From: Hyphomicrobiales bacterium
GTDB taxonomy: Bacteria; Pseudomonadota; Alphaproteobacteria; Rhizobiales; UBA4765
NCBI GenBank assembly: GCA_965247525.1
Contig: OZ252015.1
Coordinates: 1,310,210-1,374,209, forward strand
Reading direction: 5' to 3'
DNA length: 64,000 bases
The notes under the pieces were generated by a model, which worked only from the letters and a program-made list of their open reading frames with translations, was not told the origin of the DNA and ran no database searches. Every line of letters starts with the position of its first letter. Positions within the stretch are counted from its first letter, which is position 1. A program made the translations under genes and the position numbers. This document shows, piece by piece, positions 1 through 64,000 of this stretch.

Positions 1-30
1 GAACCGCAAAACGATTAATCTGCTTCTTTT

Positions 31-58
31 TTGAAAAAGCCGCTTTTCAGCGGCTTTT
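31..58 (-). terminator. Rho-independent terminator-like hairpin just downstream of the 60..338 ORF
   Basis: aaaaGCCGC-ttttca-GCGGCtttt at 35-58. On the minus strand the stem is followed by a T-run. A/T tracts on both sides, so possibly bidirectional. Confidence 0.55.
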
Positions 59-59
59 C

Positions 60-338
60 TTATATCTGGCTGGCTGGATTTTTCCGCGCGGGCGTGCCGT
101 TGGCACAGGCCTGATAGGCGCGAAGGGCGGAAGGTGCATCCAGACGCCGGTTGGTGCGCCATTGCGGATGCTGGTCATAGGTTGCAAGCAGCTGCGCAAT
201 CAGAGGGGCTGCAGCATAGGGCGAGCGGCGCGGCGCGGGATGTTTCTCAGAAGAAAAATCTTCGCCATAGGCAATAATCCCCGTTGATGGTGGGGCGATG
301 TCCTCAACCTTTGGCATGCTGGAATGGGTCATTTTCAT
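60..338 (-). CDS. hypothetical small protein (92 aa), family not recognised
   Basis: ATG-initiated ORF ending next to a terminator hairpin. No motif I can name. Confidence 0.4.
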   Translation of the reverse strand: MKMTHSSMPKVEDIAPPSTGIIAYGEDFSSEKHPAPRRSPYAAAPLIAQLLATYDQHPQWRTNRRLDAPSALRAYQACANGTPARKNPASQI

Positions 339-385
339 ATCAATTAATGCGTTAAACTATAAATTAAGGTTTTGTTTACACTAAC

Positions 386-410
386 ACAAGGCTGCAGCCC
401 TTGTTTTTTT
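386..410 (+). terminator. orphan terminator-like hairpin plus T-tract in the leader upstream of the GGDEF-EAL gene
   Basis: aCAAGG-ctgcagc-CCTTGttttttt. There is no plus-strand CDS upstream of it. Confidence 0.35.
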
Positions 411-507
411 CTTATCAATAAAGTTAACGCGTTCAATAATCAGCTTTTAATTCGGCAACTGTTAACGCGCCGTCTGATAATCTGCATTTGAAAGTATGGC
501 TGCGTAA

Positions 508-2301
508 ATGTGCGGCGTTATGAGATTGAAATTGACAGCTGATACGCCCTCAGAGCCTTTGCATGACAACCGGCGCAACAAAGATATGTCTTCAATGCAC
601 GCCGATGTCACAGCCAAGACAATGGAATCCATTCTCACAACGGTCGGCGAAGCTGTTTATAACTGGACCGTTGCGACGGATGAATTGAAATGGGGCGTCA
701 ATGCAAGTGATGTTCTTAAAGGAGCTGATGTCGCACATCTGCAAACAGGGCAAAGCTTTGCAGGTCTGATCGATGCCTCGATGAGCAATGCCCGCTATGA
801 CGCCATCATCGGCTCGCTGGCGACGGACAAAGGCCACGGCGTTCCCTACCAGATTGAATACGCATTTTGCCCGCACGGCCGCGCACAGCAGCAACGTTTA
901 TGGGTTGAGGAATGTGGCCGCTGGTTTGCGGGCGATGACGGAAAGCCTGCGACAGCGCAGGGCGTCATCCGCATCATCAACGAGCGCCATGAGCGCGATA
1001 AGAAATTGAATTATCTGTCGCATTATGACGAGCTGACCGGACAGATGAACAGGCCGCATCTGATTGCCGTCCTCGAAGAAAAAATGCTCGAGGCAAAGGC
1101 CATCAACCAGCCGTTTTCATTTGTGATGGTCGCGATCGACAATCTTGCGCTGGTCAATGACGGTTATGGTTTTGATGTTGCCGACGAGGTGATCGCCGGC
1201 GTTGCACGTGTGCTGCGCTCCTGCATGCGCTTTGGCGATGCGATGGGCCGTGTGTCCGGCAACAAGCTGGGCATCATTTTATCGAAATGTGATGACGAGC
1301 ATATGAGCCTCGTGGCGCAGCGCTTTCAATCAACCGTACGCGACCAGCCGATCATGACAACCTCAGGCCCGGTTTTCGTGAACCTGTCCATGGGCGGCGT
1401 TGTGGCGCTGCGCCATGCGCTTACCGTCACGCAGCTGGTGTCGCGCGCACATGAAGCGCTCGATGTCGCAAAGCATAAAAAACGTGGCCTGTTCGTGGCC
1501 TATCGCACCAGTCTTCTGGTCGAGCAGACACGCCGCCAGAACGCCAGTATCGCGCATGATGTGATTTCGGCTTTGAACGAGCGCCGCCTTGAACTCGCCT
1601 TCCAGCCCATCCTGAACGTGCGCACACGCGAGCCGCAGTTTTACGAGGCCTTGCTGCGCATGATCAGGCCAAATGGCACAGAAGTGCGCGCTGGCGAATT
1701 CATGCCGACCGCGGAAAAGCTGGGTTTGACGCGCCTGATCGACCACCGTGTCCTTGAGTTGACCGTCGATGCGCTGATAAAAAATCCGCATGTGCATCTT
1801 GCCATGAACGTCTCGGCGCGAACGACAGCAGATCCTGAATGGATTGGTCTTCTCTGCGCCCTGATGACACGCAATCGCGAACTTGCGGCGCGCCTGATGA
1901 TTGAAATTACAGAATCGGCCGCAATCGACAATCTTGATGAAACCGCAAAATTTATCGAACAAGTCAAAGACATGGGATGCCGCGTCGCGATTGACGATTT
2001 TGGTGCAGGCCACAGCTCGTTTCGCTATTTGCGCGATCTGATGGTCGATGTCGTTAAAATCGACGGTAGCTATATCGAAAACATTTCAACATCGCCAGAC
2101 GACCAACTGTTCGTCAAAACGCTGGCAAGTCTGGCGCAAAAACTCGGCCTTCAGATTGTTGCCGAATGGGTGCAGACAGAGGACGATGCGCAAATGCTTG
2201 CAGGCTGGGGCATCGACCTGTTGCAGGGCTTTCTTTACGGCGAGCCCAGCCGCTTCTGTTTTGAAAATCAGGAACGCCTGAACGCGGAAAAAAACGCTTA
2301 A
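508..2301 (+). CDS. signalling protein with PAS-like N-terminus, degenerate GGDEF domain and EAL domain (c-di-GMP phosphodiesterase type)
   Basis: EAL motifs QFYEALLRM, DDFGAGHSSFRYL, KIDGSYI, EWVQTEDD, QGFLYGEP. The GGDEF position reads SGNKL (degenerate). Start uncertain: ATG at 508, 520 or 586. Confidence 0.85.
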   Translation: MCGVMRLKLTADTPSEPLHDNRRNKDMSSMHADVTAKTMESILTTVGEAVYNWTVATDELKWGVNASDVLKGADVAHLQTGQSFAGLIDASMSNARYDAIIGSLATDKGHGVPYQIEYAFCPHGRAQQQRLWVEECGRWFAGDDGKPATAQGVIRIINERHERDKKLNYLSHYDELTGQMNRPHLIAVLEEKMLEAKAINQPFSFVMVAIDNLALVNDGYGFDVADEVIAGVARVLRSCMRFGDAMGRVSGNKLGIILSKCDDEHMSLVAQRFQSTVRDQPIMTTSGPVFVNLSMGGVVALRHALTVTQLVSRAHEALDVAKHKKRGLFVAYRTSLLVEQTRRQNASIAHDVISALNERRLELAFQPILNVRTREPQFYEALLRMIRPNGTEVRAGEFMPTAEKLGLTRLIDHRVLELTVDALIKNPHVHLAMNVSARTTADPEWIGLLCALMTRNRELAARLMIEITESAAIDNLDETAKFIEQVKDMGCRVAIDDFGAGHSSFRYLRDLMVDVVKIDGSYIENISTSPDDQLFVKTLASLAQKLGLQIVAEWVQTEDDAQMLAGWGIDLLQGFLYGEPSRFCFENQERLNAEKNA

Positions 2302-2837
2302 GATTTTTTCTGGCGCTCGATGTCGTCGATCTGGTGTTGCAAGTCACTCATCTGTTTTTTAAGCGTATCGAGATTTTGCTCCTGCTTAGGTGCGGTCTCT
2401 GAAAACGGCGTGAACATGGAAAATGCTTTCTCAAACATTTTCATATTCTGTTTTGCCTGCTCCTGGTACATTTCAAAAGGCGCCGTCAACGCGCCGCTCA
2501 TCTTGCCGCGCCAGTTGTCCTGCTCTTTCGTAAAATTCTGCAGCGCCATATCGAGATAGCCGGGGATCAAGGCTTGCATGCTGTCGCCATAAAAACGGAT
2601 CAGCTGGCGCAGGAAAGGAATGGGAAGCAGTGTCTGCTCGCCTCTGTTTTCAAGTTCAAAAATAATTTGTCCCAGCACGCTGCGTGTCAGGTCCTCGCCG
2701 GTTTTGGCATCGACGACCACGAAGTCTTCGCCGCGTTTGACCATATGCCCCAAATCTTCAAGCGTCACATAGACGGAGGTCTGCGTGTTATAAAGACGGC
2801 GATTGGCATATTTTTTGACTGTAATCGGTTCAGGCAT
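2298..2837 (-). CDS. phaR: polyhydroxyalkanoate synthesis repressor PhaR
   Basis: N-terminal ITVKKYANRRLYNTQTSVYVTLEDL is the PhaR signature. Divergent from phaA-phaB. Confidence 0.9.
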   Translation of the reverse strand: MPEPITVKKYANRRLYNTQTSVYVTLEDLGHMVKRGEDFVVVDAKTGEDLTRSVLGQIIFELENRGEQTLLPIPFLRQLIRFYGDSMQALIPGYLDMALQNFTKEQDNWRGKMSGALTAPFEMYQEQAKQNMKMFEKAFSMFTPFSETAPKQEQNLDTLKKQMSDLQHQIDDIERQKKS

Positions 2838-2976
2838 AGTTGCGTTTCCAAAAAAGGAGCTGACCCCTGTCTTACGGTATTTTGTGCAGTGCGAAAAGGA
2901 GATCGCGCAAAAACTTTTTAACTTGTGCTTGCCAGCACGCAGGGCTCCAGCGTAGGCAGAACAAAAGGATCAAATC

Positions 2977-4152
2977 ATGGAAGACGTTGTCATTGTTTCT
3001 GCTGCCCGCACCCCAGTGGGGTCTTTTAGCGGCGCTTTGGCGTCCGTTCCGGCGCATCTTTTAGGCGCAGCGGCCATTAAAGCGGCGATTGCCCGCGCCA
3101 ATCTCGCTCCAGCCGATGTTGAAGATGTGATTTTGGGTCAGGTGCTTACAGGGGGGCAGGGACAAAATCCGGCGCGTCAGGCCGCGATGGCGGCAGGCAT
3201 TCCGCAGGAGCGTTCGGCCATGACCATCAATCAGGTCTGCGGCTCTGGCCTTCGCGCGGTCGCGCTGGCGGCAAACGCCATCAAAGCAGGGGAAGCCAGC
3301 ATTGTTATCGCAGGCGGGCAGGAAAGCATGTCGCAAAGCGTCCATGCGGCTTTCCTGCGTGCAGGGCAGAAAATGGGCGACCTCTCGCTGGTCGATACGA
3401 TGATCAAAGACGGGTTGTGGGACGCGTTTAACAATTATCATATGGGCCAGACGGCCGAAAACATCGCCGACACATGGACAATCAACCGCGAGGCGCAAGA
3501 CACATTCGCAGTCAGCTCGCAGAACAAGGCGTCGGCCGCGCACAAGCAAGGCCGCTTCAAAGATGAAATTGCACCGGTGACGATTGCAACCCGCAAGGGT
3601 GAAACGGTGGTGAGCGACGACGAATATATTCGCCATGACGCCACGCTTGAAGGCGTATCTGCTTTAAAACCCGCATTCAAAAAAGACGGCAGCGTCACAG
3701 CCGCCAATGCGTCCGGCTTGAATGATGGCGCCGCCGCACTTGTGCTGATGTCGGCAATTGAAGCAAAAAAGCGCGGCCTTGTGCCACTGGCACGCATTGT
3801 GTCATTCGCCACGGTTGGCGTCGATCCGGCGATCATGGGCACGGGCCCAATTCCGGCATCGCGCAAGGCGCTTGATAAAGCAGGATGGCGTGTGGAAGAT
3901 CTTGATCTGATCGAAGCCAATGAAGCTTTTGCCGCGCAGTCGATTGCGGTGTGCCATGACCTGGGGTTCGACCCGGCAAAGGTCAATGTGAATGGCGGCG
4001 CAATTGCCATCGGCCATCCGATCGGCGCGTCCGGCGCACGTATTCTCGTAACGCTCCTTTATGAAATGAAACGCCGCTCCGCCAAAAAAGGGCTTGCGAC
4101 ATTGTGCATTGGCGGCGGCATGGGCGTTGCCCTTTGCGTCGAGGCGGTCTGA
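2977..4152 (+). CDS. phaA: acetyl-CoA acetyltransferase (beta-ketothiolase)
   Basis: Thiolase II motifs [47 protein letters not shown] before the ATG. Next to phaR and phaB. Confidence 0.93.
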
Positions 4153-4877
4153 TGGCGCGCGTTGCACTGGTGACAGGCGGCACGCGCGGAATTGGCGCGG
4201 CCATTTCAAAAGCCCTGAAACAGGCCGGCTATGTCGTCGCTGCAAACTATGCAGGCAACGATGTTGCCGCGGGACAGTTTGAAAAAGACACCGGCATCTC
4301 CGCTTACAAATGGGATGTCGGCGATTTTGATGCCTGCGCGAAAGGCATTCAGAAGGTCGAGGCCGCCCACGGGCCCATTGAAATTCTGGTTGCCAATGCC
4401 GGCATCACGCGCGATGGTTTCTTGCATAAAATGAGCCGTGACGACTGGACCGCTGTGATGCGCACCAATCTCGATGGTCTGTTCAATCTCACGCGCCATG
4501 TGATTGAGGGCATGCGCAACCGCAGCTTTGGCCGCGTCATCGTCATCTCCTCCATCAACGGGCAAAAAGGACAGGCCGGGCAGGCCAATTATTCGGCATC
4601 GAAAGCGGGCGACATCGGGTTTATCAAAGCCCTGGCACTCGAAGGCGCATCAAAAAACATTACCGCAAATGCGATCTGCCCCGGCTATATCAATACTGAA
4701 ATGGTGCAGGCCGTGCCGAAACAGGTTCTTGAAGACAAAATTCTGCCGCTTATTCCAATGAAGCGCCTTGGCGAGCCGGACGAAATTGCGCGCTGCGTTG
4801 TTTTTCTTGCCAGCGACGATTCAAGTTTTATCACCGGCTCGACGCTATCTGCCAATGGCGGGCAGTATATGGCGTAA
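4152..4877 (+). CDS. phaB: acetoacetyl-CoA reductase (SDR)
   Basis: VALVTGGTRGIG and NYSASKAG SDR motifs. TGATG stop/start overlap with phaA. The ORF-track start at 4104 is an upstream extension. Confidence 0.92.
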   Translation: MARVALVTGGTRGIGAAISKALKQAGYVVAANYAGNDVAAGQFEKDTGISAYKWDVGDFDACAKGIQKVEAAHGPIEILVANAGITRDGFLHKMSRDDWTAVMRTNLDGLFNLTRHVIEGMRNRSFGRVIVISSINGQKGQAGQANYSASKAGDIGFIKALALEGASKNITANAICPGYINTEMVQAVPKQVLEDKILPLIPMKRLGEPDEIARCVVFLASDDSSFITGSTLSANGGQYMA

Positions 4878-4992
4878 GGCTGTGTTTTGTTTTTGTGTAG
4901 GTTGTGCAAAAAAACCATGACAATCGCGTCCAAGCAAGAACAGAAGTCTTTAATCGTTTCCAAGCGCGAACAAAAATGAGTGTTTCGTTTTG

Positions 4993-5883
4993 ATGCATAC
5001 GGTTCTCCCGCAAACACGCTTTGCGACCTTTGTCGGATTTGCCGCATTGGTCATGTGGTCATCGCTTGCGGCGCTGTCTGTTGCGGTCAAAGACATTCCG
5101 CCCTTTCAACTTCTTTCCATCGGTATGTTTCTGGGCGGGTTGTCGGGTGCGGCCACATGGCCGTTTCGCCCCGGCGCGTGGCGGCGCGCGCTGGTGCTGC
5201 CGCCGAAAATCTGGGCGGTTGGAATTTACGGCCTGTTTTTTTATCATTTGTGTTTTTTTCTCGCATTTCGCTGGGCGCCGCCGTTGCAGGCGAATATCAT
5301 CAACTATCTGTGGCCATTGTTCACAATCATCTTTTCCGTTTTTCTGCCCGGGCATGTTTTTAAAAGCCATCACCTGACAGGCCTCATCGTCGGCGTGCTG
5401 GGCGTTGTCACGGCCTTGTTGACGGCACCGACCAGCATCGACGGCACATTCATTTATGGCTATCTGTGCGCGGGCGTGTGCGCGCTGACATGGTCGAGCT
5501 ACACGGTGATGAGCCGCTACTACAAACAAATCTCAACCGATGCGGTGACAGGTTTTTGTTTTGCGGTCGCGTTTTTAAGTTTTGTTGCGCACCTTTGTCT
5601 TGAGCAAACCTTGTGGCCTACGACGCCCGCCTCATGGCTGTCCTTGTTACTGATCGGTCTTTTTCCCACGGGCATTGCATTTTACGCATGGGACTACGGC
5701 GTGAAAAAAGGCAATCTTCTGCTGCTCGGATTCGTGTCTTATGCCACGCGCATTGCCTCATCAGTGTTTTTGTGGATTTTTGGATTTGCCGAGTTCAATT
5801 CCGGCGCTTGGACAGGAATTGCTTTGATTACGGCCGGTGCTGCGATTGCATCACGCGAATTGTTTGTACGCCGCCGCGCCTAA
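4993..5883 (+). CDS. EamA/DMT-family transporter
   Basis: About 10 predicted TM helices in two EamA-like halves. First ATG at 4993 (track start 4990 is TTG). Confidence 0.75.
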   Translation: MHTVLPQTRFATFVGFAALVMWSSLAALSVAVKDIPPFQLLSIGMFLGGLSGAATWPFRPGAWRRALVLPPKIWAVGIYGLFFYHLCFFLAFRWAPPLQANIINYLWPLFTIIFSVFLPGHVFKSHHLTGLIVGVLGVVTALLTAPTSIDGTFIYGYLCAGVCALTWSSYTVMSRYYKQISTDAVTGFCFAVAFLSFVAHLCLEQTLWPTTPASWLSLLLIGLFPTGIAFYAWDYGVKKGNLLLLGFVSYATRIASSVFLWIFGFAEFNSGAWTGIALITAGAAIASRELFVRRRA

Positions 5884-6605
5884 AATGTGTCTTTGCGTAA
5901 GCGAAGTTCGGTAAATTCTTCAAGGCTTTTTGCAAGCAGGAACGGGTTGGAGACAAGTTCTTCACCAATTGTTGTTGGCATGACAGGCCGTCCCAGACGG
6001 CGCAAGGCATCGATGACACCAGCTCTTGCTTGAATACAGGCGGCGCCGGGCATGACTGTTTTTGCAAATATTGCATTTGCTTTCGCGTATTCATGCCCGC
6101 AATACAGCGCGGTGCCTTCGGGCAGTTGTTTTAATTTTTGCAAACTGTCCCACATTGTTATGGCGTCGCATTCCAGCAGCCTGCCACACCCCATGACAAA
6201 AAGCGTGTCGCCGGTAAACACAATTTTTTCATCGGGTAAAAAATAGCTGAGATGGCCTTTGGTGTGACCGGGGGTGTCGATGGCCTCGATTTTAAAAGCG
6301 CCGCACGCAATCACATCGCCGCCCATGACGCTATCACTGGCCTGCGGAATTTGGTTGATTTCTCGCTGCGGGCCGATCACCTCACAGGAAAAATGCGCTT
6401 TCAGATTTTCAAGCCCTGCCACATGGTCATTGTGGTGGTGCGTCACCAGCACGTGAGTGAGGTTTAAGTTTTTTTCGGTCAAATAGGCCAGGATTGGCGC
6501 CGCATCCGGTGCATCAATGCAGATCGCTTCCATCGTCTCATTGTCATGGAGAATGGTGGCGTAATTGTCTTTCAAGCAGGGAATCAACGCGCGGATACAA
6601 GTCAT
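5880..6605 (-). CDS. gloB: hydroxyacylglutathione hydrolase (glyoxalase II)
   Basis: Metallo-beta-lactamase motif THHHNDHVAG, then GHTKGH. Length 241 aa. Confidence 0.85.
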   Translation of the reverse strand: MTCIRALIPCLKDNYATILHDNETMEAICIDAPDAAPILAYLTEKNLNLTHVLVTHHHNDHVAGLENLKAHFSCEVIGPQREINQIPQASDSVMGGDVIACGAFKIEAIDTPGHTKGHLSYFLPDEKIVFTGDTLFVMGCGRLLECDAITMWDSLQKLKQLPEGTALYCGHEYAKANAIFAKTVMPGAACIQARAGVIDALRRLGRPVMPTTIGEELVSNPFLLAKSLEEFTELRLRKDTF

Positions 6606-6642
6606 GCATTATACGAATGCAGAGCCACACGATTTGTTCGCT

Positions 6643-7128
6643 TCAAGCAGCGCTTGATTTGCGACGTTGCTCGTTAATCAATTTGTAGGCTGCCGTCACT
6701 TTCTGAAAAATCGATGATCCTTGTTCGACAAGAATAGGAGGCAGGTCGAGACCCAAAAGCTTGTCGGGATGATACGCCCGCGCCATCGCGTGGTAGGCCT
6801 CGCGAACCTGCTCGTCGGTCGCCTCCGATGTGATGCCAAGCAGGATATAAGGGTCTTGGCTGTGATGACGCCATTTTTCGCCACCAGCGCTTTCGCGCTT
6901 TGTTTTTTGCGCGTTTTCGTCGGCGGTGACGCGCCAGATGAATGATTTGGAGACCAGAACGTTTTCACCGGCCTCATTTTCCATTTCGATGAAAAGATTG
7001 GCACCATTTAAAAGAGTAGAGAGTTTATCGCCCGCATGCATGAAAAAGCTGGCATTTTGCCCTTCACCGTCGGCGGTTTCGAGAAAAACCTTCAATTTTG
7101 TCTTTGGCCGCTCATATGTGTTATTCAT
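6643..7128 (-). CDS. J-domain (DnaJ-like) protein
   Basis: C-terminal J-domain DPYILLGITSEATDEQVREAYHAMARAYHPDK (HPD present). ATG at 7128 has an AGGA RBS 8 nt upstream. The ORF-track start at 7203 is probably an extension. Confidence 0.7.
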   Translation of the reverse strand: MNNTYERPKTKLKVFLETADGEGQNASFFMHAGDKLSTLLNGANLFIEMENEAGENVLVSKSFIWRVTADENAQKTKRESAGGEKWRHHSQDPYILLGITSEATDEQVREAYHAMARAYHPDKLLGLDLPPILVEQGSSIFQKVTAAYKLINEQRRKSSAA

Positions 7129-7209
7129 GCGTTTAATCCTCGCATAAAACATACAGGCAAGCGCTTGATTAAAGGTTAGCGCCACTCTACGTGTTGTTTG
7201 CATTCCATT

Positions 7210-7297
7210 AGCCCTAACGCCCGAGCCTTGGCGAGCGGCGTCATGACGTAAAGTCCGAGCGCTTCGCGCCCAAGCTTTAGCGAATGGCGCAATCCAA
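7210..7297. repeat. copy of intergenic repeat family A (CCCGAG / GAATGGCGC motifs)
   Basis: gcccgagccttggcgagcgg ... cccaagctttagcgaatggcgcaatcc matches the units at 31954-32052. It creates the spurious ATG at 7284. Confidence 0.7.
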
Positions 7298-7334
7298 AAA
7301 GCCGACCGGCGCCACCAACATTGAGACCAAAATT

Positions 7335-9158
7335 ATGAAACTCCGTAATATCGCCATTATCGCCCACGTCGACCATGGCAAAACCACCCTTGTTGACGTG
7401 CTTTTGCAACAATCAGGCACGTTTCGCCAAAATCAGCAGGTGGCTGAACGGGTGATGGACAGCAATGACCTTGAGCGTGAACGCGGCATTACAATTTTGG
7501 CCAAATGCACCTCGGTCGAGTGGAAAGACACCCGCATCAACATCATCGACACCCCGGGCCACGCCGATTTTGGCGGCGAGGTGGAGCGTATTTTGGGCAT
7601 GGTGGACGGCGTTCTGGTGTTGGTTGACGCTGCCGAAGGGCCAATGCCGCAGACCAAATTCGTCGTTTCCAAAGCCCTCAAAATCGGTTTGAAGCCGATC
7701 GTCGTCATCAACAAGGTCGATAAGCACGATGCGCGCGTGATCGAGGTCGTCAATGAAGTGTTCGACCTGTTCGCGGCGCTTGACGCCACAGATGAGCAGC
7801 TCGATTTTCCCATTCTGTACGGTTCAGGCAAAAATGGCTGGATGTCGGCCAAGGGCCCGGACGACAAACAGCCGGACATGGCGGCATTGTTTGACATGGT
7901 GCTGGAGCATGTTCAGCCACCGGTTGTCGAAGAGGGGCCGTTTCGCCTGCTGGGCACCATTATCGAGGCCAATCCGTATCTGGGCCGCCTGATCACCGGA
8001 CGCATCGCATCAGGGGAAGCAAAGCCCAACGCACCGCTTAAAGTGCTGTCGCGCGAAGGCAAAGTCATTGAGCAGGGGCGCATTACCAAGGTTCTCGCCT
8101 TTCGCGGCATTGAACGCACGCCCGTTGACGAGGCGCAGGCGGGCGACATCATCACCATTGCCGGCTTTGAAAAAGGCACGGTCGCCGACACGTTCTGCGC
8201 ACCCGAAGTGTCCGAGCCGCTGCCTGCACAGCCGATCGATCCGCCAACCGTGTCGATGACATTTGCTGTCAATGACAGTCCGCTTGCTGGCACGGAAGGC
8301 GACAAGGTGACAAGCCGCATCATCCGCGACCGCTTGATGAAAGAGCAGGAAGGCAATGTCGCGCTTAAAATTGAAGAGGCGTCCGGCAAGGATGCGTTCA
8401 TCGTTTCCGGCCGCGGCGAATTGCAGCTTGCTATTCTCATTGAAAACATGCGCCGCGAAGGGTTTGAGCTGTCGGTGTCGCGCCCGCGCGTCGTCATGAA
8501 AAAGGACGAAACAGGTTCACTGCTGGAGCCGATTGAAGAGGTCATTATCGACGTTGACGAAGAACATTCAGGCGTCGTCGTTCAAAAGCTTGCCGAGCGC
8601 AAGGCCGATATGATGGACATGCGCCCGTCAGGCGGCAACCGCCAGCGCCTTGTCTTCCATGCGCCAACGCGCGGCCTTATCGGCTATCAGGGCGAACTGC
8701 TGACCGACACGCGCGGCACAGCCATTATGAACCGGCTGTTCCATTCCTATGCGCCGTACAAAGGCGAGATTACAGGACGCCGCAACGGCGTGATGATCGC
8801 CATGGAAACGGGCGAAGCCGTCGCCTATGCGATGTGGAATCTGGAAGAGCGCGGACCCATGGTGATCGAGCCGGGTTCGAAGGTCTATGCGGGCATGATC
8901 ATCGGCGTCCATACGCGTGACAATGATCTTGAGGTCAATGTGCTGAAGGGCAAGAAGCTGACCAATATGCGGGCCAGCGGCAAGGATGAGGCGGTGAAAC
9001 TGACACCTCCTATCCAGATGACGCTGGAAAAAGCGATTGCATGGATCAACAATGACGAACTGGTCGAGGTCACACCAAAATCAATTCGCCTGCGCAAGGT
9101 CTATCTTGATCCGATCGAGCGCAAGCGCGCCGAGAAAGCCGGCGCGAGCGCGGCTTGA
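7335..9158 (+). CDS. typA: translational GTPase TypA/BipA
   Basis: [33 protein letters not shown] and NKVD GTPase motifs, with BipA-like full length. The track start at 7284 lies inside a repeat element. Confidence 0.93.
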
Positions 9159-9235
9159 CATTACGCAAAAAAAATCGCAATTTCTTAACAGATTTAAGCA
9201 GTTAAAATTTTAGCGATTTTTTTTCAGGATAAAAG

Positions 9236-10330
9236 ATGAACGCCCTTTCGCTCAACCGTAAAATTTCTGCAGCAAAGAAAGACAGTGTTTCGCAAAGCAA
9301 AACATTTGCGCCGTTTTTGCGCGCAGATGTTCGCGTGCCCGCGCCGCAGCTTTTGCAAGTGCTGCAAACCAAAACAACGCCAAAAGCGCAAAACAAGCGT
9401 TATGATAACAGCACGTCAAAACCACAAAAAGACATACCCTCACCTGCCATGCCAAAAGCGCCGGAAAGCGTGCTGGATAATGTGCCTGGCCTTAATGATG
9501 CCGAGAAATGGAGCAGCCTTATTGAAAACGGAAAAGAGCAGCTTGAACGCAAGCTGGCTTTTAGCTCCGTGGTAAAGTCGATCAAGGACACAAAAAAAGG
9601 CTATGATGACGCCGAAAAAACCTACAAAAATCTTGTCGATGAAAAGTCAAAAGCGCTTGGCGCAGACACCTCATATTTTAACAAGGATGTGAGGGCGAAA
9701 GTCTTTGAAGATGTCTCGACACCATCCGACACGGTCTTGGCCGATGAGCAAAGTCCGCTCTACCAAATTGCGCAAGAGCGCAAGGATGACGAGCAGTTCA
9801 ACAATGTGGGTAGTGGGATTGGAACTGCAGTTTGTGTGGCGCTGACATCACGATTGTGGAAACCTTTGACATATAAAATATTGAATGCGGGTGCTCCAAA
9901 AATATACAGGCTCGGCAAGCCGTTGATGAATGAAACGGTATGGAATGCCGGCGCGCGCTTTGCAAAATTTGTGTTGCGCAGACCCTCATCTATTTTTAAA
10001 GGCGAATTCTTCGCGCGGCCAAATCTCTTAAGGAACGGCGTAGGTCTTGCTGCAGCGGCAACTGTAATGACAGCCACATATTTGCTTGGAAAAAATTATG
10101 GCGACACCTCGGGCAATACATATGGCGAGACGGACAAGCCATTTGTGGAAGCGCGCAACTTGTCTTACATCGATGCGCTAAAACAGGCGGCGCTCGATGT
10201 GTGGGGTGACCAGCTTAAAAAAGCAGGCAAAGAGATTTTCGATAACTCTGACGACAAAGCGCCGGAGTCTCCGAGCGACCTTAAAACAGTGCCGTCCACC
10301 GAGCCGCTGACGGACGGGTTGACGGCTTAA
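9236..10330 (+). CDS. hypothetical protein (364 aa), Lys/Pro/Ser-rich N-terminal half and two hydrophobic segments in the C-terminal half
   Basis: ATG with AGGA RBS 6 nt upstream. No recognisable domain. Confidence 0.55.
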   Translation: MNALSLNRKISAAKKDSVSQSKTFAPFLRADVRVPAPQLLQVLQTKTTPKAQNKRYDNSTSKPQKDIPSPAMPKAPESVLDNVPGLNDAEKWSSLIENGKEQLERKLAFSSVVKSIKDTKKGYDDAEKTYKNLVDEKSKALGADTSYFNKDVRAKVFEDVSTPSDTVLADEQSPLYQIAQERKDDEQFNNVGSGIGTAVCVALTSRLWKPLTYKILNAGAPKIYRLGKPLMNETVWNAGARFAKFVLRRPSSIFKGEFFARPNLLRNGVGLAAAATVMTATYLLGKNYGDTSGNTYGETDKPFVEARNLSYIDALKQAALDVWGDQLKKAGKEIFDNSDDKAPESPSDLKTVPSTEPLTDGLTA

Positions 10331-10336
10331 AGAAAA

Positions 10337-10828
10337 TTATTGCGCGACGACGACGGGCGTGCCGACCTGCACATAGTTGTAAAGCTCTTCAATGTCCCAG
10401 TTGTACATGCGGAAACAGCCGTAAGAGACAAAGCCGCCAACGCTTTCCGGCTTGTTGGTGCCGTGAATGGCATATTCGCCGCCGCTGAGCAGCAAAGCGC
10501 GCGAGCCCATCGGATTTTTAGGGCCCGGTTCGATCACATCGGGCAACCACGGTTCGGCGCGTTTTACCGATTCAGGGGGCGACCATGCCGGGCGCACGCG
10601 CTTTTCTTCAACAAAGCTGATGCCCTGCCATTGCTTGCCCACACGGCCAACGCCGATTTTGTAGCGCAGCGCCTTGTCATAATCGACGACATAATACAAA
10701 GAGCGCGCTTTTGTGGAGATGACAATTGTGCCTGGCGCATAGCCCTCGAAATTAACGGTTTCACGTGCTTGCAATTTTGCAGCCGTTAAAGCCAGCACAA
10801 AAGGAACTATCAGAACCAAGCGACGCAT
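10337..10828 (-). CDS. L,D-transpeptidase (YkuD domain), secreted
   Basis: Signal peptide MRRLVLIVPFVLALTAAKLQA. Catalytic motif HGTNKPESVGGFVSYGCFRM. Confidence 0.88.
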   Translation of the reverse strand: MRRLVLIVPFVLALTAAKLQARETVNFEGYAPGTIVISTKARSLYYVVDYDKALRYKIGVGRVGKQWQGISFVEEKRVRPAWSPPESVKRAEPWLPDVIEPGPKNPMGSRALLLSGGEYAIHGTNKPESVGGFVSYGCFRMYNWDIEELYNYVQVGTPVVVAQ

Positions 10829-10994
10829 TGTTAATCTTTATTAACGACGGCGCAGGCTGCGCCACGAATCAAGTGTCCATCAAACAGCAAAAGAGTTGAG
10901 AAAAATTCAAGAAAATTTCTTTGCGAATTCGCGACTAAATTTTAGTCGCACGTGATTGCCAAATCAGACCGACGCACTTCACAGTTTGCATGAC

Positions 10995-11510
10995 ATGACA
11001 AAACTACTCACTGAAATCCGCAGCGCCACGATCAATGATGCAAGATCCATCGCGCGTGTGCATGAAGAATCCTGGCGCGCTGCCTATGCGGGCCTTATTC
11101 CCGGCGTCCATCTTGAGCGGATGATCAACCGGCGGGGGCCCTTATGGTGGGCAAAACTTGCGCAGAAAAATCGCGGCGGGCTTCTTGTGCTCGACATGGG
11201 GTCTTTTATTGCCGGCTATGTCACGCTTGGCCGTGCGCGCGGATTGGCGAGCCTGAAAGCGGGCGGCGAGGTTTTTGAAATATACATCAAGCCCGAATGC
11301 CAGGGGCTTGGTCTTGGCACAAAATTGCTGCGCGCTGGCCTGCACAGGCTGGGGGACGCAGGCAAATATCCGGCGCTGGCCTGGTCGCTGGCCGACAATG
11401 AGGCCGCGCTGTCGTTCTACAAACGCCGCGGCGGTAAGCTTTTTGTGCAGGGCGAAGAAAAATTCGGCGAATTGAGCTTGCCGAAACTGGGTTTTCTCTT
11501 TCAAAACTAA
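10995..11510 (+). CDS. GNAT-family N-acetyltransferase
   Basis: Acetyl-CoA-binding-type QGLGLGTKLL motif and a size typical of GNAT. First ATG at 10995 (track start 10956 is TTG). Confidence 0.75.
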   Translation: MTKLLTEIRSATINDARSIARVHEESWRAAYAGLIPGVHLERMINRRGPLWWAKLAQKNRGGLLVLDMGSFIAGYVTLGRARGLASLKAGGEVFEIYIKPECQGLGLGTKLLRAGLHRLGDAGKYPALAWSLADNEAALSFYKRRGGKLFVQGEEKFGELSLPKLGFLFQN

Positions 11511-11513
11511 AGC

Positions 11514-12347
11514 ATGACTGCTTTTCATGACGCCCTTCGCCAAGGCTCGGGTGGTGCGACGTCCCCCCGCGTTCAACTGATGGGAATTCTCAACGTCACA
11601 CCGGATTCATTTTCCGATGGCGGCGCATTTTTAAATGCGCAATACGCTTTAAGCCATGCCGCAGACATGGTGCGTGGCGGCGCCGACATTATTGATATCG
11701 GCGCTGAATCGTCGCGCCCCGGCTTTACCCCCATAAGCGCCGAAGAGGAGATGGTGCGGCTTGCCCCCGTTATTAAACCTGTGGCCGCTCTCGGGCGCGC
11801 GGTGTCCATCGACACGACGAAAGCAAAGGTCGCCGCTTACGCGCTAGATCAGGGTGCATCGCTTCTCAACGACATCTGGGGTCTTCAGGGCGACCCAGAA
11901 ATGGCGCAGCTGGCGGCGGCGCAGAATGTAAAAATTGTTGTCATGCACAACAGGCACAGCATTGACGAGCGCATTGATATTGTCGCTGACATCAATGCGT
12001 TTTTTAAAACAAGTTTTGAGATTGCACAGGCTGCCGGCCTGGCGCATGAAAATATTATTCTTGATCCCGGTATCGGCTTTGGCAAAAGCTTTGAGCAAAA
12101 TCTGATTGTGCTCAATCGCATTTCAGATTTTTTACATTTTAAAGCGCCGCTGCTTGTCGGTGCATCGCGCAAATCCTTTATCGGAAAAATTGATGGCAGC
12201 AGTGTCGATGGCAGGCTGGCCGGCACGCTGGCGGCGCATCTTCATGCCGTATCTGCGGGTGCGTCTTTGCTGCGTGTGCATGATATTGCTGACATGCGTC
12301 AGGCCTTGCAGGTCAGTACGGCCATATCGGATGCAGGCCAACATTGA
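11514..12347 (+). CDS. folP: dihydropteroate synthase
   Basis: MGILNVTPDSFSDGG, DIIDIGAESSRPG, SIDT, LLNDIWG. Confidence 0.92.
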   Translation: MTAFHDALRQGSGGATSPRVQLMGILNVTPDSFSDGGAFLNAQYALSHAADMVRGGADIIDIGAESSRPGFTPISAEEEMVRLAPVIKPVAALGRAVSIDTTKAKVAAYALDQGASLLNDIWGLQGDPEMAQLAAAQNVKIVVMHNRHSIDERIDIVADINAFFKTSFEIAQAAGLAHENIILDPGIGFGKSFEQNLIVLNRISDFLHFKAPLLVGASRKSFIGKIDGSSVDGRLAGTLAAHLHAVSAGASLLRVHDIADMRQALQVSTAISDAGQH

Positions 12348-12844
12348 GCAAGGTGACCGCCTATCTGGCGCTCGGCGGCAATGAGGGCGATGTGGTGGCC
12401 TCATTCACCCTTGCGGTAAAAGCGCTCAACGCAGTGGAGGGCACAGCCGTCATAAATGCGTCTTCGCTCTATGTCACGCCGCCTTGGGGGCTGACATCGC
12501 AGGCCGATTTTCACAATGCCTGTCTGTGTCTCAACACGGATTTGCCGCCAGAGGTCTTGCTGCACACATGTCTGGAGCTTGAAAAAAATGCAGGGCGCGA
12601 CCGCGCACGCTCATTGCGCTGGGGGCCACGCCCGCTGGATCTCGACATTCTTGTCTATGGCGATGTGCAGATGAAGACGGACACGCTGACACTGCCGCAT
12701 CCGCATATTCTGGCGCGGCCTTTTGTGCTGCTGCCACTCGCCGAAATTGCGCCCACTTTGAAAATCCACGGGCAGTCCATTGCTGATGCCGCGCGTGACT
12801 GCGATGCCACTGGAATTGTAAAACTTTCGACAGCCTGGTTTTAA
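12344..12844 (+). CDS. folK: 2-amino-4-hydroxy-6-hydroxymethyldihydropteridine pyrophosphokinase
   Basis: [19 protein letters not shown] and [12 protein letters not shown] motifs. TTG at 12344 overlaps the folP stop. GTG at 12353 is an alternative start. Confidence 0.88.
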
Positions 12845-13722
12845 AAAACCGGCGCTTTAAAGCCTGCGCGCCGCGCTGCAGCGGTGAGCGTGTTTGCCAA
12901 CAGGCAGGCGACCGTCATCGGCCCGACCCCGCCGGGCACTGGCGTGATCGCGCCCGCGCGCACTATGGCGGCGGCAAAATCGACATCGCCGCACAGGCAG
13001 GCTTTGCCATCGCGCAGGACGCGGTTGATGCCGACATCAATGACGCTCGCGCCCTGCTTGATCCAGTTGCCTTGCACGAAATTCGGACGGCCAATGGCAG
13101 CAATCAGAATATCGGCGCTGCGTGCCAGCGTGTCGAGATCGCGCGTTTTGGAATGGGCAATGGTCACGGTCGCGTTTTCGGCCAGCAGCAATTGGGTAAT
13201 TGGTTTGCCGACAAGATTGGAGCGGCCGATGACGAGTGCGTTCATCCCATCGAGTTTTTCATGCACGGTTTTCAGGAGCATCATACTGCCAAGCGGCGTG
13301 CAGGGCACAAGCCCCGGAAGCCCCGACGAGAGCCGCCCTGCGTTTTCAGGGTGAAGGCCATCAACATCCTTGTCGGGGCGGATGTTCAGCAGCACTGCCG
13401 CTGAATCGAGATGGCGCGGCAAAGGCAGCTGCACCAGAATGCCGTCAACCGTTTCATCGTCATTGAGGTGTTGCAGCAAAGCGTGCAGTTCGGACTGGCT
13501 GATATCCGCCGGCAATTGATGGTGAAACGACACCATGCCGGCCTCAATCGTCTGTTTCAGCTTTGAGCCGACATAGACCTGGCTTGCAGGGTCTTCGCCG
13601 ACAAGCACCACCGCAAGACCGGCTTTGCGCGATTTTTGCTGCTCAAATTGCGCGGCAGCTGTCTGAACATCGCGGCGAAGATCTGCCGCACAGGCTTTTC
13701 CGTCGATAATCTGACCGTTCAC
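12841..13722 (-). CDS. folD: bifunctional methylenetetrahydrofolate dehydrogenase/cyclohydrolase
   Basis: [40 protein letters not shown] start. Confidence 0.93.
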
Positions 13723-13732
13723 GGCGTCCGGC

Positions 13733-14026
13733 TCAAGGCATGACCGGCATGCCGTAAAGCTCGCGCACCAGATCGCGCAGGAACATCAGCAGCAGAATGA
13801 GGATGACAGGCGAAATGTCGACGCCGCCAAGGTTCGGGACAATGGCGCGAATGGGGCGCAGCAGAGGTTCAGTGATCCGCCCCAACGTATCGAGGGCGGA
13901 CAGGACAAAACGGTTGTTTGTATTGATGATGTTGAAAGCGGTCAGCCAACTCATCACGGCCCAGATGATAATAACCCAGGTCAAAAGATCGATAATCGTG
14001 ACGATGAGATTGAGAAGTGAGAACAT
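13733..14026 (-). CDS. YggT-family membrane protein
   Basis: 97 aa with hydrophobic helices at both ends. YGGT-like layout. Confidence 0.7.
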
Positions 14027-14096
14027 GGCGGCCTCTTTAAAAGTGTTTTTTCATTTATAACAGTGGCGGCCATGTCGGCAATGGCCTCGCACGGGC

Positions 14097-15752
14097 TTAA
14101 CCGGTTTTTGCAACATCCCAGAGCACCGGCTGCACGCGGGCATTGAGACCAATACTCTCAAAGAAACGAAGCCACTGATATTGATGGGGTTGCAGCTGGT
14201 CATTGGGCGATTTCACCTCGACAAAGCAATAAGCGTCATCGCGCCATAAAAACAGGTCGGGAAAACCAGTGGTGCGGTGCTTCAAGTCTTTGGCCATATG
14301 CGCCAGTATTTGCGCGTGTAGGGCAAGCGGCACTTTGTCGATCAGCACCTGAACAAGCGTCAGCAACGCGGCATGCCAGCCAACAAACGGATTGTGAATG
14401 CCGTGTTTGCGATGATGGAAGCTTGTCACCAGATCAAGAACCGCCTGTTTGTCGTCAAAAAGTGCAAGGCGCTGGCTGAACAGCGTTTTGCGCGTGTTGT
14501 AAAACTGCGGCGTGGTGAGGTCACTAGGCGCGAATTGCAACGGATGGTGAAAATGTGCAAGCGAAGGGTCGTAGATGATGTCCCAGAATGAAAGGCCGAA
14601 CATGGCGTTCCAGAGCATGTTTTCGCTGTGTACGCCCTGCCAGCCCAGTGCCTGATAATAGTCAAGAACGCAGGTTTCTACATGCCCGTCGCTCCGCGCA
14701 ATGATGAGGGGCGCCGCGTCTTTCAGCAGGCGGCGCGCGGCTGAACTGCGTTCCTTTCCGCTCAGGCGATTGTAAAATTGCTGGAGCGCATAGGCCTCCG
14801 CATCGTTGGCGGGCGCCTCAAGGCATGACAGGCAAAAGGCCAGTGCCTCCTGCTTGCGGTTCAGTTTGGCAAGAAGACGTGCGCGCCGCTCGCGCGCAGG
14901 CGGGGCAGGGCTTTGCGAGTAGATATAAAGCGCAAATTCAAACTCGCCGCGGCGTTCCAGCCATGCCCCGAGGCGCTTTACAATTCCATCAAAGAGACTA
15001 ACGGCTTTGTGTCCAAGCGCGCCACGGGCGGGTTTGACATCTTCCCACCATGCCATCATCTCTGGCGCGGCATATGTGTCACGCTTCTGGCGAAAGGCCT
15101 GCAGCTGTGTGGACAACACATAGCAGGAGAGAGCGTCTTCGCGATTTATGAACGCTGCGGTCAGGTGGACAGTGGAAATGTCTTCATTGACGATATGGCC
15201 AAGCTCGCGCACGACAAAGCCAGACAGATTTTCAACGTGCTCGCCAAAAAACAGAAAGCGCAGAAAAGCCAGTGTTTCTGTTTCAATGCCAATCAGCGGC
15301 ATGGTGTCGAGAAGCACACGCAGGGCGGCAAGTGTTTGTGCGCTGTCTTCGATAAAGCCAAGAATATCGGCGCGGCGGGACAGGTTTTTTGGCAGGCTGT
15401 CGCCAAGGCAGGTTTCAAGACAGGTTTTGAGCTCAACATATGTGAAACAGGCGAAAATCTGCGCAGGCGTGCTGTTATCGCCGCAGCGGGTTGCAAGCCC
15501 TGTCTCCATCAATTCATCGAGCGCCGCTTTTAAATCAGCAATCTCATCATAACAAATTTTATCAATGCGAAACAGCGGGCCTTTGCGGTGCGCAAGCCGC
15601 ACGTAAAGGCAGAGCGCACTGTGCGAAAGTGCGCGCAGGCAGGCGATAAAAGAAAGCTCCTTTTCACATAGCAGAAAAGGCGAGCGCTGCTCGAGGCTGT
15701 CGATCACCTGCCATAAATGACTAATGTAATAGGGTTGTGTCTGTTCGGGCAT
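14097..15752 (-). CDS. FAN1-like VRR-NUC domain nuclease
   Basis: C-terminal PD-(D/E)xK VRR-NUC motif GFPDLFLW...CFVEVKSPNDQLQPHQYQW. The helical N-terminal two thirds and ~550 aa length match bacterial FAN1 homologues. Confidence 0.8.
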   Translation of the reverse strand: MPEQTQPYYISHLWQVIDSLEQRSPFLLCEKELSFIACLRALSHSALCLYVRLAHRKGPLFRIDKICYDEIADLKAALDELMETGLATRCGDNSTPAQIFACFTYVELKTCLETCLGDSLPKNLSRRADILGFIEDSAQTLAALRVLLDTMPLIGIETETLAFLRFLFFGEHVENLSGFVVRELGHIVNEDISTVHLTAAFINREDALSCYVLSTQLQAFRQKRDTYAAPEMMAWWEDVKPARGALGHKAVSLFDGIVKRLGAWLERRGEFEFALYIYSQSPAPPARERRARLLAKLNRKQEALAFCLSCLEAPANDAEAYALQQFYNRLSGKERSSAARRLLKDAAPLIIARSDGHVETCVLDYYQALGWQGVHSENMLWNAMFGLSFWDIIYDPSLAHFHHPLQFAPSDLTTPQFYNTRKTLFSQRLALFDDKQAVLDLVTSFHHRKHGIHNPFVGWHAALLTLVQVLIDKVPLALHAQILAHMAKDLKHRTTGFPDLFLWRDDAYCFVEVKSPNDQLQPHQYQWLRFFESIGLNARVQPVLWDVAKTG

Positions 15753-15770
15753 TGGTGTGAAAGGCCAGCC

Positions 15771-17318
15771 TCAGGCCGCGTTGTTTTGCAGGCCCAAATA
15801 AGGCGCTTTGAAATGCAGCGTGACGCCGGAGGGCAAAAAGTCCAGTCTGGCCTCGCCGCCAAAGCTGACCGCCAATGTGCGCTCGATCATGCGCGAGCCA
15901 AACCCGCGGCGTGAGGGGGCGCGTACTTCCGGTCCGTCTTTTTCGGCCCATGTCAGATGAAACATGTCGTCCTTTTTTTCCCAGGAAATGGTCACCCCGC
16001 CCCTGTCGTTTGAGAGGGCCCCATATTTCATGGCATTCGTCGCCATTTCATGAAGGATCAGCGAGAACAGCACGGCCGACTTGGAGCTGAGCGGCAGATC
16101 ATCGCCGGAAATATGGATACGCTCTCCTTCACTGCCAAATAGTTTGCTGACATCGCCAATGACGCCGTGCAGCGGTGCGCCTGTGTGGTTGTAGAGATTT
16201 AAAAGATCGTGCGAGGCCGCAAGCGCGCCAATGCGCTGCTCGAGCACGGTCTGTGCCTGTTCCAGCGTTTGCGCCGTGCGCAGGGTCTGTCCGGCGATGC
16301 TCATGACAACGGCCAATGTGTTTTTCATCCTGTGCTTGAGCTCATGGATGAGGAGCTGTTTCTCGGCATCGGCCTTTACGCGCTCTAACGCCGCGTGAAT
16401 GCGGTCCGCCACATTTTTGAGAAAATCAATTTTATCAAGCGACCAGTTATGGGGCTTATCGTCATGGAGAAACAAAAGAGCGACAAGCTTTCCGTTCTCG
16501 CGCAAAGGCACGTTCAACAAAGCCTTCACGGCGATTTTGTCAAAGCTGTCCAACTTTGTTTTCGTGCGCGGATCTTGTGTAATGTCAGCAATGTGAATCG
16601 TGACGCCTTTTTTCATGTCTTGATAAAAAGAGCCATATTCGCGCATGTCATGGCGCCTTGAGATTGTGCCGACGCCTTCATCGCGCCGCCAGTCTTGGTG
16701 CACATCGACATAAGTCTCACTTGCATCAAAAGCGGCATAACCTGCGCGCGACACTCCAAAAAGCCGCCCGACAATCTCCATGGCGCAATAGGCAATATCG
16801 GTTGCCTCGGTCATGTCGCGCAAACGGTCGCCGATTTCCAGCAAGGCCGTTTGTCTTTGCTCCGCCTGTTTGCTTTCGGTGACATCAATTGTTACGCCGG
16901 GGAAACGGATGGCCTGCCCGTCCTCAAACTCAACAGCACCGCGCGCCAGAACATGCCGCGTTGATCCATCAGGCTGAACCACGCGATACACATGATCGAA
17001 CGGCGTGCCGTCTTTCAGTGCCGCATCAATTGCCTTTTCGGTTCCGCCAAGATCGTCAGGATGAATGCCATTTAAAAAAGACGAAATGGCAACGCCTTCT
17101 GCGGCCGCAACCGGATCGACGCCGTAAAGCGTTGCAAAGCGCTCATTGGTATAGACCCTGTCGTTAAGAATGTCCCAGTCCCAGGTTCCAACCATGCCTG
17201 TCAGGTCCAAAGCGATACGCAAGCGCTCCTTGCTGCGCGCAAGTTCAGCGCTGATTTTGCGCACATCCTCGGCAAGAGGCGGCGGCAAATCGTCTGTGGC
17301 TGTTGTTGGGGTGATCAT
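15771..17318 (-). CDS. cytoplasmic PAS-GAF-HWE sensor histidine kinase
   Basis: PAS (GTWDWDILNDRVYTNERF), GAF-like middle region, H-box ELKHRMKNTLAVV, HEMATNAMKYG, and W..E motifs SWEKKD/TWAEKDGP. No TM segment. Confidence 0.85.
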   Translation of the reverse strand: MITPTTATDDLPPPLAEDVRKISAELARSKERLRIALDLTGMVGTWDWDILNDRVYTNERFATLYGVDPVAAAEGVAISSFLNGIHPDDLGGTEKAIDAALKDGTPFDHVYRVVQPDGSTRHVLARGAVEFEDGQAIRFPGVTIDVTESKQAEQRQTALLEIGDRLRDMTEATDIAYCAMEIVGRLFGVSRAGYAAFDASETYVDVHQDWRRDEGVGTISRRHDMREYGSFYQDMKKGVTIHIADITQDPRTKTKLDSFDKIAVKALLNVPLRENGKLVALLFLHDDKPHNWSLDKIDFLKNVADRIHAALERVKADAEKQLLIHELKHRMKNTLAVVMSIAGQTLRTAQTLEQAQTVLEQRIGALAASHDLLNLYNHTGAPLHGVIGDVSKLFGSEGERIHISGDDLPLSSKSAVLFSLILHEMATNAMKYGALSNDRGGVTISWEKKDDMFHLTWAEKDGPEVRAPSRRGFGSRMIERTLAVSFGGEARLDFLPSGVTLHFKAPYLGLQNNAA

Positions 17319-17393
17319 AGCGGGCTAGTCTTCCGTAACGATTCACCAATTCTACTATGCCCGTCACATAAAGCCAATACGAAAGGGCACGCC

Positions 17394-18083
17394 ATGCCTC
17401 ACAGACGCGATATTTTGAAGCTTTCGGGCGCCGCACTTCTGCTTGCCGCGTCAGGCCCGCTGCGTGCGGCGCAACCCGCAACTACGCTGGAGCCGCCAAA
17501 ACTGCCATTTGCCGAAAACGCGCTCGAGCCGGTGATTTCGGCGCGCACGGTCGGGCTTCATTACGGCAAGCATCACAAGGGCTATTTTGAAAAGTTGAAC
17601 AAGCTGATTGCGGGCAAGCCTTATCAGGGCATGATTTTAGAAAAAATCGTGGTGACGGCACATGAGAAAAAAGACGAAGACATTTTCAACAATGCGGCGC
17701 AGGCCTACAATCACAACATCTATTGGGCGCAGTTCGAAGGCGGAACGACTGCCCCAACAGAGGCCTTTTTAACGCTGATCAAGCGCGATTTTCAAAGCCT
17801 CGATGGTTTGAAAGACAAAATCGTTGCGGCGTCTGAAAAGGTTTTTGGCACGGGCTGGGTGTGGCTGACACGCATTGACGGCAAGCTGGCCGTTGTCGCC
17901 TATCAGGACGCCGGAAACCCTCTCCCCGATGGCGGAAAGCCGCTTCTGGGTATCGATGTCTGGGAGCATGCCTATTATCTCGACTATGAGAACCGGCGCA
18001 CCGAACATGTCAAAGCCGTGCTCGACAAGCTGGTCAACTGGGCGTTTGTTTCAAAACAATGGGCGCTGCAGGAGGAGGGGTGA
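17394..18083 (+). CDS. Fe/Mn-family superoxide dismutase with twin-arginine (Tat) signal peptide
   Basis: N-terminus MPHRRDILKLSGAALLLAASGPLRAA (RRxhLK plus AxA). SOD motifs HYGKHHKGY and DVWEHAYYLDYENRR. Confidence 0.88.
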   Translation: MPHRRDILKLSGAALLLAASGPLRAAQPATTLEPPKLPFAENALEPVISARTVGLHYGKHHKGYFEKLNKLIAGKPYQGMILEKIVVTAHEKKDEDIFNNAAQAYNHNIYWAQFEGGTTAPTEAFLTLIKRDFQSLDGLKDKIVAASEKVFGTGWVWLTRIDGKLAVVAYQDAGNPLPDGGKPLLGIDVWEHAYYLDYENRRTEHVKAVLDKLVNWAFVSKQWALQEEG

Positions 18084-18096
18084 GCCACGTCTTTTG

Positions 18097-18121
18097 CAAA
18101 TTGATCCTTTGGATCAATTTG
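18097..18121. repeat. palindromic repeat family B copy 1 (CAAATTGATCC-ttt-GGATCAATTTG)
   Basis: Perfect 11-bp inverted repeat 14 nt after the SOD stop. A near-identical copy lies at 40981-41005. Confidence 0.8.
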
Positions 18122-18232
18122 AGGGGCCAACCACGGAAGCGCCCGAGCGATCCGCCCGAAGGCGCAGCCGAATGGCGCCTTCAAATCGAATGGCGCAATC
18201 GTGCCTGAGCATTTGCGAATGGCCGCCTCAAT
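18122..18232. repeat. copy of intergenic repeat family A
   Basis: gcccgagcg ... cccgaaggcgcagccgaatggcgcc ... gaatggcgcaatcgtgcctgagcatttgcgaatggcc. Confidence 0.7.
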
Positions 18233-18352
18233 AAAAACGAATGGCATGTTCTAAGCCTTTGCAACAAAAAGCCTTTAACGCTTTGCATTGACAAGCAAAA
18301 GCGCGGCGTGCATTGCAATATGATTGATTTACACTGACGAAAGCGAGCGTTC

Positions 18353-18631
18353 ATGTCCACCATCGACAAAGTGGCCGACATCATAGCCGACACCTGTTCC
18401 CTGTCCCGCGATGACATCAAGCCTGAAAGCCATGTCATCAATGATCTTGGCATCGACAGCCTCGACTTTCTTGACGTGACTTACGGCATCGACAAGGAAT
18501 TTGGCATCAAGCTGCCGGTCGAGCAGTGGACGCAGGACGTCAATGACGGCAAGGCCACGACCGAGCAATATTTTGTTTTGAAAAATCTTTCCGCGGAAAT
18601 CGACAGGCTGGTCGCCGCTAAAGCGGCGTAA
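18353..18631 (+). CDS. acpXL: specialised acyl carrier protein of the VLCFA lipid A cluster
   Basis: [12 protein letters not shown] phosphopantetheine-Ser motif. First gene of the acpXL-type cluster. Confidence 0.88.
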
Positions 18632-18648
18632 GGCCGCCTTTTAAAGCC

Positions 18649-19104
18649 ATGCAGCTTGAATATTTTCGCATGATCGACGAGGTCGCACATCTCGAAGACG
18701 GGCATGAAAAAATCTTATGCCGCTCAACCGTCCCGCAGCACAGCCCGATTTTTGAAGGCCATTTTCCCGGCCATGCTTTAATGCCCGGCGTTCTGCTGAT
18801 TGAAACAATGGCGCAGGCCTCGGGCTATCTTATTCTCAAGCGCAACGGTTTTTCGCAGATGGCGTTTTTCATTGCCGCTGACAAAGTGAAACTGCGGCAA
18901 TTTGTTGTACCGGGCGAATGTCTCGATATCAGCGCGACGTTGCAGCATGAGGGTTCGGGTTATGCCGTAACCACAGCACACATTCTGCGGCAGGGCGTTA
19001 AAATTTGCGATGCGGAGCTTAAATTCCGGCTGATGGATTTTCCAAACGCAGAGTTGAAAAACACCATGCAGCAGCAGGCGCAGCGCATTGGCCTGCCGGA
19101 ATGA
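18649..19104 (+). CDS. 3-hydroxyacyl-ACP dehydratase (FabZ-like, FabZXL)
   Basis: Hot-dog dehydratase motif HFPGHALMPGVLLIETMAQ. Confidence 0.85.
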   Translation: MQLEYFRMIDEVAHLEDGHEKILCRSTVPQHSPIFEGHFPGHALMPGVLLIETMAQASGYLILKRNGFSQMAFFIAADKVKLRQFVVPGECLDISATLQHEGSGYAVTTAHILRQGVKICDAELKFRLMDFPNAELKNTMQQQAQRIGLPE

Positions 19105-20255
19105 CGCAAAAGGTCGTCATCACGGGGCTTGGGCTGGTGTCATCGCTTGGCGAAGGGCACGCGCCGCATCTTGCGCTTGCCGATCACGTTCCAGAGCCTG
19201 AAATGCGCGATTTTGCCGGCACTTTCGTTCATCCCGCACCGCCGATCAATTTCGATACGCAAATTCCCAAAAAAGGCGATCAGCGCCAGATGGAGATGTG
19301 GCAGCGGCTCGGCGTTCATACGGCTGGACTTGCACTCGATGATGCCAATCTCAAATCGGACGCTGCGCTTCTTGAAAAAACCCACATGATTGTCGCGGCT
19401 GGCGGCGGCGAGCGCGACGAAACCACTGATGAAAACCTGCTGAACGGTATCGGGCAGACAAACGACATCGGCGCGTTTATCAATGCCTCGCTTAGCACCA
19501 ATTTGCGCCCAACCCTGTTTCTGGCGCAGCTGACAAATCTGTTGGCCGGTAACATTTCGATTGTGCACAATGTCACAGGCTCATCGCGCTCTTTCATGGG
19601 CGAAGAAATGGCGGGCATGGATGCGCTGCGCACCATGAACGAACGTATTCGCCACGGACAGGCGGAAATCGGACTGGTGGGCGCTGCCTACAATGCCGAG
19701 CGCAAAGACATGCTTTTGAATTATGCTTTTGCGGATCTGCTGACAAAAACCCGCGCACCTGTCGGCGCGCGCGGCGATGAAAGCGGTATTGCATTTGGTT
19801 CGATGTCCGCATTTTTTGTGCTCGAAGCCGAAACACATGCCAAACAACGCGGCGCAAGAATTCATGCCGAATTGGGTGATGTGCTGACGACGCGAAGCGC
19901 ACGCGAGCCGGGTGACATTCAAAAAAGCCTTGCAAGCCTTAACGCACCGCAAGACGCGGCGCATGTGCTGAGCGGTGCGTGCGGGCGGCCCGACATTACA
20001 ACAGACGAGTTTGAGTTCTGGGCGAAAAAAAATGCAACCGTTCGCGCCATCGCGGCACTGATCGGGCATGGGCCGGAAGTGCAGGGGCTGTTTGCAACCG
20101 CGCTGGCGGCTTTGTTTTTAGGCGCGGACAGATTTCCAAAAGCCTTTTCTGCGTCTGAGAAATCTTCAGTTACAGCGCCGTCGACCATCATCGCGTCGTG
20201 CTGCGGCATATGGCGCGGCGAAGCATTGGCTTTTGTTCACAAGGCGGCAGCATGA
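19101..20255 (+). CDS. beta-ketoacyl-ACP synthase-like protein lacking the catalytic Cys (chain-length-factor-like)
   Basis: KS fold (VVITGLGLVSSLG). The active-site position reads GSSRSFMGEEMAGMDAL instead of TACASG. The first catalytic His motif is absent. ATGA overlaps on both sides. Confidence 0.8.
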   Translation: MTQKVVITGLGLVSSLGEGHAPHLALADHVPEPEMRDFAGTFVHPAPPINFDTQIPKKGDQRQMEMWQRLGVHTAGLALDDANLKSDAALLEKTHMIVAAGGGERDETTDENLLNGIGQTNDIGAFINASLSTNLRPTLFLAQLTNLLAGNISIVHNVTGSSRSFMGEEMAGMDALRTMNERIRHGQAEIGLVGAAYNAERKDMLLNYAFADLLTKTRAPVGARGDESGIAFGSMSAFFVLEAETHAKQRGARIHAELGDVLTTRSAREPGDIQKSLASLNAPQDAAHVLSGACGRPDITTDEFEFWAKKNATVRAIAALIGHGPEVQGLFATALAALFLGADRFPKAFSASEKSSVTAPSTIIASCCGIWRGEALAFVHKAAA

Positions 20256-21526
20256 TGCGCGATCATCTGGGGCGGCCGCTGATCGTTGTCACAGGCATGG
20301 GGCTCGTCACCTCGCTGGGCGCGGGCAAGACCGACAACTGGGCGGCGCTGAAAGCAGGGCGCTCCGGAATTCATGCCCTGAAACGGTTTTCAAACGAGGG
20401 GCTTAAAACCACAATCTGCGGCTCGGTCGATTTTGTCAGCGTGTCCCCGCATACCAGCACCGGTCTTTCATTTGCGCTTGCCGAAATGGCGGCGGAAGAG
20501 GCCGTAAGTCAAGCCAGACTTGGCGGCAAAGCGGACTTTCCCGGGCCGCTCGTCATCGCCGTTCCACCGGTTGAGCTTGGTTGGAATGAGCGGCAGATGA
20601 TCGCGGCCCGCGCGCCCCAGCCTGTGTCATATGATGGGCTGATTGAAACAGCGCCACAATTTGCCGACAGATTTGCGCAGTTCCAGTTTGCAACCGTTGG
20701 CGAACACATGGCGCAACGTTTTGGCACCAAAGGCATGCCGATTTCGCTCTCGACCGCTTGCGCGTCCGGCGCAACCGTCATTCAGACCGCTGCCGATGCG
20801 CTGCGGCGGGGTGAATGTGACAGCGTTTTGTGCGCGGCAACCGACGGGTCGATCGACGCTGAATCGCTCATTCGTTTTTCCCTGTTATCCGCTTTGTCCA
20901 CGCAGAACGCCGCACCTGAAAAAGCATCGAAGCCCTTTTCAAAAAACCGCGACGGTTTTGTCATGGCGGAAGGCGCGGCGGCGCTTGTGCTTGAGACCTA
21001 CGAACATGCAACCGCGCGCGGCGCCGAAATTCTGGGCTTTCTTGCAGGTTGCGGCGAGCGCGCCGACAATTTTCACCGTACTCGCTCAAACCCCGATGGC
21101 AAGGCCGTGATCGGCACCATTGAAAACGCTCTGGCCGATGCCGGTCTCCATGCCGGTCAAATCGATTATATCAATGCGCACGGCACATCGACGCCCGAAA
21201 ACGACAAAATGGAATATTTCGCCTGCACGTCAGTCTTTGGCGCGCGCATGGCGGAGCTGCCCATTTCGTCGAATAAATCGATGATTGGCCACACGCTGAC
21301 CGCGGCAGGCGCCATTGAGGCCGTAATTTCGCTCCTCACTTTGCACAACCAGCTTTTGCCACCCACCATCAATTATGACGTGCCGGACCCTGCACTTGTG
21401 CTCGATGTCGTCGCCAATACGGCACGGCCGGCCAAAGTCTGTGCGGTCATGTCAAATTCTTTCGGGTTTGGCGGTCAAAATGCGTCATTGATCTTCACCT
21501 CTGAGCCCGCTTCGTCTATCTCTTGA
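20252..21526 (+). CDS. beta-ketoacyl-ACP synthase II (FabF-like)
   Basis: LSTACASG active-site Cys, HGTSTPEND, GHTLTAAG. ATGA overlap with the upstream KS-like gene. The track start at 20198 is an extension. Confidence 0.9.
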   Translation: MMRDHLGRPLIVVTGMGLVTSLGAGKTDNWAALKAGRSGIHALKRFSNEGLKTTICGSVDFVSVSPHTSTGLSFALAEMAAEEAVSQARLGGKADFPGPLVIAVPPVELGWNERQMIAARAPQPVSYDGLIETAPQFADRFAQFQFATVGEHMAQRFGTKGMPISLSTACASGATVIQTAADALRRGECDSVLCAATDGSIDAESLIRFSLLSALSTQNAAPEKASKPFSKNRDGFVMAEGAAALVLETYEHATARGAEILGFLAGCGERADNFHRTRSNPDGKAVIGTIENALADAGLHAGQIDYINAHGTSTPENDKMEYFACTSVFGARMAELPISSNKSMIGHTLTAAGAIEAVISLLTLHNQLLPPTINYDVPDPALVLDVVANTARPAKVCAVMSNSFGFGGQNASLIFTSEPASSIS

Positions 21527-21529
21527 TCC

Positions 21530-22552
21530 ATGCGCGCCCTTCAGCTTTTTTCAGAACGTCACGTCGAACTGCGTGACATTCCCATGCCGCCGCCCCCAGC
21601 CCCGGGTGAGGTGCAGATCCGCGTGCGCGCGGTTGCGCTCAACCATATTGATGTCTGGGGCTTTCGTGGCATGGCGTTCACCAAGCGCACATTGCCGATT
21701 GTTGTCGGCGCTGAAGCCTCGGGGGAAATTGCCAGCATCGGTGCCGGCGTTACACATTTTAAAGTCGGCGATGCGGTTGCGATGTATGGCGCGCTTACCT
21801 GCGGTGTCTGTAAGGCCTGCAAAGAAGGCCGCGACAATCTGTGCGAAAATGTCGCTGGCGTTCTTGGCTTTCACGTCGACGGGTTTGCCCGCGAGTTTCT
21901 CAACCTTCCGGCGCGGCTCTGCGTGCCGGTGCCAGACGGCGTGTCGATGATCGATGCGGCCACCGCACCGATTACCTTTTCAACGGTCGAGCACATGCTG
22001 TTCGACAATGCCAAATTACAGCCGGGTGAAACCGTGCTTGTGCAGGCCGGCGGTTCGGGCATCGGCACCATCGCCATTCTTTTGGCAAAAGCGATTGGCT
22101 GCACGGTCATCACCACGGTCGGCGATGACGACAAAGGGCTGAAAGCCAAAGCGCTCGGCGCAGACCATGTCATCAATTACCGCAATGAACGTTTTGAAAG
22201 TGTCGTGCGCAAGATCACGGGCAAAAAAGGCGTTGATGTCGTGTTCGAACATGTCGGCGCGGACACCTGGAACGGGTCGTTGCTGTCGATGAAAAAAGGC
22301 GGGCGTCTTGTCACCTGCGGCTCCACATCGGGCGTCACCGTGCAGATGAATTTGATGCAGCTGTTTCAGCAGCAGTATAAAATTTTTGGCTCCTTTGGCG
22401 CGAGCATCAAGAATGTGGCGCAAGGGCTGGAGCGCATCGCCGCCGGCATTCATCCCGTCATCGACACGCGCGTGCCAATGTCCGATTTTGCGCAAGGGCT
22501 GGAGCGGCTGGAGCATCGCAAAGTGTTCGGCAAGGTCATCGTTGAGTTATGA
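21530..22552 (+). CDS. zinc-type medium-chain alcohol dehydrogenase/reductase of the VLCFA cluster
   Basis: CGVCKACKEGRDNLC Cys cluster and VQAGGSGIGT nucleotide-binding motif. Confidence 0.85.
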   Translation: MRALQLFSERHVELRDIPMPPPPAPGEVQIRVRAVALNHIDVWGFRGMAFTKRTLPIVVGAEASGEIASIGAGVTHFKVGDAVAMYGALTCGVCKACKEGRDNLCENVAGVLGFHVDGFAREFLNLPARLCVPVPDGVSMIDAATAPITFSTVEHMLFDNAKLQPGETVLVQAGGSGIGTIAILLAKAIGCTVITTVGDDDKGLKAKALGADHVINYRNERFESVVRKITGKKGVDVVFEHVGADTWNGSLLSMKKGGRLVTCGSTSGVTVQMNLMQLFQQQYKIFGSFGASIKNVAQGLERIAAGIHPVIDTRVPMSDFAQGLERLEHRKVFGKVIVEL

Positions 22553-22654
22553 TGACGCCATTCGGCTTGATGTCTTTGCACCATTCGGCTTGCGCCTCGG
22601 GTGCGCGGCCTCGGGCGTTATGATGACACCATACGCTAAATCTCGGGCGTTCTG
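22553..22654. repeat. copy of intergenic repeat family A between the adh and lpxXL genes
   Basis: gcaccattcggcttgcgcctcgggtgcgcggcctcgggcg matches 32688-32727. Internal direct repeat ttatgatgacRccatWcg. Confidence 0.75.
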
Positions 22655-23572
22655 ATGCGCCGCGCTGTCGCAATGCTTCGAAATGCAGTCATCGGCGTGC
22701 GCGACTTTTTTGTCGCCCTTCTTGTCTTTGCACTCTATGCCCTGATCCGCGCTTTGCCGACCCGCTTTGCGGTTGATTTTGGCGGGGCAGTGGCGCGCGG
22801 GCTGTCGCATGTCGTGCCGCGCTCGAAAATGGCATTGGCGCAGATCGCCGCCGCTTTTCCGGACAGGTCCGATGCCGAGCATAGGCACATCCTGCGCGAT
22901 GTCTGGGACAATCTTGGCCGTACCTGCGTCGAATATTGTCACCTCGACCGTATCTGGCATTACGATACCGCGCATCCCGAACTAAGCACGATCAAAGTCG
23001 ACGGGATTGAGACATTCGACACACTTCGCGATGATGAAAAACCTGCGATCATCGTCACGGCGCATCTGGCCAATTGGGAGCTGCCGATGGTGGCCGCGGC
23101 CCAGCACGGGCTGAACGCTGCCGCGCTTTACCGCGCGCCAAATAACAAATGGGTCGCGGCATGGGTCTTGAAGCGCCGCAAGCTGGCAATGGGACGCCTG
23201 ATTGCCTCACGCCGCGGCAGCATTCACGCGATGTCAAACGCGCTGGAGCAAAGCGAGCATCTTGGTATTTTGACGGACCAGCATTTTATGGGCGGCATAG
23301 AATCGCAATTGTTCGGGCGGCGCGTCTTGTCCAATCCGGCCTTTGCCCGTCTGGCGCGGCTGCACGAATGTCCCGTTCATGCCGTGCGTGTGATCCGCGC
23401 GCAAAAGGGTTTCAAGGTTGAACTGACGCCGGAATTAAATTTGCCGCGCGGCGCGGACGGCAAGATCGATGTGCAAGGCGCGGTCGATATGGTCAACGCG
23501 CTGTTCGAGCAATGGATCACGGAACATCCCGGCCAGTGGCTGTGGCTGCACAGACGATGGCGCACGCTTTAA
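22655..23572 (+). CDS. lpxXL: lipid A late acyltransferase (LpxL family, LpxXL-type by context)
   Basis: HX4E acyltransferase motif TAHLANWE. Last gene of the acpXL cluster. An alternative ATG lies at 22673. Confidence 0.82.
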   Translation: MRRAVAMLRNAVIGVRDFFVALLVFALYALIRALPTRFAVDFGGAVARGLSHVVPRSKMALAQIAAAFPDRSDAEHRHILRDVWDNLGRTCVEYCHLDRIWHYDTAHPELSTIKVDGIETFDTLRDDEKPAIIVTAHLANWELPMVAAAQHGLNAAALYRAPNNKWVAAWVLKRRKLAMGRLIASRRGSIHAMSNALEQSEHLGILTDQHFMGGIESQLFGRRVLSNPAFARLARLHECPVHAVRVIRAQKGFKVELTPELNLPRGADGKIDVQGAVDMVNALFEQWITEHPGQWLWLHRRWRTL

Positions 23573-23703
23573 GTCAAAGCCCTTACGTAAAACAACTGAA
23601 GGTTTTAAATCGATTTTAAAGCATGAGCGACACGTTTCGCGCTGCAGGCTATCACCTGCTGCGGCTTCAAAAGAAACGCTGTAGCGGCTTCTAAAGCGAT
23701 GTG

Positions 23704-24150
23704 TCAGGCCGTTCCCATCACCTTCTGGCGAAGGTGAACGCGTGTGCGTGGTTCAATTCCGATCAGGTCGGCAATGCGTTTGACGATCGAGTTTTCAAAC
23801 TCGTCAATTTCGCCATCGGCGAGCGCCATTTCCCAAAGCATTTCGATGATACGCAAGCGCCCCGCCTCATCGAGCGAACGCTTTACGAGGCTGGTGAAAT
23901 TATAAAGATCGACCGCTTCATTGTCCTGTCGCTCTGCTTCGGCGATCAGCTCAGACGTCTGCGCGTCACCAAGACCAAACGCGTTTGTTAAAAGCGCGCT
24001 CAGCTTGGCGCGCTCGCTGGGGCTCACTGTGCCGTCAATCGCCATCACATGCACAAGCAAAGCGGCAATCGCGGTGCGGTGATCATCGGCGGCAAAACCG
24101 ATTTGGTTTTCAGTTTCCTGACTAAAAAATTGACGGAGGCGTTCAAACAT
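23704..24150 (-). CDS. TerB-family (tellurite resistance-like) protein
   Basis: TerB-like helical repeats IAALLVHVMAIDG and ALADGEIDEFE. 8-nt overlap with the upstream YihY gene. Confidence 0.65.
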   Translation of the reverse strand: MFERLRQFFSQETENQIGFAADDHRTAIAALLVHVMAIDGTVSPSERAKLSALLTNAFGLGDAQTSELIAEAERQDNEAVDLYNFTSLVKRSLDEAGRLRIIEMLWEMALADGEIDEFENSIVKRIADLIGIEPRTRVHLRQKVMGTA

Positions 24151-25060
24151 TGGGCGAGCTCTTTTTCACATCGATGGGCAGCAAAGTTGATCCGGGCGGT
24201 TTCTTTTTGGCGTCGCGGTTGCGGCGCCAAGCGGCGTTAAATTCACCGCCAAGGATGAAAATGACAGAATTAAAGTAAAGAAAAATCAGCGCGATCAAGA
24301 CGGAGGCAAAGCCCGCATAGGTGGTGGCATAAGTCGCATAAGAGCTGAGATACCAGGCAAAGGCCAATGCCGCGAACAGCCAGAGCGCAACGGTTGCAAG
24401 AATGCCGGGAACGATCTCGTAAATCTTGCGCTGTCCAGCAGGCAGCCACAAATGGGCAACAAACAGGCCAAGCAGCAAGATCACCAGCGTCACCGCATAA
24501 CGCGATGCAAAAATCTGGTCGCGGACGTGGTCGATCTCAAAGCGAAATTGCGGAAAGAGATTGGCCGCCGTTTCAAAAAGTGTCGGCGCCAGCACGATGA
24601 GAAACGAGATTGCTAGTAGTCCTGCCGCGCCCAGCAGCACGAAAAAGATCGACTGCGCGCGGGTGCGATACCAGTAGCGCGTTTCCGTGACGCCATAAGC
24701 GCGGTTAAGGCCGATGCGGATGGCCTCTACCCCTGACGACGAAAACCACAGCATCAAAGCGCCGCCGATTGTCAGCAGCCCGGGGCGCTGGTTGGTCAGC
24801 ACGTGATGGACCTCTTCCTGCAAAGGTTTCATCACGCCTTCCGGCCAGGCCTGAAAGGTGAGATTGACGACTTGGTCAGCAAGGCCGGCCGAGCCGATAA
24901 AGCCGGCAATGGCGGTGACAAAAATCAAAAACGGAAACAAAGCCAGCAGCACGGAGAGCGCGATATGGCTCGCAATTGCCCAGCCGTCATTATAGGTGAA
25001 CCGCCAGTAAGCGTCCCAAATGATCAAGGCGGTGCGCTGAAGTCTTTTAAAAACAGGCAT
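24143..25060 (-). CDS. YihY/BrkB-family inner membrane protein
   Basis: About 6 TM helices with YihY-like layout. Confidence 0.75.
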   Translation of the reverse strand: MPVFKRLQRTALIIWDAYWRFTYNDGWAIASHIALSVLLALFPFLIFVTAIAGFIGSAGLADQVVNLTFQAWPEGVMKPLQEEVHHVLTNQRPGLLTIGGALMLWFSSSGVEAIRIGLNRAYGVTETRYWYRTRAQSIFFVLLGAAGLLAISFLIVLAPTLFETAANLFPQFRFEIDHVRDQIFASRYAVTLVILLLGLFVAHLWLPAGQRKIYEIVPGILATVALWLFAALAFAWYLSSYATYATTYAGFASVLIALIFLYFNSVIFILGGEFNAAWRRNRDAKKKPPGSTLLPIDVKKSSPNV

Positions 25061-25197
25061 GGCAACTCATCGGCAACCTATGCCGTATTTGCAGGCCTTA
25101 TGCCAGAAGGCGCATAAAACTTTGCAAAGCGTTGCATCTTTATCAAAAGTGGGTAATTTGCTCAACTATCAAATTCATCAATTTTAATGAGGTATTC

Positions 25198-25752
25198 ATG
25201 TCACATTTCAAAATAACCAGCACAAACCTGGCTGCCGCCAATTCAAATTTGATTTTGGCCGTGCCGTTCAATGCGGCCATTGCACAGCAAACCACACAGC
25301 CGCAGAAAAAGAAAAAGACCACCCGTAAACATGTCGCGCGCAAAAGCCAGCCGCGTCGGATTGCCCCATCTTCAACAACGAGTATTGCCGATTTGCGTCA
25401 GGCGGATGAGCAACGGTTGAAGGCCAAAAAGGGCATGGGCGATTTGCGCCAGATGGAAGAAGAAAACGCCAGGTCGAAAGTCATGACAATGGCTGATCTG
25501 CGGATGCGCGATGACGCTGCAAAAAACATTGACACGAGTGTCGCTGAAACCTTAGGCAAGCTGCCGCAAAGGCTCAGCACTGACGATGTCTCCAAACTGA
25601 CAGATCGTCTTGGAAATGCATATTATCTTTCAAAAGAGCAGTTTCCTGACATGGAAACCAGTTTCAGCAGAGGCGACAATATGTCGGTCAAATACTACAT
25701 CAGCTATGATGCTTACAAAGCCATCGTCCTCAATAGGACGACTTCAAAATAA
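25198..25752 (+). CDS. hypothetical secreted protein (184 aa)
   Basis: GAGG RBS 5 nt before ATG 25198. N-terminal signal-like segment ending AIAQQ. KKKK tract. Three (A/G)DLR(Q/M) repeats. Confidence 0.5.
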   Translation: MSHFKITSTNLAAANSNLILAVPFNAAIAQQTTQPQKKKKTTRKHVARKSQPRRIAPSSTTSIADLRQADEQRLKAKKGMGDLRQMEEENARSKVMTMADLRMRDDAAKNIDTSVAETLGKLPQRLSTDDVSKLTDRLGNAYYLSKEQFPDMETSFSRGDNMSVKYYISYDAYKAIVLNRTTSK

Positions 25753-25771
25753 ACTTGGGTATATCACCTGT

Positions 25772-25800
25772 AAAAAAGCGGCGTTCAAACCGCTTTTTTT
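25772..25800 (+). terminator. Rho-independent terminator
   Basis: aaaaaaGCGG-cgttcaaa-CCGCttttttt. Confidence 0.75.
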
Positions 25801-25861
25801 ACATTTGCCATAGGCCGATGCGACAAGTCGTGACAATCTGGCGAGGGAGTTTTTTTAAAGC

Positions 25862-26413
25862 ATGCCCCGCCTTTTCACCGGCCTTGAAATTCCAGGCTCA
25901 CTGAATGACTATTTTGCCAGCCTGCGAAGTGGATTGCAGGGCGCGCGTTTTATCGACCCTTCCGACTATCACCTGACGCTGCGTTTTATCGGCGATGTCG
26001 GCTATGACCTTGCCAACGACTTGGCCGATATGCTCGGCCATCTCTCAATGCCGCGCTTTTCGCTGAAGATCAGCACGTTCAGCAGTTTTGGCAAAGATGA
26101 AGCACCGCACTCTCTGGTTGCAACGGTTGCGCCTTGCCAAATTTTAAGCGAGTTGCAGCATGATCATGACCGGCTTGCCAAAAAGCTGGGCCTGCCGGCC
26201 GATGCCCGTAAATTTAGTCCGCATGTGACATTGGCGCGTCTTAAACCAAGCGCTGCCCCGTATATCGGGGACTGGCTTGTGCAACACAGTCCACCCTTGT
26301 CGAAACCCTTTGAAATGACGCGTTTTGCGTTGTTTTCATCTCGTCATTCCACGGGCGGCGGCCCCTATGTCGTGGAGAAAACCTATCCGCTTGAAAGAAA
26401 TGTATTGAAATAA
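25862..26413 (+). CDS. thpR: RNA 2',3'-cyclic phosphodiesterase (2H phosphoesterase, ThpR/LigT)
   Basis: Two HxT motifs: HLTLRFIG and HVTLARL. Confidence 0.85.
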   Translation: MPRLFTGLEIPGSLNDYFASLRSGLQGARFIDPSDYHLTLRFIGDVGYDLANDLADMLGHLSMPRFSLKISTFSSFGKDEAPHSLVATVAPCQILSELQHDHDRLAKKLGLPADARKFSPHVTLARLKPSAAPYIGDWLVQHSPPLSKPFEMTRFALFSSRHSTGGGPYVVEKTYPLERNVLK

Positions 26414-26505
26414 TTCCCTGTGCATTGTCATAAAACTGTGACTGAAAAAAATTAAATCCTGCGTATAAAATTGTAACGCTGCCTCACACTGAAGTTTGAT
26501 TTCTT

Positions 26506-27852
26506 ATGGTTCACCGACGCGAAAGCGCCACGCGAAAGCGACGTCCAAGCTTACAAAAAACGCCCACCACACCCACGCCTGAATCCGATTTTAAAAAAGT
26601 TATTACGCCTTCGCCCTCGCATCAAAAAAGTGATGCTTCCCTTTCACCAGGCTCAACCGCTCAAAACAGCCTGTCGAAAAATTCCTCCATTTTGAAACAC
26701 AATGCTGCGTTTAAAGCATCGCCGGCCTCAGCGCCGATGGCCAAGCCACAGCAGGACAGCGGTCCTTTACGCCTTGCTTCCGACTTTTGGAAAAAGCCGT
26801 CTTTTCAAGTGCCGAGCGTTGAGTTTTTGAACAACAATATATTTGGCCAAAGGCTGGCGCTGGCGGGCAATGGTCCGCGTGCTTTGTTCGCGCAGTCTAA
26901 AACAGGCGCGGCGCAGACAAAGCCAATGCAATTCCTTCAAACCGATGACCGAAACCATATTTCGGACGAACATACAAAACCGGGTGCGGCAGCGCCAACG
27001 GCGCGGGTCGTCAATCCCTTGATGTCGGCCTTCGGGCTGACGACACTTTTCAGCAATTGGTACAATCGCAAGATCGACCATTACCGCGTCGGTGATAACC
27101 GCGCCTTTCTCAAAGGCTGGGGGAAAACTCCGGCCAATGCCCGAAAAATGGGCCACGGCCCGGATATAATCGGCACAGTGACGGATGTTATCGGCCTTGG
27201 GCTGAACGAGCTCGGCTACCTGCCGCAGATCCGCGCCAAAATTGCCGATGCCGAACAAAAAGGCGATGAGGCGGGCGCTGAAAAATGGAAGCGAAGCCTG
27301 TTTTATGGTCGCCTCAACACATTCGGCACACTCGCCTCTCTGGCGCCAACCTTAAGGCCCGGAGACCACCGCTATTATGGGTCGCGCTTCCTGCGCATGC
27401 CTCTTGCCGTCGCCAAATCGGCGATCATGCTCGACGGCATTCAGCAGGACTACAAAAACGGGCTTTTAAACAAACGCGATGCCGCAGCCTATAGCTTCAG
27501 CGGTGCCATACGTGCGGGCATTGCTGGCGGACGGTTGCTGATCATCAATAACAGGCTGCGCAAATATACCGATAAAATCAACAATATCGCCTATGATATC
27601 GATATGGGTGCCAGCGCAATTGAAAACGTTTTTATCAGCTGGTCAGGTCTTGTCCGCGGCCAGACACAGCCTGTCGACGCCTGGGCCGAAATTTACCGGC
27701 GCGTCGCACCCGAAGGTGCCGATGACACGATGCTCGCCATCAGCGGGGGCGTCAACAATGCCATGGACACGATCGGCATGCACGACAAGAACAGCGCGCT
27801 GCGCAAAAAGCTCAGCTATCTGACAGGCGACTGGCGCAGCTTGTTGCCTTAA
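26506..27852 (+). CDS. hypothetical protein (448 aa), basic Pro/Ser/Thr-rich N-terminus
   Basis: Long ORF with no recognisable domain, signal peptide or obvious RBS. Start uncertain. Confidence 0.5.
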   Translation: MVHRRESATRKRRPSLQKTPTTPTPESDFKKVITPSPSHQKSDASLSPGSTAQNSLSKNSSILKHNAAFKASPASAPMAKPQQDSGPLRLASDFWKKPSFQVPSVEFLNNNIFGQRLALAGNGPRALFAQSKTGAAQTKPMQFLQTDDRNHISDEHTKPGAAAPTARVVNPLMSAFGLTTLFSNWYNRKIDHYRVGDNRAFLKGWGKTPANARKMGHGPDIIGTVTDVIGLGLNELGYLPQIRAKIADAEQKGDEAGAEKWKRSLFYGRLNTFGTLASLAPTLRPGDHRYYGSRFLRMPLAVAKSAIMLDGIQQDYKNGLLNKRDAAAYSFSGAIRAGIAGGRLLIINNRLRKYTDKINNIAYDIDMGASAIENVFISWSGLVRGQTQPVDAWAEIYRRVAPEGADDTMLAISGGVNNAMDTIGMHDKNSALRKKLSYLTGDWRSLLP

Positions 27853-27930
27853 GCCGTCGAATTAAGGCAGGCGGATTTACAGACAGCGCCAACACGCCTA
27901 TTCAAAAGCTTTGCCGCTTTTGGAGCGCAC

Positions 27931-29418
27931 ATGATGCCGATCGCCCATAACTCTTACATACGCCGCACTTTTGTTCTGCTTTTTTGCGGTCTTGTCGCAT
28001 TGCTTTGCATTGTCGGGGCCTCGCTCTGGCTGGCCCAGCGCAGCGACAGCGATTTTGAAACAATGGTTGCAAACCGCCAGCTCCGGATTGCGGCGAGTGA
28101 TATTTTGTCGCTGGTGCAGGATGCCGAAACAGGACAACGTGGTTATATTATTTCAGAAAACGCCGAGTTTTTGGAGCCTTATAATTCTGCAGCCTCGCAA
28201 TTTCAGGAAAAGCTCAGCCGGTTCGATAATCTTCTGGGTGAGCGCGATGATGTACGGCAAAAAATCGATACGGTATTGCATGCAAAAATGGACGAGCTGC
28301 ACCAGACTGTGGCCCTGGCGCAGAAAGGTGATTTTGCACAGGCGCGCGAGATTATAAAAAACCGGCGCGGCAAAGTGTTGATGGATCAGGCAAGAACCAA
28401 TCTGGGTGTGGTGCTCAATAACGCTGAACAAAAAATGGCCATGGTAACATTGGAGCAGCGGCAGAACCTGCACAATTTGCGTCTTGTGACACTTGTTGGG
28501 GCAATCGTCATTTTGCTGGTGATTGCCGGCGCACTCATCACCACTTTGCAATACCTGCGTGAGCTAGCGGCCTCGCGCCTGTTGCTTGAGAATGTGAATG
28601 CGAGCCTGGAAACAAGGGTTCAGGAGCGTACACAAGATCTCGTGCGCGCCAACGAAGAGGTGCAGCGTTTTGCCTACATCGTCACGCATGACCTGCGCGC
28701 GCCGCTGGTCAATGTCATGGGATTTACGGCGGAGCTGGAAACAACGTTGAAAACCATTCAGGACTATGTCCTTGCCGAAGGCGAGGTGCGTGAAAACGTT
28801 ATTCATGAGGCAAGGCTGGCCGCGCAAGAGGACCTGCCGGAGGCCATTGGTTTTATCCGCTCATCGACCCGTAAAATGGATGGGCTGATCAATGCGATCT
28901 TGAAAATTTCACGAGATGGGCGCCGGCCGCTTAACCGTGAAAAAGTGGATTTAAAAGAGCTGGCACAGGGAACGGCCGATACGCTTCACCATCAGGTCAG
29001 TGAAAATGGCGGCCAGATTGCGATTGGCTCAGGCCTGCCGACAATCATCAGCGACAGGCTGTCACTGGAGCAGATTTTCAGCAATCTGTTTGACAATGCG
29101 TCCAAATACAGCGCGCCAGAACGGCCGCTGGAGGTCAAAGTCTCCGGGGAGCGCAAAAACAATGGTGATATTGTTGTTAGCATTGCCGACAATGGCCGCG
29201 GCATTACCGAAAGCGACCACCAGCGCATCTTCGACCTGTTCCGGCGCTCAGGCGTGCAGGACAAGCCTGGCGAAGGCATCGGCCTTGCGCATGTCAGAAG
29301 CCTGGTGCGCAATCTTGGCGGCGATATTGTCGTCGCGTCTTCCCTTGGACAGGGAACAACTTTCAGGATAACACTGCCAACAGATATTAAAAACGTGCCA
29401 AGGAGTACCATGAATTGA
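27931..29418 (+). CDS. CHASE3-domain sensor histidine kinase
   Basis: TM-CHASE3-TM layout (ETGQRGYIISENAEFLEPY). H-box THDLRAPL. DNASKY, DNGRGI and GEGIGL boxes. GGAG RBS. Confidence 0.88.
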   Translation: MMPIAHNSYIRRTFVLLFCGLVALLCIVGASLWLAQRSDSDFETMVANRQLRIAASDILSLVQDAETGQRGYIISENAEFLEPYNSAASQFQEKLSRFDNLLGERDDVRQKIDTVLHAKMDELHQTVALAQKGDFAQAREIIKNRRGKVLMDQARTNLGVVLNNAEQKMAMVTLEQRQNLHNLRLVTLVGAIVILLVIAGALITTLQYLRELAASRLLLENVNASLETRVQERTQDLVRANEEVQRFAYIVTHDLRAPLVNVMGFTAELETTLKTIQDYVLAEGEVRENVIHEARLAAQEDLPEAIGFIRSSTRKMDGLINAILKISRDGRRPLNREKVDLKELAQGTADTLHHQVSENGGQIAIGSGLPTIISDRLSLEQIFSNLFDNASKYSAPERPLEVKVSGERKNNGDIVVSIADNGRGITESDHQRIFDLFRRSGVQDKPGEGIGLAHVRSLVRNLGGDIVVASSLGQGTTFRITLPTDIKNVPRSTMN

Positions 29419-29861
29419 ACGCTCAACCTCAGGCTGTCACCATTGTCATGGTCGAAGACGATGAAGGCCATGCGCGCCTTATCGAGAAAAACATTCGCCG
29501 CGCTGGCGTCAACAATGAAATCATCCCGTTTACAAACGGCACGGACGCCTTAAAATATCTGCTGGGCACAGATGGCTCTGGGGAAGTCAGTTCGCGGCGC
29601 CAGCTTCTTATTTTGCTGGATCTGAATTTGCCGGACATGACCGGCATTGATATTTTGCAGAAAATCAAAAACAACACTTACACCAAATTGTCACCCGTGG
29701 TTGTGCTGACAACTACAGACGATGCGCGCGAAATTCAGCGCTGCTATGATCTTGGCGCCAATGTCTACATCACCAAGCCGGTCAACTATGACGGATTTGC
29801 CAATGCCATCCGCCAGCTCGGCCTGTTCTTTTCTGTGATGCAGGTTCCGGAAACAACCTGA
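29415..29861 (+). CDS. single-domain response regulator (receiver only)
   Basis: VEDDEGH, LLDLNLPDMTG, YITKP. TTG start overlaps the kinase stop, with AGGAG 9 nt upstream. Confidence 0.85.
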   Translation: MNAQPQAVTIVMVEDDEGHARLIEKNIRRAGVNNEIIPFTNGTDALKYLLGTDGSGEVSSRRQLLILLDLNLPDMTGIDILQKIKNNTYTKLSPVVVLTTTDDAREIQRCYDLGANVYITKPVNYDGFANAIRQLGLFFSVMQVPETT

Positions 29862-29867
29862 ACTTAG

Positions 29868-30899
29868 ATGGCAGACCTTCGCGTCCTTTATGTCGATGAC
29901 GACCCGGCGCTGACGCGACTGGTGCAAAAAGCGCTTGGCCGTCAAGGCATTGACGTCATTGCCGCGGAGGACGCGCAAGGCGCATTGGCGGCACTCGATG
30001 CAGCGCACGTTGATGTCATCGTTCTCGACCATTATCTTGCCGCTGGAACCGGCCTTGATATTCTCGGCAGCCTGAAAACACGCGCTCTTGCGCCGCCTGC
30101 CATTTACGTCACCGGCTCTGCCGAAACCGCTGTTGCAGTTGAGGCGCTCAAAGCGGGCGCTGAAGATTATATTTACAAAACGGCCGACAATGAATTCATG
30201 GTGCTTCTTGGCAGTGCCATCAATCAGGCTGTGGAGACCGCACGCCTGAAACGCGAAAAAGCACAGGCCGATGAAGATGTGCGCAAAGCGCGCGATCTTG
30301 CCGAACTGCTTTTGTCGGAGGTCAACCACCGCGTCGCCAATTCATTGGCATTGGTGGCCTCTCTCGTTCGCATGCAAATGACGTCGGTGGTCGATCCGGC
30401 CGCCCGCAATGCGCTGGCCGAAACTCAGGTGCGCATTTCAGCGATTGCTGACATTCATCGCCGCCTCTACACCTCTGAAAATGTCGCCTTTGTCGAAATG
30501 GACGCCTATCTGTCCAGCCTTCTAAGTGAGCTGGGCGCCGCCATGCAGGGCAATGGGTCTGCACTGCATATCCAGTCGGATCTCGACCCCGTGCGCATGG
30601 CGACAGACAAGGCGATCTCGGTTGGCATGATGGTCACCGAGCTGGTCACAAACGCTTTTAAATATGCCTATCCCGGCAGCCAGAGCGGTGAGATCCGCGT
30701 GAAACTGCGGCAGCACGAAACGGGCCTGGCAACACTGTCGGTTGAAGATGACGGCATTGGCTGGACAGGAGACGGCGCAGTGCAGGGTACAGGCCTTGGC
30801 ACGCGCATCGTCAATGCCATGGCCAAAAATCTGGATTCACAAACGGTGTACCGGCAGGTGGGCGCCGGCACGCAAGTGAGCGTGGATCTGGCGTTTTAA
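29868..30899 (+). CDS. receiver-HisKA_2 hybrid histidine kinase
   Basis: N-terminal receiver (YVDDD, VLDHYL). H-box [33 protein letters not shown]. Confidence 0.85.
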
Positions 30900-30956
30900 T
30901 CGGGGGCTATTGATTGCGCAATTCGGTTTGCGCCTTGGGTGCGCCCCTTGGCATTT
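30900..30956. repeat. short degenerate copy of repeat family A
   Basis: attgattgcgcaattcggtttgcgccttgggtgcgcc resembles gattgcgccattcg / cttgcgcctcgggtgcgc. Confidence 0.5.
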
Positions 30957-31059
30957 TTTTTTTGCTTTCAAAAAACGGGCTTCTCGCAGCGATGCTCGAA
31001 GCATTTTTGCCTCAAAATATGCCACTGGCATATTTTAACCGCAAAGCGGTCAGCAAAAA

Positions 31060-31144
31060 TGGTGCCCCTGGCCGGAATCGAACCAGCACGCCTTTCGGCA
31101 CTCGATTTTGAGTCGAGCGCGTCTACCAATTCCGCCACAGGGGC
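31060..31144 (-). tRNA. tRNA-Leu (anticodon CAA)
   Basis: Minus-strand sequence GCCCCTGTGGCGGAATTGGTAGACGCGCTCGACTCAAAATCGAGTGCCGAAAGGCGTGCTGGTTCGATTCCGGCCAGGGGCACCA. It folds as a cloverleaf with a long variable arm, anticodon loop CTCAAAA and encoded CCA. Confidence 0.93.
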
Positions 31145-31359
31145 AGCAGAACTTAGCGTTTTGCCGTGAACCCTCTCAAAGTGCAAGCAGAACTTGCGGT
31201 TTAGAAAATACGGCCTGAAATCCGTGCGGTTTCAGAAGCTTATGTGCCTGGCACAATGTATTGCCCTGATCTGAACGCATTTGGGGCGTTCACCATCTGT
31301 TATGTACTCTCATGTTCTTTTCAACCTTCGCGACGAAACGCGAAAGGGTGCGTTGTTCG

Positions 31360-31938
31360 ATGCTTGAGAGGCTGTACGGCTGGATCGTCTCTTTTTCCGC
31401 GCATCCACGCGCTGTGTATGTACTGGCGCTGATTTCATTTCTTGAAAGCTCCGTGTCGCCGGTGCCGCCGATCCCCTTGTTGATCCCGATGTGTCTGGCG
31501 CGCCCTGACCGCGCCTTTCGCTATGCTACAATCTGCGCCGTGTTTTCGGTGCTGGGCGGTGTTGTCGGCTATGGCATCGGCCATCTTCTTTATGAAACGC
31601 TTGGGCTGTGGATCATCAACACTTATGGGCTGGAACAGCAGGCCGCAGATTTGCAGCATCAGGCCAGTTCTTATTGGTTCTGGCTGCTGATCACCAAAGG
31701 GCTGACGCCGATTCCGTTCAAGCTGGTGACGATCATGTCCGGCCTGATCAGCTATCATTTCGGCCTGTTCATGCTGGGCTCAATCATTGCCCGTTTCACC
31801 TTCTTTTTCATGTTTGCGCTGGCGCTGCGCATCTGGGGCGCGCAGATCCGCACATTCATCGAAACACAGCTGAAGCTTGCAACTTTTATCCTTCTGGCTT
31901 TTTTAATCGGCGGCTTCGTGCTGATTAGGTATATCTAG
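31360..31938 (+). CDS. YqaA/DedA-superfamily membrane protein
   Basis: YVLALISFLESSVSPVPP motif and multiple TM helices. ATG 31312 is an alternative start. Confidence 0.75.
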   Translation: MLERLYGWIVSFSAHPRAVYVLALISFLESSVSPVPPIPLLIPMCLARPDRAFRYATICAVFSVLGGVVGYGIGHLLYETLGLWIINTYGLEQQAADLQHQASSYWFWLLITKGLTPIPFKLVTIMSGLISYHFGLFMLGSIIARFTFFFMFALALRIWGAQIRTFIETQLKLATFILLAFLIGGFVLIRYI

Positions 31939-32118
31939 CGCCCGAGGCTTGCCGAATGGCGCAATCAAACCCGCCCGAGCTTTAGCGAATGGCGCAATCA
32001 AACCCGCCCGAGCTTTTGCGAATGGCGCAGTCAGACCCGCCCGAGGCCGCGCACCCGAGGCGCAAGCCGAATGGTGCAACAAAATCAAGCCGAATGGCGC
32101 AGACAAAAACAGAGCTTT
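31936..32118. repeat. repeat family A array (three 33-bp tandem units plus tail), left inverted arm flanking dsbB
   Basis: GAATGGCGCAATCAAACCCGCCCGAGCTTTAGC starts at 31954, 31987 and 32020. It is followed by cccgaggccgcgcacccgaggcgcaagccgaatggtgcaac. Confidence 0.85.
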
Positions 32119-32123
32119 AGAAA

Positions 32124-32633
32124 ATGCCGAAGATTCACACAAAAAGGCCTCTCTATTACGTAAGCATGACAACAGCGCTCGGTCTGTCGCTGGCGCTTCT
32201 TGTTGCGCTCATCAGCGAGCATTTTTTTGGACTTGTCCCATGCGAGCTTTGTCTTGCTGAGCGCTGGCCTTATTATTATGGGGCACCGCTCGCCATGGCG
32301 ACGGCCTGCCTTGGGCTAAACATTCATCGCATCATGCTCACACGCATGGCCGCTCTTGCGGTGCTGTGTGTTCTTGCATGGGGATTGTTTTTAGGCATTC
32401 ACCATAGCGGTGTTGAATTTGGCTGGTGGCCTGCGCCCGAACTCTGCCGCAGTCTTGGCCTTCAGGCGCGCAATGCCGGGGCGCTTCTGGCGCAGCTGCA
32501 ACCCATCACGCCGTGTGATGCACCCTCGTTTCGCCTGTTCGGCGTTCTCTCTTTTGCCAATATGAACGTGCTGGTGATGGCCGCGCTGATTGTGCTGAAC
32601 AGTGCGGCGCTCTGGCGCTCTTTTTCTAAATAA
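32124..32633 (+). CDS. dsbB: disulfide bond formation protein B (DsbB family)
   Basis: PCELCLAERWPYY CxxC motif in the first periplasmic loop, 4 TM helices, second Cys pair region ELCRS...ITPCD. Confidence 0.82.
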   Translation: MPKIHTKRPLYYVSMTTALGLSLALLVALISEHFFGLVPCELCLAERWPYYYGAPLAMATACLGLNIHRIMLTRMAALAVLCVLAWGLFLGIHHSGVEFGWWPAPELCRSLGLQARNAGALLAQLQPITPCDAPSFRLFGVLSFANMNVLVMAALIVLNSAALWRSFSK

Positions 32634-32679
32634 ACGAGCCTTGATAAGGCCGTTCGCGTACGGCGCTCAAGCAGTTTTT

Positions 32680-32792
32680 TTGTTGTGCACCATTTGGCTT
32701 GCGCCTCGGGTGCGCTGCCTCGGGCAGGTTTGAATGCGCCATTCGCTAAAGCTCGGGCGGGTTTGATTGCGCCATTCGCTAAAGCTTGGGCG
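32680..32792. repeat. repeat family A array (two 33-bp units plus tail), right inverted arm flanking dsbB
   Basis: The reverse complement of 32686-32790 aligns almost base for base with 31941-32080. Confidence 0.85.
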
Positions 32793-33350
32793 TTATGACT
32801 CCAGAACGCTGTCCCAGTACAAATAATCCAGCCAACTGTTGTGCAGATAGTTGGGCGGAAACAGCCGGCCATTGTTATGAAGATCGTGCACCTGCGGGCG
32901 ATAGGGTTTCTGGATCGGCCAGAGTTTCGCCTCCGCCGGCAAATGGCTGCCTTTGCGCAAATTGCAGGGCGAGCACGCGGCCACCACATTTTCCCACGTT
33001 GTCAGGCCGCCGCGTGAGCGCGGAATAATGTGGTCGAAGGTCAGCTCTTCGGGCGCGCCGCAATACTGGCAGATAAATTTGTCGCGCAGAAAAACGTTGA
33101 AGCGGGTAAAGGCGGGATAGCGCGAGGGTTTGACATAGGTCTTCAAACACAAAACGGAGGGCAGGCGCATTTCATGCGTGGGCGAGCGCACAACCTTGTC
33201 GTAAAGCGCGACGATGTGCACGCGCTCCAGACACACGGCTTTGACAGCATCCTGCCATGACCAGAGCGAAAGAGGATAATAGGACAAAGGGCGATAGTCC
33301 GCATTGAGGACAAGAGCAGGGCAGGCGTCTGGGTTCGCCGTCTGCATCAT
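32793..33350 (-). CDS. HNH endonuclease
   Basis: CQYCGAPEELTFDHIIPRSRGGLTTWENVVAACSPCNLRKG. Confidence 0.88.
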   Translation of the reverse strand: MMQTANPDACPALVLNADYRPLSYYPLSLWSWQDAVKAVCLERVHIVALYDKVVRSPTHEMRLPSVLCLKTYVKPSRYPAFTRFNVFLRDKFICQYCGAPEELTFDHIIPRSRGGLTTWENVVAACSPCNLRKGSHLPAEAKLWPIQKPYRPQVHDLHNNGRLFPPNYLHNSWLDYLYWDSVLES

Positions 33351-33514
33351 CTGTGATGTCGCTCATCTGTCATGAATCACCTTAAGATCCATTGTCGGCG
33401 AACCGGCTTTAAAAGTGAAGCCTTAGCTGACTTTACCCACTATATCGTGGGAGGCGTGAACAGATCCTCACCAGATCTGGTCACATCGGCGTGAGGCTGG
33501 GCTTGTCCAATGCT

Positions 33515-34795
33515 TTACCTCACAGCCTGGGTCTGGAATTTGCCGTCTTTCCACTTCTGATAGAGCGTACCTGACGGGCCTCCAGGGATAAGGAAATAAG
33601 TTTTGCCGTTATACTCAGTTGTTCCGTCCGTTTTCTTGTCGCCATTGCCAGGGTTTCTGATCACATTCGTGCCGTCCAAAGTGAACGCATTGCCGCCGCC
33701 ATCATTCGTGGCCTTGTCTTTCATTTCGGAATAGGTCGTGTTGGCCGTCAGGACTGTGTCACTGTTTTTCAGTGCGGTCTGGATGGTTTTGTAATCTTGG
33801 GCGTCGATCTGAGACAGCACTTCGCAGCCAGCAAGATAAAGGTGCTTTGATTGCTTTAAAAGCCCGGAGGCATTATCGCCCGCATCGTCTTGAATGGATG
33901 GAAATAAATTCCATTTGACACGACCATATGCATCGCCAAGCCATCCATCGGTACCGCCATGCGAGTTCACCGCAATCGTATCGAAACGGTCTGGATTTCC
34001 GTCGGCATCTTTTGGCAGATAGGCCGTACGGAACGCGTTCATGAATTTCTCGACTTTTGCATAGCTGCCGTTTGTGACAATTACTGATATTGGCGCAGCT
34101 CCGTCCGGTGTTTTGCTCTGCGCGTCTTTGGAAAAGATGCCCCTGTCTCTTGCCGCTGCAATGTCATAGGTCGTCATAACGAAACGCGAGGGGTCAATCT
34201 TGTCGCCCGGCTTGTTTACCAATGTCAGGCCACAATCTTTAGCCATTTTTTGTAGGTCTTTGTAATTTATAGTTGATGTTTGCGCGACCTGTGGGGTTGT
34301 CGCTTCTTTGACTGATGCAAGCCTTGGCCGCTCTGAAACTGGTTTTGAAGGTACATCGGCAATGATTTTTTGCGGGACTGAATTGGTGAGCTTTGCTGTC
34401 TGGATAGTTACAGAAGATTGAGGGAGTATTGATGATAATGTTATATCTGTGAATTTAAGACCACTTTTATTAAATTTTTCCTGAAAATCTCCATAACGAT
34501 CAAGAACTTCGCGGCTTGTAAGTATTTTATCTTCACCGGCCATGACTTCCAGTTTAGAGAGATCAATATTAAGTTTTTTGAGTTTTTCCTTGTCGAGCTT
34601 GCGTAAATCTAGAGAGGCGCTGTTTATCGATGTGGCTGTATCGCCTTTATGCGTGACAATGACCGCATCAGCGGCGCCGGCCTCTTCTGCAAGGGTTTGA
34701 AAAAACGCCACACGCTCCTTGAAGCTGTCAATGCGTGTGTCTGAACCAAATGATGAATTTTTCTTTGCAGCATCTGAAAAAATAGAATTGGCCAT
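33515..34795 (-). CDS. orphan hypothetical protein (426 aa) with possible clan-CD-like His/Cys pair
   Basis: Long ATG ORF whose 5' half is visibly AT-rich. No signal peptide. IAVNSHGG (His279) and HLYLAGCEV (Cys324) lie 45 residues apart. Confidence 0.6.
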   Translation of the reverse strand: MANSIFSDAAKKNSSFGSDTRIDSFKERVAFFQTLAEEAGAADAVIVTHKGDTATSINSASLDLRKLDKEKLKKLNIDLSKLEVMAGEDKILTSREVLDRYGDFQEKFNKSGLKFTDITLSSILPQSSVTIQTAKLTNSVPQKIIADVPSKPVSERPRLASVKEATTPQVAQTSTINYKDLQKMAKDCGLTLVNKPGDKIDPSRFVMTTYDIAAARDRGIFSKDAQSKTPDGAAPISVIVTNGSYAKVEKFMNAFRTAYLPKDADGNPDRFDTIAVNSHGGTDGWLGDAYGRVKWNLFPSIQDDAGDNASGLLKQSKHLYLAGCEVLSQIDAQDYKTIQTALKNSDTVLTANTTYSEMKDKATNDGGGNAFTLDGTNVIRNPGNGDKKTDGTTEYNGKTYFLIPGGPSGTLYQKWKDGKFQTQAVR

Positions 34796-34871
34796 AACGC
34801 GCCCCTTGCGAAAATGTTATGGAATTAAAACATCGCGCCGTAATCGACGCCAGCTGAAACTCAATTCAGAA

Positions 34872-34900
34872 TAAATACACATGAATTTTTGACTTCTCAA
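34872..34900 (-). promoter_or_regulatory. candidate sigma-70 promoter for the orphan gene, with a palindrome over the -35
   Basis: Minus strand reads TTGAGA-N17-TATTTA. TCTCAAtTTGAGA palindrome at 34895-34907. Confidence 0.3.
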
Positions 34901-34915
34901 TTTGAGATACAATAT

Positions 34916-35605
34916 TTACTTTTTATTATTTCTATTTTTCACATTCCCATAATGCGCCCATAAAAGCCGTGCCGCGACACCGCGCCAAGGCGACCATCGT
35001 CTGGCATAGGTTTCAAGTTGCGCGGCGTCCGGCCGCGTCCGCATGGCGCCCATCATCCGCACGGCTTCCTGCAGGGCCAAATCGCCCGGCGCAAAAGCGT
35101 CGCTATGGCCAAGGCAAAACAGGAGATAGATGTCGGCCGTCCATGGCCCGATGCCGGAGATGGAGGTGAGCATAGCGCGTGCCTCTTCAACGGGGGCAGT
35201 CTGGATAAATTTGAAATCAAGCGTTCCGTTTTTGACCGCCTGCGCCACGGCGCGAAGGGTTTTGATTTTGGGGCCAGACAGGCCACACCTGCGCAAGCTT
35301 TGCTCGCGCATGCGCAATATTTTTTCAGGTGTGATGTCTTTTGCCCATGCTTTGAGCCGCGCTTCAATTGTATTGGCCGCGGCAATTGAAAGCTGCTGGC
35401 CAATCACAATGTTGACGAGGCTTTCAAAGCCCCCGCCACGACGGCGCAGGGGCGGCAGTTGAAGATCGGCAACAAGTTTCGCCATATATTTGCACGTGGC
35501 GGACAAATGCGCGCAGCCTGCCGCAAGGTCTTGATCGGTTTGGATGAGGCGCAAATTTATTCCCAATTTACTGTCATTGCGAGGGTGTAACCCGAGGCAA
35601 TCCAT
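34916..35605 (-). CDS. DNA-3-methyladenine glycosylase II-like HhH-GPD base-excision enzyme
   Basis: GIGPWTADIYLLF hairpin-helix motif and FAPGDLALQEA catalytic-Asp region. Start uncertain: ATG 35605 lies inside a palindromic repeat, and TTG 35554 giving MRLIQTDQDL is a plausible alternative. Confidence 0.8.
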   Translation of the reverse strand: MDCLGLHPRNDSKLGINLRLIQTDQDLAAGCAHLSATCKYMAKLVADLQLPPLRRRGGGFESLVNIVIGQQLSIAAANTIEARLKAWAKDITPEKILRMREQSLRRCGLSGPKIKTLRAVAQAVKNGTLDFKFIQTAPVEEARAMLTSISGIGPWTADIYLLFCLGHSDAFAPGDLALQEAVRMMGAMRTRPDAAQLETYARRWSPWRGVAARLLWAHYGNVKNRNNKK

Positions 35606-35654
35606 TTTACATTTGAAACGATAGTATGGATTGCTTCGCCGCGCTCGCAATGAC
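35573..35654. repeat. 82-bp palindromic element (family C, GTCATTGCGAG...CTCGCAATGAC)
   Basis: Terminal 11-bp inverted repeats plus inner ggcaatccat/atggattgc arms. Lies in the divergent promoter region between the glycosylase gene and paaJ. Confidence 0.75.
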
Positions 35655-35665
35655 ATATAAATAGC

Positions 35666-36865
35666 ATGTCAGCCAACGCCTATATCGTCGATTATATCCG
35701 CACCCCCTTTGGCCGTTATGGCGGGGCGCTTTCAGCCGTGCGCCCCGATGACATGGCCGCACATGTGATCCGGGCGCTGATGCAGCGCACGGCATTGGGG
35801 CGCGAAGACATTGACGAGGTCATTTTAGGCTGTGCCAATCAGGCGGGCGAAGACAACCGCAATGTGGCGCGCATGGCCTCGCTTTTAGGCGGTCTGTCGC
35901 CCGTCGTGCCTGCGGTCACAGTCAACCGCTTGTGCGGCTCGGGACTTGATGCAGTGGCCATTGCAGCACGCCAGATCAAATGCGGCGAGGCCGATCTCAT
36001 TGTCGCGGGCGGCGTTGAGAGCATGAGCCGCGCGCCCTATGTCGTTGGGAAAGCGGCACCAGCGTTTTCACGCGACCAGCAGATGTTTGACACCACTTTG
36101 GGCTGGCGGTTTGTCAATCCGATCATGGAGCGCCTTTACGGCACGCTGTCCATGCCGGAAACAGCGGAATGCGTTGCCGATGAATATGATATTTCACGTG
36201 AGACCCAAGACGCATTTGCACTGCGCTCGCAGGAGCGCGCGGCCAAGGCGCAAAAAAGCGGTGCCTTTGCCAAAGAAATCGCGGCGCTTGAGATACCCGT
36301 CAAAAACGGCGTGCAGAGCATTGCCGACGATGAACAGCTGCGGGCGACAAGTCTTGAAGGGCTGGCGAAATTACCAACGCCGTTTCGGCTGAACGGAACC
36401 GTGACCGCGGGCAATGCGTCCAGCCTCAATGATGGCGCTGCGGCTGTGCTGGTGTGCTCTGAGGCTGCGCTGCAAAAGTACAATCTGACACCGGTTGCCC
36501 GCATTCTGGGTGCGGCGACGGCCGGTGTGCCGCCGCGTATTATGGGCATTGGCCCTGCGCCCGCCACGCTGAAACTTATGGAGCGTTTGCAGCTCACCAT
36601 CAAGGATTTTGATGTGATCGAATTGAATGAAGCCTTTGCGGCGCAAGCACTTGCAGTAACGCGTTCGCTGAAATTGCCGGATGACGCCGCACATGTGAAC
36701 GCGCAAGGCGGCGCGATTGCGCTCGGCCATCCTCTGGGTGCGTCCGGCGCGCGCCTTGTCGGCACGGCCGCGCGGCAATTGCAGGACAAGGGCGGAAAAT
36801 ATGCGCTGGCGACAATGTGCATTGGCGTTGGCCAAGGCATCGCGCTGGCGATCGAGCGGGTGTAA
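35666..36865 (+). CDS. paaJ: 3-oxoadipyl-CoA / 3-oxo-5,6-dehydrosuberyl-CoA thiolase
   Basis: Thiolase I motifs [40 protein letters not shown]. Heads the paa cluster. Confidence 0.88.
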
Positions 36866-36896
36866 ATTTCAACTGTTTTCTGCTAAGGGTGGTGAC

Positions 36897-37874
36897 ATGT
36901 ACACACAAGGCCTCAATACCGGCGAACAGACGCAAAGCAGCGATCCGCGCGAGATTGCCTTTCAGGCAAAGATCGACGCCGATCTGAAAATCGAACCCAA
37001 TGACTGGATGCCGGACGCGTACCGAAAAACGCTTGTTCGCCAGATGGCGCAGCATGCGCATTCTGAAATTATCGGCATGCAGCCGGAAGGCAACTGGATC
37101 ACACGCGCGCCATCTTTGCGGCGCAAGGCCGCGCTTCTTGCCAAAGTGCAGGACGAGGGCGGGCACGGGCTCTATCTCTATGCCGCGGCTGAAACGCTTG
37201 GCGTCTCGCGCGAAGAGATGCAGCAGCAGCTTCTTGAGGGCAAAGCAAAATACTCGTCCATTTTCAACTATCCGACATTGAGCTGGGCTGACATGGGCGC
37301 GATTGGCTGGCTGGTGGATGGCGCAGCGATCATGAACCAGATTCCCTTGTGCCGCTGTTCTTACGGCCCTTATGCGCGCGCCATGGTGCGGATCTGCAAG
37401 GAAGAAAGTTTTCACCAGAGGCAGGGCTATGAAATCATGGTCACGCTGGCGAACGGCACCGAGGCGCAAAAGAAAATGGCGCAGGACAGCCTGAACCGCT
37501 GGTGGTGGCCAAGCCTGATGATGTTTGGCCCACCGGATGGGGAATCGCTGCATAGCACGGACGCAATGCGCTGGCGCATCAAGCGTTTTTCAAACGATGA
37601 GCTGCGTCAGAAATTTGTCGATGCAACAGTGCCGCAGGGCCATCATCTTGGCCTGACATTTCCAGATCCGGCGCTGAACTGGAACGCACAGACAGGGCAT
37701 TGGGAATTTGGCGAGATTGACTGGAGCGAGTTTAAACAGGTTGTCTCCGGCAACGGCCCGTGCAACGCGCAGCGCCTTGCCGCGCGCCGGAGCGCGCATG
37801 ACAGCGGCGCGTGGGTGCGCGAGGCTGCAATGGCTTACGCAGAAAAACAGCAGACCTTGCAGGCGGCCGAATGA
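36897..37874 (+). CDS. paaA: 1,2-phenylacetyl-CoA epoxidase subunit A
   Basis: Di-iron protein motifs [14 protein letters not shown] and [20 protein letters not shown]. The track start at 36717 overlaps paaJ. Confidence 0.92.
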
Positions 37875-38122
37875 AAATCTATCTTGCAATGACACAGCGC
37901 AAGCCAAGCTTTCAGCCCGATTGCCTTGCGCCGCATTACGCATTTCTCGACGGGTTGCGCCAGTCGGGTGTGTTGCTGCAGGCGGGCGGTTTTAGCGACA
38001 AGTCGGGCGGTGCTTACACGTTTAAAGCCGAGAGTTTTGCGCAGGCGCAGGCGCTGGTCGATACTGACCCGTTGCACACGACCAACTCGTCGTTGATCAC
38101 CCTCTATGAATGGAACACCTAA
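37871..38122 (+). CDS. YciI-family protein inserted between paaA and paaB
   Basis: 83 aa. [35 protein letters not shown] is YciI-like. ATGA overlap with the paaA stop. Confidence 0.7.
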
Positions 38123-38125
38123 AGC

Positions 38126-38413
38126 ATGGCCGATCAAAACATGCCGCTCTGGGAAGTGTTTGTGCGCGCGCGCAATGGGCTGGCGCATCAGCATGTCGGT
38201 TCCGTGCACGCGGCCGATGCCGGAATGGCGCTTCAGCATGCGCGCGATGTCTACACGCGCCGCAGCGAAGGCGTGTCGCTTTGGGTGGTGCCGTCGAACA
38301 GCATTACGGCGTCCGATCCTGCCGACAAGGACATGCTGTTTGAGCCGGCAGCGAGCAAAATTTATCGCCATCCGACATTTTACGATGTCCCCGACGATGT
38401 GGGGCATATGTGA
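38126..38413 (+). CDS. paaB: 1,2-phenylacetyl-CoA epoxidase subunit B
   Basis: MPLWEVFVRARNGLAHQHVGSVHAADAGMALQHARDVYTRR. Confidence 0.92.
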   Translation: MADQNMPLWEVFVRARNGLAHQHVGSVHAADAGMALQHARDVYTRRSEGVSLWVVPSNSITASDPADKDMLFEPAASKIYRHPTFYDVPDDVGHM

Positions 38414-38433
38414 GGAGCGACAGCGCAGCTGAA

Positions 38434-38660
38434 AAATTGCCCCAGTGGGGCAATTTAAGCGACGAACGCCCCGAGCCCAAGCGAAGGGCAAATTGCTCGA
38501 TGATCAAACGACCTGAGCCCAAGCGAAGGGCAAATCGCTCTATGATCAAACGCCCCGAGCGAAGCAAGAGGCAGCTTTCTCCCATAACCGCTCGCCCCAG
38601 CGAAAGCTGGGGCTTTGTCGGCATAAAATTTCAAGGAAATTCCTGCTTGCGCAGGACTAA
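38434..38660. repeat. composite repeat insertion between paaB and paaC (42-bp tandem units plus hairpins)
   Basis: Palindrome TTGCCCCAgTGGGGCAA at 38437-38453. 42-bp units at 38467-38508 and 38509-38550 (4 mismatches) plus a partial third unit. Hairpin GCCCCAGC-gaaa-GCTGGGGC at 38594-38613 followed by TTT. Hairpin tcctgcttgcgcagga. Confidence 0.85.
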
Positions 38661-38666
38661 GCGGAG

Positions 38667-39422
38667 ATGAAAGACAAATCGCTTTTCAACATCACGCTTT
38701 CCCTTGCCGATGATGCGCTGGTGCTGGGCCATCGCCTGTCAGAGTGGTGCGGGCAGGCGCATTCCCATGAAGAAGACCTTGCGCTCGCTAATATCGGTCT
38801 TGATCTCATCGGCCAGTCGCGCGCGCTCTATGCCTATGCGGCCGAGATTGAAGGGGCGAACCGCGACGAAGATACGTTGTGTTTTCACCGCGACGAAAGC
38901 GAATATAAAAACCTTCTGTTGTGCGAGCTGCCCAATGGCGATTTCGCCTTCACGATTTTTCGCCTGTTTACCTATTCGGTCTTCATGCAGGCCTATTGGC
39001 GCGCACTGGTGAGCAGCGGTGCGCCGCATCTGGCAGCGCTTGCCACGCGCGCCGACAAAGAGGTGGCCTATCATGTGAAACATGCAGCAAGCTGGATGCT
39101 GCGCCTTGGTCAGGGCACACCGGAAAGCCAGCGCCGCCTCGCAAACGCTGCGTTGCAATTGCAGCCATGGCTCAGCGAGCTGTTTGACATGGATGAGGAC
39201 GAAACAGGTCTTGCAAGCAAAGGCCTCGTGCCGGACCGCGGCGCGCTGCGCGCCGGATTTGACGACGCGCTTTTTGCCATGATGGCAGAGGCAGGACTGC
39301 CGCAGGCCAAAGTGGACTTTCACCAGAAGGGCGGCCGTATAGGCCGGCATACCGAACATCTTGGCTATCTTCTTGGCGAAATGCAGGTGCTGGCGCGCCG
39401 CCATCCGGATGCGCGATGGTAA
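38667..39422 (+). CDS. paaC: 1,2-phenylacetyl-CoA epoxidase subunit C
   Basis: LSLADDALVLGHRLSEW and position in the operon. Only one in-frame start is available after a TAA. Confidence 0.9.
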   Translation: MKDKSLFNITLSLADDALVLGHRLSEWCGQAHSHEEDLALANIGLDLIGQSRALYAYAAEIEGANRDEDTLCFHRDESEYKNLLLCELPNGDFAFTIFRLFTYSVFMQAYWRALVSSGAPHLAALATRADKEVAYHVKHAASWMLRLGQGTPESQRRLANAALQLQPWLSELFDMDEDETGLASKGLVPDRGALRAGFDDALFAMMAEAGLPQAKVDFHQKGGRIGRHTEHLGYLLGEMQVLARRHPDARW

Positions 39423-39871
39423 TCGACCTTGCCCACGCCCGCGCGATTGCGGCGCAGGTTCCCGACCCGGAAATCCCCGTCATCACCATCGCCGATCTTG
39501 GCATTTTGCGCGATGTGCGCAGTGAAGGCGGCGCACTCATTGTCTCAATCATTCCGACCTATTCGGGCTGTCCGGCGATGGATGTGATTTCCAGCGATAT
39601 CATTTCCGCTTTAAGCGATGCCGGATTTAAAAACACGAAGGTCGAAACAGTGATGTCGCCCGCCTGGTCAACCGATCTGATGAGCAAAGGGGCGCGCGCC
39701 AAGCTGAAAGAATTTGGCATTGCCCCGCCGCAAGTGGGCGATACACCGAAATGCCCATTGTGTGGTTCAGACCAAACGGAAAAACTGTCGCAATTTGGCT
39801 CGACGGCTTGTAAAGCTTTGTGGCGCTGCACCTCTTGCCGGGAGCCTTTTGATTACTTCAAGTGCCTTTAA
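39416..39871 (+). CDS. paaD: phenylacetate degradation protein PaaD (SufT-like plus C-terminal Cys cluster)
   Basis: PEIPVITIADLGILRDV and CPLCGS...CTSC. Overlaps the paaC stop. Confidence 0.88.
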   Translation: MVIDLAHARAIAAQVPDPEIPVITIADLGILRDVRSEGGALIVSIIPTYSGCPAMDVISSDIISALSDAGFKNTKVETVMSPAWSTDLMSKGARAKLKEFGIAPPQVGDTPKCPLCGSDQTEKLSQFGSTACKALWRCTSCREPFDYFKCL

Positions 39872-40969
39872 ATGACTGACCGCTCCCGTTTTTTCAATCT
39901 GCCGGTGATTGATATTCGCCCTGAAACGGCGGAATCAATTTCTGTCGCGCTGCGCGTGCCGGCCGATCTGGCAAAGCTTTTTTCATATGTGCACGGCCAG
40001 TATATCACCGTTGAAATCGAAAACGCCGGGGATCAGCTGCGCCGCCCATATTCGATTGCGTCCGGCCTTGATGATAATGAAATCCGTATCGGCGTGAAGC
40101 GCACCAATGGCGGACTGGTCTCAACATGGCTCAACGACAACTTGAAAATTGGCGACAATTTGCGCGTGATGCCGCCTCAAGGGCGCTTTACAGCGCCGCT
40201 GCAACCCGAAAGCGCGCGCAATCATCTGTTCGTTGCGGCGGGTTCAGGCATCACGCCGATTTTAGGAATTTTGCGCAGCGTGCTCGCGCGCGAACCTTTG
40301 AGCCGCTGCGTATTAATTTACGGCAACAGGCGGCAAAGCGACATCATGTTTTTAGAGACGATTGAGGACATGAAAAACATCTACCTTGATCGGCTAACGG
40401 TGTTTCATGTGCTGTCGCGCGAGCAGGGCGATGTGATGCTGCTGAACGGGCGCATCAATGCCGCGCGTGTCGCCAGCCTGATTGAAACGGTGATGCCCGC
40501 CGACAAGATCGACAATGCGTTTTTGTGTGGCCCCGGCACGATGCTCGATGATGTGCAGGCGGGGCTGCAAAAGCTTGGCATGCGGTCGGACACCATTCAC
40601 CGCGAAATCTTTACACCTGCGACGGGCAAACGCGGTCCGGCGATTGTTGTTGGCACGCCGCGCACAAACGCTTGCGTGAATACCGCCGATACAACCAATG
40701 CTGAACTGGTGCTTGATGGCCGGCGGCATTTCATCACCATTGCAAAAGATGAAACGATCATCGAAGCTGCGCAGCGCCAAGGCATTGATGCGCCGTTTGC
40801 CTGCAAAGGCGGCATGTGCTGCACCTGCCGCGCACAGATCGTCGAAGGCGAGGTCGAGATGGCGCAAAACTATTCATTGGAGCCGAGGGAGCTGCAAAAG
40901 GGATTTGTGCTGACCTGCCAGTCACGGCCAAAATCGGAAAAGCTGATTGTCGATTATGATGCTCGGTGA
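39872..40969 (+). CDS. paaE: 1,2-phenylacetyl-CoA epoxidase reductase subunit (FNR-like plus 2Fe-2S ferredoxin)
   Basis: RPYSIAS flavin motif, AAGSGITP NAD(P) motif, C-terminal CKGGMCCTCRAQIVEGEV. Confidence 0.9.
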   Translation: MTDRSRFFNLPVIDIRPETAESISVALRVPADLAKLFSYVHGQYITVEIENAGDQLRRPYSIASGLDDNEIRIGVKRTNGGLVSTWLNDNLKIGDNLRVMPPQGRFTAPLQPESARNHLFVAAGSGITPILGILRSVLAREPLSRCVLIYGNRRQSDIMFLETIEDMKNIYLDRLTVFHVLSREQGDVMLLNGRINAARVASLIETVMPADKIDNAFLCGPGTMLDDVQAGLQKLGMRSDTIHREIFTPATGKRGPAIVVGTPRTNACVNTADTTNAELVLDGRRHFITIAKDETIIEAAQRQGIDAPFACKGGMCCTCRAQIVEGEVEMAQNYSLEPRELQKGFVLTCQSRPKSEKLIVDYDAR

Positions 40970-40980
40970 GCGGCGTCTTG

Positions 40981-41005
40981 CGAATTGATCCAGTGGATCA
41001 ATTCG
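40981..41005. repeat. palindromic repeat family B copy 2 (CGAATTGATCCAgTGGATCAATTCG)
   Basis: 12-bp perfect inverted repeat 12 nt after the paaE stop. Shares the flanking cgtctt(t)tgc prefix and gag suffix with copy 1. Confidence 0.8.
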
Positions 41006-41058
41006 AGCCGCGAACGCATCGAGCCCTCGCGAGAGGCCTTCTTTTGCTGCAATGACAT

Positions 41059-41493
41059 TTAAGAGGCAAGCGCTTCACAAATAAAACCCTTCACCGTGCG
41101 GCCATGGCCGCGAAATTCGGCAATCACGGTTCCGTCGTTTTTTGTCACGGTGACATCGACGATATCTGAGCGCTCCAGTCTTGACCGCTCCACCGCTTTG
41201 GCAGTCAGCACATCATCAAGCTGCGCAGGGTTGAGATACGAAATATCGCAATGCGCCGCGACCACGCGTTGATTGCGCGAATTGGCGGCAAAGGCGAACG
41301 CGCTGTCGGCGAGGCTAAAAATAAAACCGCCATGGCAGGTACCGTGGCCATTGACCATGTCGCCCGTCACGCGCATGTCGAACACGGCTTCGCCCGGCGC
41401 TATTTTGACAAGCCTTATACCCAAAGCCTGTGAGGCCGGATCGTCACTCCATTGCTGTGCGGCGCAGGCCTCTGCCAGTTCCTGAGGCGTCAT
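41059..41493 (-). CDS. paaI: hydroxyphenylacetyl-CoA thioesterase
   Basis: Hot-dog thioesterase motif GTCHGGFIFSLADSAFAFA. Overlaps the paaG stop. Confidence 0.88.
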   Translation of the reverse strand: MTPQELAEACAAQQWSDDPASQALGIRLVKIAPGEAVFDMRVTGDMVNGHGTCHGGFIFSLADSAFAFAANSRNQRVVAAHCDISYLNPAQLDDVLTAKAVERSRLERSDIVDVTVTKNDGTVIAEFRGHGRTVKGFICEALAS

Positions 41494-42278
41494 GAACGCG
41501 CCGCATAGGCAGGTGTGCGCTTTTCAAAAAATGATTTTACGCCTTCGGCATAGTCTTGCGTTGCGCCAAGACGGCTTTGCTGCGTGCCCTCAAGCGCAAG
41601 TTGTTGCTCCAGTGTTTGATGCTCGCTTGCATCAAACAGATGGCGCAAAGTGACAAGCGCATCTGTCGGCAGGGCGGCAAGCTGCGTGGCCATCGCCTGT
41701 GCCTGCGTCATTAAATCATCATCGGCGACGGTTTTATAAATCATGCCCAGCCTTTCAGCCTCGGTAGCGCTGATCGCGTCCGACAAAGCCGCAATGCCAA
41801 ACGCCTTGCCGCGGCCGACGCTGCGCGGCAGCGTCCATGTGCCGCCGCTGTCGGGAATAAGGCCGATCTTGGAAAAAGACTGGATGAATTTGGCGTTTGT
41901 GCCCGCAATGACAATGTCACAAGCCAAAGCGATATTGGCGCCAGCCCCTGCAGCCGCGCCGTTGACGGCAGCAATCACCGGAAACGGCAGGCCTCGCAGC
42001 TTCATGATGAGAGGGTTGTAATAGTCACGAAGGGTGGTCGAGAGATCGACGCTGCCGGGTTTGCCAAGGCGGTCGCTTAAATCCTGACCCGTGCAAAACC
42101 CGCGCCCTGCACCCGTCAGGATCAGCGCGCGCACCGTTTTGTCGTCAATGGCGCTTTCCAGCACGGAGCGCAGCTCGCTATGCATTTCGGCGTTGAACGC
42201 GTTCAGCTTGTCGGGCCGGTTGAGGGTGACGACCGCCACCCCCTGCTGCACTGCGTAAAGAACTGTTGAATCTGTCAT
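41490..42278 (-). CDS. paaG: 2-(1,2-epoxy-1,2-dihydrophenyl)acetyl-CoA isomerase (crotonase fold)
   Basis: VTLNRPDKLNAF and GRGFCTGQDLSDR. The track start at 42329 is probably an extension. Confidence 0.85.
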   Translation of the reverse strand: MTDSTVLYAVQQGVAVVTLNRPDKLNAFNAEMHSELRSVLESAIDDKTVRALILTGAGRGFCTGQDLSDRLGKPGSVDLSTTLRDYYNPLIMKLRGLPFPVIAAVNGAAAGAGANIALACDIVIAGTNAKFIQSFSKIGLIPDSGGTWTLPRSVGRGKAFGIAALSDAISATEAERLGMIYKTVADDDLMTQAQAMATQLAALPTDALVTLRHLFDASEHQTLEQQLALEGTQQSRLGATQDYAEGVKSFFEKRTPAYAARS

Positions 42279-42353
42279 ATGCTTGCCACCCTTGCTGCGA
42301 TCAACTACCTCATTAGGGGACGCTGTCAATCAGCCCTTTTCAGGAGATCTGCC

Positions 42354-44051
42354 ATGGCGACTTCCGCTGCCAAGACCCTCATGTCGAACCGTGCCCTCCA
42401 ATTTTTGGAGCAGCATGCGATGCTGCTGGAGAATGCCCAAAAGGCGATCCTCACCCGCGGTTACTGGTCGGCCTATCCTGAAACAGCCTCAGGTAAAATT
42501 TATGGCGAAACGGCGAAAGCCGATGCCGAGTCCGCTTTTTCTGCTCTGCAAAATACCCCATTCAAAATGGATCACCCCTCAAACGGAGATGTTGGCGCGG
42601 AGACCTCGCCTTACGGGCGTGCACTTGGCATCACCTACCCAAAACTGACGACGAAAGAGCTGGTCGCGCATTCGCAAAAAGCCGGCACGCAATGGGCGCA
42701 GGTTCATTTTAATGAACGTGCCGGTGTTGCGCTTGAAATTCTCAATCGCCTCAACAAGCAGAGCTTTCTCATCGCCCATGCCGTGATGCACACATCAGGC
42801 CAAGCGTTTATGATGGCGTTTCAGGCGGGCGGCCCGCATGCGCAAGACCGCGGACTTGAGGCCGTCGCCTATGCCTATTCTGAACAAAGCCGCATTCCTG
42901 AGCATGCGACTTGGGAAAAGCCGACCGGCAAAGACACGGTTGTTGTGTTGCAAAAACAGTTTCGCATCATGCCACGCGGGGTCGCGCTTGTGATCGGCTG
43001 CGCGACATTCCCGACATGGAATTCCTATCCGGCTTTCTTTGCTTCGCTCGTCACCGGCAACACCGTCATTGTGAAACCGCACCCGCAGGCCATTTTGCCG
43101 CTTGCGCTCACGGTGAAAATTGCCCGCGAGGTTTTGAGCGAAGCGGGGTTTGACCCGAATATTGTTCTGCTTGCCGCAGATGAAAATGCGTCTCCGCTTA
43201 CCAAAGAATTGGCGCAGGCCGACGAGGTGAAAATCGTTGATTTTACCGGCTCCCCGCAATTTGGGAAATGGCTGCGCGAGACGCTCAAAGACAAGCAGCT
43301 TTACACAGAAGAGGCGGGCATTAATTCGGTGGTGATTGATTCCACTGACAATTTTAAAGGCATGGCCGCCAATCTTGCATTTTCACTCTCGCTTTACACG
43401 GGGCAGATGTGTACGGCGCCGCAAAATATTTTTATCCTGAAAGGCGGCATTCAGACCACTGACGGGCATAAAACATTTGATGAGGTGGCCGATGCAATCA
43501 AGACGGCAATCGACAAATTGCTCGCCGACCCTGATCGCGCGAGTGCCATTTTGGGCGCGGTGCAAAATCCGGCAACGGTGACGCGGGCGCTTGACGCGAG
43601 GCAGACAGGTAAAATGGTGCGGGAAGGTAGTGCGGTTGTGTTCGCAGGCCATGAAACCGCGCGGACAATGACCCCCTTATTGCTGGCGATCGAGGCGAAA
43701 GACCACAAGCTTTACAACCAGGAAAACTTTGGCCCCATCGCTTTTTTGATCGCGGTCGAAAACACGGCTGAGGCGATAGAGCTCGCTTCCGAAGGCGCGC
43801 GCAAGCAGGGCGCGATCACGGCCTCGCTTTATTCGACGAATGAAGATGTGATTTCAAAAGCGGGCATGGCGTTTGCGCAAGCGGGCGTTGCGCTTTCAAT
43901 CAATCTCACCGGCCATGTCTATGTGAACCAGTCGGCGGCGTTTTCTGATTATCATGTCAGCGGTGCAAATCCTGCGGGCAATGCCAGCCTGACCGACAGT
44001 GCTTTTGTCGCCAACCGCTTTCGGGTGGTGACAATCCGGCGGCAGGTGTAA
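42354..44051 (+). CDS. paaN: PaaN-type ring-opening aldehyde dehydrogenase
   Basis: About 565-aa aldehyde dehydrogenase with catalytic Cys region YTGQMCTAPQNIF. paa context. GGAG RBS before ATG 42354. Confidence 0.8.
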   Translation: MATSAAKTLMSNRALQFLEQHAMLLENAQKAILTRGYWSAYPETASGKIYGETAKADAESAFSALQNTPFKMDHPSNGDVGAETSPYGRALGITYPKLTTKELVAHSQKAGTQWAQVHFNERAGVALEILNRLNKQSFLIAHAVMHTSGQAFMMAFQAGGPHAQDRGLEAVAYAYSEQSRIPEHATWEKPTGKDTVVVLQKQFRIMPRGVALVIGCATFPTWNSYPAFFASLVTGNTVIVKPHPQAILPLALTVKIAREVLSEAGFDPNIVLLAADENASPLTKELAQADEVKIVDFTGSPQFGKWLRETLKDKQLYTEEAGINSVVIDSTDNFKGMAANLAFSLSLYTGQMCTAPQNIFILKGGIQTTDGHKTFDEVADAIKTAIDKLLADPDRASAILGAVQNPATVTRALDARQTGKMVREGSAVVFAGHETARTMTPLLLAIEAKDHKLYNQENFGPIAFLIAVENTAEAIELASEGARKQGAITASLYSTNEDVISKAGMAFAQAGVALSINLTGHVYVNQSAAFSDYHVSGANPAGNASLTDSAFVANRFRVVTIRRQV

Positions 44052-44068
44052 AAACTAAATACCCGCTC

Positions 44069-44098
44069 ACCCCTGCGAAAGCAGAGGTCTAATTTTTT
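44069..44098 (+). terminator. weak terminator-like hairpin with T-run (related to the 38594 hairpin motif)
   Basis: cacccCTGC-gaaa-GCAGaggtctaatttttt. The flank ccgctcRccccWgcgaaagcWgRgg also occurs at 38589-38613. Confidence 0.35.
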
Positions 44099-44120
44099 GA
44101 TTTAAAATTCTTTTGTTTAT

Positions 44121-44149
44121 GCGCCGTTCGGACAAGCCTCGGGCGCTGG
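44121..44149. repeat. short degenerate copy of repeat family A
   Basis: gcgccgttcggacaagcctcgggcgctgg resembles gcaccattcggcttgcgcctcgggtgcgc. Confidence 0.5.
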
Positions 44150-44174
44150 TAAGAATGAGTGGATTGGAATTGAT

Positions 44175-46220
44175 ATGACTACTCTTGTTTCAATCAGCAC
44201 GCAGGGCGATGTGGCGCTGGTTGTTATCAACCACCCGCCCGTCAATGCGTTGTCGCATCAACTGCGCAGTGCGCTTTATGAGGCGGTGCAGAAGATTGAA
44301 CGCTCGCCTGTGCGCGTCGCCATTTTGCTGTGCGAAGGCAAGACATTTATTGCCGGTGCCGATATTTCGGAATTTGGTCAGCCGCTCTTAAAACCAACCA
44401 ATCCTGATCTGATTGCCACTATTGAGGCGAGCACAAAGCTCTGGATTGCGGCGCTGCACGGCACGGTGCTTGGTGCGGGGCTTGAACTGGCGCTTGGCTG
44501 CGATGCGCGCCTCGCGCTTGCGTCAACGCAGCTCGGCTTTCCCGAAGTCACGCTGGGGCTTATTCCCGGCGCTGGCGGAACGCAGCGCCTTCCCCGTTTG
44601 ATCGGCCTTGCGCCTGCGCTCAACATCATCACCTCGGGCAAACGTCTTTCTGCACAACAGGCCAAAACAATGGGCCTCATTGATGCGGTGGTCGAGCATG
44701 ATCTTCGCGCCGCAGCGCTCGATTATGCTGCAACGCTCACGGCCAAACAAAGCCTTGCTGCACGAGTTACAGTCTCAGACCAGATCGCTCTTGGCGAGAC
44801 ACTGTCAGCCATTGTCAAAACGGCGCGCGGGCAGGTTGCGCCGGTTGAGGCCGCGCATGCGGTAATGCTGTCGACAGAATTGCCGCTGGCGGAGGGGATC
44901 AAGCAGGAGCGCGAGATTTTTGAAACACTGACACGCAGTGCGCAAAGCCGCGCTTTGCGCTACCAGTTTTTTGCGGAACGAGAAGCTGCAAAAATTCCAG
45001 CGCTTGAAAATGTGACCCCAACCAACATTACAACAGTTGGCATCGTCGGCGGCGGCACAATGGGCTGCGGAATTGCAATGGCCTGTCTTCAAAGCGGATT
45101 TTCGGTTGTGCTTGTCGACCAAAACGACGCCGCGCTGGCAAAGGCTTGGGCGTCGATTGATGCGGAGCTGCAAAAGGCAAAAGCGCGCGGCCTTTTGAAT
45201 ACGACGCCGGAATTGGCATTGGAGCATCTGGTCGCCAGCACGGACTTGAGCGAGTTGAAGCGCTGCGACCTTGTCATCGAAGCCGTGTATGAAGATATGG
45301 ACATTAAAAAGAGCCTGCTGGTACAGCTTGGCGCCATTCTTCCTGCGTCGACGCTTCTTGCCAGCAACACGTCTTATCTTGATATTGATGAATTGGCGCA
45401 GGCAAGTGCGCGTGCCGACAGGTTTTTGGGCCTGCACTTTTTTGCACCCGCGCAGATTATGAAACTGGTTGAAATCGTCGCGGGGAAAAAGACCGTGCCG
45501 CAAACGCTTGGCGCAGGGTTTGCGCTGGCCAAAGCGTTGCAAAAAACCGGCGTGCTGTCACACAACAGCGAAGGTTTTATCGGCAACCGGATTTGGCAGG
45601 CCTATCGCCGTGAGTGCGAATATCTTTTGGAAGACGGATCAAGCCCCTATGAGATTGATGCCGCCATGCAACAGTTTGGTTTTGCACTGGGGCCGTTTGC
45701 CGTTGCTGATATGTCGGGGCTCGATATTGCATGCGCACAGCGCCAGCGGCGCGCAGGCAAACGCCCTGATGGAGAGCGTTATGTCGAAATTCCTGACTTT
45801 CTTTGCGATGCGGGGCGCTTGGGGCGCAAAACCGGCAAAGGCTGGTATGATTACAAGGACGGCAAAGCAGTGCCTTCTGACGAAGTGCTCAACATCATTG
45901 TGCAGGAGCGTGCACGAAAAGGGTTCATCGCCGCGAGCCCTCGCGCCGATACGGTGCAGGCAAGGCTGCTGGCGGTAATTGTCAACGAGGCCAGCAAGCT
46001 TCTTGATGAACATGTGGCGCTGCGGGCGTCGGACATCGATGTTGTCATGGTCAAAGGCTATGGCTGGCCAAAATGGCGCGGCGGCCCTTTGTGCGAGGCA
46101 GATGAAATCGGGGTTGCAAACATGCTGCCGCTGTTGGTGCAACTCGCGGACAAAAACGGCCTGATCATTTCACAGATGTTGACAACGCGAGCCATGCAAA
46201 ATCTAAAATTTGTTGCTTGA
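44175..46220 (+). CDS. fused enoyl-CoA hydratase / 3-hydroxyacyl-CoA dehydrogenase (probably supplies the PaaF and PaaH steps)
   Basis: N-terminal crotonase (VALVVINHPPVNAL, GAGLELALGCD). Rossmann motif VGIVGGGTMGCGIA. 3-hydroxyacyl-CoA dehydrogenase C-terminal domains. Confidence 0.85.
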   Translation: MTTLVSISTQGDVALVVINHPPVNALSHQLRSALYEAVQKIERSPVRVAILLCEGKTFIAGADISEFGQPLLKPTNPDLIATIEASTKLWIAALHGTVLGAGLELALGCDARLALASTQLGFPEVTLGLIPGAGGTQRLPRLIGLAPALNIITSGKRLSAQQAKTMGLIDAVVEHDLRAAALDYAATLTAKQSLAARVTVSDQIALGETLSAIVKTARGQVAPVEAAHAVMLSTELPLAEGIKQEREIFETLTRSAQSRALRYQFFAEREAAKIPALENVTPTNITTVGIVGGGTMGCGIAMACLQSGFSVVLVDQNDAALAKAWASIDAELQKAKARGLLNTTPELALEHLVASTDLSELKRCDLVIEAVYEDMDIKKSLLVQLGAILPASTLLASNTSYLDIDELAQASARADRFLGLHFFAPAQIMKLVEIVAGKKTVPQTLGAGFALAKALQKTGVLSHNSEGFIGNRIWQAYRRECEYLLEDGSSPYEIDAAMQQFGFALGPFAVADMSGLDIACAQRQRRAGKRPDGERYVEIPDFLCDAGRLGRKTGKGWYDYKDGKAVPSDEVLNIIVQERARKGFIAASPRADTVQARLLAVIVNEASKLLDEHVALRASDIDVVMVKGYGWPKWRGGPLCEADEIGVANMLPLLVQLADKNGLIISQMLTTRAMQNLKFVA

Positions 46221-46224
46221 CGAC

Positions 46225-46256
46225 AAAACAGACCGGAATCGCTGCCGGTCTGTTTT
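46225..46256. terminator. bidirectional Rho-independent terminator between convergent genes
   Basis: aaaaCAGACCGG-aatcgctg-CCGGTCTGtttt. Confidence 0.8.
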
Positions 46257-46295
46257 GAGCCCACTCAATTTAAGGTGTCTGCTCTTAAAAAGAAT

Positions 46296-46652
46296 TTATC
46301 GGGGCTGAACGTCGTAATAGGCAAATGCGCTCTCACGTATTTGACCATCATTCTTGGTCAGCTCACTCAGTTCATAAACGGGCGCGCGCTCTAAAAGTTC
46401 CTTCGTGTAAGGAACTACATAGCCTTCTTTCTCTTTTTGAAAATCCAGAGATGACCATGGAATGGGATGATATTTTTCACCAATGCCGAGAATTCCGGCA
46501 AAGCCAACCACGGCGAAAAGAATGCGGTCTGAAAGTTTATCGAGGACAATATCTTCAATATGACCAATGGCTTCACCGCTGGTGTTGTAGACTTTTGTAC
46601 CGGTAACGCGGGACGCTTGAATGGCGCGCGTATGGCCTGCTGCTGTTGACAT
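46296..46652 (-). CDS. PRC-barrel domain protein
   Basis: VTGTKVYNTSGEAIGHIEDIVLDKLSDRILFAVVGFAG...YHPIPWSSL. Confidence 0.8.
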   Translation of the reverse strand: MSTAAGHTRAIQASRVTGTKVYNTSGEAIGHIEDIVLDKLSDRILFAVVGFAGILGIGEKYHPIPWSSLDFQKEKEGYVVPYTKELLERAPVYELSELTKNDGQIRESAFAYYDVQPR

Positions 46653-46713
46653 AAAATCACTCCTTGAAAATTTTGGGTTGTATCTAATTAACCAACAATA
46701 TGTGGGATTGTTC

Positions 46714-47784
46714 CTAGTTTTTGGCCAGCCTCGAATGAAGCAAAGCCAAGACAGCCGCCTCTTCGGCGCTCAGCTGTTTCAGGTTTTTCAGCTCGGCGCT
46801 GATTTTGGCTTTGATTTGCATCACGGGATCGCCGCCCAGATAGGCGTCGATAATTTCAGGATGGACATAACATTTGCGGCAGATGGTGGGCGTGTTTCCA
46901 AGGCGCGCCGCCACGGCCTCAATCGCTTGCCGCACATTTTTCTTGGCCGCTGCCGCGCTGTCGACATGCTCAAATTCATCGAGTGCGATGGCCGCAAGCA
47001 CGGTTCCCGCCCATGTTCTGAAATCTTTCGCAGTGATGTCGGCGCCGCTGATGTCTTTCAAATACGCATTTACATCGGAGGATGTGACATCGTGTACCTT
47101 TCCCCTTTCATCGACATAAGCGAAGAGGTTTTGCCCCGGCAGGTCTTGGCAATCGCGCACAATTTTGGCAATGCGCTTGTCGGTGTATTTCAAATCCCAT
47201 GACTTGCCGCTTTTACCCTTGAAACGAAATTGCAGTTTTGAGCCGCTGATATTGACGTGGCGATCGTGCAATGTTGTGAGGCCAAAGCTATTGTTGTCCT
47301 TGGCATAGCTGTCATTGCCGACGCGGATCAGCGTATGCTCCAGAAGTGAGATGACAGTTGCCAGAACCTTTTCACGGCACAATGTCCGCTTGCGCATATC
47401 GGCAGCGATTTTTTTGCGGATCTTGGGCAAGGCTTTTGCAAAGCCGAGCATGTGCTCAAACTTGGCACTGTCGCGGGACGCGCGAAAACCGGTATGGTAA
47501 CGATATTGCTTACGGCCTTTTGCGTCCGTACCTGTGGCCTGCAAATGGCCTTTTGCTTTGGCGCAGATCCAGACATCGTCCCATGCCGGTGGAATGACGA
47601 GCGCCTTGATGCGCGCTTTGGTCGCAGCGTCAGTGACAGGTTTGCCGCTTAACCCCGTATAGGTAAAGCTTTTTCCTTTGCGGTGGCGGTGAATGCCGCG
47701 CGTCGCATCATTGATATAAACAAGGCCTGCATCTTTGGCTGCATGTTTGGGGTCAGCAAGAGGCGTGGTTGAAGCAGACGGCAT
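46714..47784 (-). CDS. DNA topoisomerase IB (poxvirus-like bacterial type)
   Basis: RKQYRYH, LIRVGNDSYAKDNNSFGLTTL, FRFKGKSGK, TAKDFRTWAGT, and CRKCYVHP with the catalytic Tyr. Confidence 0.88.
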   Translation of the reverse strand: MPSASTTPLADPKHAAKDAGLVYINDATRGIHRHRKGKSFTYTGLSGKPVTDAATKARIKALVIPPAWDDVWICAKAKGHLQATGTDAKGRKQYRYHTGFRASRDSAKFEHMLGFAKALPKIRKKIAADMRKRTLCREKVLATVISLLEHTLIRVGNDSYAKDNNSFGLTTLHDRHVNISGSKLQFRFKGKSGKSWDLKYTDKRIAKIVRDCQDLPGQNLFAYVDERGKVHDVTSSDVNAYLKDISGADITAKDFRTWAGTVLAAIALDEFEHVDSAAAAKKNVRQAIEAVAARLGNTPTICRKCYVHPEIIDAYLGGDPVMQIKAKISAELKNLKQLSAEEAAVLALLHSRLAKN

Positions 47785-47839
47785 GCCAGTCTAAACCGCC
47801 AATGCGCTTCTCTGTTCCAGAATGATAAAATGCGGCCAG

Positions 47840-49132
47840 CTATGCCGGCTCGGTTTTTTGCTCATCCAGTTGCGCAAGGTCAATTTTCATGCGCAAAAGC
47901 TGCGGTGAGAAAAACGCGGTTGCAGCAACCACACCTAATGTGCCGACGCCGCCAAGGACAATGGCGGGCAGCAGGCCTAGAAACCGCGCCGCAACGCCGG
48001 ATTCAAAAGCGCCAAGCTCGTTCGACGAAATGATGAACATTGAATTGATGCCCGATACGCGCCCGCGCATGTCGGACGGGGTCATGATTTGAAGAATGGT
48101 CTGGCGCATGACCATGCTGACATTGTCAAAGCCCCCCGACAGCGCCAGAAACAGCATGGCAGAGGCATAGGATGTGCTGAGGCCAAAGCCGATCATCGAC
48201 AGGCCAAAGCCGCCAACTGTTGCCAGAAGCACGCTGCCCCGCAATGTTTGAAGCGGGCGTATTGCCAGCATGAGCCCGATGCTGACAGACCCGACCGCGG
48301 GCGCCGCCCGCAGCAGGCCAAGCCCTTCAGAACCCGTGTGCAACACCTCGGCGGCAAATACCGGTAGCAATGCAACCGCGCCGCCAAGCAGCACAGCGAA
48401 CATATCGAGCGCCATCACCGAGAGCACGACGGGATTGTTCCAGATATAGCGCCAACCGGCCTTGATGCTTTGGCCTGCGCTCTCGCCCTTTTTCTCATTG
48501 CGAAACAGGCGCGCCGTTCCGCCAAGACAGGCCAGCAAAACAAAGCCTGTGCTGAGAAGGGTCGCAGGGATCAACCAAGCAACCGCAGCGCCATACCCGC
48601 CATAAATCAAACCCGTAAGCGCAGGCGCTGTGATGGTTCCGACCTGAAACCCAGAACTCATCCATGCCGCACCTGCGGAAAAAAGCTTGCGCGGGACAAT
48701 TTGCGGAAACAGCGAAAAGGAGGCGGGCATGGCAAAGGCGCGGGCAATGCCGGAAATGATGACGCCTGCAAAAATATAGGTGACAACGCTGATGCCGGGC
48801 GGGTGAACAAGACCGCCTGCGACAACGAACAGGCCGATGGCATTTAACGCCAGAACGGAGATGCAAAGAAGATACACCCTGTGCGGCCGCGACTGGTCAA
48901 CGATATGCCCGGCGATCACAGCACAAACCAGAGCCGGCAAAGCTTCGGCAAGACCGGCAAGGCCAAGCATTAACGGATCATGGGTCAGCGAATAAATCTG
49001 CCAGCCGACGATGACGGCCTGCGCCTGCATGGCCATAAAGGTAAAAATGCGGGCGATCAGCAACAGCCGAAAATCCCTGATGCGCAGAACGTCGATAGAA
49101 AGTTTGGGAAGCGTGCGTTTCATACGTGCCAC
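47840..49132 (-). CDS. MFS transporter
   Basis: About 12 TM helices. GTG start at 49132; ATG alternative at 49123. Confidence 0.8.
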   Translation of the reverse strand: MARMKRTLPKLSIDVLRIRDFRLLLIARIFTFMAMQAQAVIVGWQIYSLTHDPLMLGLAGLAEALPALVCAVIAGHIVDQSRPHRVYLLCISVLALNAIGLFVVAGGLVHPPGISVVTYIFAGVIISGIARAFAMPASFSLFPQIVPRKLFSAGAAWMSSGFQVGTITAPALTGLIYGGYGAAVAWLIPATLLSTGFVLLACLGGTARLFRNEKKGESAGQSIKAGWRYIWNNPVVLSVMALDMFAVLLGGAVALLPVFAAEVLHTGSEGLGLLRAAPAVGSVSIGLMLAIRPLQTLRGSVLLATVGGFGLSMIGFGLSTSYASAMLFLALSGGFDNVSMVMRQTILQIMTPSDMRGRVSGINSMFIISSNELGAFESGVAARFLGLLPAIVLGGVGTLGVVAATAFFSPQLLRMKIDLAQLDEQKTEPA

Positions 49133-49165
49133 ATTGATCTGCGCCGATCGCGCCCGTCAACTGGC

Positions 49166-49786
<621 letters not shown>

Positions 49787-49842
49787 GGCTCTTCAAGCTT
49801 TCCAGATTTATCATCACAGCGCTAGAAAAAAGCGCAGCGTTT

Positions 49843-51684
49843 TTAAGGTTGCACGGAAAGCAAAACGCTCGCATCGGTGCTGAGATGGTCGATGATAAGA
49901 AAGCCGCCTTTTTGTTCGGCATGGCCGCAGGCGGCGCATGACACAAATTGTGCTTTTGCAGGCAGTTGCAGCGTCAGCCCGTCAACCGGTTGGGGCACTG
50001 ACAGCTGGACGTTGAGCTGTGTCGCGTTTTGCTGCACATCAATGCCGATCTGGTCGCGCGCTGTCCAGAACTGGCCAAACTGGGCCACGGAGCCGTACCA
50101 GGCGCTGTCTCCCATCGCTTCGACAAAGCCTTTTTCAAAAGCGAATTTCTGACCGATGACATCGGGATGAATCAAAATATTGAACAAGGCGCCGTATTTT
50201 TTGAGTTTTTCGGCCAAAACAATAGCCTGCGGCAAGCGGTCCAGCATCGGCGGGTCAAAAAGATCCTCAACCGTAATCGGAAACTCAAAAACGGGGACTT
50301 CGGCGATGGTGTCGCGGCCATAGGTCAGCTGAAAGGGAAGGTGGGTGATTGAATCATTGGCTGTCACAGATGAGCTGAAAAGGTAATGGGTCGCCGCCAG
50401 CGCCTGGGGCAGAATGTAGGGGTCGCGCAAATGGCCGGGGCGGAACGACACGACAGGCCTTTCCGGTTCAAAATGGTCGAGCAAAAATTTACTCACGCGC
50501 AGCTCGCCAAGAATTGTGCCGCCAACCGTGGTGTTTTTGTCTTTTACGAAAGGAACATAGTTGGGATAGGCTTCTTTGCCTGTGCCCATTTCAAATTTGT
50601 CGAAGCTTTGCGAGTGGGCAATGGAATGGCTGGCAATTTCCATATTCATGGCCCGAATTTTTGAAAGTGTTTTTGTGCCCTCGTCGGTAAAGAAAATATC
50701 ATCATTCCAGTCGCGCACATATTTGACCTGCATGAAATAGGTCGCGCTGATATGGTTTTCGCTTTCATAGGCGGCATATTGCACGGCATTCAAAAGAGAT
50801 TTTGTGTAGTCAATGTCATGTGTCAGCTGCACAGTCAGTGCTTTTCCGTGCGGCACGGTCCACAAGGTCACGCCGCTTTGCTGGCCTTTGATGTAAACGT
50901 TTTTTAGAAAACGAAGCATGACATCGAGCGTCGGCTCATAAGCATTGACATAGCTGGTGGCGATATCCTGCTGCCGGTTGTTATAGCCTTTTTGCAAAAA
51001 ATAGCCGATGTCAAAGCCCAGCGCATACGCCGTGCCCGCCGCATTGCGCAAGATGGCCGGTGTTCCGTCTTGATAGGTTGCAATGGTGTTGGCAGATTGT
51101 GCGACATAGCTGTAAGCGCCGAGGGCAGGATTTTTGGCGCTGCCAATTTTCAGCGTTTTTTCATCGGGGTCGGTAAAGTTTGATGTCGCAGCATCGGCTG
51201 CTGAGAACAGCAGTTGCGTTGCGTTTTTATTCGGCACGACATCTTCATAGTTAAAAATATTTTTTAGCGCGCCGGTAAAAACCTGCTGGGCAATCAGCGT
51301 GCCGCCTTTTGATGGAAAGGCGCTGAGCGCGCCCAGCGCGTCCGCTGACAGGTTACGGCCTGTAATGTTTGGAAACACATAGACCACTTTATGCTTGAGC
51401 GCGGCCTGATAATCTGTCGTCATCATAAACGGAATGCCGATGGTTTTCAGGCCGTGCGCCAAGGCCATCCAGTCGGATGTCGTGTCGGTGAGCAGAACCG
51501 CCATCCGGCTGTCGGAGCCTGTGGCATAGACCTCCCATTTTGCGGGAGTTGGCGGTTCGACAATACTGACATCGCTTGGCCCCGACAGGTCTTTGAAGCG
51601 GTAGAAATAATCTTGGGACTGGTACCAGTAAGCGGCAATAGGGACGGCAAACAGCAAAAATGCCAAAAGGAGAACGCGTTTCAT
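49843..51684 (-). CDS. secreted or membrane-anchored protein with polysaccharide deacetylase (NodB/CE4)-like core
   Basis: N-terminal hydrophobic anchor MKRVLLLAFLLFAVPIAAY. THDIDYT and EIASHSIAHS resemble CE4 motifs 1 and 2. Confidence 0.5.
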   Translation of the reverse strand: MKRVLLLAFLLFAVPIAAYWYQSQDYFYRFKDLSGPSDVSIVEPPTPAKWEVYATGSDSRMAVLLTDTTSDWMALAHGLKTIGIPFMMTTDYQAALKHKVVYVFPNITGRNLSADALGALSAFPSKGGTLIAQQVFTGALKNIFNYEDVVPNKNATQLLFSAADAATSNFTDPDEKTLKIGSAKNPALGAYSYVAQSANTIATYQDGTPAILRNAAGTAYALGFDIGYFLQKGYNNRQQDIATSYVNAYEPTLDVMLRFLKNVYIKGQQSGVTLWTVPHGKALTVQLTHDIDYTKSLLNAVQYAAYESENHISATYFMQVKYVRDWNDDIFFTDEGTKTLSKIRAMNMEIASHSIAHSQSFDKFEMGTGKEAYPNYVPFVKDKNTTVGGTILGELRVSKFLLDHFEPERPVVSFRPGHLRDPYILPQALAATHYLFSSSVTANDSITHLPFQLTYGRDTIAEVPVFEFPITVEDLFDPPMLDRLPQAIVLAEKLKKYGALFNILIHPDVIGQKFAFEKGFVEAMGDSAWYGSVAQFGQFWTARDQIGIDVQQNATQLNVQLSVPQPVDGLTLQLPAKAQFVSCAACGHAEQKGGFLIIDHLSTDASVLLSVQP

Positions 51685-51843
51685 CTTTGCCTCAATGTTG
51701 CCAGCGCGCCAGATTTTGCGGTGTTCAGCTTTGAGCAGTTTAAGAGTGTTTCACCTTGTTTCGGCAAGTCCAATTTACGCAGCTGCACTGATAAACGGGT
51801 GCAGGCTGATGTCTTTACAGGATGACCAGCGCCGGCAGGTTAT

Positions 51844-52389
51844 TTATTGCGCAAGAAGGGTGCGAATATTGCTTTCCGTTTCAGCGTAATTTCCTTCGCC
51901 AAAATGCGTGTAGACAACCTGCCCCTGCTTATCGATGAGGTAAAAAGCGGGCCAGTAATGGTTGTTGTATCTTGTCCATGTGTCGAGCTGATTGTCGACG
52001 GCCACGGGATAGGTGATCCCGAATTTTGTCACGGCGGCGCTGACATTCGCGATTTTCTTTTCGGCCTCAAATTCGGGCGCCTGAACACCAATTACAATGA
52101 GACCCTGTTCGCGAAATTTTTCATTCCACGCTTTCACATAGGGTAGCGTATTGACGCAGTTGTAGCAGGAATAGGTCCAGAAATCGACGAGCACGACCTT
52201 GCCACGCAAAGCGGACAGACGCAGCGGCTTGCTGTTCAGCCAAGCCTCGATGCCCGAAAACTCCGGCGCGGAATAGGGCTTGGCCAGTCCCTCTTGCAAG
52301 CCGGCGCCGGGCTTTGCCACCGCGGCGTTCACGCTGGCAAAAACAAAACTCAACGCAGAAGCAATCAAAAGACAGCCGAGACTTTTCAT
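51844..52389 (-). CDS. periplasmic thioredoxin-fold (TlpA/redoxin-like) protein
   Basis: Signal peptide. FWTYSCYNCVNTLP CxxC motif. Lies 5 nt downstream of msrA. Confidence 0.82.
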   Translation of the reverse strand: MKSLGCLLIASALSFVFASVNAAVAKPGAGLQEGLAKPYSAPEFSGIEAWLNSKPLRLSALRGKVVLVDFWTYSCYNCVNTLPYVKAWNEKFREQGLIVIGVQAPEFEAEKKIANVSAAVTKFGITYPVAVDNQLDTWTRYNNHYWPAFYLIDKQGQVVYTHFGEGNYAETESNIRTLLAQ

Positions 52390-52394
52390 GGATT

Positions 52395-52994
52395 TTACCG
52401 CGCTGTGTAAAGTGAAGGGAATGTTTTTTGCAACTGCACCACTTTTGGCGCATCATAGGCAACGATGTAAGGATAGTTTGGATTAAGTGCCGCGAAGTTC
52501 TGGTGATGGGCTTCTGCAGGATAAAAGCCGTTCAAGGGTTCGAGCGTCGTCACGATTTTTGAAGAATACGCACGCTCGCTTGCAAGTTTTGCAATGTAGG
52601 CATCCGCCGCCTGTTTTTGCGGGGCGGACGTGTAAAAGATGGCCGAGCGATATTGCGTGCCGCTGTCAGGGCCTTGATAGTTCAACTCTGTCGGATCATG
52701 GGCCACTTTAAAGTAAACGGCCAAAAGCTGGTCCAGTGAAATCTGGCTCGGATTGTATGTGACGCGCACCGATTCCGCGTGCCCTGTCGAGCCTGTGCTG
52801 ACGTCGTCATAATGTGCGGTTGCGGCCGCTCCGCCGGCATAGCCTGAGGTTGCGTCGGAGACGCCTTTGAGATGTTCAAACACCGCTTCGACGCCCCAAA
52901 AGCATCCGCCAGCCAGTACAATCTGGTCGGCTTTGGCAGGTTCGGTCACGGCGCCAAGGCAAAGAGCAAGTGCAGTCATAACAGCGAGTTTCAT
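52395..52994 (-). CDS. msrA: peptide-methionine (S)-S-oxide reductase with signal peptide (periplasmic MsrA)
   Basis: MKLAVMTALALCLGAVTEPAKA signal, then the GGCFWGVEAVF catalytic motif. AAGGAAA RBS. Confidence 0.9.
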   Translation of the reverse strand: MKLAVMTALALCLGAVTEPAKADQIVLAGGCFWGVEAVFEHLKGVSDATSGYAGGAAATAHYDDVSTGSTGHAESVRVTYNPSQISLDQLLAVYFKVAHDPTELNYQGPDSGTQYRSAIFYTSAPQKQAADAYIAKLASERAYSSKIVTTLEPLNGFYPAEAHHQNFAALNPNYPYIVAYDAPKVVQLQKTFPSLYTAR

Positions 52995-53003
52995 TGGGTT
53001 TCC

Positions 53004-53162
53004 TTAAACTTTGATATCGAATGAGGTTGTGAAATTCAGAGCCGCCGATTGCGCGGCCGTGGTTTTGTCATGCGCGGGATCAAACCTGTCCTGCTTGTCA
53101 CGCACCAGCTCGGCATATTTCTCGGCCGGTGAGGAGCAGGAGGTGCAGCGCGATATGCTCAT
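53004..53162 (-). CDS. candidate small ORF (52 aa, CxxC near the N-terminus) heading the msrA operon; not in the ORF track
   Basis: My translation: MSISRCTSCSSPAEKYAELVRDKQDRFDPAHDKTTAAQSAALNFTTSFDIKV. ATG...TAA ends 9 nt before the msrA ATG. Third-position G/C bias resembles neighbouring genes. Weak RBS. Confidence 0.3.
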   Translation of the reverse strand: MSISRCTSCSSPAEKYAELVRDKQDRFDPAHDKTTAAQSAALNFTTSFDIKV

Positions 53163-53257
53163 AAAGTGTCTACCTTTGCGTGGTGGTGGTTAACAAACAG
53201 GCGACCCTTCCCCAAAGGGGAATTGTAAAACGCCGGGATCACTGGCATAGCTGTCGT

Positions 53258-53284
53258 CTCGAACGCACGGAAACGACGGGTTAC
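53258..53284 (-). promoter_or_regulatory. candidate ECF (SigF-type) promoter for the small-ORF/msrA/thioredoxin-like operon
   Basis: Minus strand reads GTAACC-N17-CGAG. The consensus I recall for Caulobacter SigF is GTAACC-N16-CGAA, so this is an imperfect match. Confidence 0.3.
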
Positions 53285-53309
53285 CTCCTTATTCGGGCAA
53301 AGGCTCAGC

Positions 53310-53855
53310 ATGGTTACACAGCCTGAAAAAAACCAGCGTATTTGCGACCTGATGCTCGCCGGTTGCAGAGGCGACCAAGCAGCCTATGCCTGTTTTTTAA
53401 AAGAAATTTCCAATGACCTGCGCCGCTTTTTACAAAGGCGTATGCCCAAAGATGACGTTGAAGATGTCTTGCAGGAAATCCTCATTTCCGTTCATAAAGC
53501 CCGCCACACCTATGATGGTGTGCGCCCGATCCTGCCTTGGGTCTCGGCGATTGCACGTTTTCGCTTAAGCGATTATTTGCGCAAACATTACGCCCGCGCC
53601 AAACACGCCACAATTGATATTACCGAATTGCAGGACAATCTTGCACAGCCCGTAACCGAAACCGGGGCCGATACCGAATACCTGAATGACGCGCTGCGTC
53701 AGTTGCCGCACAGACAGCAGAAGATCATTCATCTGATGCACACGCAGGGCTACACGGCAAAAGAGGTGGGGGGGCAGCTGAACATGAATGAATCGGCTGT
53801 AAAGGTTGCGGCACACAGGGCTTATAAAGTGATAAGGGCACGTTTAAATAAATAG
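53310..53855 (+). CDS. ECF sigma factor (SigF-like, partner of NrsF)
   Basis: Region 2 (LQEILISVHKARHTYD, PWVSAIARFRLSDYLR) and region 4 (QQKIIHLMHTQGYTAKEVGGQLNMNESAVKVAAHRA). Its stop lies 1 nt before the nrsF ATG. Confidence 0.88.
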   Translation: MVTQPEKNQRICDLMLAGCRGDQAAYACFLKEISNDLRRFLQRRMPKDDVEDVLQEILISVHKARHTYDGVRPILPWVSAIARFRLSDYLRKHYARAKHATIDITELQDNLAQPVTETGADTEYLNDALRQLPHRQQKIIHLMHTQGYTAKEVGGQLNMNESAVKVAAHRAYKVIRARLNK

Positions 53856-53856
53856 A

Positions 53857-54501
53857 ATGGGTAAGATCGACGGGTTGATCGACAGTTTGAGCAGCGAGGC
53901 CGCCACTACAAAGCGGTTGCCGTCTCCGCTTGTTCAGCTTTTGCGCGCCGGTCTTGTTCTTGTCGTTTATGCCATTGCCGCCAGTCTTTTTCTCGGACGC
54001 AGGCCAGATCTCGCCTTTCAGATTGAGCGGCCGTTTTATTTGCTTGAGCTCATAATCTTGCCAATCATTGCGTTCTCCAGCCTTCGCGCAGCCTTTTATC
54101 TGTCCTACCCGGACAGCTATCAGCAAAAGCGCGTAGGGCTGTGGCCGCTGGTCAGCGGACTGGCTTTGATCGGGTTGATCCTTTTGCAGATCCTGATGCC
54201 GGCCGACAGCAGGATGCAGCTGCCTGAGGGTGTCAACGGCATGGACTGCGCCACCTGCATTTGTGTTTTTGCCATGCTTCCTTCAGCATTCTTGTTTGTT
54301 CTGCTGCGAAAAGGCGCCACTACGCATCCGCTGCGGGCCGGGCTGTTTATTGCTTTAAGTGCTGCCAGCACAGGCTGTTTTATCTTGCGACTTGCGGAGC
54401 CCAATGACTCTCTGGTGCATGTTCTGCAATTTCATTATTTGACCACACTGGCCTGTGCCTTTGTCGGCACGCTTATCGGAAAATTCGCGCTTCGCTGGTA
54501 G
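53857..54501 (+). CDS. nrsF: NrsF-family (DUF1109) membrane anti-sigma factor
   Basis: N-terminal IDGLIDSLSSEA helix, 6 TM helices, and Cys in periplasmic loops (GMDCATCIC, STGCFIL). Confidence 0.82.
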   Translation: MGKIDGLIDSLSSEAATTKRLPSPLVQLLRAGLVLVVYAIAASLFLGRRPDLAFQIERPFYLLELIILPIIAFSSLRAAFYLSYPDSYQQKRVGLWPLVSGLALIGLILLQILMPADSRMQLPEGVNGMDCATCICVFAMLPSAFLFVLLRKGATTHPLRAGLFIALSAASTGCFILRLAEPNDSLVHVLQFHYLTTLACAFVGTLIGKFALRW

Positions 54502-54567
54502 TTGCCTTTATAAGTGCCGCCCAATCTCGTGTCTTTTAATAAAATTTATTTTTAATCTGGATTTTAT

Positions 54568-54593
54568 GTAACGTCCTTACCTTGGCTCACGAA
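54568..54593 (+). promoter_or_regulatory. candidate ECF (SigF-type) promoter upstream of the Cys-rich precursor gene
   Basis: GTAACG-tccttaccttggctca-CGAA (N16), about 110 nt upstream of ATG 54704. Confidence 0.5.
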
Positions 54594-54703
54594 TAAAACA
54601 GTAATCGCTGTGACGGTCTGGTCTTCTAAAGTCCTGCTTACGCCGCGGTTTCTTCCCGGGCTGTCACTTTTGAAGTCCGGTCATTCAAACAAGGAGTTCT
54701 CCA

Positions 54704-54955
54704 ATGTCATCATCTAAATTTGCTGCAGCAGCGCTTGCAGGCCTTCTCTCCGCTGGTGTTGTTTCGGTCGGTACCGTGCAAGCTGCCGGTCTCGATAAAA
54801 CAACATCATCAACAATGGCGTCAGAAAAGCATGCTTGCAAAGGCATGAACGCTTGTAAGGGCCAAGGCGGCTGCAAAGCCGGCGACAATGGCTGCGCTGG
54901 CAAGAACTCTTGCAAAGGCAAAGGCGGCTGCGCAACGGACGGCAGCAAGAAGTAA
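54704..54955 (+). CDS. bufA: Sec-signal, six-Cys Gly/Lys-rich RiPP precursor (bufferin-like, 6-Cys class)
   Basis: AAGGAG RBS 7 nt upstream. Signal peptide MSSSKFAAAALAGLLSAGVVSVGTVQA/AG. Core CKGMNACKGQGGCKAGDNGCAGKNSCKGKGGC. Lies immediately upstream of a DUF692 enzyme. Confidence 0.8.
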   Translation: MSSSKFAAAALAGLLSAGVVSVGTVQAAGLDKTTSSTMASEKHACKGMNACKGQGGCKAGDNGCAGKNSCKGKGGCATDGSKK

Positions 54956-54978
54956 TTTTACGCTTTATTTAAAAAACG

Positions 54979-55000
54979 GAAGCGGGACTTGTCCCGCTTC
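54979..55000 (+). other. intercistronic stem-loop between the precursor and the modification gene
   Basis: GAAGCGGGA-cttg-TCCCGCTTC (9-bp stem). No T-run follows. Confidence 0.6.
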
Positions 55001-55032
55001 TACACTTCATTCAATATCAAGGCGGTCATATT

Positions 55033-56760
55033 ATGAATTCTTCTTCACAGACATCGTGGGAAAAACCGGACAGCTTTTTTCCAGATCTGGGGTTCGGCCT
55101 TGGCCTGCGCATTGATCATTACCCGCATATTTTCAACCAGTGGCCTGATGTTGACTGGTTTGAAATCATCTCCGAAAATTTTATGGACACCGACGGCAGG
55201 CCGCTGCGCAATCTGGCGCGCATTCGTGAGCGCTATCCGGTTGTCATGCACGGCGTGTCGATGTCGATCGGCACTGTTGACCCCATCAATTCCGAATATA
55301 TGGCCAAGCTGAAAAAGCTGATGGACTGGCTAAAGCCTGCATGGGTGTCTGACCATCTGTGCTGGACAGGCGTTGCCCATAAAAACACGCATGACCTTCT
55401 GCCCGTGCCTTACACGGAAGAATCTTTAAAACAAATCATCTCACGCATCAAACAAGTGCAGGATTATCTGGAGCGCCCGATCGCGCTTGAAAATCCGTCA
55501 ACCTATCTTGAATTCAAAGCCTCGCACATTCGCGAAGAGGAATTCATCTCGCGCATGGCGGAGGAATCCGGCTGCCATCTGCTGCTCGACGTTAACAATG
55601 TGTATGTCAGCTGCTACAATCACCGCCTTGATCCCAAGGCCTATATCGACGCGATGCCGCTCGACAAGGTCGCGCAAATCCATTTGTCCGGACACACCAA
55701 CAAAGGCACGCATATCGTCGATACACATGACGACCATGTGGTCGATGAAGTCTGGGCGCTCTATCGCTACACCATTAACAAGGCACAGCGCACCATCACG
55801 ACCATGGTGGAATGGGACGGAAATATTCCTGAATTTGATGTGCTGAATGCGGAACTTGCCAAGGCAAAAGTCGCCGCTCAAGATGCTCATAATTACGGCA
55901 CGCTTCCCGACCTTGCCAAAAACCATCCCTATTACATTGCCAATATGGAAACGCCTCTGGTTGAACAACAGACCCGCATGCAGGCTGCGATTGTCACTGG
56001 GAAAGACCCTGAGCAAAATCCAGCGGCATGGATTCGCGAGAAGCCAGACTTTCCTGCCGCAGAGCAGCTGAACGTCTACATCGAATCCTATCGCTTCCGC
56101 CTCTATGATGTTGTGGCCGAAGATTATCCCGTCCTGCAGACCTATCTTGGCGACGATGCGTTTGAAAAACTGATCTGGTCTTTTCTCGACGCCGCGCAAT
56201 CGGAGCATTTCAATATTGGACGTTATGCCGCACGCCTTCCGGCTTTTTTAAAGCAGTACAATCCAGTCGATGCTTTTGCAGTTGAGATTGCGAAGCTTGA
56301 AAACGCCGTGTCGCAGCTGACAGACCCAGCAGAGACCGTCGCGCTTGAGCCGCAGCATCTTGGCGCCTTAACGGCTGACACATTAATGGAGATGAAGCTT
56401 CATCCGCGCACAGCGTTGGAGCTGTTTTCCTTCGCCTATCCCGTCAATGCCTATTACATCGCGGTCAAGGAAGAGTCGCTGCCTGAAAAGCCTGCGCTGC
56501 AGCACAGTTTTGTTGCCGTGTTCCGGCATGATGACGTTGTCTGGCGTATGGACCTTGGCGAAAACGAATACCATCTTTTGACAAAGCTTTTTTCAGGCGT
56601 GCCAATCGGGCAGGCCATGGACGAGCTGCAGCACGAGCGCGCGCTCCCCGATGATGCGCTGGCCGCCAATTTGTCGGACTGGTTTTCAAGGTGGATCCGC
56701 AACGGACTTCTTGCAAAAGAACCAATTTCACATCTCTCAGAAGAAAGTCATGCCGCATGA
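55033..56760 (+). CDS. fused DUF692 (MNIO, BufB/MbnB-like) and DUF2063 (BufC-like) RiPP maturase
   Basis: N-terminal ~300 aa TIM-barrel DUF692 motifs VMHGVSMSIG, SDHLCW, ENPSTY, LLDVNNVYVS, IHLSGH, DTHDDHV. The C-terminal ~270 aa are DUF2063-like (NVYIESYRFRLYDVVAEDYPVLQTYLGDDAFEKL). Confidence 0.85.
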   Translation: MNSSSQTSWEKPDSFFPDLGFGLGLRIDHYPHIFNQWPDVDWFEIISENFMDTDGRPLRNLARIRERYPVVMHGVSMSIGTVDPINSEYMAKLKKLMDWLKPAWVSDHLCWTGVAHKNTHDLLPVPYTEESLKQIISRIKQVQDYLERPIALENPSTYLEFKASHIREEEFISRMAEESGCHLLLDVNNVYVSCYNHRLDPKAYIDAMPLDKVAQIHLSGHTNKGTHIVDTHDDHVVDEVWALYRYTINKAQRTITTMVEWDGNIPEFDVLNAELAKAKVAAQDAHNYGTLPDLAKNHPYYIANMETPLVEQQTRMQAAIVTGKDPEQNPAAWIREKPDFPAAEQLNVYIESYRFRLYDVVAEDYPVLQTYLGDDAFEKLIWSFLDAAQSEHFNIGRYAARLPAFLKQYNPVDAFAVEIAKLENAVSQLTDPAETVALEPQHLGALTADTLMEMKLHPRTALELFSFAYPVNAYYIAVKEESLPEKPALQHSFVAVFRHDDVVWRMDLGENEYHLLTKLFSGVPIGQAMDELQHERALPDDALAANLSDWFSRWIRNGLLAKEPISHLSEESHAA

Positions 56761-57266
56761 TCGATACAGCAGATAGCACCCACACATCAATTTTTAGCAA
56801 AGCCGTTGCGCTCTTGATCGGCTGGCCGGAATGGGTCGCCTCGCATTTTTTATGGGCAGGGCCACTTTTTGCCCGCATCGTTGTCGGCTACGTTTTTATG
56901 CTGACAGGTTGGGCCAAGTTGCACAATCTGCCGGCAATGATTGAGAATTTTGCGGGCTGGGGCATTCCCTATCCCGAAATCCTCACGCCTTTTGTTTCAG
57001 GCGTCGAGTTTTTCGGCGGCCTTTGCCTGATCTTCGGTCTGTTTACCCGCATCTTTGGCGGCATGCTCTCCGGTGTCATGGTGGTTGCCATCATTTCAGC
57101 AAAATGGAGCGATATTGACTCTGCTGAAACCCTACTGGGTTTTGAAGAGACAACCTATCTTGCTGTTTTCTTCTGGCTGGCGGTTGCCGGCGCCGGAAAA
57201 GCCTCGCTGGATTATCTTCTGAACAGCAAATTTGGAACATCAAAAGCGGCTGTCTCGTTCCGTTAA
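56757..57266 (+). CDS. DoxX-family membrane protein
   Basis: 4 TM helices. FARIVVGYVFMLTGWAKL. ATGA overlap with the upstream gene. The track start at 56691 is an extension. Confidence 0.82.
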   Translation: MIDTADSTHTSIFSKAVALLIGWPEWVASHFLWAGPLFARIVVGYVFMLTGWAKLHNLPAMIENFAGWGIPYPEILTPFVSGVEFFGGLCLIFGLFTRIFGGMLSGVMVVAIISAKWSDIDSAETLLGFEETTYLAVFFWLAVAGAGKASLDYLLNSKFGTSKAAVSFR

Positions 57267-57330
57267 ATTCCAACAGCTTTTGTAAAACCGTTAAGTCGTT
57301 TAAGGAGCGCAGCTTTTTTTAGGATTGTTA

Positions 57331-57405
57331 TGGTGCCGATGGAGGGAATTGAACCCCCGACCTTCGCTTTACGAAAGCGCTGCTCTACCCCTGAGCTACA
57401 TCGGC
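57331..57405 (-). tRNA. tRNA-Thr (anticodon CGT)
   Basis: Minus-strand sequence GCCGATGTAGCTCAGGGGTAGAGCAGCGCTTTCGTAAAGCGAAGGTCGGGGGTTCAATTCCCTCCATCGGCACCA. Anticodon loop TTCGTAA. Encoded CCA. Confidence 0.93.
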
Positions 57406-57629
57406 TTTTTGTCATATGATCGCTCTGGTTTTATTCTGCGACCATTACACACATAACACCCGTGTGACGTTTCTCGTCATTAACCCGCCATTGACGAATT
57501 GGCAACGTATCACATTGAAATAAGCAAGCAATTGTTGAAAGCGGGGCAGGTCAAAACAGGCGTTTAGTTAAACTCCAGGTCATACGAAGGGGTAATGCTT
57601 CAAAATGCCGCGCATGCTCAAAATATCAA

Positions 57630-58763
57630 TTACTTGGCTTCCGAAGACCATGGAAAATTGATGTATGTGTTGCGGGTGTCGTAACAAATATTCCCATACA
57701 TTTTGAGATACGCAGCACGCCGTTTTGGGTCTGCATATACTTTTTCAGGGTCATCGAGATCCTTTTCATAAGCCGCTAAATTATCTGCCGTAACTGCAGT
57801 GGGCAAAATGTCCATGGCCTGCGGAATGCTTTTTCCCTCCAACCAGTCGGCGGCATATTGGCCCATGGCATAGGCAAACACGGGCGATGCAAGGCTGATT
57901 GTCATTTTGTAGGGCCCAGCTTTTTTGATTTCCGAAACAGCTTCAGGCTCGCCGTCGATGCCGCCTAGAAATTGATCGGGTCTGTCTTCACCTGTGGCAC
58001 GCAATGCTTTGAGGGCCCCGAGAACGACTGCATCTGCGCCTAGAACGACGTCAATATTGGGATTGGCAAGGAGAATGGTATTCATCGTGGCAAAGCCGCC
58101 GTCCTTGGTGACGGGTTTTGGCGCGATGTCGGCGATGATTGTGACCCCGGGCAACTTGTTCAGGCCGTCGCGCATTGCCTCAAACCGCGGCGACAAATAT
58201 TCCATTGTGTCTTGCGTCAGCAGCACGACATTGGCTTTGCCGCCAAGCTTGTCATTGATGTATGTGATCGCGGCATCGGTCAAAACTTTCCCTGTTGCAT
58301 ATTGTGGAGCGTTGAGAAGCAATGTCGCCGGCGGCGGCACGATCGTGCCGACAAAAGCGCCAGACCAAATCAAGCGCTCCAAATTGGGAGCTATAGCGGC
58401 AGAATCAGACGAGGTGGCGATGAGAGCGCCGCTTTTTTCAGCTTGAAGCAAATGGAGTTGTTCCAATACTTTAGTGGTGTCATTTTCCACCAAAACTTTG
58501 CGATATTTAAGCTCACGATTTTGAGCGGCAAGGAACAGGCCGTGGTCGACCCCTTGCAGGAACTCGCGCTCATTTTCTTGGATGTAAGTTAAAGTCTTCG
58601 CAAGGCCGGACGGCGGACTGCAAGGCGGCGCATATGCGTTAAAAGGCGCAAATAATGTCGGCGTTGTAATGCCGGATGGTCTTTCATCGGCATGCGCCAC
58701 ACTGGCCATAAAAAGAGAAAAAACCGCAAAAGCCTGACGAAAATAATTTTGGGCCATACGCAT
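57630..58763 (-). CDS. periplasmic binding protein (type 1, sugar-binding-like), orphan with no ABC partner genes
   Basis: Signal peptide ending VAHA. Two-lobe PBP1-like sequence (NVVLLTQDT, VVLGADAVVLGALKAL). Lies 24 nt downstream of a CHASE3 kinase. Confidence 0.65.
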   Translation of the reverse strand: MRMAQNYFRQAFAVFSLFMASVAHADERPSGITTPTLFAPFNAYAPPCSPPSGLAKTLTYIQENEREFLQGVDHGLFLAAQNRELKYRKVLVENDTTKVLEQLHLLQAEKSGALIATSSDSAAIAPNLERLIWSGAFVGTIVPPPATLLLNAPQYATGKVLTDAAITYINDKLGGKANVVLLTQDTMEYLSPRFEAMRDGLNKLPGVTIIADIAPKPVTKDGGFATMNTILLANPNIDVVLGADAVVLGALKALRATGEDRPDQFLGGIDGEPEAVSEIKKAGPYKMTISLASPVFAYAMGQYAADWLEGKSIPQAMDILPTAVTADNLAAYEKDLDDPEKVYADPKRRAAYLKMYGNICYDTRNTYINFPWSSEAK

Positions 58764-58787
58764 TCGCTGTTCCAGATGGTTTAGGTC

Positions 58788-60149
58788 CTAAAGAGAAAAA
58801 ACAAGTCGCGCGGCCGTGCCGGGGTCGCCGGCACTGTAATTAATCTGCGCGCCCAAGCTCGCTGCCATCGTTTTAACAATTTTTGTACCAAGTCCCGTTC
58901 CTTTCGGTTCGGCGCTTTCATGACGGCCGACACCGTCATCTTCAACTGTAAGCTCAATCTGCTTGTCCAAGAGATGTCTGAGACGAACACGAATTTCCCC
59001 AACGCGGTCAGGATAAGCATATTTAAAAGCGTTGGTCACAAGCTCAGCAACGATAACACCTAGATTGATGGTTGCATCTGTTGGCATATCAAATGGCTCA
59101 ATGTCGTATTTCAAAGACGCGCCATGCCCTTCGTCGCGCATTGATATTTCAAGGTGCTCAAGCAGACTTGAAAGATAGTCATGCATTGCGACGAAACGCA
59201 CATCTCCTGAGCTATAAAGGCTTTTATGGACAGATGCTACGGCGTAAATACGCGCCTGCGTTTCACCAAGAGCTATTTTTGCAGCTTTGTCCGTCAGCAC
59301 ATTGGCTTGCAGTCGCACAAGCGAAGCGACAAGTGAAAGGCTATTGGCAACGCGGTGGTTGACTTCGGCAAGCAGCAATTGGGCGCGGTCGCGGGCCTGC
59401 GCCAGATCGGCTGTGCGGTTTTGAACGCGTTCTTCAAGTTTTGTATTGAATGCCGTGACTTCATCACGTGTTCTAGACAGCTCACACGTGTAACGAAAAA
59501 GTGCAAAAATGACGGAGGCGACGACCCCAACAATAACAAATCCACCCATAATCGAAATCCAGCGAAGCCACGACGCATTGGCGCGCTGCTGGCGCACGCC
59601 TGCGTTCAAACTTTCATCGGATGTGCGGATAATGCCTGCAAAAAAAACATTGGCTTCATCAATCAAAGCCTTGCCGCGATTGGTGCGAGTTGTTGCCAAA
59701 GCCTCTGGATCGTGCCGCTCACGCTTAAGCGCAATGATTGTATCCATTTCATCGACCTTCTCGATAATGATGGTTTCAAGGCGCTGCAAAGCGACCTGCG
59801 TTTGGGGGAAGGACACAAGGCTGTCTTTTAAAACCATAAGCTGGCGCAGCGCGACGGTTTTGGCTGTCGAATAAGGTGCAAGATAAATCTCGTTGCCCGT
59901 GTAGGCGTAACCGCGCTGGCTCGATTCTGCAGTCTGAATGGCATTGCGTAATTCGACGGCAGCCGTGCGCGTATCGCGCGCTGCAAAAGCCTGATTGGCA
60001 TAATCTTGCGTGCGCTCCACCAGCCATATCGTCATGCCGACAATGCTAAGAAGCGTCATGAAACCGACGGCAAGCAGAACAATTGTTGTGCGGACAGAAA
60101 AATGGCTTTTGACAGGCATCACCACAATGGCATGCCTGATGTTGAACAT
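58788..60149 (-). CDS. CHASE3-HisKA_2 sensor histidine kinase
   Basis: TM-CHASE3-TM layout (ESSQRGYAYTGNEIYLAPY). H-box [35 protein letters not shown]. Confidence 0.85.
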   Translation of the reverse strand: MFNIRHAIVVMPVKSHFSVRTTIVLLAVGFMTLLSIVGMTIWLVERTQDYANQAFAARDTRTAAVELRNAIQTAESSQRGYAYTGNEIYLAPYSTAKTVALRQLMVLKDSLVSFPQTQVALQRLETIIIEKVDEMDTIIALKRERHDPEALATTRTNRGKALIDEANVFFAGIIRTSDESLNAGVRQQRANASWLRWISIMGGFVIVGVVASVIFALFRYTCELSRTRDEVTAFNTKLEERVQNRTADLAQARDRAQLLLAEVNHRVANSLSLVASLVRLQANVLTDKAAKIALGETQARIYAVASVHKSLYSSGDVRFVAMHDYLSSLLEHLEISMRDEGHGASLKYDIEPFDMPTDATINLGVIVAELVTNAFKYAYPDRVGEIRVRLRHLLDKQIELTVEDDGVGRHESAEPKGTGLGTKIVKTMAASLGAQINYSAGDPGTAARLVFSL

Positions 60150-60386
60150 TCAGGCAACGGCAAGCTGATATACTTGGGCATGAAAATGATTTTGTGATTA
60201 GTTCAAGTAATTCAGAAAAAGATTGAACCTTGGTTTCTTATAACGACAGCGCTGAGACGGATTGGAAAAAATGGGCTACAGTTTTAACTGCACGATTTGC
60301 GAACGTAAAACGGCAAAAAACGGGTTTAAAAACCATTTTAAATCAATATCGTTTGGATCTCGCGTTTTGGCCTTTTTAAAAGCTAG

Positions 60387-61910
60387 CTAATGGAAGGATG
60401 AGGCTGCGGTGGTTGTATCGTCTGGGTCATCATCGCTGGCCGTGCCCGGATCATCGGGCAGAAAAGGCGCTTGGCGCGAGGCTTTTGCAGCTAACTCTGC
60501 AGGTGTCAAAAGAGAAGAAGAAGGCCGCGCTGCTGTATTTTCGACATTAATGCGCGCCGCGCGGCGCGACGCTGGAAGATAGGCGGTCGGGATTTTGGGC
60601 AATTGCTCTTGCAGCAAAACAAGACTTTGCGGCTCATCCTGCGGAACTCTCCAGCGCACGCCGCCAAGCTCGCCCGAGATTGGCGAAGCCGGTTGCCACT
60701 CGCTCAAAATTTGTCCGTCGCCCATCCACTGCGCATCGCGCGGTGCGCGCATGGCCTTATCAAGCCAGCTGCGCATTTCGCCGACATCGTCATCCTCAAC
60801 TTCGGCAAATTTCGCCATCATCAGGCAAATGCGCTGCGTTGGCGCAGCGAGCAAGGGTTTAAGCGTGCTGCGCGCCAGCGCAAAATCGCGCGCTTCAGCG
60901 GCCGCGCTTGCAAAAGCGATCAGGCTTTCGGGATGGTTGGGGTGCAGGCGAAGCAGCTGGCGTGCCCGTTTCAAGCGGTCGCGCCCTGAATCGCCGCTGC
61001 GCAAATGCGCATAGGCATTGGCAATCAGCGGGTGGGGTGCAAGTTTCCATGTGCGCTCAAGCGTTTTTGCCGCAAGTTTAAAATTTCCTGTCTCGGACGC
61101 AAGCGTTGCCGCAAGAACGGTGGCAGGGGCGAGCGTGGGGTCGAGATAATGCGCATCAAGCGCCAGCGCGCGTGCCTCATCGCGGTTGTGCTCAACCTGC
61201 TCGCGTGCTTTGGCCGTCATTGCAACGGCGCGCAAATATTTGCTCTCTGTCTTGTCAATCAGCTGGTGGCGTTGCTGCGCACGAATGGTGGTGAGAGCCG
61301 CGTCCCAAGCGCCGGTTTTGCCTTGGGTGATAAGAAGCGCATTGCTCGCCCAGGGCAGGTCGGATTTCATGTCGGCCGCGGCGGCAGCGTAAAGCGCCGC
61401 TTCCTGGCCATCTCCCGCGCGCTGTGCTTCAACAAAAAGGCCGCGAAGGCCAAGGAGCCGCGTCTGCGGATTGTCGAGCATCGCCTCAAAACTTTGCCGC
61501 GCTTTGTCAGGGTCACCACTTAACTGTGCAGCCTGACTTTGCAGCAGCAATGTCATCGGCGTAACGCCAAGATAGGACGTGGCGGAGCGTGCCGCGCGCT
61601 GCGCCTGCTTCACATCCCATGCCCCGACCGCGACCAGCCCGCGTGTCATCGCGTCAAGGCCTTTGTCTTTGCGCCGCAGCCGCAAATACATACGAAATGC
61701 TTCCGGCCCCTGCAGCACCGCGCGCAATGTCTGAACGACAATGTAAGCGGCGACTAGAAAAAGGACAAAGCCAATGACAGCAACAAACAGACTGGTTTCA
61801 ATATGATAGCCGAGAAGGTCGACGGCAAGCCTGCCTTGCAACGTCGCGACATAGGCAAGTGCCAGGCTGATAAGTGTCGCAACCCCGATAAATAAAAACA
61901 GCTTTCGCAT
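60387..61910 (-). CDS. HemY-like heme-biosynthesis-associated TPR membrane protein
   Basis: Two N-terminal TM helices, HemY_N-like region, TPR-like helical repeats. Follows the hemC-hemD-Mic60-like genes. Confidence 0.75.
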   Translation of the reverse strand: MRKLFLFIGVATLISLALAYVATLQGRLAVDLLGYHIETSLFVAVIGFVLFLVAAYIVVQTLRAVLQGPEAFRMYLRLRRKDKGLDAMTRGLVAVGAWDVKQAQRAARSATSYLGVTPMTLLLQSQAAQLSGDPDKARQSFEAMLDNPQTRLLGLRGLFVEAQRAGDGQEAALYAAAAADMKSDLPWASNALLITQGKTGAWDAALTTIRAQQRHQLIDKTESKYLRAVAMTAKAREQVEHNRDEARALALDAHYLDPTLAPATVLAATLASETGNFKLAAKTLERTWKLAPHPLIANAYAHLRSGDSGRDRLKRARQLLRLHPNHPESLIAFASAAAEARDFALARSTLKPLLAAPTQRICLMMAKFAEVEDDDVGEMRSWLDKAMRAPRDAQWMGDGQILSEWQPASPISGELGGVRWRVPQDEPQSLVLLQEQLPKIPTAYLPASRRAARINVENTAARPSSSLLTPAELAAKASRQAPFLPDDPGTASDDDPDDTTTAASSFH

Positions 61911-62944
61911 CAGGACGCACTTTTAAGCGTTTGTGCCGTGTTCAAGATCATTTTTTGCGTCAGTTCATCGGCTTTCGCGCGTGTCGACAAATCAGCTGAA
62001 AAGTCAGCGGCACGTTGTTGAATATCATCGGGAATTGCGACAAATTCTTTATAGGCAAGAATAGCGCTGCCATTTTGCAGCTGGTATTCGCAGCGCGCCA
62101 ATCGCGCTTCCAGGCTGTCACCTTCAATATTGCCCGATTTGCGCACGCTGATGAGCGAGGATGCAAAAGACGATAGCCTGTCGTAAAAGCTTGCGTTAGC
62201 TGAGCTCTGCTGGCGAAGCATTAAATCTGCGGCGGCTGGGAAACGTTGCAGCAAAGATGCGCGCGTGGGCAGGCCGTTTTGCGCATAGGGGCTAAGCGAT
62301 GTTGCCAGTTCGGCATTGGCGGGAAATGTTTTTGACAGCGCAAGCTCGCTGGTAAAGGGCTGGCCAAGATCAATGGCCTGTTTCAGCGCCAATGCCGACA
62401 AGGCCTCAGCAAGCTTTTGCTCTTTTTCGGCAATCCCTTGCTGCGACAGGCCGCCAAGCTTTTGCTCCAGCGCATTAAGCCGTGCTTCAAGCGGTGCAAG
62501 ATCAGCCGCTTCTTTTGGTTTCATCTGCTGAATGGATTCTTCCAGCCGGTGAGTGTCGCTTTCCTGCTTTTCAGAAAGCGCCGTCATGGAATTGCGCGTT
62601 GCCTCGAAGCGGTTGACGCTGTTTTCCAGCGTGTTGATGCGTGATCTCTGGCCTTCGACTTGTGCCATGCGGTCGGCCATTGAGCGCATTTGCCCGCTGG
62701 TATCGACGGCGCCTGAAAATGTGTCATTGCGCATCAAGGCATAAGACCCGGCAATGCCGATGCCGGCCACAAGCACAAGGCCAAGCGCAATCGACGACCA
62801 CATCAGCCCGGCGCGTGGTTTTTCAAAGCTGACAACAGGGTCGGGATTTGCAGGTTCGGGCTTTTGCGAAATGATGGGTTCGCCGAGTTTTTTAGCGCGC
62901 GGCGCCTTATCGGGTTTGGGCGGTTTCAAAGTCATATCAGCCAT
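61910..62944 (-). CDS. alphaproteobacterial Mic60 (mitofilin)-like protein
   Basis: N-terminal TM helix (MWSSIALGLVLVAGIGIAGSYAL), long coiled-coil region, conserved C-terminal domain. Lies between hemD and the hemY-like gene. Confidence 0.65.
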   Translation of the reverse strand: MADMTLKPPKPDKAPRAKKLGEPIISQKPEPANPDPVVSFEKPRAGLMWSSIALGLVLVAGIGIAGSYALMRNDTFSGAVDTSGQMRSMADRMAQVEGQRSRINTLENSVNRFEATRNSMTALSEKQESDTHRLEESIQQMKPKEAADLAPLEARLNALEQKLGGLSQQGIAEKEQKLAEALSALALKQAIDLGQPFTSELALSKTFPANAELATSLSPYAQNGLPTRASLLQRFPAAADLMLRQQSSANASFYDRLSSFASSLISVRKSGNIEGDSLEARLARCEYQLQNGSAILAYKEFVAIPDDIQQRAADFSADLSTRAKADELTQKMILNTAQTLKSAS

Positions 62945-62971
62945 AGGCCTTCATAACGCGATGAGGTAAAC

Positions 62972-63688
62972 TTACCTAATATTTTTTTGCGCCAGCAATC
63001 TTAAAATCTCTGCCATTTCCGGTTTTGCTGCGGCATAGGCGCGAAGCCCGCGCTCCTGAAGCGGGGCGGCAATCTCCTGCGACAGGCAGAAATAATCTGG
63101 CGTTGCCGTAATCGTCTGCCCCATGGGAATGACAAGACTTAAAAACTGCGCGGCAGCGCGTTCAGAAAACAAAAGAACCGTTCCGACTTGCCGCTCCTTA
63201 ATTGCTTGCTGCACGAACGGGGAAAAACCCGGCAGTGTGGCCATGTCGTAAGCGTCCCACACCACCAAATGAAACCCTGCTTCGGCAAGGCGTGTCTCTA
63301 ACAACGGCTTTCGTTTCACACCCGCCAGATAAAGAACAGTGCCAGTCTGATGATGCGCTTCGACAAGATGTGACAGCGATGCCGCATCGCCTGTAGCGGC
63401 GGTTACACATTTAAAACCGGCATCGCGCGCGGCCTGCGCCGTTTCTTCGCCAACGCCATAAAAAGGCATATGGAAAAGATGGGTTGCGTCTTGAGTTTTG
63501 AGCGCCAGCAGCGCGTTGCGGCTGGTTGCAACAACGGCAATGGGCGTTACCTGCGGCAGCGCCGCTTCGCTGGGTACGGTTTGAAACAAAGGCGCGGACA
63601 TGGCCTGATAGCCGTCGGCTTCTAACTGTTGCGTCAGGCGGTCGGCATCGGGTTGCGGGCGCGTGACAAGAACCAGCCTGCGCATCAC
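62972..63688 (-). CDS. hemD: uroporphyrinogen-III synthase
   Basis: RLVLVTRPQPDADRL start, two-lobe HemD-like sequence, overlaps the hemC stop. Confidence 0.8.
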   Translation of the reverse strand: MMRRLVLVTRPQPDADRLTQQLEADGYQAMSAPLFQTVPSEAALPQVTPIAVVATSRNALLALKTQDATHLFHMPFYGVGEETAQAARDAGFKCVTAATGDAASLSHLVEAHHQTGTVLYLAGVKRKPLLETRLAEAGFHLVVWDAYDMATLPGFSPFVQQAIKERQVGTVLLFSERAAAQFLSLVIPMGQTITATPDYFCLSQEIAAPLQERGLRAYAAAKPEMAEILRLLAQKNIR

Positions 63689-64000
63689 GACACAAAAAAA
63701 TCGAGCGGCGCGCGCGATTTTAACTCTTCGGCCGCGTCAAAACCGATGGCATAAGCCTGATCGCTTGTGCCCTTGCGGTGTGTTTCAAAAACAGCGCTGC
63801 CATCGGGTTTTAAAATTATCCCGTGAAATGTGAGTGTGTCACCAATGAGTTCGGCATAGCCCGCAATAGGCGTGCGGCAGGAACCGTCAAGATGACTTAA
63901 AAAAGCCCGCTCGCACGTCAGCGCTGTCATTGAAGCCTGGTGTGAAATTGCCAAAAGCTTGACGCGCGTCACTGCATCATCTGCACGGCATTCAAGAACG
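63685..64000 (-). CDS. hemC: hydroxymethylbilane synthase, C-terminal part (5' end beyond the window)
   Basis: The frame is open to the window edge: VLECRADDAVTRVKLLAISH...ERAFLSHLDGSCRTPIAGYAEL (cofactor-binding Cys). Confidence 0.88.
   Translation of the reverse strand, partial: VLECRADDAVTRVKLLAISHQASMTALTCERAFLSHLDGSCRTPIAGYAELIGDTLTFHGIILKPDGSAVFETHRKGTSDQAYAIGFDAAEELKSRAPLDFFVS

Follow-up and report, generated by a model that had tools for sequence, protein, structure and literature searches.

A probable self-regulated Buf2-type bufferin module with a single-chain BufB-BufC maturase in an alphaproteobacterium

The buf2 operon of Caulobacter vibrioides (bufA2B2C2, CCNA_02999-03001) encodes a six-Cys BUF_6/12Cys precursor with an N-terminal signal peptide together with MNIO and DUF2063/RRE maturation functions; it is SigF-controlled and Cu-induced, and its peptide carries -4.03 Da shifts on four central Cys (PMC11626156). 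The MNIO-PME1 clusters characterised in PMC13097082, where the Buf2/BUF_6/12Cys pattern was named the 'Cys-Lys' class, introduce 5-thiooxazoles into products that generally bind Cu. Genes for an ECF16 sigma factor and NrsF lie beside a precursor-MNIO-DUF2063-DoxX operon in Caulobacter buf1, in the gig systems of Cupriavidus and Legionella and in rpoE7-ecfR7 with SMb20527-20530 of S. meliloti (PMC11626156, PMC3511200, PMC6180224), and a published survey found sigma/NrsF genes in Buf1 clusters, not in Buf2 (PMC12452194). An engineered HvfB-HvfC fusion, with the MNIO's C-terminus joined to the N-terminus of its DUF2063/RRE partner, is fully active and outperforms the co-expressed pair (bioRxiv 10.64898/2026.07.17.739211). 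One ECF sigma is tied to an MNIO-PME1 cluster and a methionine sulfoxide reductase in Neisseria gonorrhoeae (Ecf/NGO1945-1948, gonophorin) and H. influenzae (RpoE2/hvf, oxazolin). Gunesekere and co-workers are said to have linked the Neisseria Ecf to msrAB in 2006. NGO1945 was discussed alongside the Caulobacter msrA genes by Kohler et al. (PMC3511200).

The locus described here lies in the window, i.e. the whole 64 kb stretch of DNA that was analysed. It resembles Caulobacter buf2 in its precursor, in both maturation functions and in a SigF-type promoter, and the expected product is likewise a small periplasmic protein that binds Cu and bears 5-thiooxazoles at the inner Cys. It differs from buf2 in that BufB and BufC form one polypeptide, doxX is present (Caulobacter buf2 has none) and sigma and nrsF lie directly 5', whereas in Caulobacter sigF-nrsF lies beside buf1. 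With buf1, gig and rpoE7-ecfR7 it shares the sigma/NrsF neighbourhood and promoters of the GTAAC-N16/17-CGAA type; unlike the window locus, these systems have DUF2282 precursors (Buf1, four Cys) and a maturase and partner that are separate proteins. Gonophorin and oxazolin resemble it in the link to a methionine sulfoxide reductase, but their precursors belong to the DUF2282-like and EGKCG classes, their B and C proteins are separate, and their regulons lack msrAB genes back-to-back with the sigma start codon. While the HvfB-HvfC fusion is artificial and without a linker, the fusion in the window occurs naturally and is a member of the BufB (Buf2) branch; its two halves are joined by a conserved linker ~25-30 residues long. 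We take the locus to be a self-regulated biosynthetic module for a Buf2-type bufferin (captophorin, 'Cys-Lys' class), with a probability of about 0.8.

The five co-oriented genes of the earlier note (sigma factor, NrsF, peptide, MNIO plus DUF2063, and DoxX) were all recovered on the plus strand. Profile searches against Pfam and NCBIfam gave significant matches for MNIO (DUF692), DUF2063, NrsF and DoxX, with the peptide staying below the BufA2 threshold; the assignment as a bufferin-type MNIO RiPP cluster is borne out by an MNIO_BufB score above the curated cut-off, the DUF2063/RRE partner, DoxX and a Cys-rich precursor with a signal-peptide-like N-terminus. The proposed ATGA overlap of bufBC and doxX is present (gccgcATGAtcg at positions 56757-56760). 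Tight packing holds for this pair and for sigma and nrsF, which are 1 nt apart, but not for the other two junctions: the nrsF-bufA gap is 202 nt long and contains a promoter-like box, and the 77 nt gap between bufA and bufBC contains a hairpin, so that there are probably at least two transcription units. An identical gene order was found in eight relatives (L001, L003, L006, L008, L010, L016, L017 and L022), which excludes a chance arrangement.

The first gene (53310..53855, plus strand) encodes an ECF-type sigma-70 family sigma factor of 181 aa with matches to Pfam Sigma70_r2, Sigma70_r4_2 and Sigma70_ECF and to NCBIfam TIGR02937 sigma70-ECF (74.9 bits, cut-off 42.9). Judged by its partner and the promoter motif it appears SigF/ECF16-like. 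The NrsF-family (DUF1109) membrane anti-sigma factor (53857..54501, plus strand, 214 aa) starts 1 nt past the sigma stop codon and matches Pfam PF06532 over profile positions 1-204 of 204 (116.6 bits, cut-off 26.8, E 1.8e-33); its NCBIfam equivalog score of 48 is far below the cut-off of 300. Cys131 is invariant in 8/8 homologues and Cys134 is present in six of the eight. In their predicted gene content the window locus and eight relatives depart from the Buf1-only rule for sigma/NrsF (PMC12452194).

The published SigF box reads GTAACC-N16-CGAA (PMC3511200). A SigF/ECF16-type box, GTAACG-N16-CGAA(T), is located at 54568..54593 on the plus strand and ends 110 nt 5' of the precursor ATG. On the minus strand an exact GTAACC-N16-CGAA(T) box at 53292..53317 overlaps the sigma start codon and faces the msrA-redoxin genes; sigma codons 1-3 (ATG GTT AC), read on the opposite strand, form its -35 element. 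L003 and L006 likewise have this minus-strand box overlapping the start of sigma; it lies just 5' of the start in L015 and is fully conserved in L016. No SigF-type box driving the sigma gene itself was found upstream of sigma. The proposal that the adjoining ECF sigma/NrsF pair controls the locus is plausible, since a published SigF box precedes the precursor gene and is kept in relatives.

Divergent from sigma, the minus strand carries genes for the methionine sulfoxide reductase MsrA (52395..52994, Pfam PMSR 2e-56) and, 5 nt 3' of it as second gene of the operon, a thioredoxin-fold redoxin with the CxxC motif 'SCYNC' (51844..52389, Pfam Redoxin 1.3e-15, AhpC-TSA 7e-14). Both proteins have a signal-peptide-like N-terminus, and MsrA is therefore probably periplasmic. 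The msrA start is ~300 nt away from the divergent box; msrA is a probable target of this SigF-type promoter and the redoxin a probable regulon member. Genes of the msr type also diverge from sigma in L006 (msrB-msrA-msrB-msrA, with a minus-strand box) and L017 (msrA). Between the divergent promoter and msrA lies a 52-aa orphan ORF (53004..53162, minus strand), possibly a real small gene: differences from the visible part of the L016 copy are mostly at third codon positions. It gave no Pfam or NCBIfam match, and its sole database match was itself.

The precursor gene (54704..54955, plus strand), preceded by a strong Shine-Dalgarno sequence (AAGGAG), encodes a BufA2-type (Buf2/BUF_6/12Cys, 'Cys-Lys') peptide of 83 aa. 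A Sec signal peptide of 27 aa is predicted, with the cleavage site between …VQA and AG assigned by eye, leaving a 56-aa core with six Cys. The peptide scores 38 bits (E 1.4e-9) against NCBIfam BufA2, below the cut-off of 60 bits, and has no Pfam match in the profile search; since precursor and NrsF are both sub-threshold, they are only distant relatives of the Caulobacter proteins and neither is an orthologue-level match. A 12-Cys relative, P0139, clears the BufA2 cut-off with 65.3 bits. The core motif KHACKGxNxCKGxGGCKxGDNGCAGKNSCKGKGGCA is common to the precursor and its relatives, and relatives sharing the Buf2 six-Cys motif number in the thousands (6,207 matches). The six-Cys core with CKG repeats, counted in the earlier note among the features of a variant, is no new variant: it is what defines the Buf2/BUF_6/12Cys family already described (PMC11626156, PMC12452194). 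Between precursor and maturase genes a GC-rich 9-bp stem-loop was found (54979..55000, plus strand), the T-run of which is degenerate, without a good U-tract. A hairpin followed by a T-run occupies the same position in eight of the 11 folded relatives (L001, L002, L003, L005, L006, L009, L010 and L013) and also follows bufA in L016; it is probably a leaky terminator or an mRNA-stabilising hairpin.

The maturase gene (55033..56760, plus strand) encodes a single-chain BufB-BufC protein of 575 aa with an N-terminal MNIO (DUF692) TIM-barrel oxidase and a DUF2063/RRE-type partner (PME1). The MbnB_TglH_ChrH match covers residues 21-281 (E 1e-105), DUF2063 residues 312-406 (E 9e-15, 55.2 bits, cut-off 27.2) and the HvfC RRE model residues 339-561; NCBIfam MNIO_BufB scores 362.9 bits (cut-off 310). 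Best Foldseek matches were 3BWW, TglH and MbnB. Aligned via 3BWW, N189, D230 and H232 correspond to N175/D242/H244 of HvfB (preprint 10.64898/2026.07.17.739211). The DoxX-family membrane protein (BufD/HvfX-like, 56757..57266, plus strand, 169 aa) starts at an ATG inside the listed 56691 GTG ORF and matches Pfam PF07681 (68.4 bits, cut-off 23.6, E 8.5e-19); its NCBIfam HvfX score of 63.5 bits is below the 80-bit cut-off. The doxX gene is found 3' of the fused gene in 10 relatives, and DoxX is dispensable in Caulobacter.

Gene set, families, fusion, boxes, hairpin and conservation were derived by sequence analysis, and the steps of the following mechanism from characterised homologues. An envelope signal, such as excess copper or other thiol-reactive or oxidative stress, would inactivate NrsF and free the ECF16/SigF-like sigma factor, which would then fire two back-to-back promoters, one 5' of bufA and one on the opposite strand over the sigma start codon, the latter driving the periplasmic MsrA-redoxin repair operon. 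The bufA transcript would be made in excess, the hairpin letting a fraction read through into bufBC-doxX. In the cytoplasm, BufB-BufC would hold the precursor via its DUF2063/RRE half, and the di/tri-iron MNIO half would use O2 to convert central Cys to 5-thiooxazoles; by analogy with Caulobacter Buf2, the four inner Cys would be modified and Cys I and Cys VI left for a disulfide. Export by the Sec pathway with removal of the 27-aa signal peptide would yield a 56-residue periplasmic metallophore buffering copper. As to the inducer, neither H2O2, Cd nor chromate induced the targets of RpoE7 in S. meliloti (PMC6180224).

It is possible, though rather unlikely, that the module mainly responds to oxidative or hypochlorite stress in the envelope (thiol/methionine damage) and that the modified peptide is a redox or electrophile sink beside MsrA and redoxin. 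The sigma factor appears to co-drive the MsrA-redoxin operon, DoxX homologues elsewhere are tied to oxidative-stress protection (PMC12452194, discussion), PMC13097082 ties MNIO-PME1 clusters to oxidative stress, citing the RpoE2 hypochlorite response of H. influenzae, and the ORF listing and Pfam matches contain no copper-efflux or copper-oxidase gene adjoining the locus. However, bufferin-type products characterised to date all bind copper (PMC11626156, PMC13097082), and the Caulobacter operons are Cu-induced, with Fe, Zn and Mn without effect (PMC11626156). Since copper itself oxidises thiols and methionine, copper buffering and a role in oxidative stress are compatible. We consider it very improbable that the peptide is an unmodified metallothionein-like Cys-rich periplasmic protein or bears another modification, e.g. 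oxazolone-thioamide: it scores under the BufA2 cut-off and cores in the fused clade vary widely (4, 6, 8 or 12 Cys), but the precursor gene lies immediately 5' of the maturase gene in nearly all loci, the candidate metal-site residues (H73, H108, E153, D186, N189, H217, D230, H232 and E260) do not vary among 42 fused homologues, and all characterised MNIO-PME1 products have been reassigned to 5-thiooxazoles (PMC13097082; 10.64898/2026.07.17.739211).

The sigma/NrsF pair could also be a mere neighbour, the bufferin genes being otherwise controlled and the GTAAC...CGAA matches arising by chance. When one mismatch is tolerated, the window shows no excess of the motif (four found, 9.4 expected), and about half of the fused-clade loci lack an adjoining sigma/NrsF pair. 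Against this, a search of the 64 kb for exact GTAAC-N17-CGAA matches finds just two, both at the locus and flanking sigma-nrsF; besides the window, 12 of 15 genome loci carry the consensus tGTAAC(C/T)-N16-CGAAT 5' of the precursor/maturase gene, some of them, like Caulobacter buf2, without an adjoining sigma gene; and the close relative L016 keeps -35 and -10 of the plus-strand box although the 16-nt spacer has diverged. Moreover, sigma/NrsF linkage is limited to the fused clade and Buf1 loci and occurs in none of ~26 unfused Buf2 loci, in line with the published Buf2 rule that the fused clade breaks; the linkage is lineage-specific, not random. On the whole, mere proximity is highly doubtful. 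An origin of the 575-aa fusion from misassembly, a frameshift error or a gene pair in decay is effectively refuted: frame breaks occur in the copy on the related metagenome contig L022, but at least 120 independent protein clusters (550-585 aa, 63-100% identity, all from MAGs or metagenomes) carry both domains, a single unbroken ORF is present in each of ~20 loci assembled independently, several more distant lineages share the fusion, with six additional 50%-identity representatives (28-54% identity) being full-length fusions, and the AF2 model is confident over both halves (pLDDT 85.6, pTM 0.81).

The fused maturase, part of an architecture for which the earlier note knew no characterised example, therefore exists and seems to be uncharacterised, without being singular. 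A fused maturase with an adjoining regulator is a recurrent, uncharacterised arrangement in uncultured Alphaproteobacteria, and the fusion, being common there, is a trait of the lineage rather than a singular find.

Five co-oriented open reading frames on the plus strand make up the locus. The positions proposed for them in the earlier note are correct, and profile searches upheld every family assignment. The ECF sigma gene (53310-53855) matches Sigma70_r2, Sigma70_r4_2 and Sigma70_ECF, and nrsF (53857-54501) begins 1 nt past its stop codon. The nrsF product covers the whole PF06532 profile (E 1.8e-33), in agreement with the assignment to DUF1109/NrsF, a family of multi-pass membrane anti-sigma factors; this full-length Pfam match stands beside a score of 48 bits on the NCBIfam NrsF equivalog, the cut-off of which is 300. 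Further downstream, bufA (54704-54955) encodes an 83-aa Cys-rich, BufA2-like peptide, bufBC (55033-56760) a protein of 575 aa, and doxX (56757-57266) a DoxX-family membrane protein (PF07681, 68.4 bits, E 8.5e-19; HvfX family model, 63.5 bits with a cut-off of 80). The ATG of doxX at 56757 overlaps the TGA of bufBC, giving the ATGA overlap that had been noticed. The description of the genes as tightly packed holds for the sigma/nrsF and bufBC/doxX junctions but not for nrsF-bufA and bufA-bufBC, which are separated by spacers of 202 nt and 77 nt; both spacers hold regulatory-looking elements.

The precursor peptide was compared with the NCBIfam model NF050166 (Cu_RiPP_BufA2), which aligned residues 8-77 to profile positions 6-65 of 79. 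The expected bufferin-precursor match was thus obtained (E 1.4e-9), but its 38.0 bits lie under the 60-bit cut-off of this equivalog model, which is built around other lineages. Close relatives score 33-65 bits, and P0139, a 12-Cys relative, alone passes. No Pfam model matches the peptide in a Pfam search, and DUF7640 was rejected as its family, with sub-threshold matches on 12-Cys relatives only. Homology searching returned 6,207 relatives, which have in common the motif KHACKGxNxCKGxGGCKxGDNGCAGKNSCKGKGGCA, in a single copy (6 Cys, ~85 aa) or in two copies (12 Cys, ~120-140 aa). By inspection, the N-terminus consists of MSSSK, the hydrophobic stretch FAAAALAGLLSAGVVSVGTV and VQA|AG, a candidate Sec-type signal peptide, and the putative mature core that follows (AGLDK…GSKK) has 56 residues, is rich in Lys and Gly and, when unmodified, has a monoisotopic mass of 5394.42 Da. 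Its Cys residues, at core positions 18, 24, 30, 37, 43 and 49, follow the family pattern with its Cys-Lys dyads. Judged from these features, the peptide is a predicted Buf2 bufferin, falling exactly within the family described by Leprevost et al. as BUF_6/12Cys or Buf2 (PMC11626156; PMC12452194) and treated in a 2026 paper as the 'Cys-Lys' class of captophorins, with BufA2B2C2 as example (PMC13097082). The six-Cys CKG core, previously taken for a variant, belongs to this published family and represents no new type of core. Of the six Cys of Caulobacter Buf2, the outermost two are unmodified and probably disulfide-linked, and the four central ones lose 4.03 Da each, consistent with 5-thiooxazoles (PMC11626156).

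Both maturase domains are encoded by one ORF, as had been claimed. The bufBC product scored 362.9 bits on NF050167 MNIO_BufB (curated cut-off 310), 353.1 bits on PF05114 (MbnB_TglH_ChrH, the DUF692 family; residues 21-281, profile 2-261 of 263, E 1e-105) and 55.2 bits on PF09836 (DUF2063; residues 312-406, E 9e-15). The HvfC model (DUF2063 plus RRE) aligned residues 339-561 to its positions 19-235 of 237 with 42 bits, below the 142-bit equivalog cut-off, and several close fused homologues carry a precomputed PF22106 (NGO1945_C) match. DUF2063/RRE partners show a narrow size distribution of ~250-260 residues (PMC12452194); in the window the BufC function is not a separate polypeptide of this size and resides in the C-terminal half of the 575-aa protein. 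An AlphaFold2 model based on 42 homologues was confident in both halves (pLDDT 85.6, pTM 0.81), and its C-terminal half contains helices and then, at residues 462-556, a unit of three strands and three helices. Foldseek with this model gave 3BWW (TM-score normalised to target 0.80), TglH and MbnB as best matches, all to the N-terminal half. The RRE half had no independent match to 3DEE in this search, because Foldseek of the whole model is dominated by the TIM barrel, and a PDB sequence search returned nothing for the C-terminal half. The candidate metal-site residues H73, H108, E153, D186, N189, H217, D230, H232 and E260 are invariant across the 42 homologues. Three of them, N189, D230 and H232, align via 3BWW with functionally essential HvfB site-3 residues; the others we take to be metal ligands as in MbnB.

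The best 120 homologue clusters of bufBC share 63-100% identity, measure 550-585 aa throughout and all carry both Pfam domains. These relatives come from MAGs and metagenomes labelled Alphaproteobacteria, Rickettsiales or Rhodospirillales, and no cultured organism was seen among the sources. When the C-terminal half was searched against 1.84 billion cluster representatives (50% identity), 4,405 matches were obtained. Among the best 150 of these, about 8 are fused (six full-length, with 28-54% identity, and two fragments), the remainder being standalone proteins of ~250-290 aa; fusion is therefore the minority architecture. The MNIO-DUF2063 fusion nevertheless exists in several diverged lineages. 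No description of a natural fusion was found in the text and supplements of the landscape paper (PMC12452194), which is absence of evidence only, and a preprint of July 2026 names only MovX and ChrH as exceptions and reports that an engineered HvfB-HvfC fusion is more active than the co-expressed pair (10.64898/2026.07.17.739211). The fused maturase is real and recurrent, and apparently uncharacterised.

The precursors found with the fused maturase vary and comprise 6-Cys peptides, a shortened 4-Cys form, 8-Cys peptides that double the latter, and other repeat types. Some precursors at the related loci L003, L005, L009 and L011 have lost the middle of the Buf2 motif; they show either 4 Cys (KHACKGxNSCKGQGADGKNxCKGxGSCATDGSK) or, through tandem duplication of this form, 8 Cys. 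Those of L008 and L012 carry quite different CxGK-type repeats. At locus L017, two tandem precursor genes (4189-4407 and 4650-4751) lie 5' of a single fused maturase, with sigma-nrsF ~900 nt further upstream. If one and the same fused enzyme serves 4-, 6-, 8- or 12-Cys cores, its substrate recognition may be relaxed.

According to the published survey, sigma/NrsF genes accompany Buf1 and not Buf2 clusters (PMC12452194). We compared 96 loci. About 26 of them are unfused Buf2-type loci from metagenomes in which the sequence extends 2.6 kb or more upstream. Ordinary Buf2 clusters agree with the survey rule: none of these 26 or so has NrsF anywhere within ±5 kb. Among the loci compared, NrsF occurs in two settings only. 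One is the Buf1-type pair L014 and L015, where B and C are encoded separately and the precursors are DUF2282-like; the other is the fused clade, represented by the window and L001, L003, L006, L008, L010, L016, L017 and L022, about half of the fused loci with enough flank. In L015 a DoxX-like membrane protein gene (2742-3176, minus strand) is divergent from sigma instead of standing at the operon end, and lies behind a minus-strand GTAACC-N16-CGAAT box.

In Caulobacter NrsF, C131 and C181 are the conserved sensory cysteines. In an alignment of eight sequences, which does not contain the Caulobacter protein, Cys131 (window numbering) is present in all, Cys134 in six and Cys174 in three. The SigF-binding sequence is GTAACC-N16-CGAA (PMC3511200), and S. 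meliloti RpoE7 promoters have the same form (PMC6180224). Only two exact matches to GTAAC-N17-CGAA occur within the 64 kb window, both in this locus. One (GTAACG-N16-CGAAT, 54568-54593, plus strand) ends 110 nt 5' of bufA; the other, a perfect GTAACC-N16-CGAAT (53292-53317, minus strand), overlaps the sigma start codon. We regard both as candidate SigF-type target promoters. In 12 of 15 genome loci a tGTAAC(C/T)-N16-CGAAT box stands 5' of the precursor gene (for L007, 5' of the maturase gene). Some of these loci have no adjacent sigma gene and in this resemble Caulobacter buf2, which is SigF-dependent from a distance. The close relative L016 has the same five genes, with a BufBC 83% identical to that of the window and a diverged nrsF-bufA intergenic region, in which TTTATGTAAC and CGAAT are kept around a scrambled 16-nt spacer. 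Such a pattern has the appearance of a typical promoter footprint.

A search for a SigF-type box on the plus strand 5' of sigma found none. A 40-nt block, GGAATTGTAAAACGCCGGGATCACTGGCATAGCT (~53220-53260), is almost perfectly conserved with L016 inside an otherwise diverged spacer and could serve as promoter of sigma-nrsF or belong to the leader of the msrA transcript. In four relatives the 3' end of bufBC carries a GTAACGG…CGAA match, which was considered as a doxX promoter and rejected; it is absent from the window and probably reflects conserved 'RNGLL' codons. An Rfam search of the window returned two tRNAs only, which leaves the long leaders without a riboswitch or sRNA to account for them. 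Downstream of bufA and before bufBC lies a GC-rich hairpin (54979-55000); relatives have a hairpin and T-run at the same place, and the T-run is weak in the window. The hairpin may be a leaky terminator that keeps precursor high relative to enzyme.

The minus-strand box points at msrA (52395-52994) and then a gene for a thioredoxin-fold redoxin (51844-52389), both on the minus strand and both encoding signal-peptide-like N-termini. The opening codons of sigma, ATG GTT AC, give the -35 element of this box when read as the reverse complement. The same arrangement is found in L003 and L006, and in L015 the box lies just 5' of sigma. In L006 the divergent operon reads msrB-msrA-msrB-msrA and has its start ~50 nt away from the box; L017 likewise has an msrA gene divergent from sigma. 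These observations suggest a bidirectional regulon with possible promoter interference with sigma-nrsF transcription. Since the -35 is built into the first three codons of sigma (conserved 'MVT'), holoenzyme binding could throttle sigma-nrsF transcription, which could act as built-in negative feedback.

Several further features flank the module. Besides the perfect minus-strand box there is a second, near-matching one, GTAACC-N17-CGAG (53255-53285, minus strand). Between the divergent promoter and msrA lie two ATGA-overlapped minus-strand ORFs of 52 aa (53004-53162, with a CTSC motif) and 29 aa (53159-53248, with an HHH run), for which family and homology searches gave no matches and no homologues. 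The 52-aa ORF differs from L016 mostly at third codon positions, which suggests real coding. The minus-strand gene at 49843-51684, which follows the redoxin gene at a distance of 160 nt, encodes 613 aa with a signal-peptide-like N-terminus; neither Pfam nor NCBIfam has a match to this protein. On the other side, a tRNA-Thr(CGU) gene (57331-57405, minus strand) runs convergently to doxX, the stop codon of which is 65 nt away, and no clear intrinsic terminator lies between them. The genes at 57630-60149 (minus strand) encode a sugar-binding-type periplasmic protein (Peripla_BP_4) and a histidine kinase (CHASE3-HisKA_2/HWE); no obvious connection ties them to the bufferin genes.

The anatomy of the locus and its conservation are established at the level of sequence, and we read it as a self-regulated Buf2 bufferin module (probability about 0.8). 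Envelope stress would inactivate NrsF, and the freed ECF16-type sigma would transcribe bufA(-bufBC-doxX) and, divergently, msrA-redoxin. In the cytoplasm the single-chain BufB-BufC would convert the inner Cys to 5-thiooxazoles; Sec would then export the peptide, which would buffer periplasmic copper. The main alternative concerns the physiological trigger and role, which might be oxidative or hypochlorite stress instead of copper. The msrA/redoxin coupling favours this alternative, which is, however, compatible with copper and not exclusive of it.

Three other explanations are poorly supported. One is that the fusion is an artefact; bufBC is one unbroken ORF in about 20 independently assembled loci. 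Another makes sigma/NrsF chance neighbours; the pair recurs in eight other loci of the fused clade. The third is that the peptide stays unmodified; bufA lies 77 nt 5' of the fused MNIO-DUF2063 gene, and this precursor-maturase adjacency is kept in most related loci. Extending the self-regulated bufferin module, one may combine a natural single-chain maturase with relaxed substrate recognition, a compact bidirectional ECF16 module with two back-to-back promoters, and sigma-nrsF self-throttling. One promoter would serve a thiooxazole copper-binding peptide and the other periplasmic methionine-sulfoxide repair. We consider this full combination rather unlikely to hold in all its parts.

Bufferins/captophorins are the largest MNIO-modified RiPP group and a widespread copper-stress defence. 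The system described here would work like Caulobacter buf2, and each of its components belongs to a known family. The basic understanding of the system is unchanged, and in principle the finding comes as no surprise. Three features set the system apart from all characterised examples: BufB and BufC are fused, DoxX and its own SigF/NrsF pair are present although it is a Buf2 cluster, and there are the back-to-back promoters with msrA. The preprint had to engineer a fusion for a stoichiometric, highly active enzyme (10.64898/2026.07.17.739211); here evolution has fixed the 1:1 BufB-BufC complex, and the natural, abundant fusion, whose own linker lies around residues 283-305, is a ready subject for structural and mechanistic work in MNIO enzymology. 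A Buf2-type lineage with its own SigF/NrsF contradicts the Buf1-only statement of the survey and calls for a minor amendment to the genomic landscape as published. Finally, the conserved back-to-back promoters would couple peptide production to periplasmic Msr repair and tie together the two readings of the regulon, copper and oxidative.

Follow-up and report, generated by a model that had tools for sequence, protein, structure and literature searches.

The bufferin family, its Sec signal, its 5-thiooxazole chemistry and its copper role were all described in work published in 2024–2025 (PMC11626156, PMC12452194, bioRxiv 10.1101/2025.11.18.689057), and a curated NCBIfam model for the BufA2 family already exists. 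In C. vibrioides, BufB and BufC are both necessary and sufficient to convert Cys residues of the precursor to 5-thiooxazoles, each conversion lowering the mass by 4 Da (PMC11626156). The bufferin signal peptide is dispensable for this modification and drives Sec export, such that the peptide is modified in the cytoplasm and then exported; export of bufferin precursors and their cleavage at the predicted site have both been demonstrated (PMC11626156). Growth of C. vibrioides under copper stress is protected by the copper-binding heterocycles, and the modification does not depend on DoxX; in Caulobacter, copper protection and binding require BufB, BufC and the heterocycles (PMC11626156). For Buf2, copper induction and copper protection have been reported, and its product shows a mass shift of −18 Da, in which the four central Cys each account for −4 Da, while Cys I and Cys VI escape modification and are probably joined by a disulfide. 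Adjacency to SigF/NrsF has been reported for Buf1 clusters and not for Buf2 clusters (Antoine et al.). In Caulobacter, the mapped sigmaF site reads GTAACC-N16-CGAA and is located upstream of both buf operons, and NrsF is a 214-aa protein with functional Cys131 and Cys181 (PMC3511200).

Here, we describe a complete buf cluster that is single-copy within the window, that is, the whole 64-kb stretch of DNA analysed. Its precursor gene, bufA, very probably encodes the precursor of a Buf2-type (BUF_6/12Cys, "Cys-Lys" captophorin) bufferin, a periplasmic copper-buffering RiPP. Specific to this locus are a compact single-module peptide that scores below the cutoff of the curated model, a naturally fused maturase, and the adjacency of SigF/NrsF; its unusual features are the fusion of maturase and partner, a 7-residue deletion in the peptide, and a conserved sigmaF-type promoter, none of which the original prediction had brought up. 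The original prediction, made from the letters alone, had overestimated the novelty of the peptide, since the family, its chemistry and its curated model were already available. The locus thus leaves the understanding of bufferins unchanged and adds modest, useful points. For comparison, we used 15 genome loci (L001–L015) from alphaproteobacterial MAGs carrying homologues of the maturase at 55–70% identity, many of whose records are labelled Rickettsiales, together with the closest relative of the cluster (L016).

The bufA gene and its precursor peptide

The features of the precursor gene were read from the sequence and are as follows:
54691-54696, + strand: Shine-Dalgarno AAGGAG, 7 nt 5′ of the bufA ATG, read directly
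54704-54955, + strand: bufA ORF, 83 aa
54704-54784, + strand: predicted signal peptide, residues 1–27, with signal peptidase I cleavage predicted after VQA from hydropathy and the −3/−1 rule
54785-54955, + strand: core peptide of 56 aa with six Cys, a compact Buf2 module, and the stop codon

GGAG-type sites are found at the equivalent place in most related loci. The N-terminus of the precursor, MSSSKFAAAALAGLLSAGVVSVGTVQA, includes a basic Lys (K5) and a hydrophobic segment at residues 6–22 (10-residue Kyte–Doolittle means up to 2.3), with V-Q-A occupying positions −3 to −1 of the predicted cleavage site. The signal peptide call is based on these sequence rules, on the A-x-A-like cleavage sites kept in the bufA homologues, and on the published cleavage of bufferins (PMC11626156). 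The predicted mature peptide of 56 aa contains 6 Cys, 12 Gly and 10 Lys. Its Cys residues are located at precursor positions 45, 51, 57, 64, 70 and 76 (nt 54836-54931), with a spacing of 6, 6, 7, 6 and 6. A Lys directly follows four of the six Cys, the 5-mer NACKG is present (as MNACKG), and a C-(K/A)-G context surrounds exactly four of the six, the remaining two being C-K-A and C-A-T. The ORF, its AAGGAG site, and the size, composition and Cys spacing of the core are thus all found as the original prediction had described them, and its wording that most Cys sit in C-(K/A)-G contexts corresponds to these four.

Sequence comparisons indicate that bufA is under strong purifying selection. Against L016, whose peptide is 87% identical, dN/dS is 0.088, and 11 codons of the 41-codon Cys domain have changed with a single amino-acid change. 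In addition, the 12 single-module homologues compared (58–87% identity) show no variation in the six Cys, in their spacing or in the flanks EKHAC and GGCATDGSK. A non-coding or chance ORF is ruled out by this dN/dS value together with the invariant Cys. The homologues keep the Cys pattern and carry no frame disruption, two of the points on which the original prediction had staked its refutation. A protein search with BufA reached 6,326 database clusters at E ≤ 0.01. The exact BufA sequence is absent from a collection of 15 billion proteins in which the adjoining 575-aa protein of the same genome is present; bufA was therefore apparently missed by gene calling, and the gene appears to be unannotated. 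With thousands of homologues, the compact Buf2 module is probably under-annotated, and the NCBIfam BufA2 model could be widened to include it.

Among the best 120 BufA homologues, the module occurs twice (12 Cys) in 105, once in 11 and three times in 4. The residues that follow each Cys in these sequences are position-specific, namely KG after Cys I, KG after Cys II, K(S/T/A) after Cys III, AG after Cys IV, KG after Cys V, and A(T/V/S) after Cys VI. An AlphaFold2 prediction of the BufA peptide (121 sequences) yielded a pLDDT of 50, with no secondary structure and no confident fold, and a PDB sequence search with the peptide returned a spurious spider toxin (E 0.38) as its sole match.

The assignment to Buf2 relies on profile and alignment evidence. 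The NCBIfam BufA2 model (NF050166) matches the BufA peptide with 38 bits (E 1.4e-9) over model positions 6–65 of 79, below its cutoff of 60. As canonical comparators, we used the BufA2-type peptides that Asticcacaulis excentricus and Legionella pneumophila subsp. fraseri encode on annotated plasmids, which score 100 and 80 bits, respectively, across the full model; a 12-Cys relative also clears the cutoff, with 65 bits. These plasmid clusters were reached via a search with the MNIO domain, as a tblastn search of plasmids with the BufA peptide gave no match, probably owing to low-complexity filtering. When BufA is aligned to these two peptides, its six Cys correspond one-to-one to theirs, the spacing of Cys I–V is identical (6, 6, 7, 6), and identity to the Legionella peptide is 54% over a 35-residue core. 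Unlike canonical BufA2, the peptide described here lacks 7 residues between Cys V and Cys VI and ends in a different tail (GGCATDGSK), and its Cys I is followed by K-G, whereas S or Y comes next in the canonical peptides. The deletion before Cys VI accounts for the regular Cys spacing of BufA and, together with the Cys-for-Cys alignment, leads us to call it a "compact" Buf2 module; the alignment also bears out the comparison with 6/12-Cys bufferins that had been suggested at the outset. Neither the compact nor the canonical spacing accommodates the residue numbers published for C. vibrioides Buf2 (Cys24 and Cys50), and a homology search returned no Caulobacter-labelled match. NACKG is a common Cys-Lys 5-mer, and BufA2 has been placed in the Cys-Lys group (bioRxiv 10.1101/2025.11.18.689057). 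In agreement with the definition of Cys-Lys captophorins by Gadgil et al. (2025), BufA carries multiple Cys-Lys motifs within an MNIO-PME1 cluster.

Two other bufferin groups were considered and rejected. BufA shows no Pfam match, DUF2282 (PF10048) included, even at E ≤ 10 and has six Cys rather than the four of Buf1/DUF2282 precursors, from which the original prediction had already set it apart. Membership of the Buf_EGKCG/oxazolin group was likewise rejected, as BufA lacks the EGKCG motif and its maturase scores 249 bits with the HvfB model against a cutoff of 360.

The fused maturase bufBC

Directly downstream of the precursor gene, 78 nt from the end of bufA, a single gene combines the maturase and its partner, normally two separate proteins:
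55033-56760, + strand: bufBC, 575 aa, with an MNIO domain (aa 21–281) and a DUF2063/RRE partner domain (aa ~312–561)

BufBC scores 362.9 bits with the NCBIfam MNIO_BufB model, passing the cutoff of 310, and 353 bits with Pfam PF05114. Its partner half is of the HvfC type (NCBIfam HvfC, E 7e-11) and contains Pfam PF09836. The best 120 BufBC homologues are all 550–585 aa long and all carry both PF05114 and PF09836, and, judged by these sequence clusters, the MNIO-DUF2063/RRE fusion is natural and conserved in at least 120 relatives. AlphaFold2 predicted the structure of BufBC with a pLDDT of 84 and a pTM of 0.78. In Foldseek comparisons, the N-terminal half matched TglH, 3BWW and MbnB with TM scores of 0.74–0.82, in keeping with the TIM-barrel fold of MNIO enzymes, and the C-terminal half matched NGO1945/3DEE with a TM score of 0.71, and also TglI. 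Ten residues of BufBC (H73, H108, E153, D186, N189, H217, D230, H232, E260 and D262) are invariant among 49 sequences; with reference to the MbnB structures, we take these to be candidate iron-ligand or catalytic positions.

In BufBC, the catalytic Asp is immediately followed by Gly (EWDGNIP), as opposed to Phe in 3BWW (ERDFNFP). The signature of Cys-Lys MNIOs is an Asp at this position, which corresponds to Phe250 of FonB (Gadgil et al. 2025). Across the 120 fused relatives, Asp (EWDD) is present in 108 and Gly in 7, such that most of the clade carries the Cys-Lys signature while BufBC itself, with Gly, departs from it.

We found no mention of natural MNIO-DUF2063 fusions in the literature. 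An engineered HvfBC fusion with the same domain order shows markedly higher activity than co-expression of the two proteins, and was constructed as the heterodimer was hard to obtain in stoichiometric amounts (bioRxiv 10.64898/2026.07.17.739211). Unlike that artificial, linker-free construct, BufBC is natural, contains a linker of about 30 residues and is found clade-wide. The natural BufBC could serve as a well-behaved single-chain enzyme for enzymology.

Cluster order and putative sigmaF-type regulation

The precursor and maturase genes are embedded in the following features:
51844-52389, − strand: thioredoxin/ResA-like gene (Pfam Redoxin, 58 bits)
52395-52994, − strand: periplasmic-type msrA (Pfam PMSR, 191 bits)
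53292-53317, − strand: second sigmaF-type site, a perfect GTAACC-N16-CGAA that faces msrA, divergent from sigF
53310-53855, + strand: ECF sigma factor (SigF-like), 181 aa (Pfam Sigma70_r2, Sigma70_r4_2 and Sigma70_ECF; NCBIfam sigma-70 ECF)
53857-54501, + strand: NrsF-family membrane anti-sigma factor, 214 aa (Pfam NrsF, 116.6 bits, E 1.8e-33)
54568-54593, + strand: sigmaF-type promoter GTAACG-N16-CGAA, about 110 nt upstream of bufA
54978-55001, + strand: GC-rich hairpin between bufA and bufBC, with a 10-bp stem (fold −19.8 kcal/mol, z = −3.2)
56757-57266, + strand: doxX (bufD-like), encoding a 169-aa membrane protein (Pfam DoxX, 68 bits; NCBIfam HvfX family, E 4e-17, below cutoff)

The order sigF-nrsF-bufA-bufBC-doxX recurs in related MAGs. 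A sigF gene is found at the equivalent position in L001, L003, L006, L008, L010, L015 and L016, and doxX, whose ATG overlaps the bufBC stop codon (ATGA), is kept downstream in L003, L005, L007, L008, L011, L013 and L016. The NrsF protein is of the same length as its Caulobacter counterpart and has Cys at residues 131, 134, 136, 174 and 200. An Asticcacaulis plasmid also carries SigF/NrsF beside a Buf2-type precursor, and this arrangement is thus not unique to the locus described here. L014 and L015, the most distant loci of the set, carry DUF2282 precursors, and their B and C halves lie in different frames as separate genes.

The promoter motif of bufA differs by one mismatch from the Caulobacter sigmaF site. 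The pattern GTAAC-N17-CGAA occurs twice in the 64-kb window, compared with an expected 0.18 occurrences. In 12 of the 15 loci, the 300 nt that precede the precursor gene contain a site with at most one mismatch, with spacers that all differ, while such a site appears in 0.6% of shuffled upstream regions. Moreover, the intergenic DNA upstream of bufA has almost wholly diverged from that of L016 except for two short islands, and the promoter coincides with a conserved island. At the sequence level, bufA thus combines the two hallmarks of the SigF/NrsF regulon, namely the promoter and the adjoining genes for an ECF sigma factor and NrsF. The divergent site, a candidate member of the regulon, recurs at the equivalent position in L006, L015 and L016, and the region around it in the window is 86% identical to that of L016. 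The msrA and thioredoxin/ResA-like genes lie downstream of this site, msrA is also located upstream of sigF in L006, and both genes probably belong to the same sigmaF regulon, as judged from this arrangement. No sigmaF-type site precedes doxX in the window when two mismatches are allowed; such a site was found in L001, L005, L006 and L008.

A perfect stem of different sequence is present at the place of the bufA hairpin in 11 loci, usually with a T-run next to it, and in the window this T-run is weak. The hairpin may act as a leaky terminator or as a transcript stabiliser, either of which would favour precursor transcript over enzyme transcript. Together, these observations would add uncultured alphaproteobacteria from records labelled Rickettsiales to the range of the copper-stress module formed by SigF/NrsF and bufferins; MNIO-PME1 clusters are reported as depleted in that order (Gadgil et al.).

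Proposed maturation and comparison with known systems

On the model of Caulobacter, metal stress would inactivate the membrane protein NrsF and free the ECF sigma factor, which would then act at the conserved promoter motif at 54568-54593 to direct transcription of bufA-bufBC-doxX, with the conserved hairpin presumably leaving precursor transcript in excess. By analogy with characterised homologues, the DUF2063/RRE half of BufBC would hold the substrate in the cytoplasm and enable the iron cluster, and the MNIO half would use O2 for the four-electron oxidations that turn Cys into 5-thiooxazoles. Following the Buf2 alignment, the modified residues are predicted to be Cys51, Cys57, Cys64 and Cys70, with a Cys45–Cys76 disulfide and a product mass of 5376.28 Da, compared with 5394.42 Da for the unmodified peptide. 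Sec would then export the peptide, signal peptidase I would cut after Ala27, and the 56-aa product would be expected to chelate Cu(I)/Cu(II) in the periplasm. Two further expectations of the original prediction sit well with this scheme. A Sec-exported RiPP precursor is what the family literature describes, with cytoplasmic modification followed by Sec export (PMC11626156), and the repeatedly acting enzyme to which the periodic Cys would be suited has a plausible counterpart in the next gene, whose product is an MNIO maturase above the BufB cutoff (363 versus 310 bits).

The weakest step of this scheme is which Cys are modified; the assignment is uncertain because K-G comes after Cys45 as it does after the modified positions, BufA lacks the C-terminal segment of the canonical peptides, and AlphaFold2 provides no fold. 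The same features would suit a compact subfamily of the same family and with the same enzyme, in which five or six Cys become thiooxazoles, no structural disulfide forms, and the product is a flexible Gly-rich multi-site chelator, an outcome that we regard as possible though rather unlikely. In its support, 178 modules of the best 120 homologues have K-G after Cys I, which is the context of Cys II and Cys V as well, and every Cys is modified in fontiphorin and bulbicupramide. However, the six Cys of BufA align with those of canonical BufA2, whose Cys I and Cys VI stay unmodified; A-T/V/S, and not K-G, consistently comes after Cys VI, so that at least this residue looks different; and a low pLDDT is weak evidence for a short Gly-rich peptide. 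Only tentatively, then, might mature BufA be pictured as an unfolded Gly/Lys-rich chain that bears thiooxazoles at five or six positions, has no structural disulfide, binds several copper ions, and is made by a single-chain MNIO-partner enzyme. If this were true, single-chain BufBC would lend itself readily to structural and spectroscopic studies of iron-cluster activation by the partner domain.

Modification by BufBC itself might be questioned, in that metallothionein-like coordination has been raised for six-Cys peptides of this kind (PMC8692599), some precursor genes are not next to an MNIO gene, and the fused maturase genes of L004 and L007 have no adjacent precursor. An unmodified periplasmic peptide that holds metal via thiolates or disulfides, with the MNIO gene adjacent by accident, is nevertheless highly improbable, given that the gene immediately preceding the maturase is a precursor gene in 13 of the 15 fused-clade loci and in L016, that 12-Cys homologues of other lineages keep the peptide-MNIO-DUF2063 order, and that the copper phenotypes of Caulobacter depend on the maturation genes and the heterocycles. 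Equally hard to sustain is a methanobactin-like oxazolone-thioamide pair in place of 5-thiooxazole, which is isomeric with it, produces the same −4 Da shift, and was the original assignment for HvfA (PMC11252979), but which two later studies revised to 5-thiooxazole for oxazolin while finding this chemistry in every MNIO-PME1 system tested, the Buf1 thiooxazole being assigned by NMR.

Taken as a Buf2-type bufferin, BufA can be compared with four described groups. With canonical Buf2, the locus shares the C-K-G motifs, a nearby BufB-class MNIO with a DUF2063/RRE partner, putative sigmaF-type regulation and the predicted copper-buffering role, and its precursor has a predicted Sec signal. It differs from it in that maturase and partner are fused, in having a doxX gene, which the C. 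vibrioides buf2 cluster lacks, and in that a Buf1-like fold is reported for canonical Buf2, while BufA has no confident predicted fold. The 12-Cys compact Buf2 forms (e.g. P0002, P0005, P0008 and P0043) are built from the same six-Cys module, with the same position-specific residues and a module identity to BufA of 80–90%, but contain two modules and, in some cases, lipoprotein signals. In other lineages, the three loci of such 12-Cys forms that we examined keep the peptide-MNIO-DUF2063 order with MNIO and DUF2063 as separate genes, and have no adjoining sigma/NrsF or DoxX genes.

The Lys-Cys captophorins (oxazolin/HvfA, fontiphorin and bulbicupramide, with EGKCG repeats) depend on an MNIO and PME1, undergo conversion of repeated Cys to 5-thiooxazoles and bind copper, as is predicted for BufA, and HvfA has a Sec signal. 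Their motif is K-C-G as opposed to the C-K-G of BufA, and their MNIOs have Phe at the position occupied by Asp or Gly in the fused clade; an NACKG substrate is not processed by FonBC (bioRxiv 10.1101/2025.11.18.689057). Finally, Buf1/DUF2282 bufferins have four Cys in a folded DUF2282 domain, of which the two central ones become thiooxazoles, and share with the cluster described here both its operon logic and its putative SigF/NrsF regulation.

SigmaF-type sites outside the bufA promoter region

A perfect sigmaF-type site (GTAACC-N16-CGAA) is oriented opposite to the ECF sigma gene sigF, toward msrA and the thioredoxin-like gene, and approximately 130 nt downstream of it lies a small open reading frame (ORF):

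53292-53317, minus strand: perfect sigmaF-type site, overlapping the start codon of sigF
53004-53162, minus strand: 52-aa ORF with a CxxC motif, beginning MSISRCTSCSSPAEKYAELVRD

The divergent site is kept at an unchanged position in three related loci (L006, L015, and L016), and the surrounding region shares 86% identity between the window and L016, far higher than that of the region upstream of the precursor gene bufA. The 52-aa ORF, for which no match was found in Pfam, is 82% identical to L016 across the 22 aa that the end of this locus offers. This ORF could be an unannotated small gene in a regulon shared with the divergent site, or merely a conserved leader.

Four related loci carry a further sigmaF-type motif within the 3' end of the fused maturase gene bufBC, immediately upstream of doxX:

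L001 5622-5647: sigmaF-type motif ahead of doxX
L005 4112-4137: sigmaF-type motif ahead of doxX
L006 5652-5677: sigmaF-type motif ahead of doxX
L008 5604-5629: sigmaF-type motif ahead of doxX

The location of this motif suggests that doxX in these loci has its own internal promoter inside bufBC; in the window, a motif ahead of doxX was absent, even with up to two mismatches permitted.

Surroundings of the cluster

Other features of the window were as follows:

57331-57405, minus strand: tRNA-Thr(CGT), immediately past doxX
31060-31144 (~31.1 kb), minus strand: tRNA-Leu(CAA)
49843-51684, minus strand: 613-aa secreted-looking protein
49166-49786, minus strand: TMEM175-type potassium channel homologue, adjoining the 613-aa protein gene
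58788-60149, minus strand: 453-aa protein

Both tRNAs were identified by Rfam, which returned nothing else across the entire window, and tRNA-Thr(CGT) marks the end of the cluster. The 613-aa protein had no NCBIfam match, its sole match being a sub-threshold one to polysaccharide deacetylase (E 0.024). The 453-aa protein is provisionally labeled a putative histidine kinase, and paralogous matches to it lie at three other places in the window (27931-29328, plus; 30276-30872, plus; 15852-16358, minus).

Precursors and the fused maturase

Among the fused-maturase relatives, some precursors carry a shorter 4-Cys module (KHACKGxNSCKGQGADGKNxCKGxGSCATDGSK), either single or doubled (8 Cys):

L003 3685-3936, L009 187-417, L005 2072-2431, L011 3578-3913: precursors with one or two 4-Cys modules

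The precursors of L008 and L012 contain strongly diverged C-x-G-K repeats. Across these relatives, the precursor evolves rapidly, whereas the maturase is still 55-70% identical. In L004 and L007 the fused maturase is present and no recognizable Cys-rich precursor was found within ~4 kb; in L007, only ~45 nt separate the sigmaF-type motif from bufBC.

A Buf2 cluster was seen on an Asticcacaulis excentricus plasmid (L017), divergent from a buf1 DCBA operon:

pASTEX01, NC_014818.1 236687-243532: bufA2-B2-C2-sigF-nrsF-nrsF

This gene order thus places a tandem pair of NrsF genes and a sigma factor within a Buf2 cluster. The BufA2 genes of L017 and of the Legionella locus (L018) are annotated solely as hypothetical proteins.

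The window's maturase is a single 575-aa chain:

55033-56760, plus strand: bufBC, MNIO maturase joined to its DUF2063/RRE partner

This single-chain architecture is common to all 120 of the 120 best bufBC homologues. No mention of natural MNIO-DUF2063/RRE fusions was found in the literature; an equivalent fusion, HvfBC, has been built artificially and raised activity (2026 preprint, bioRxiv 10.64898/2026.07.17.739211).
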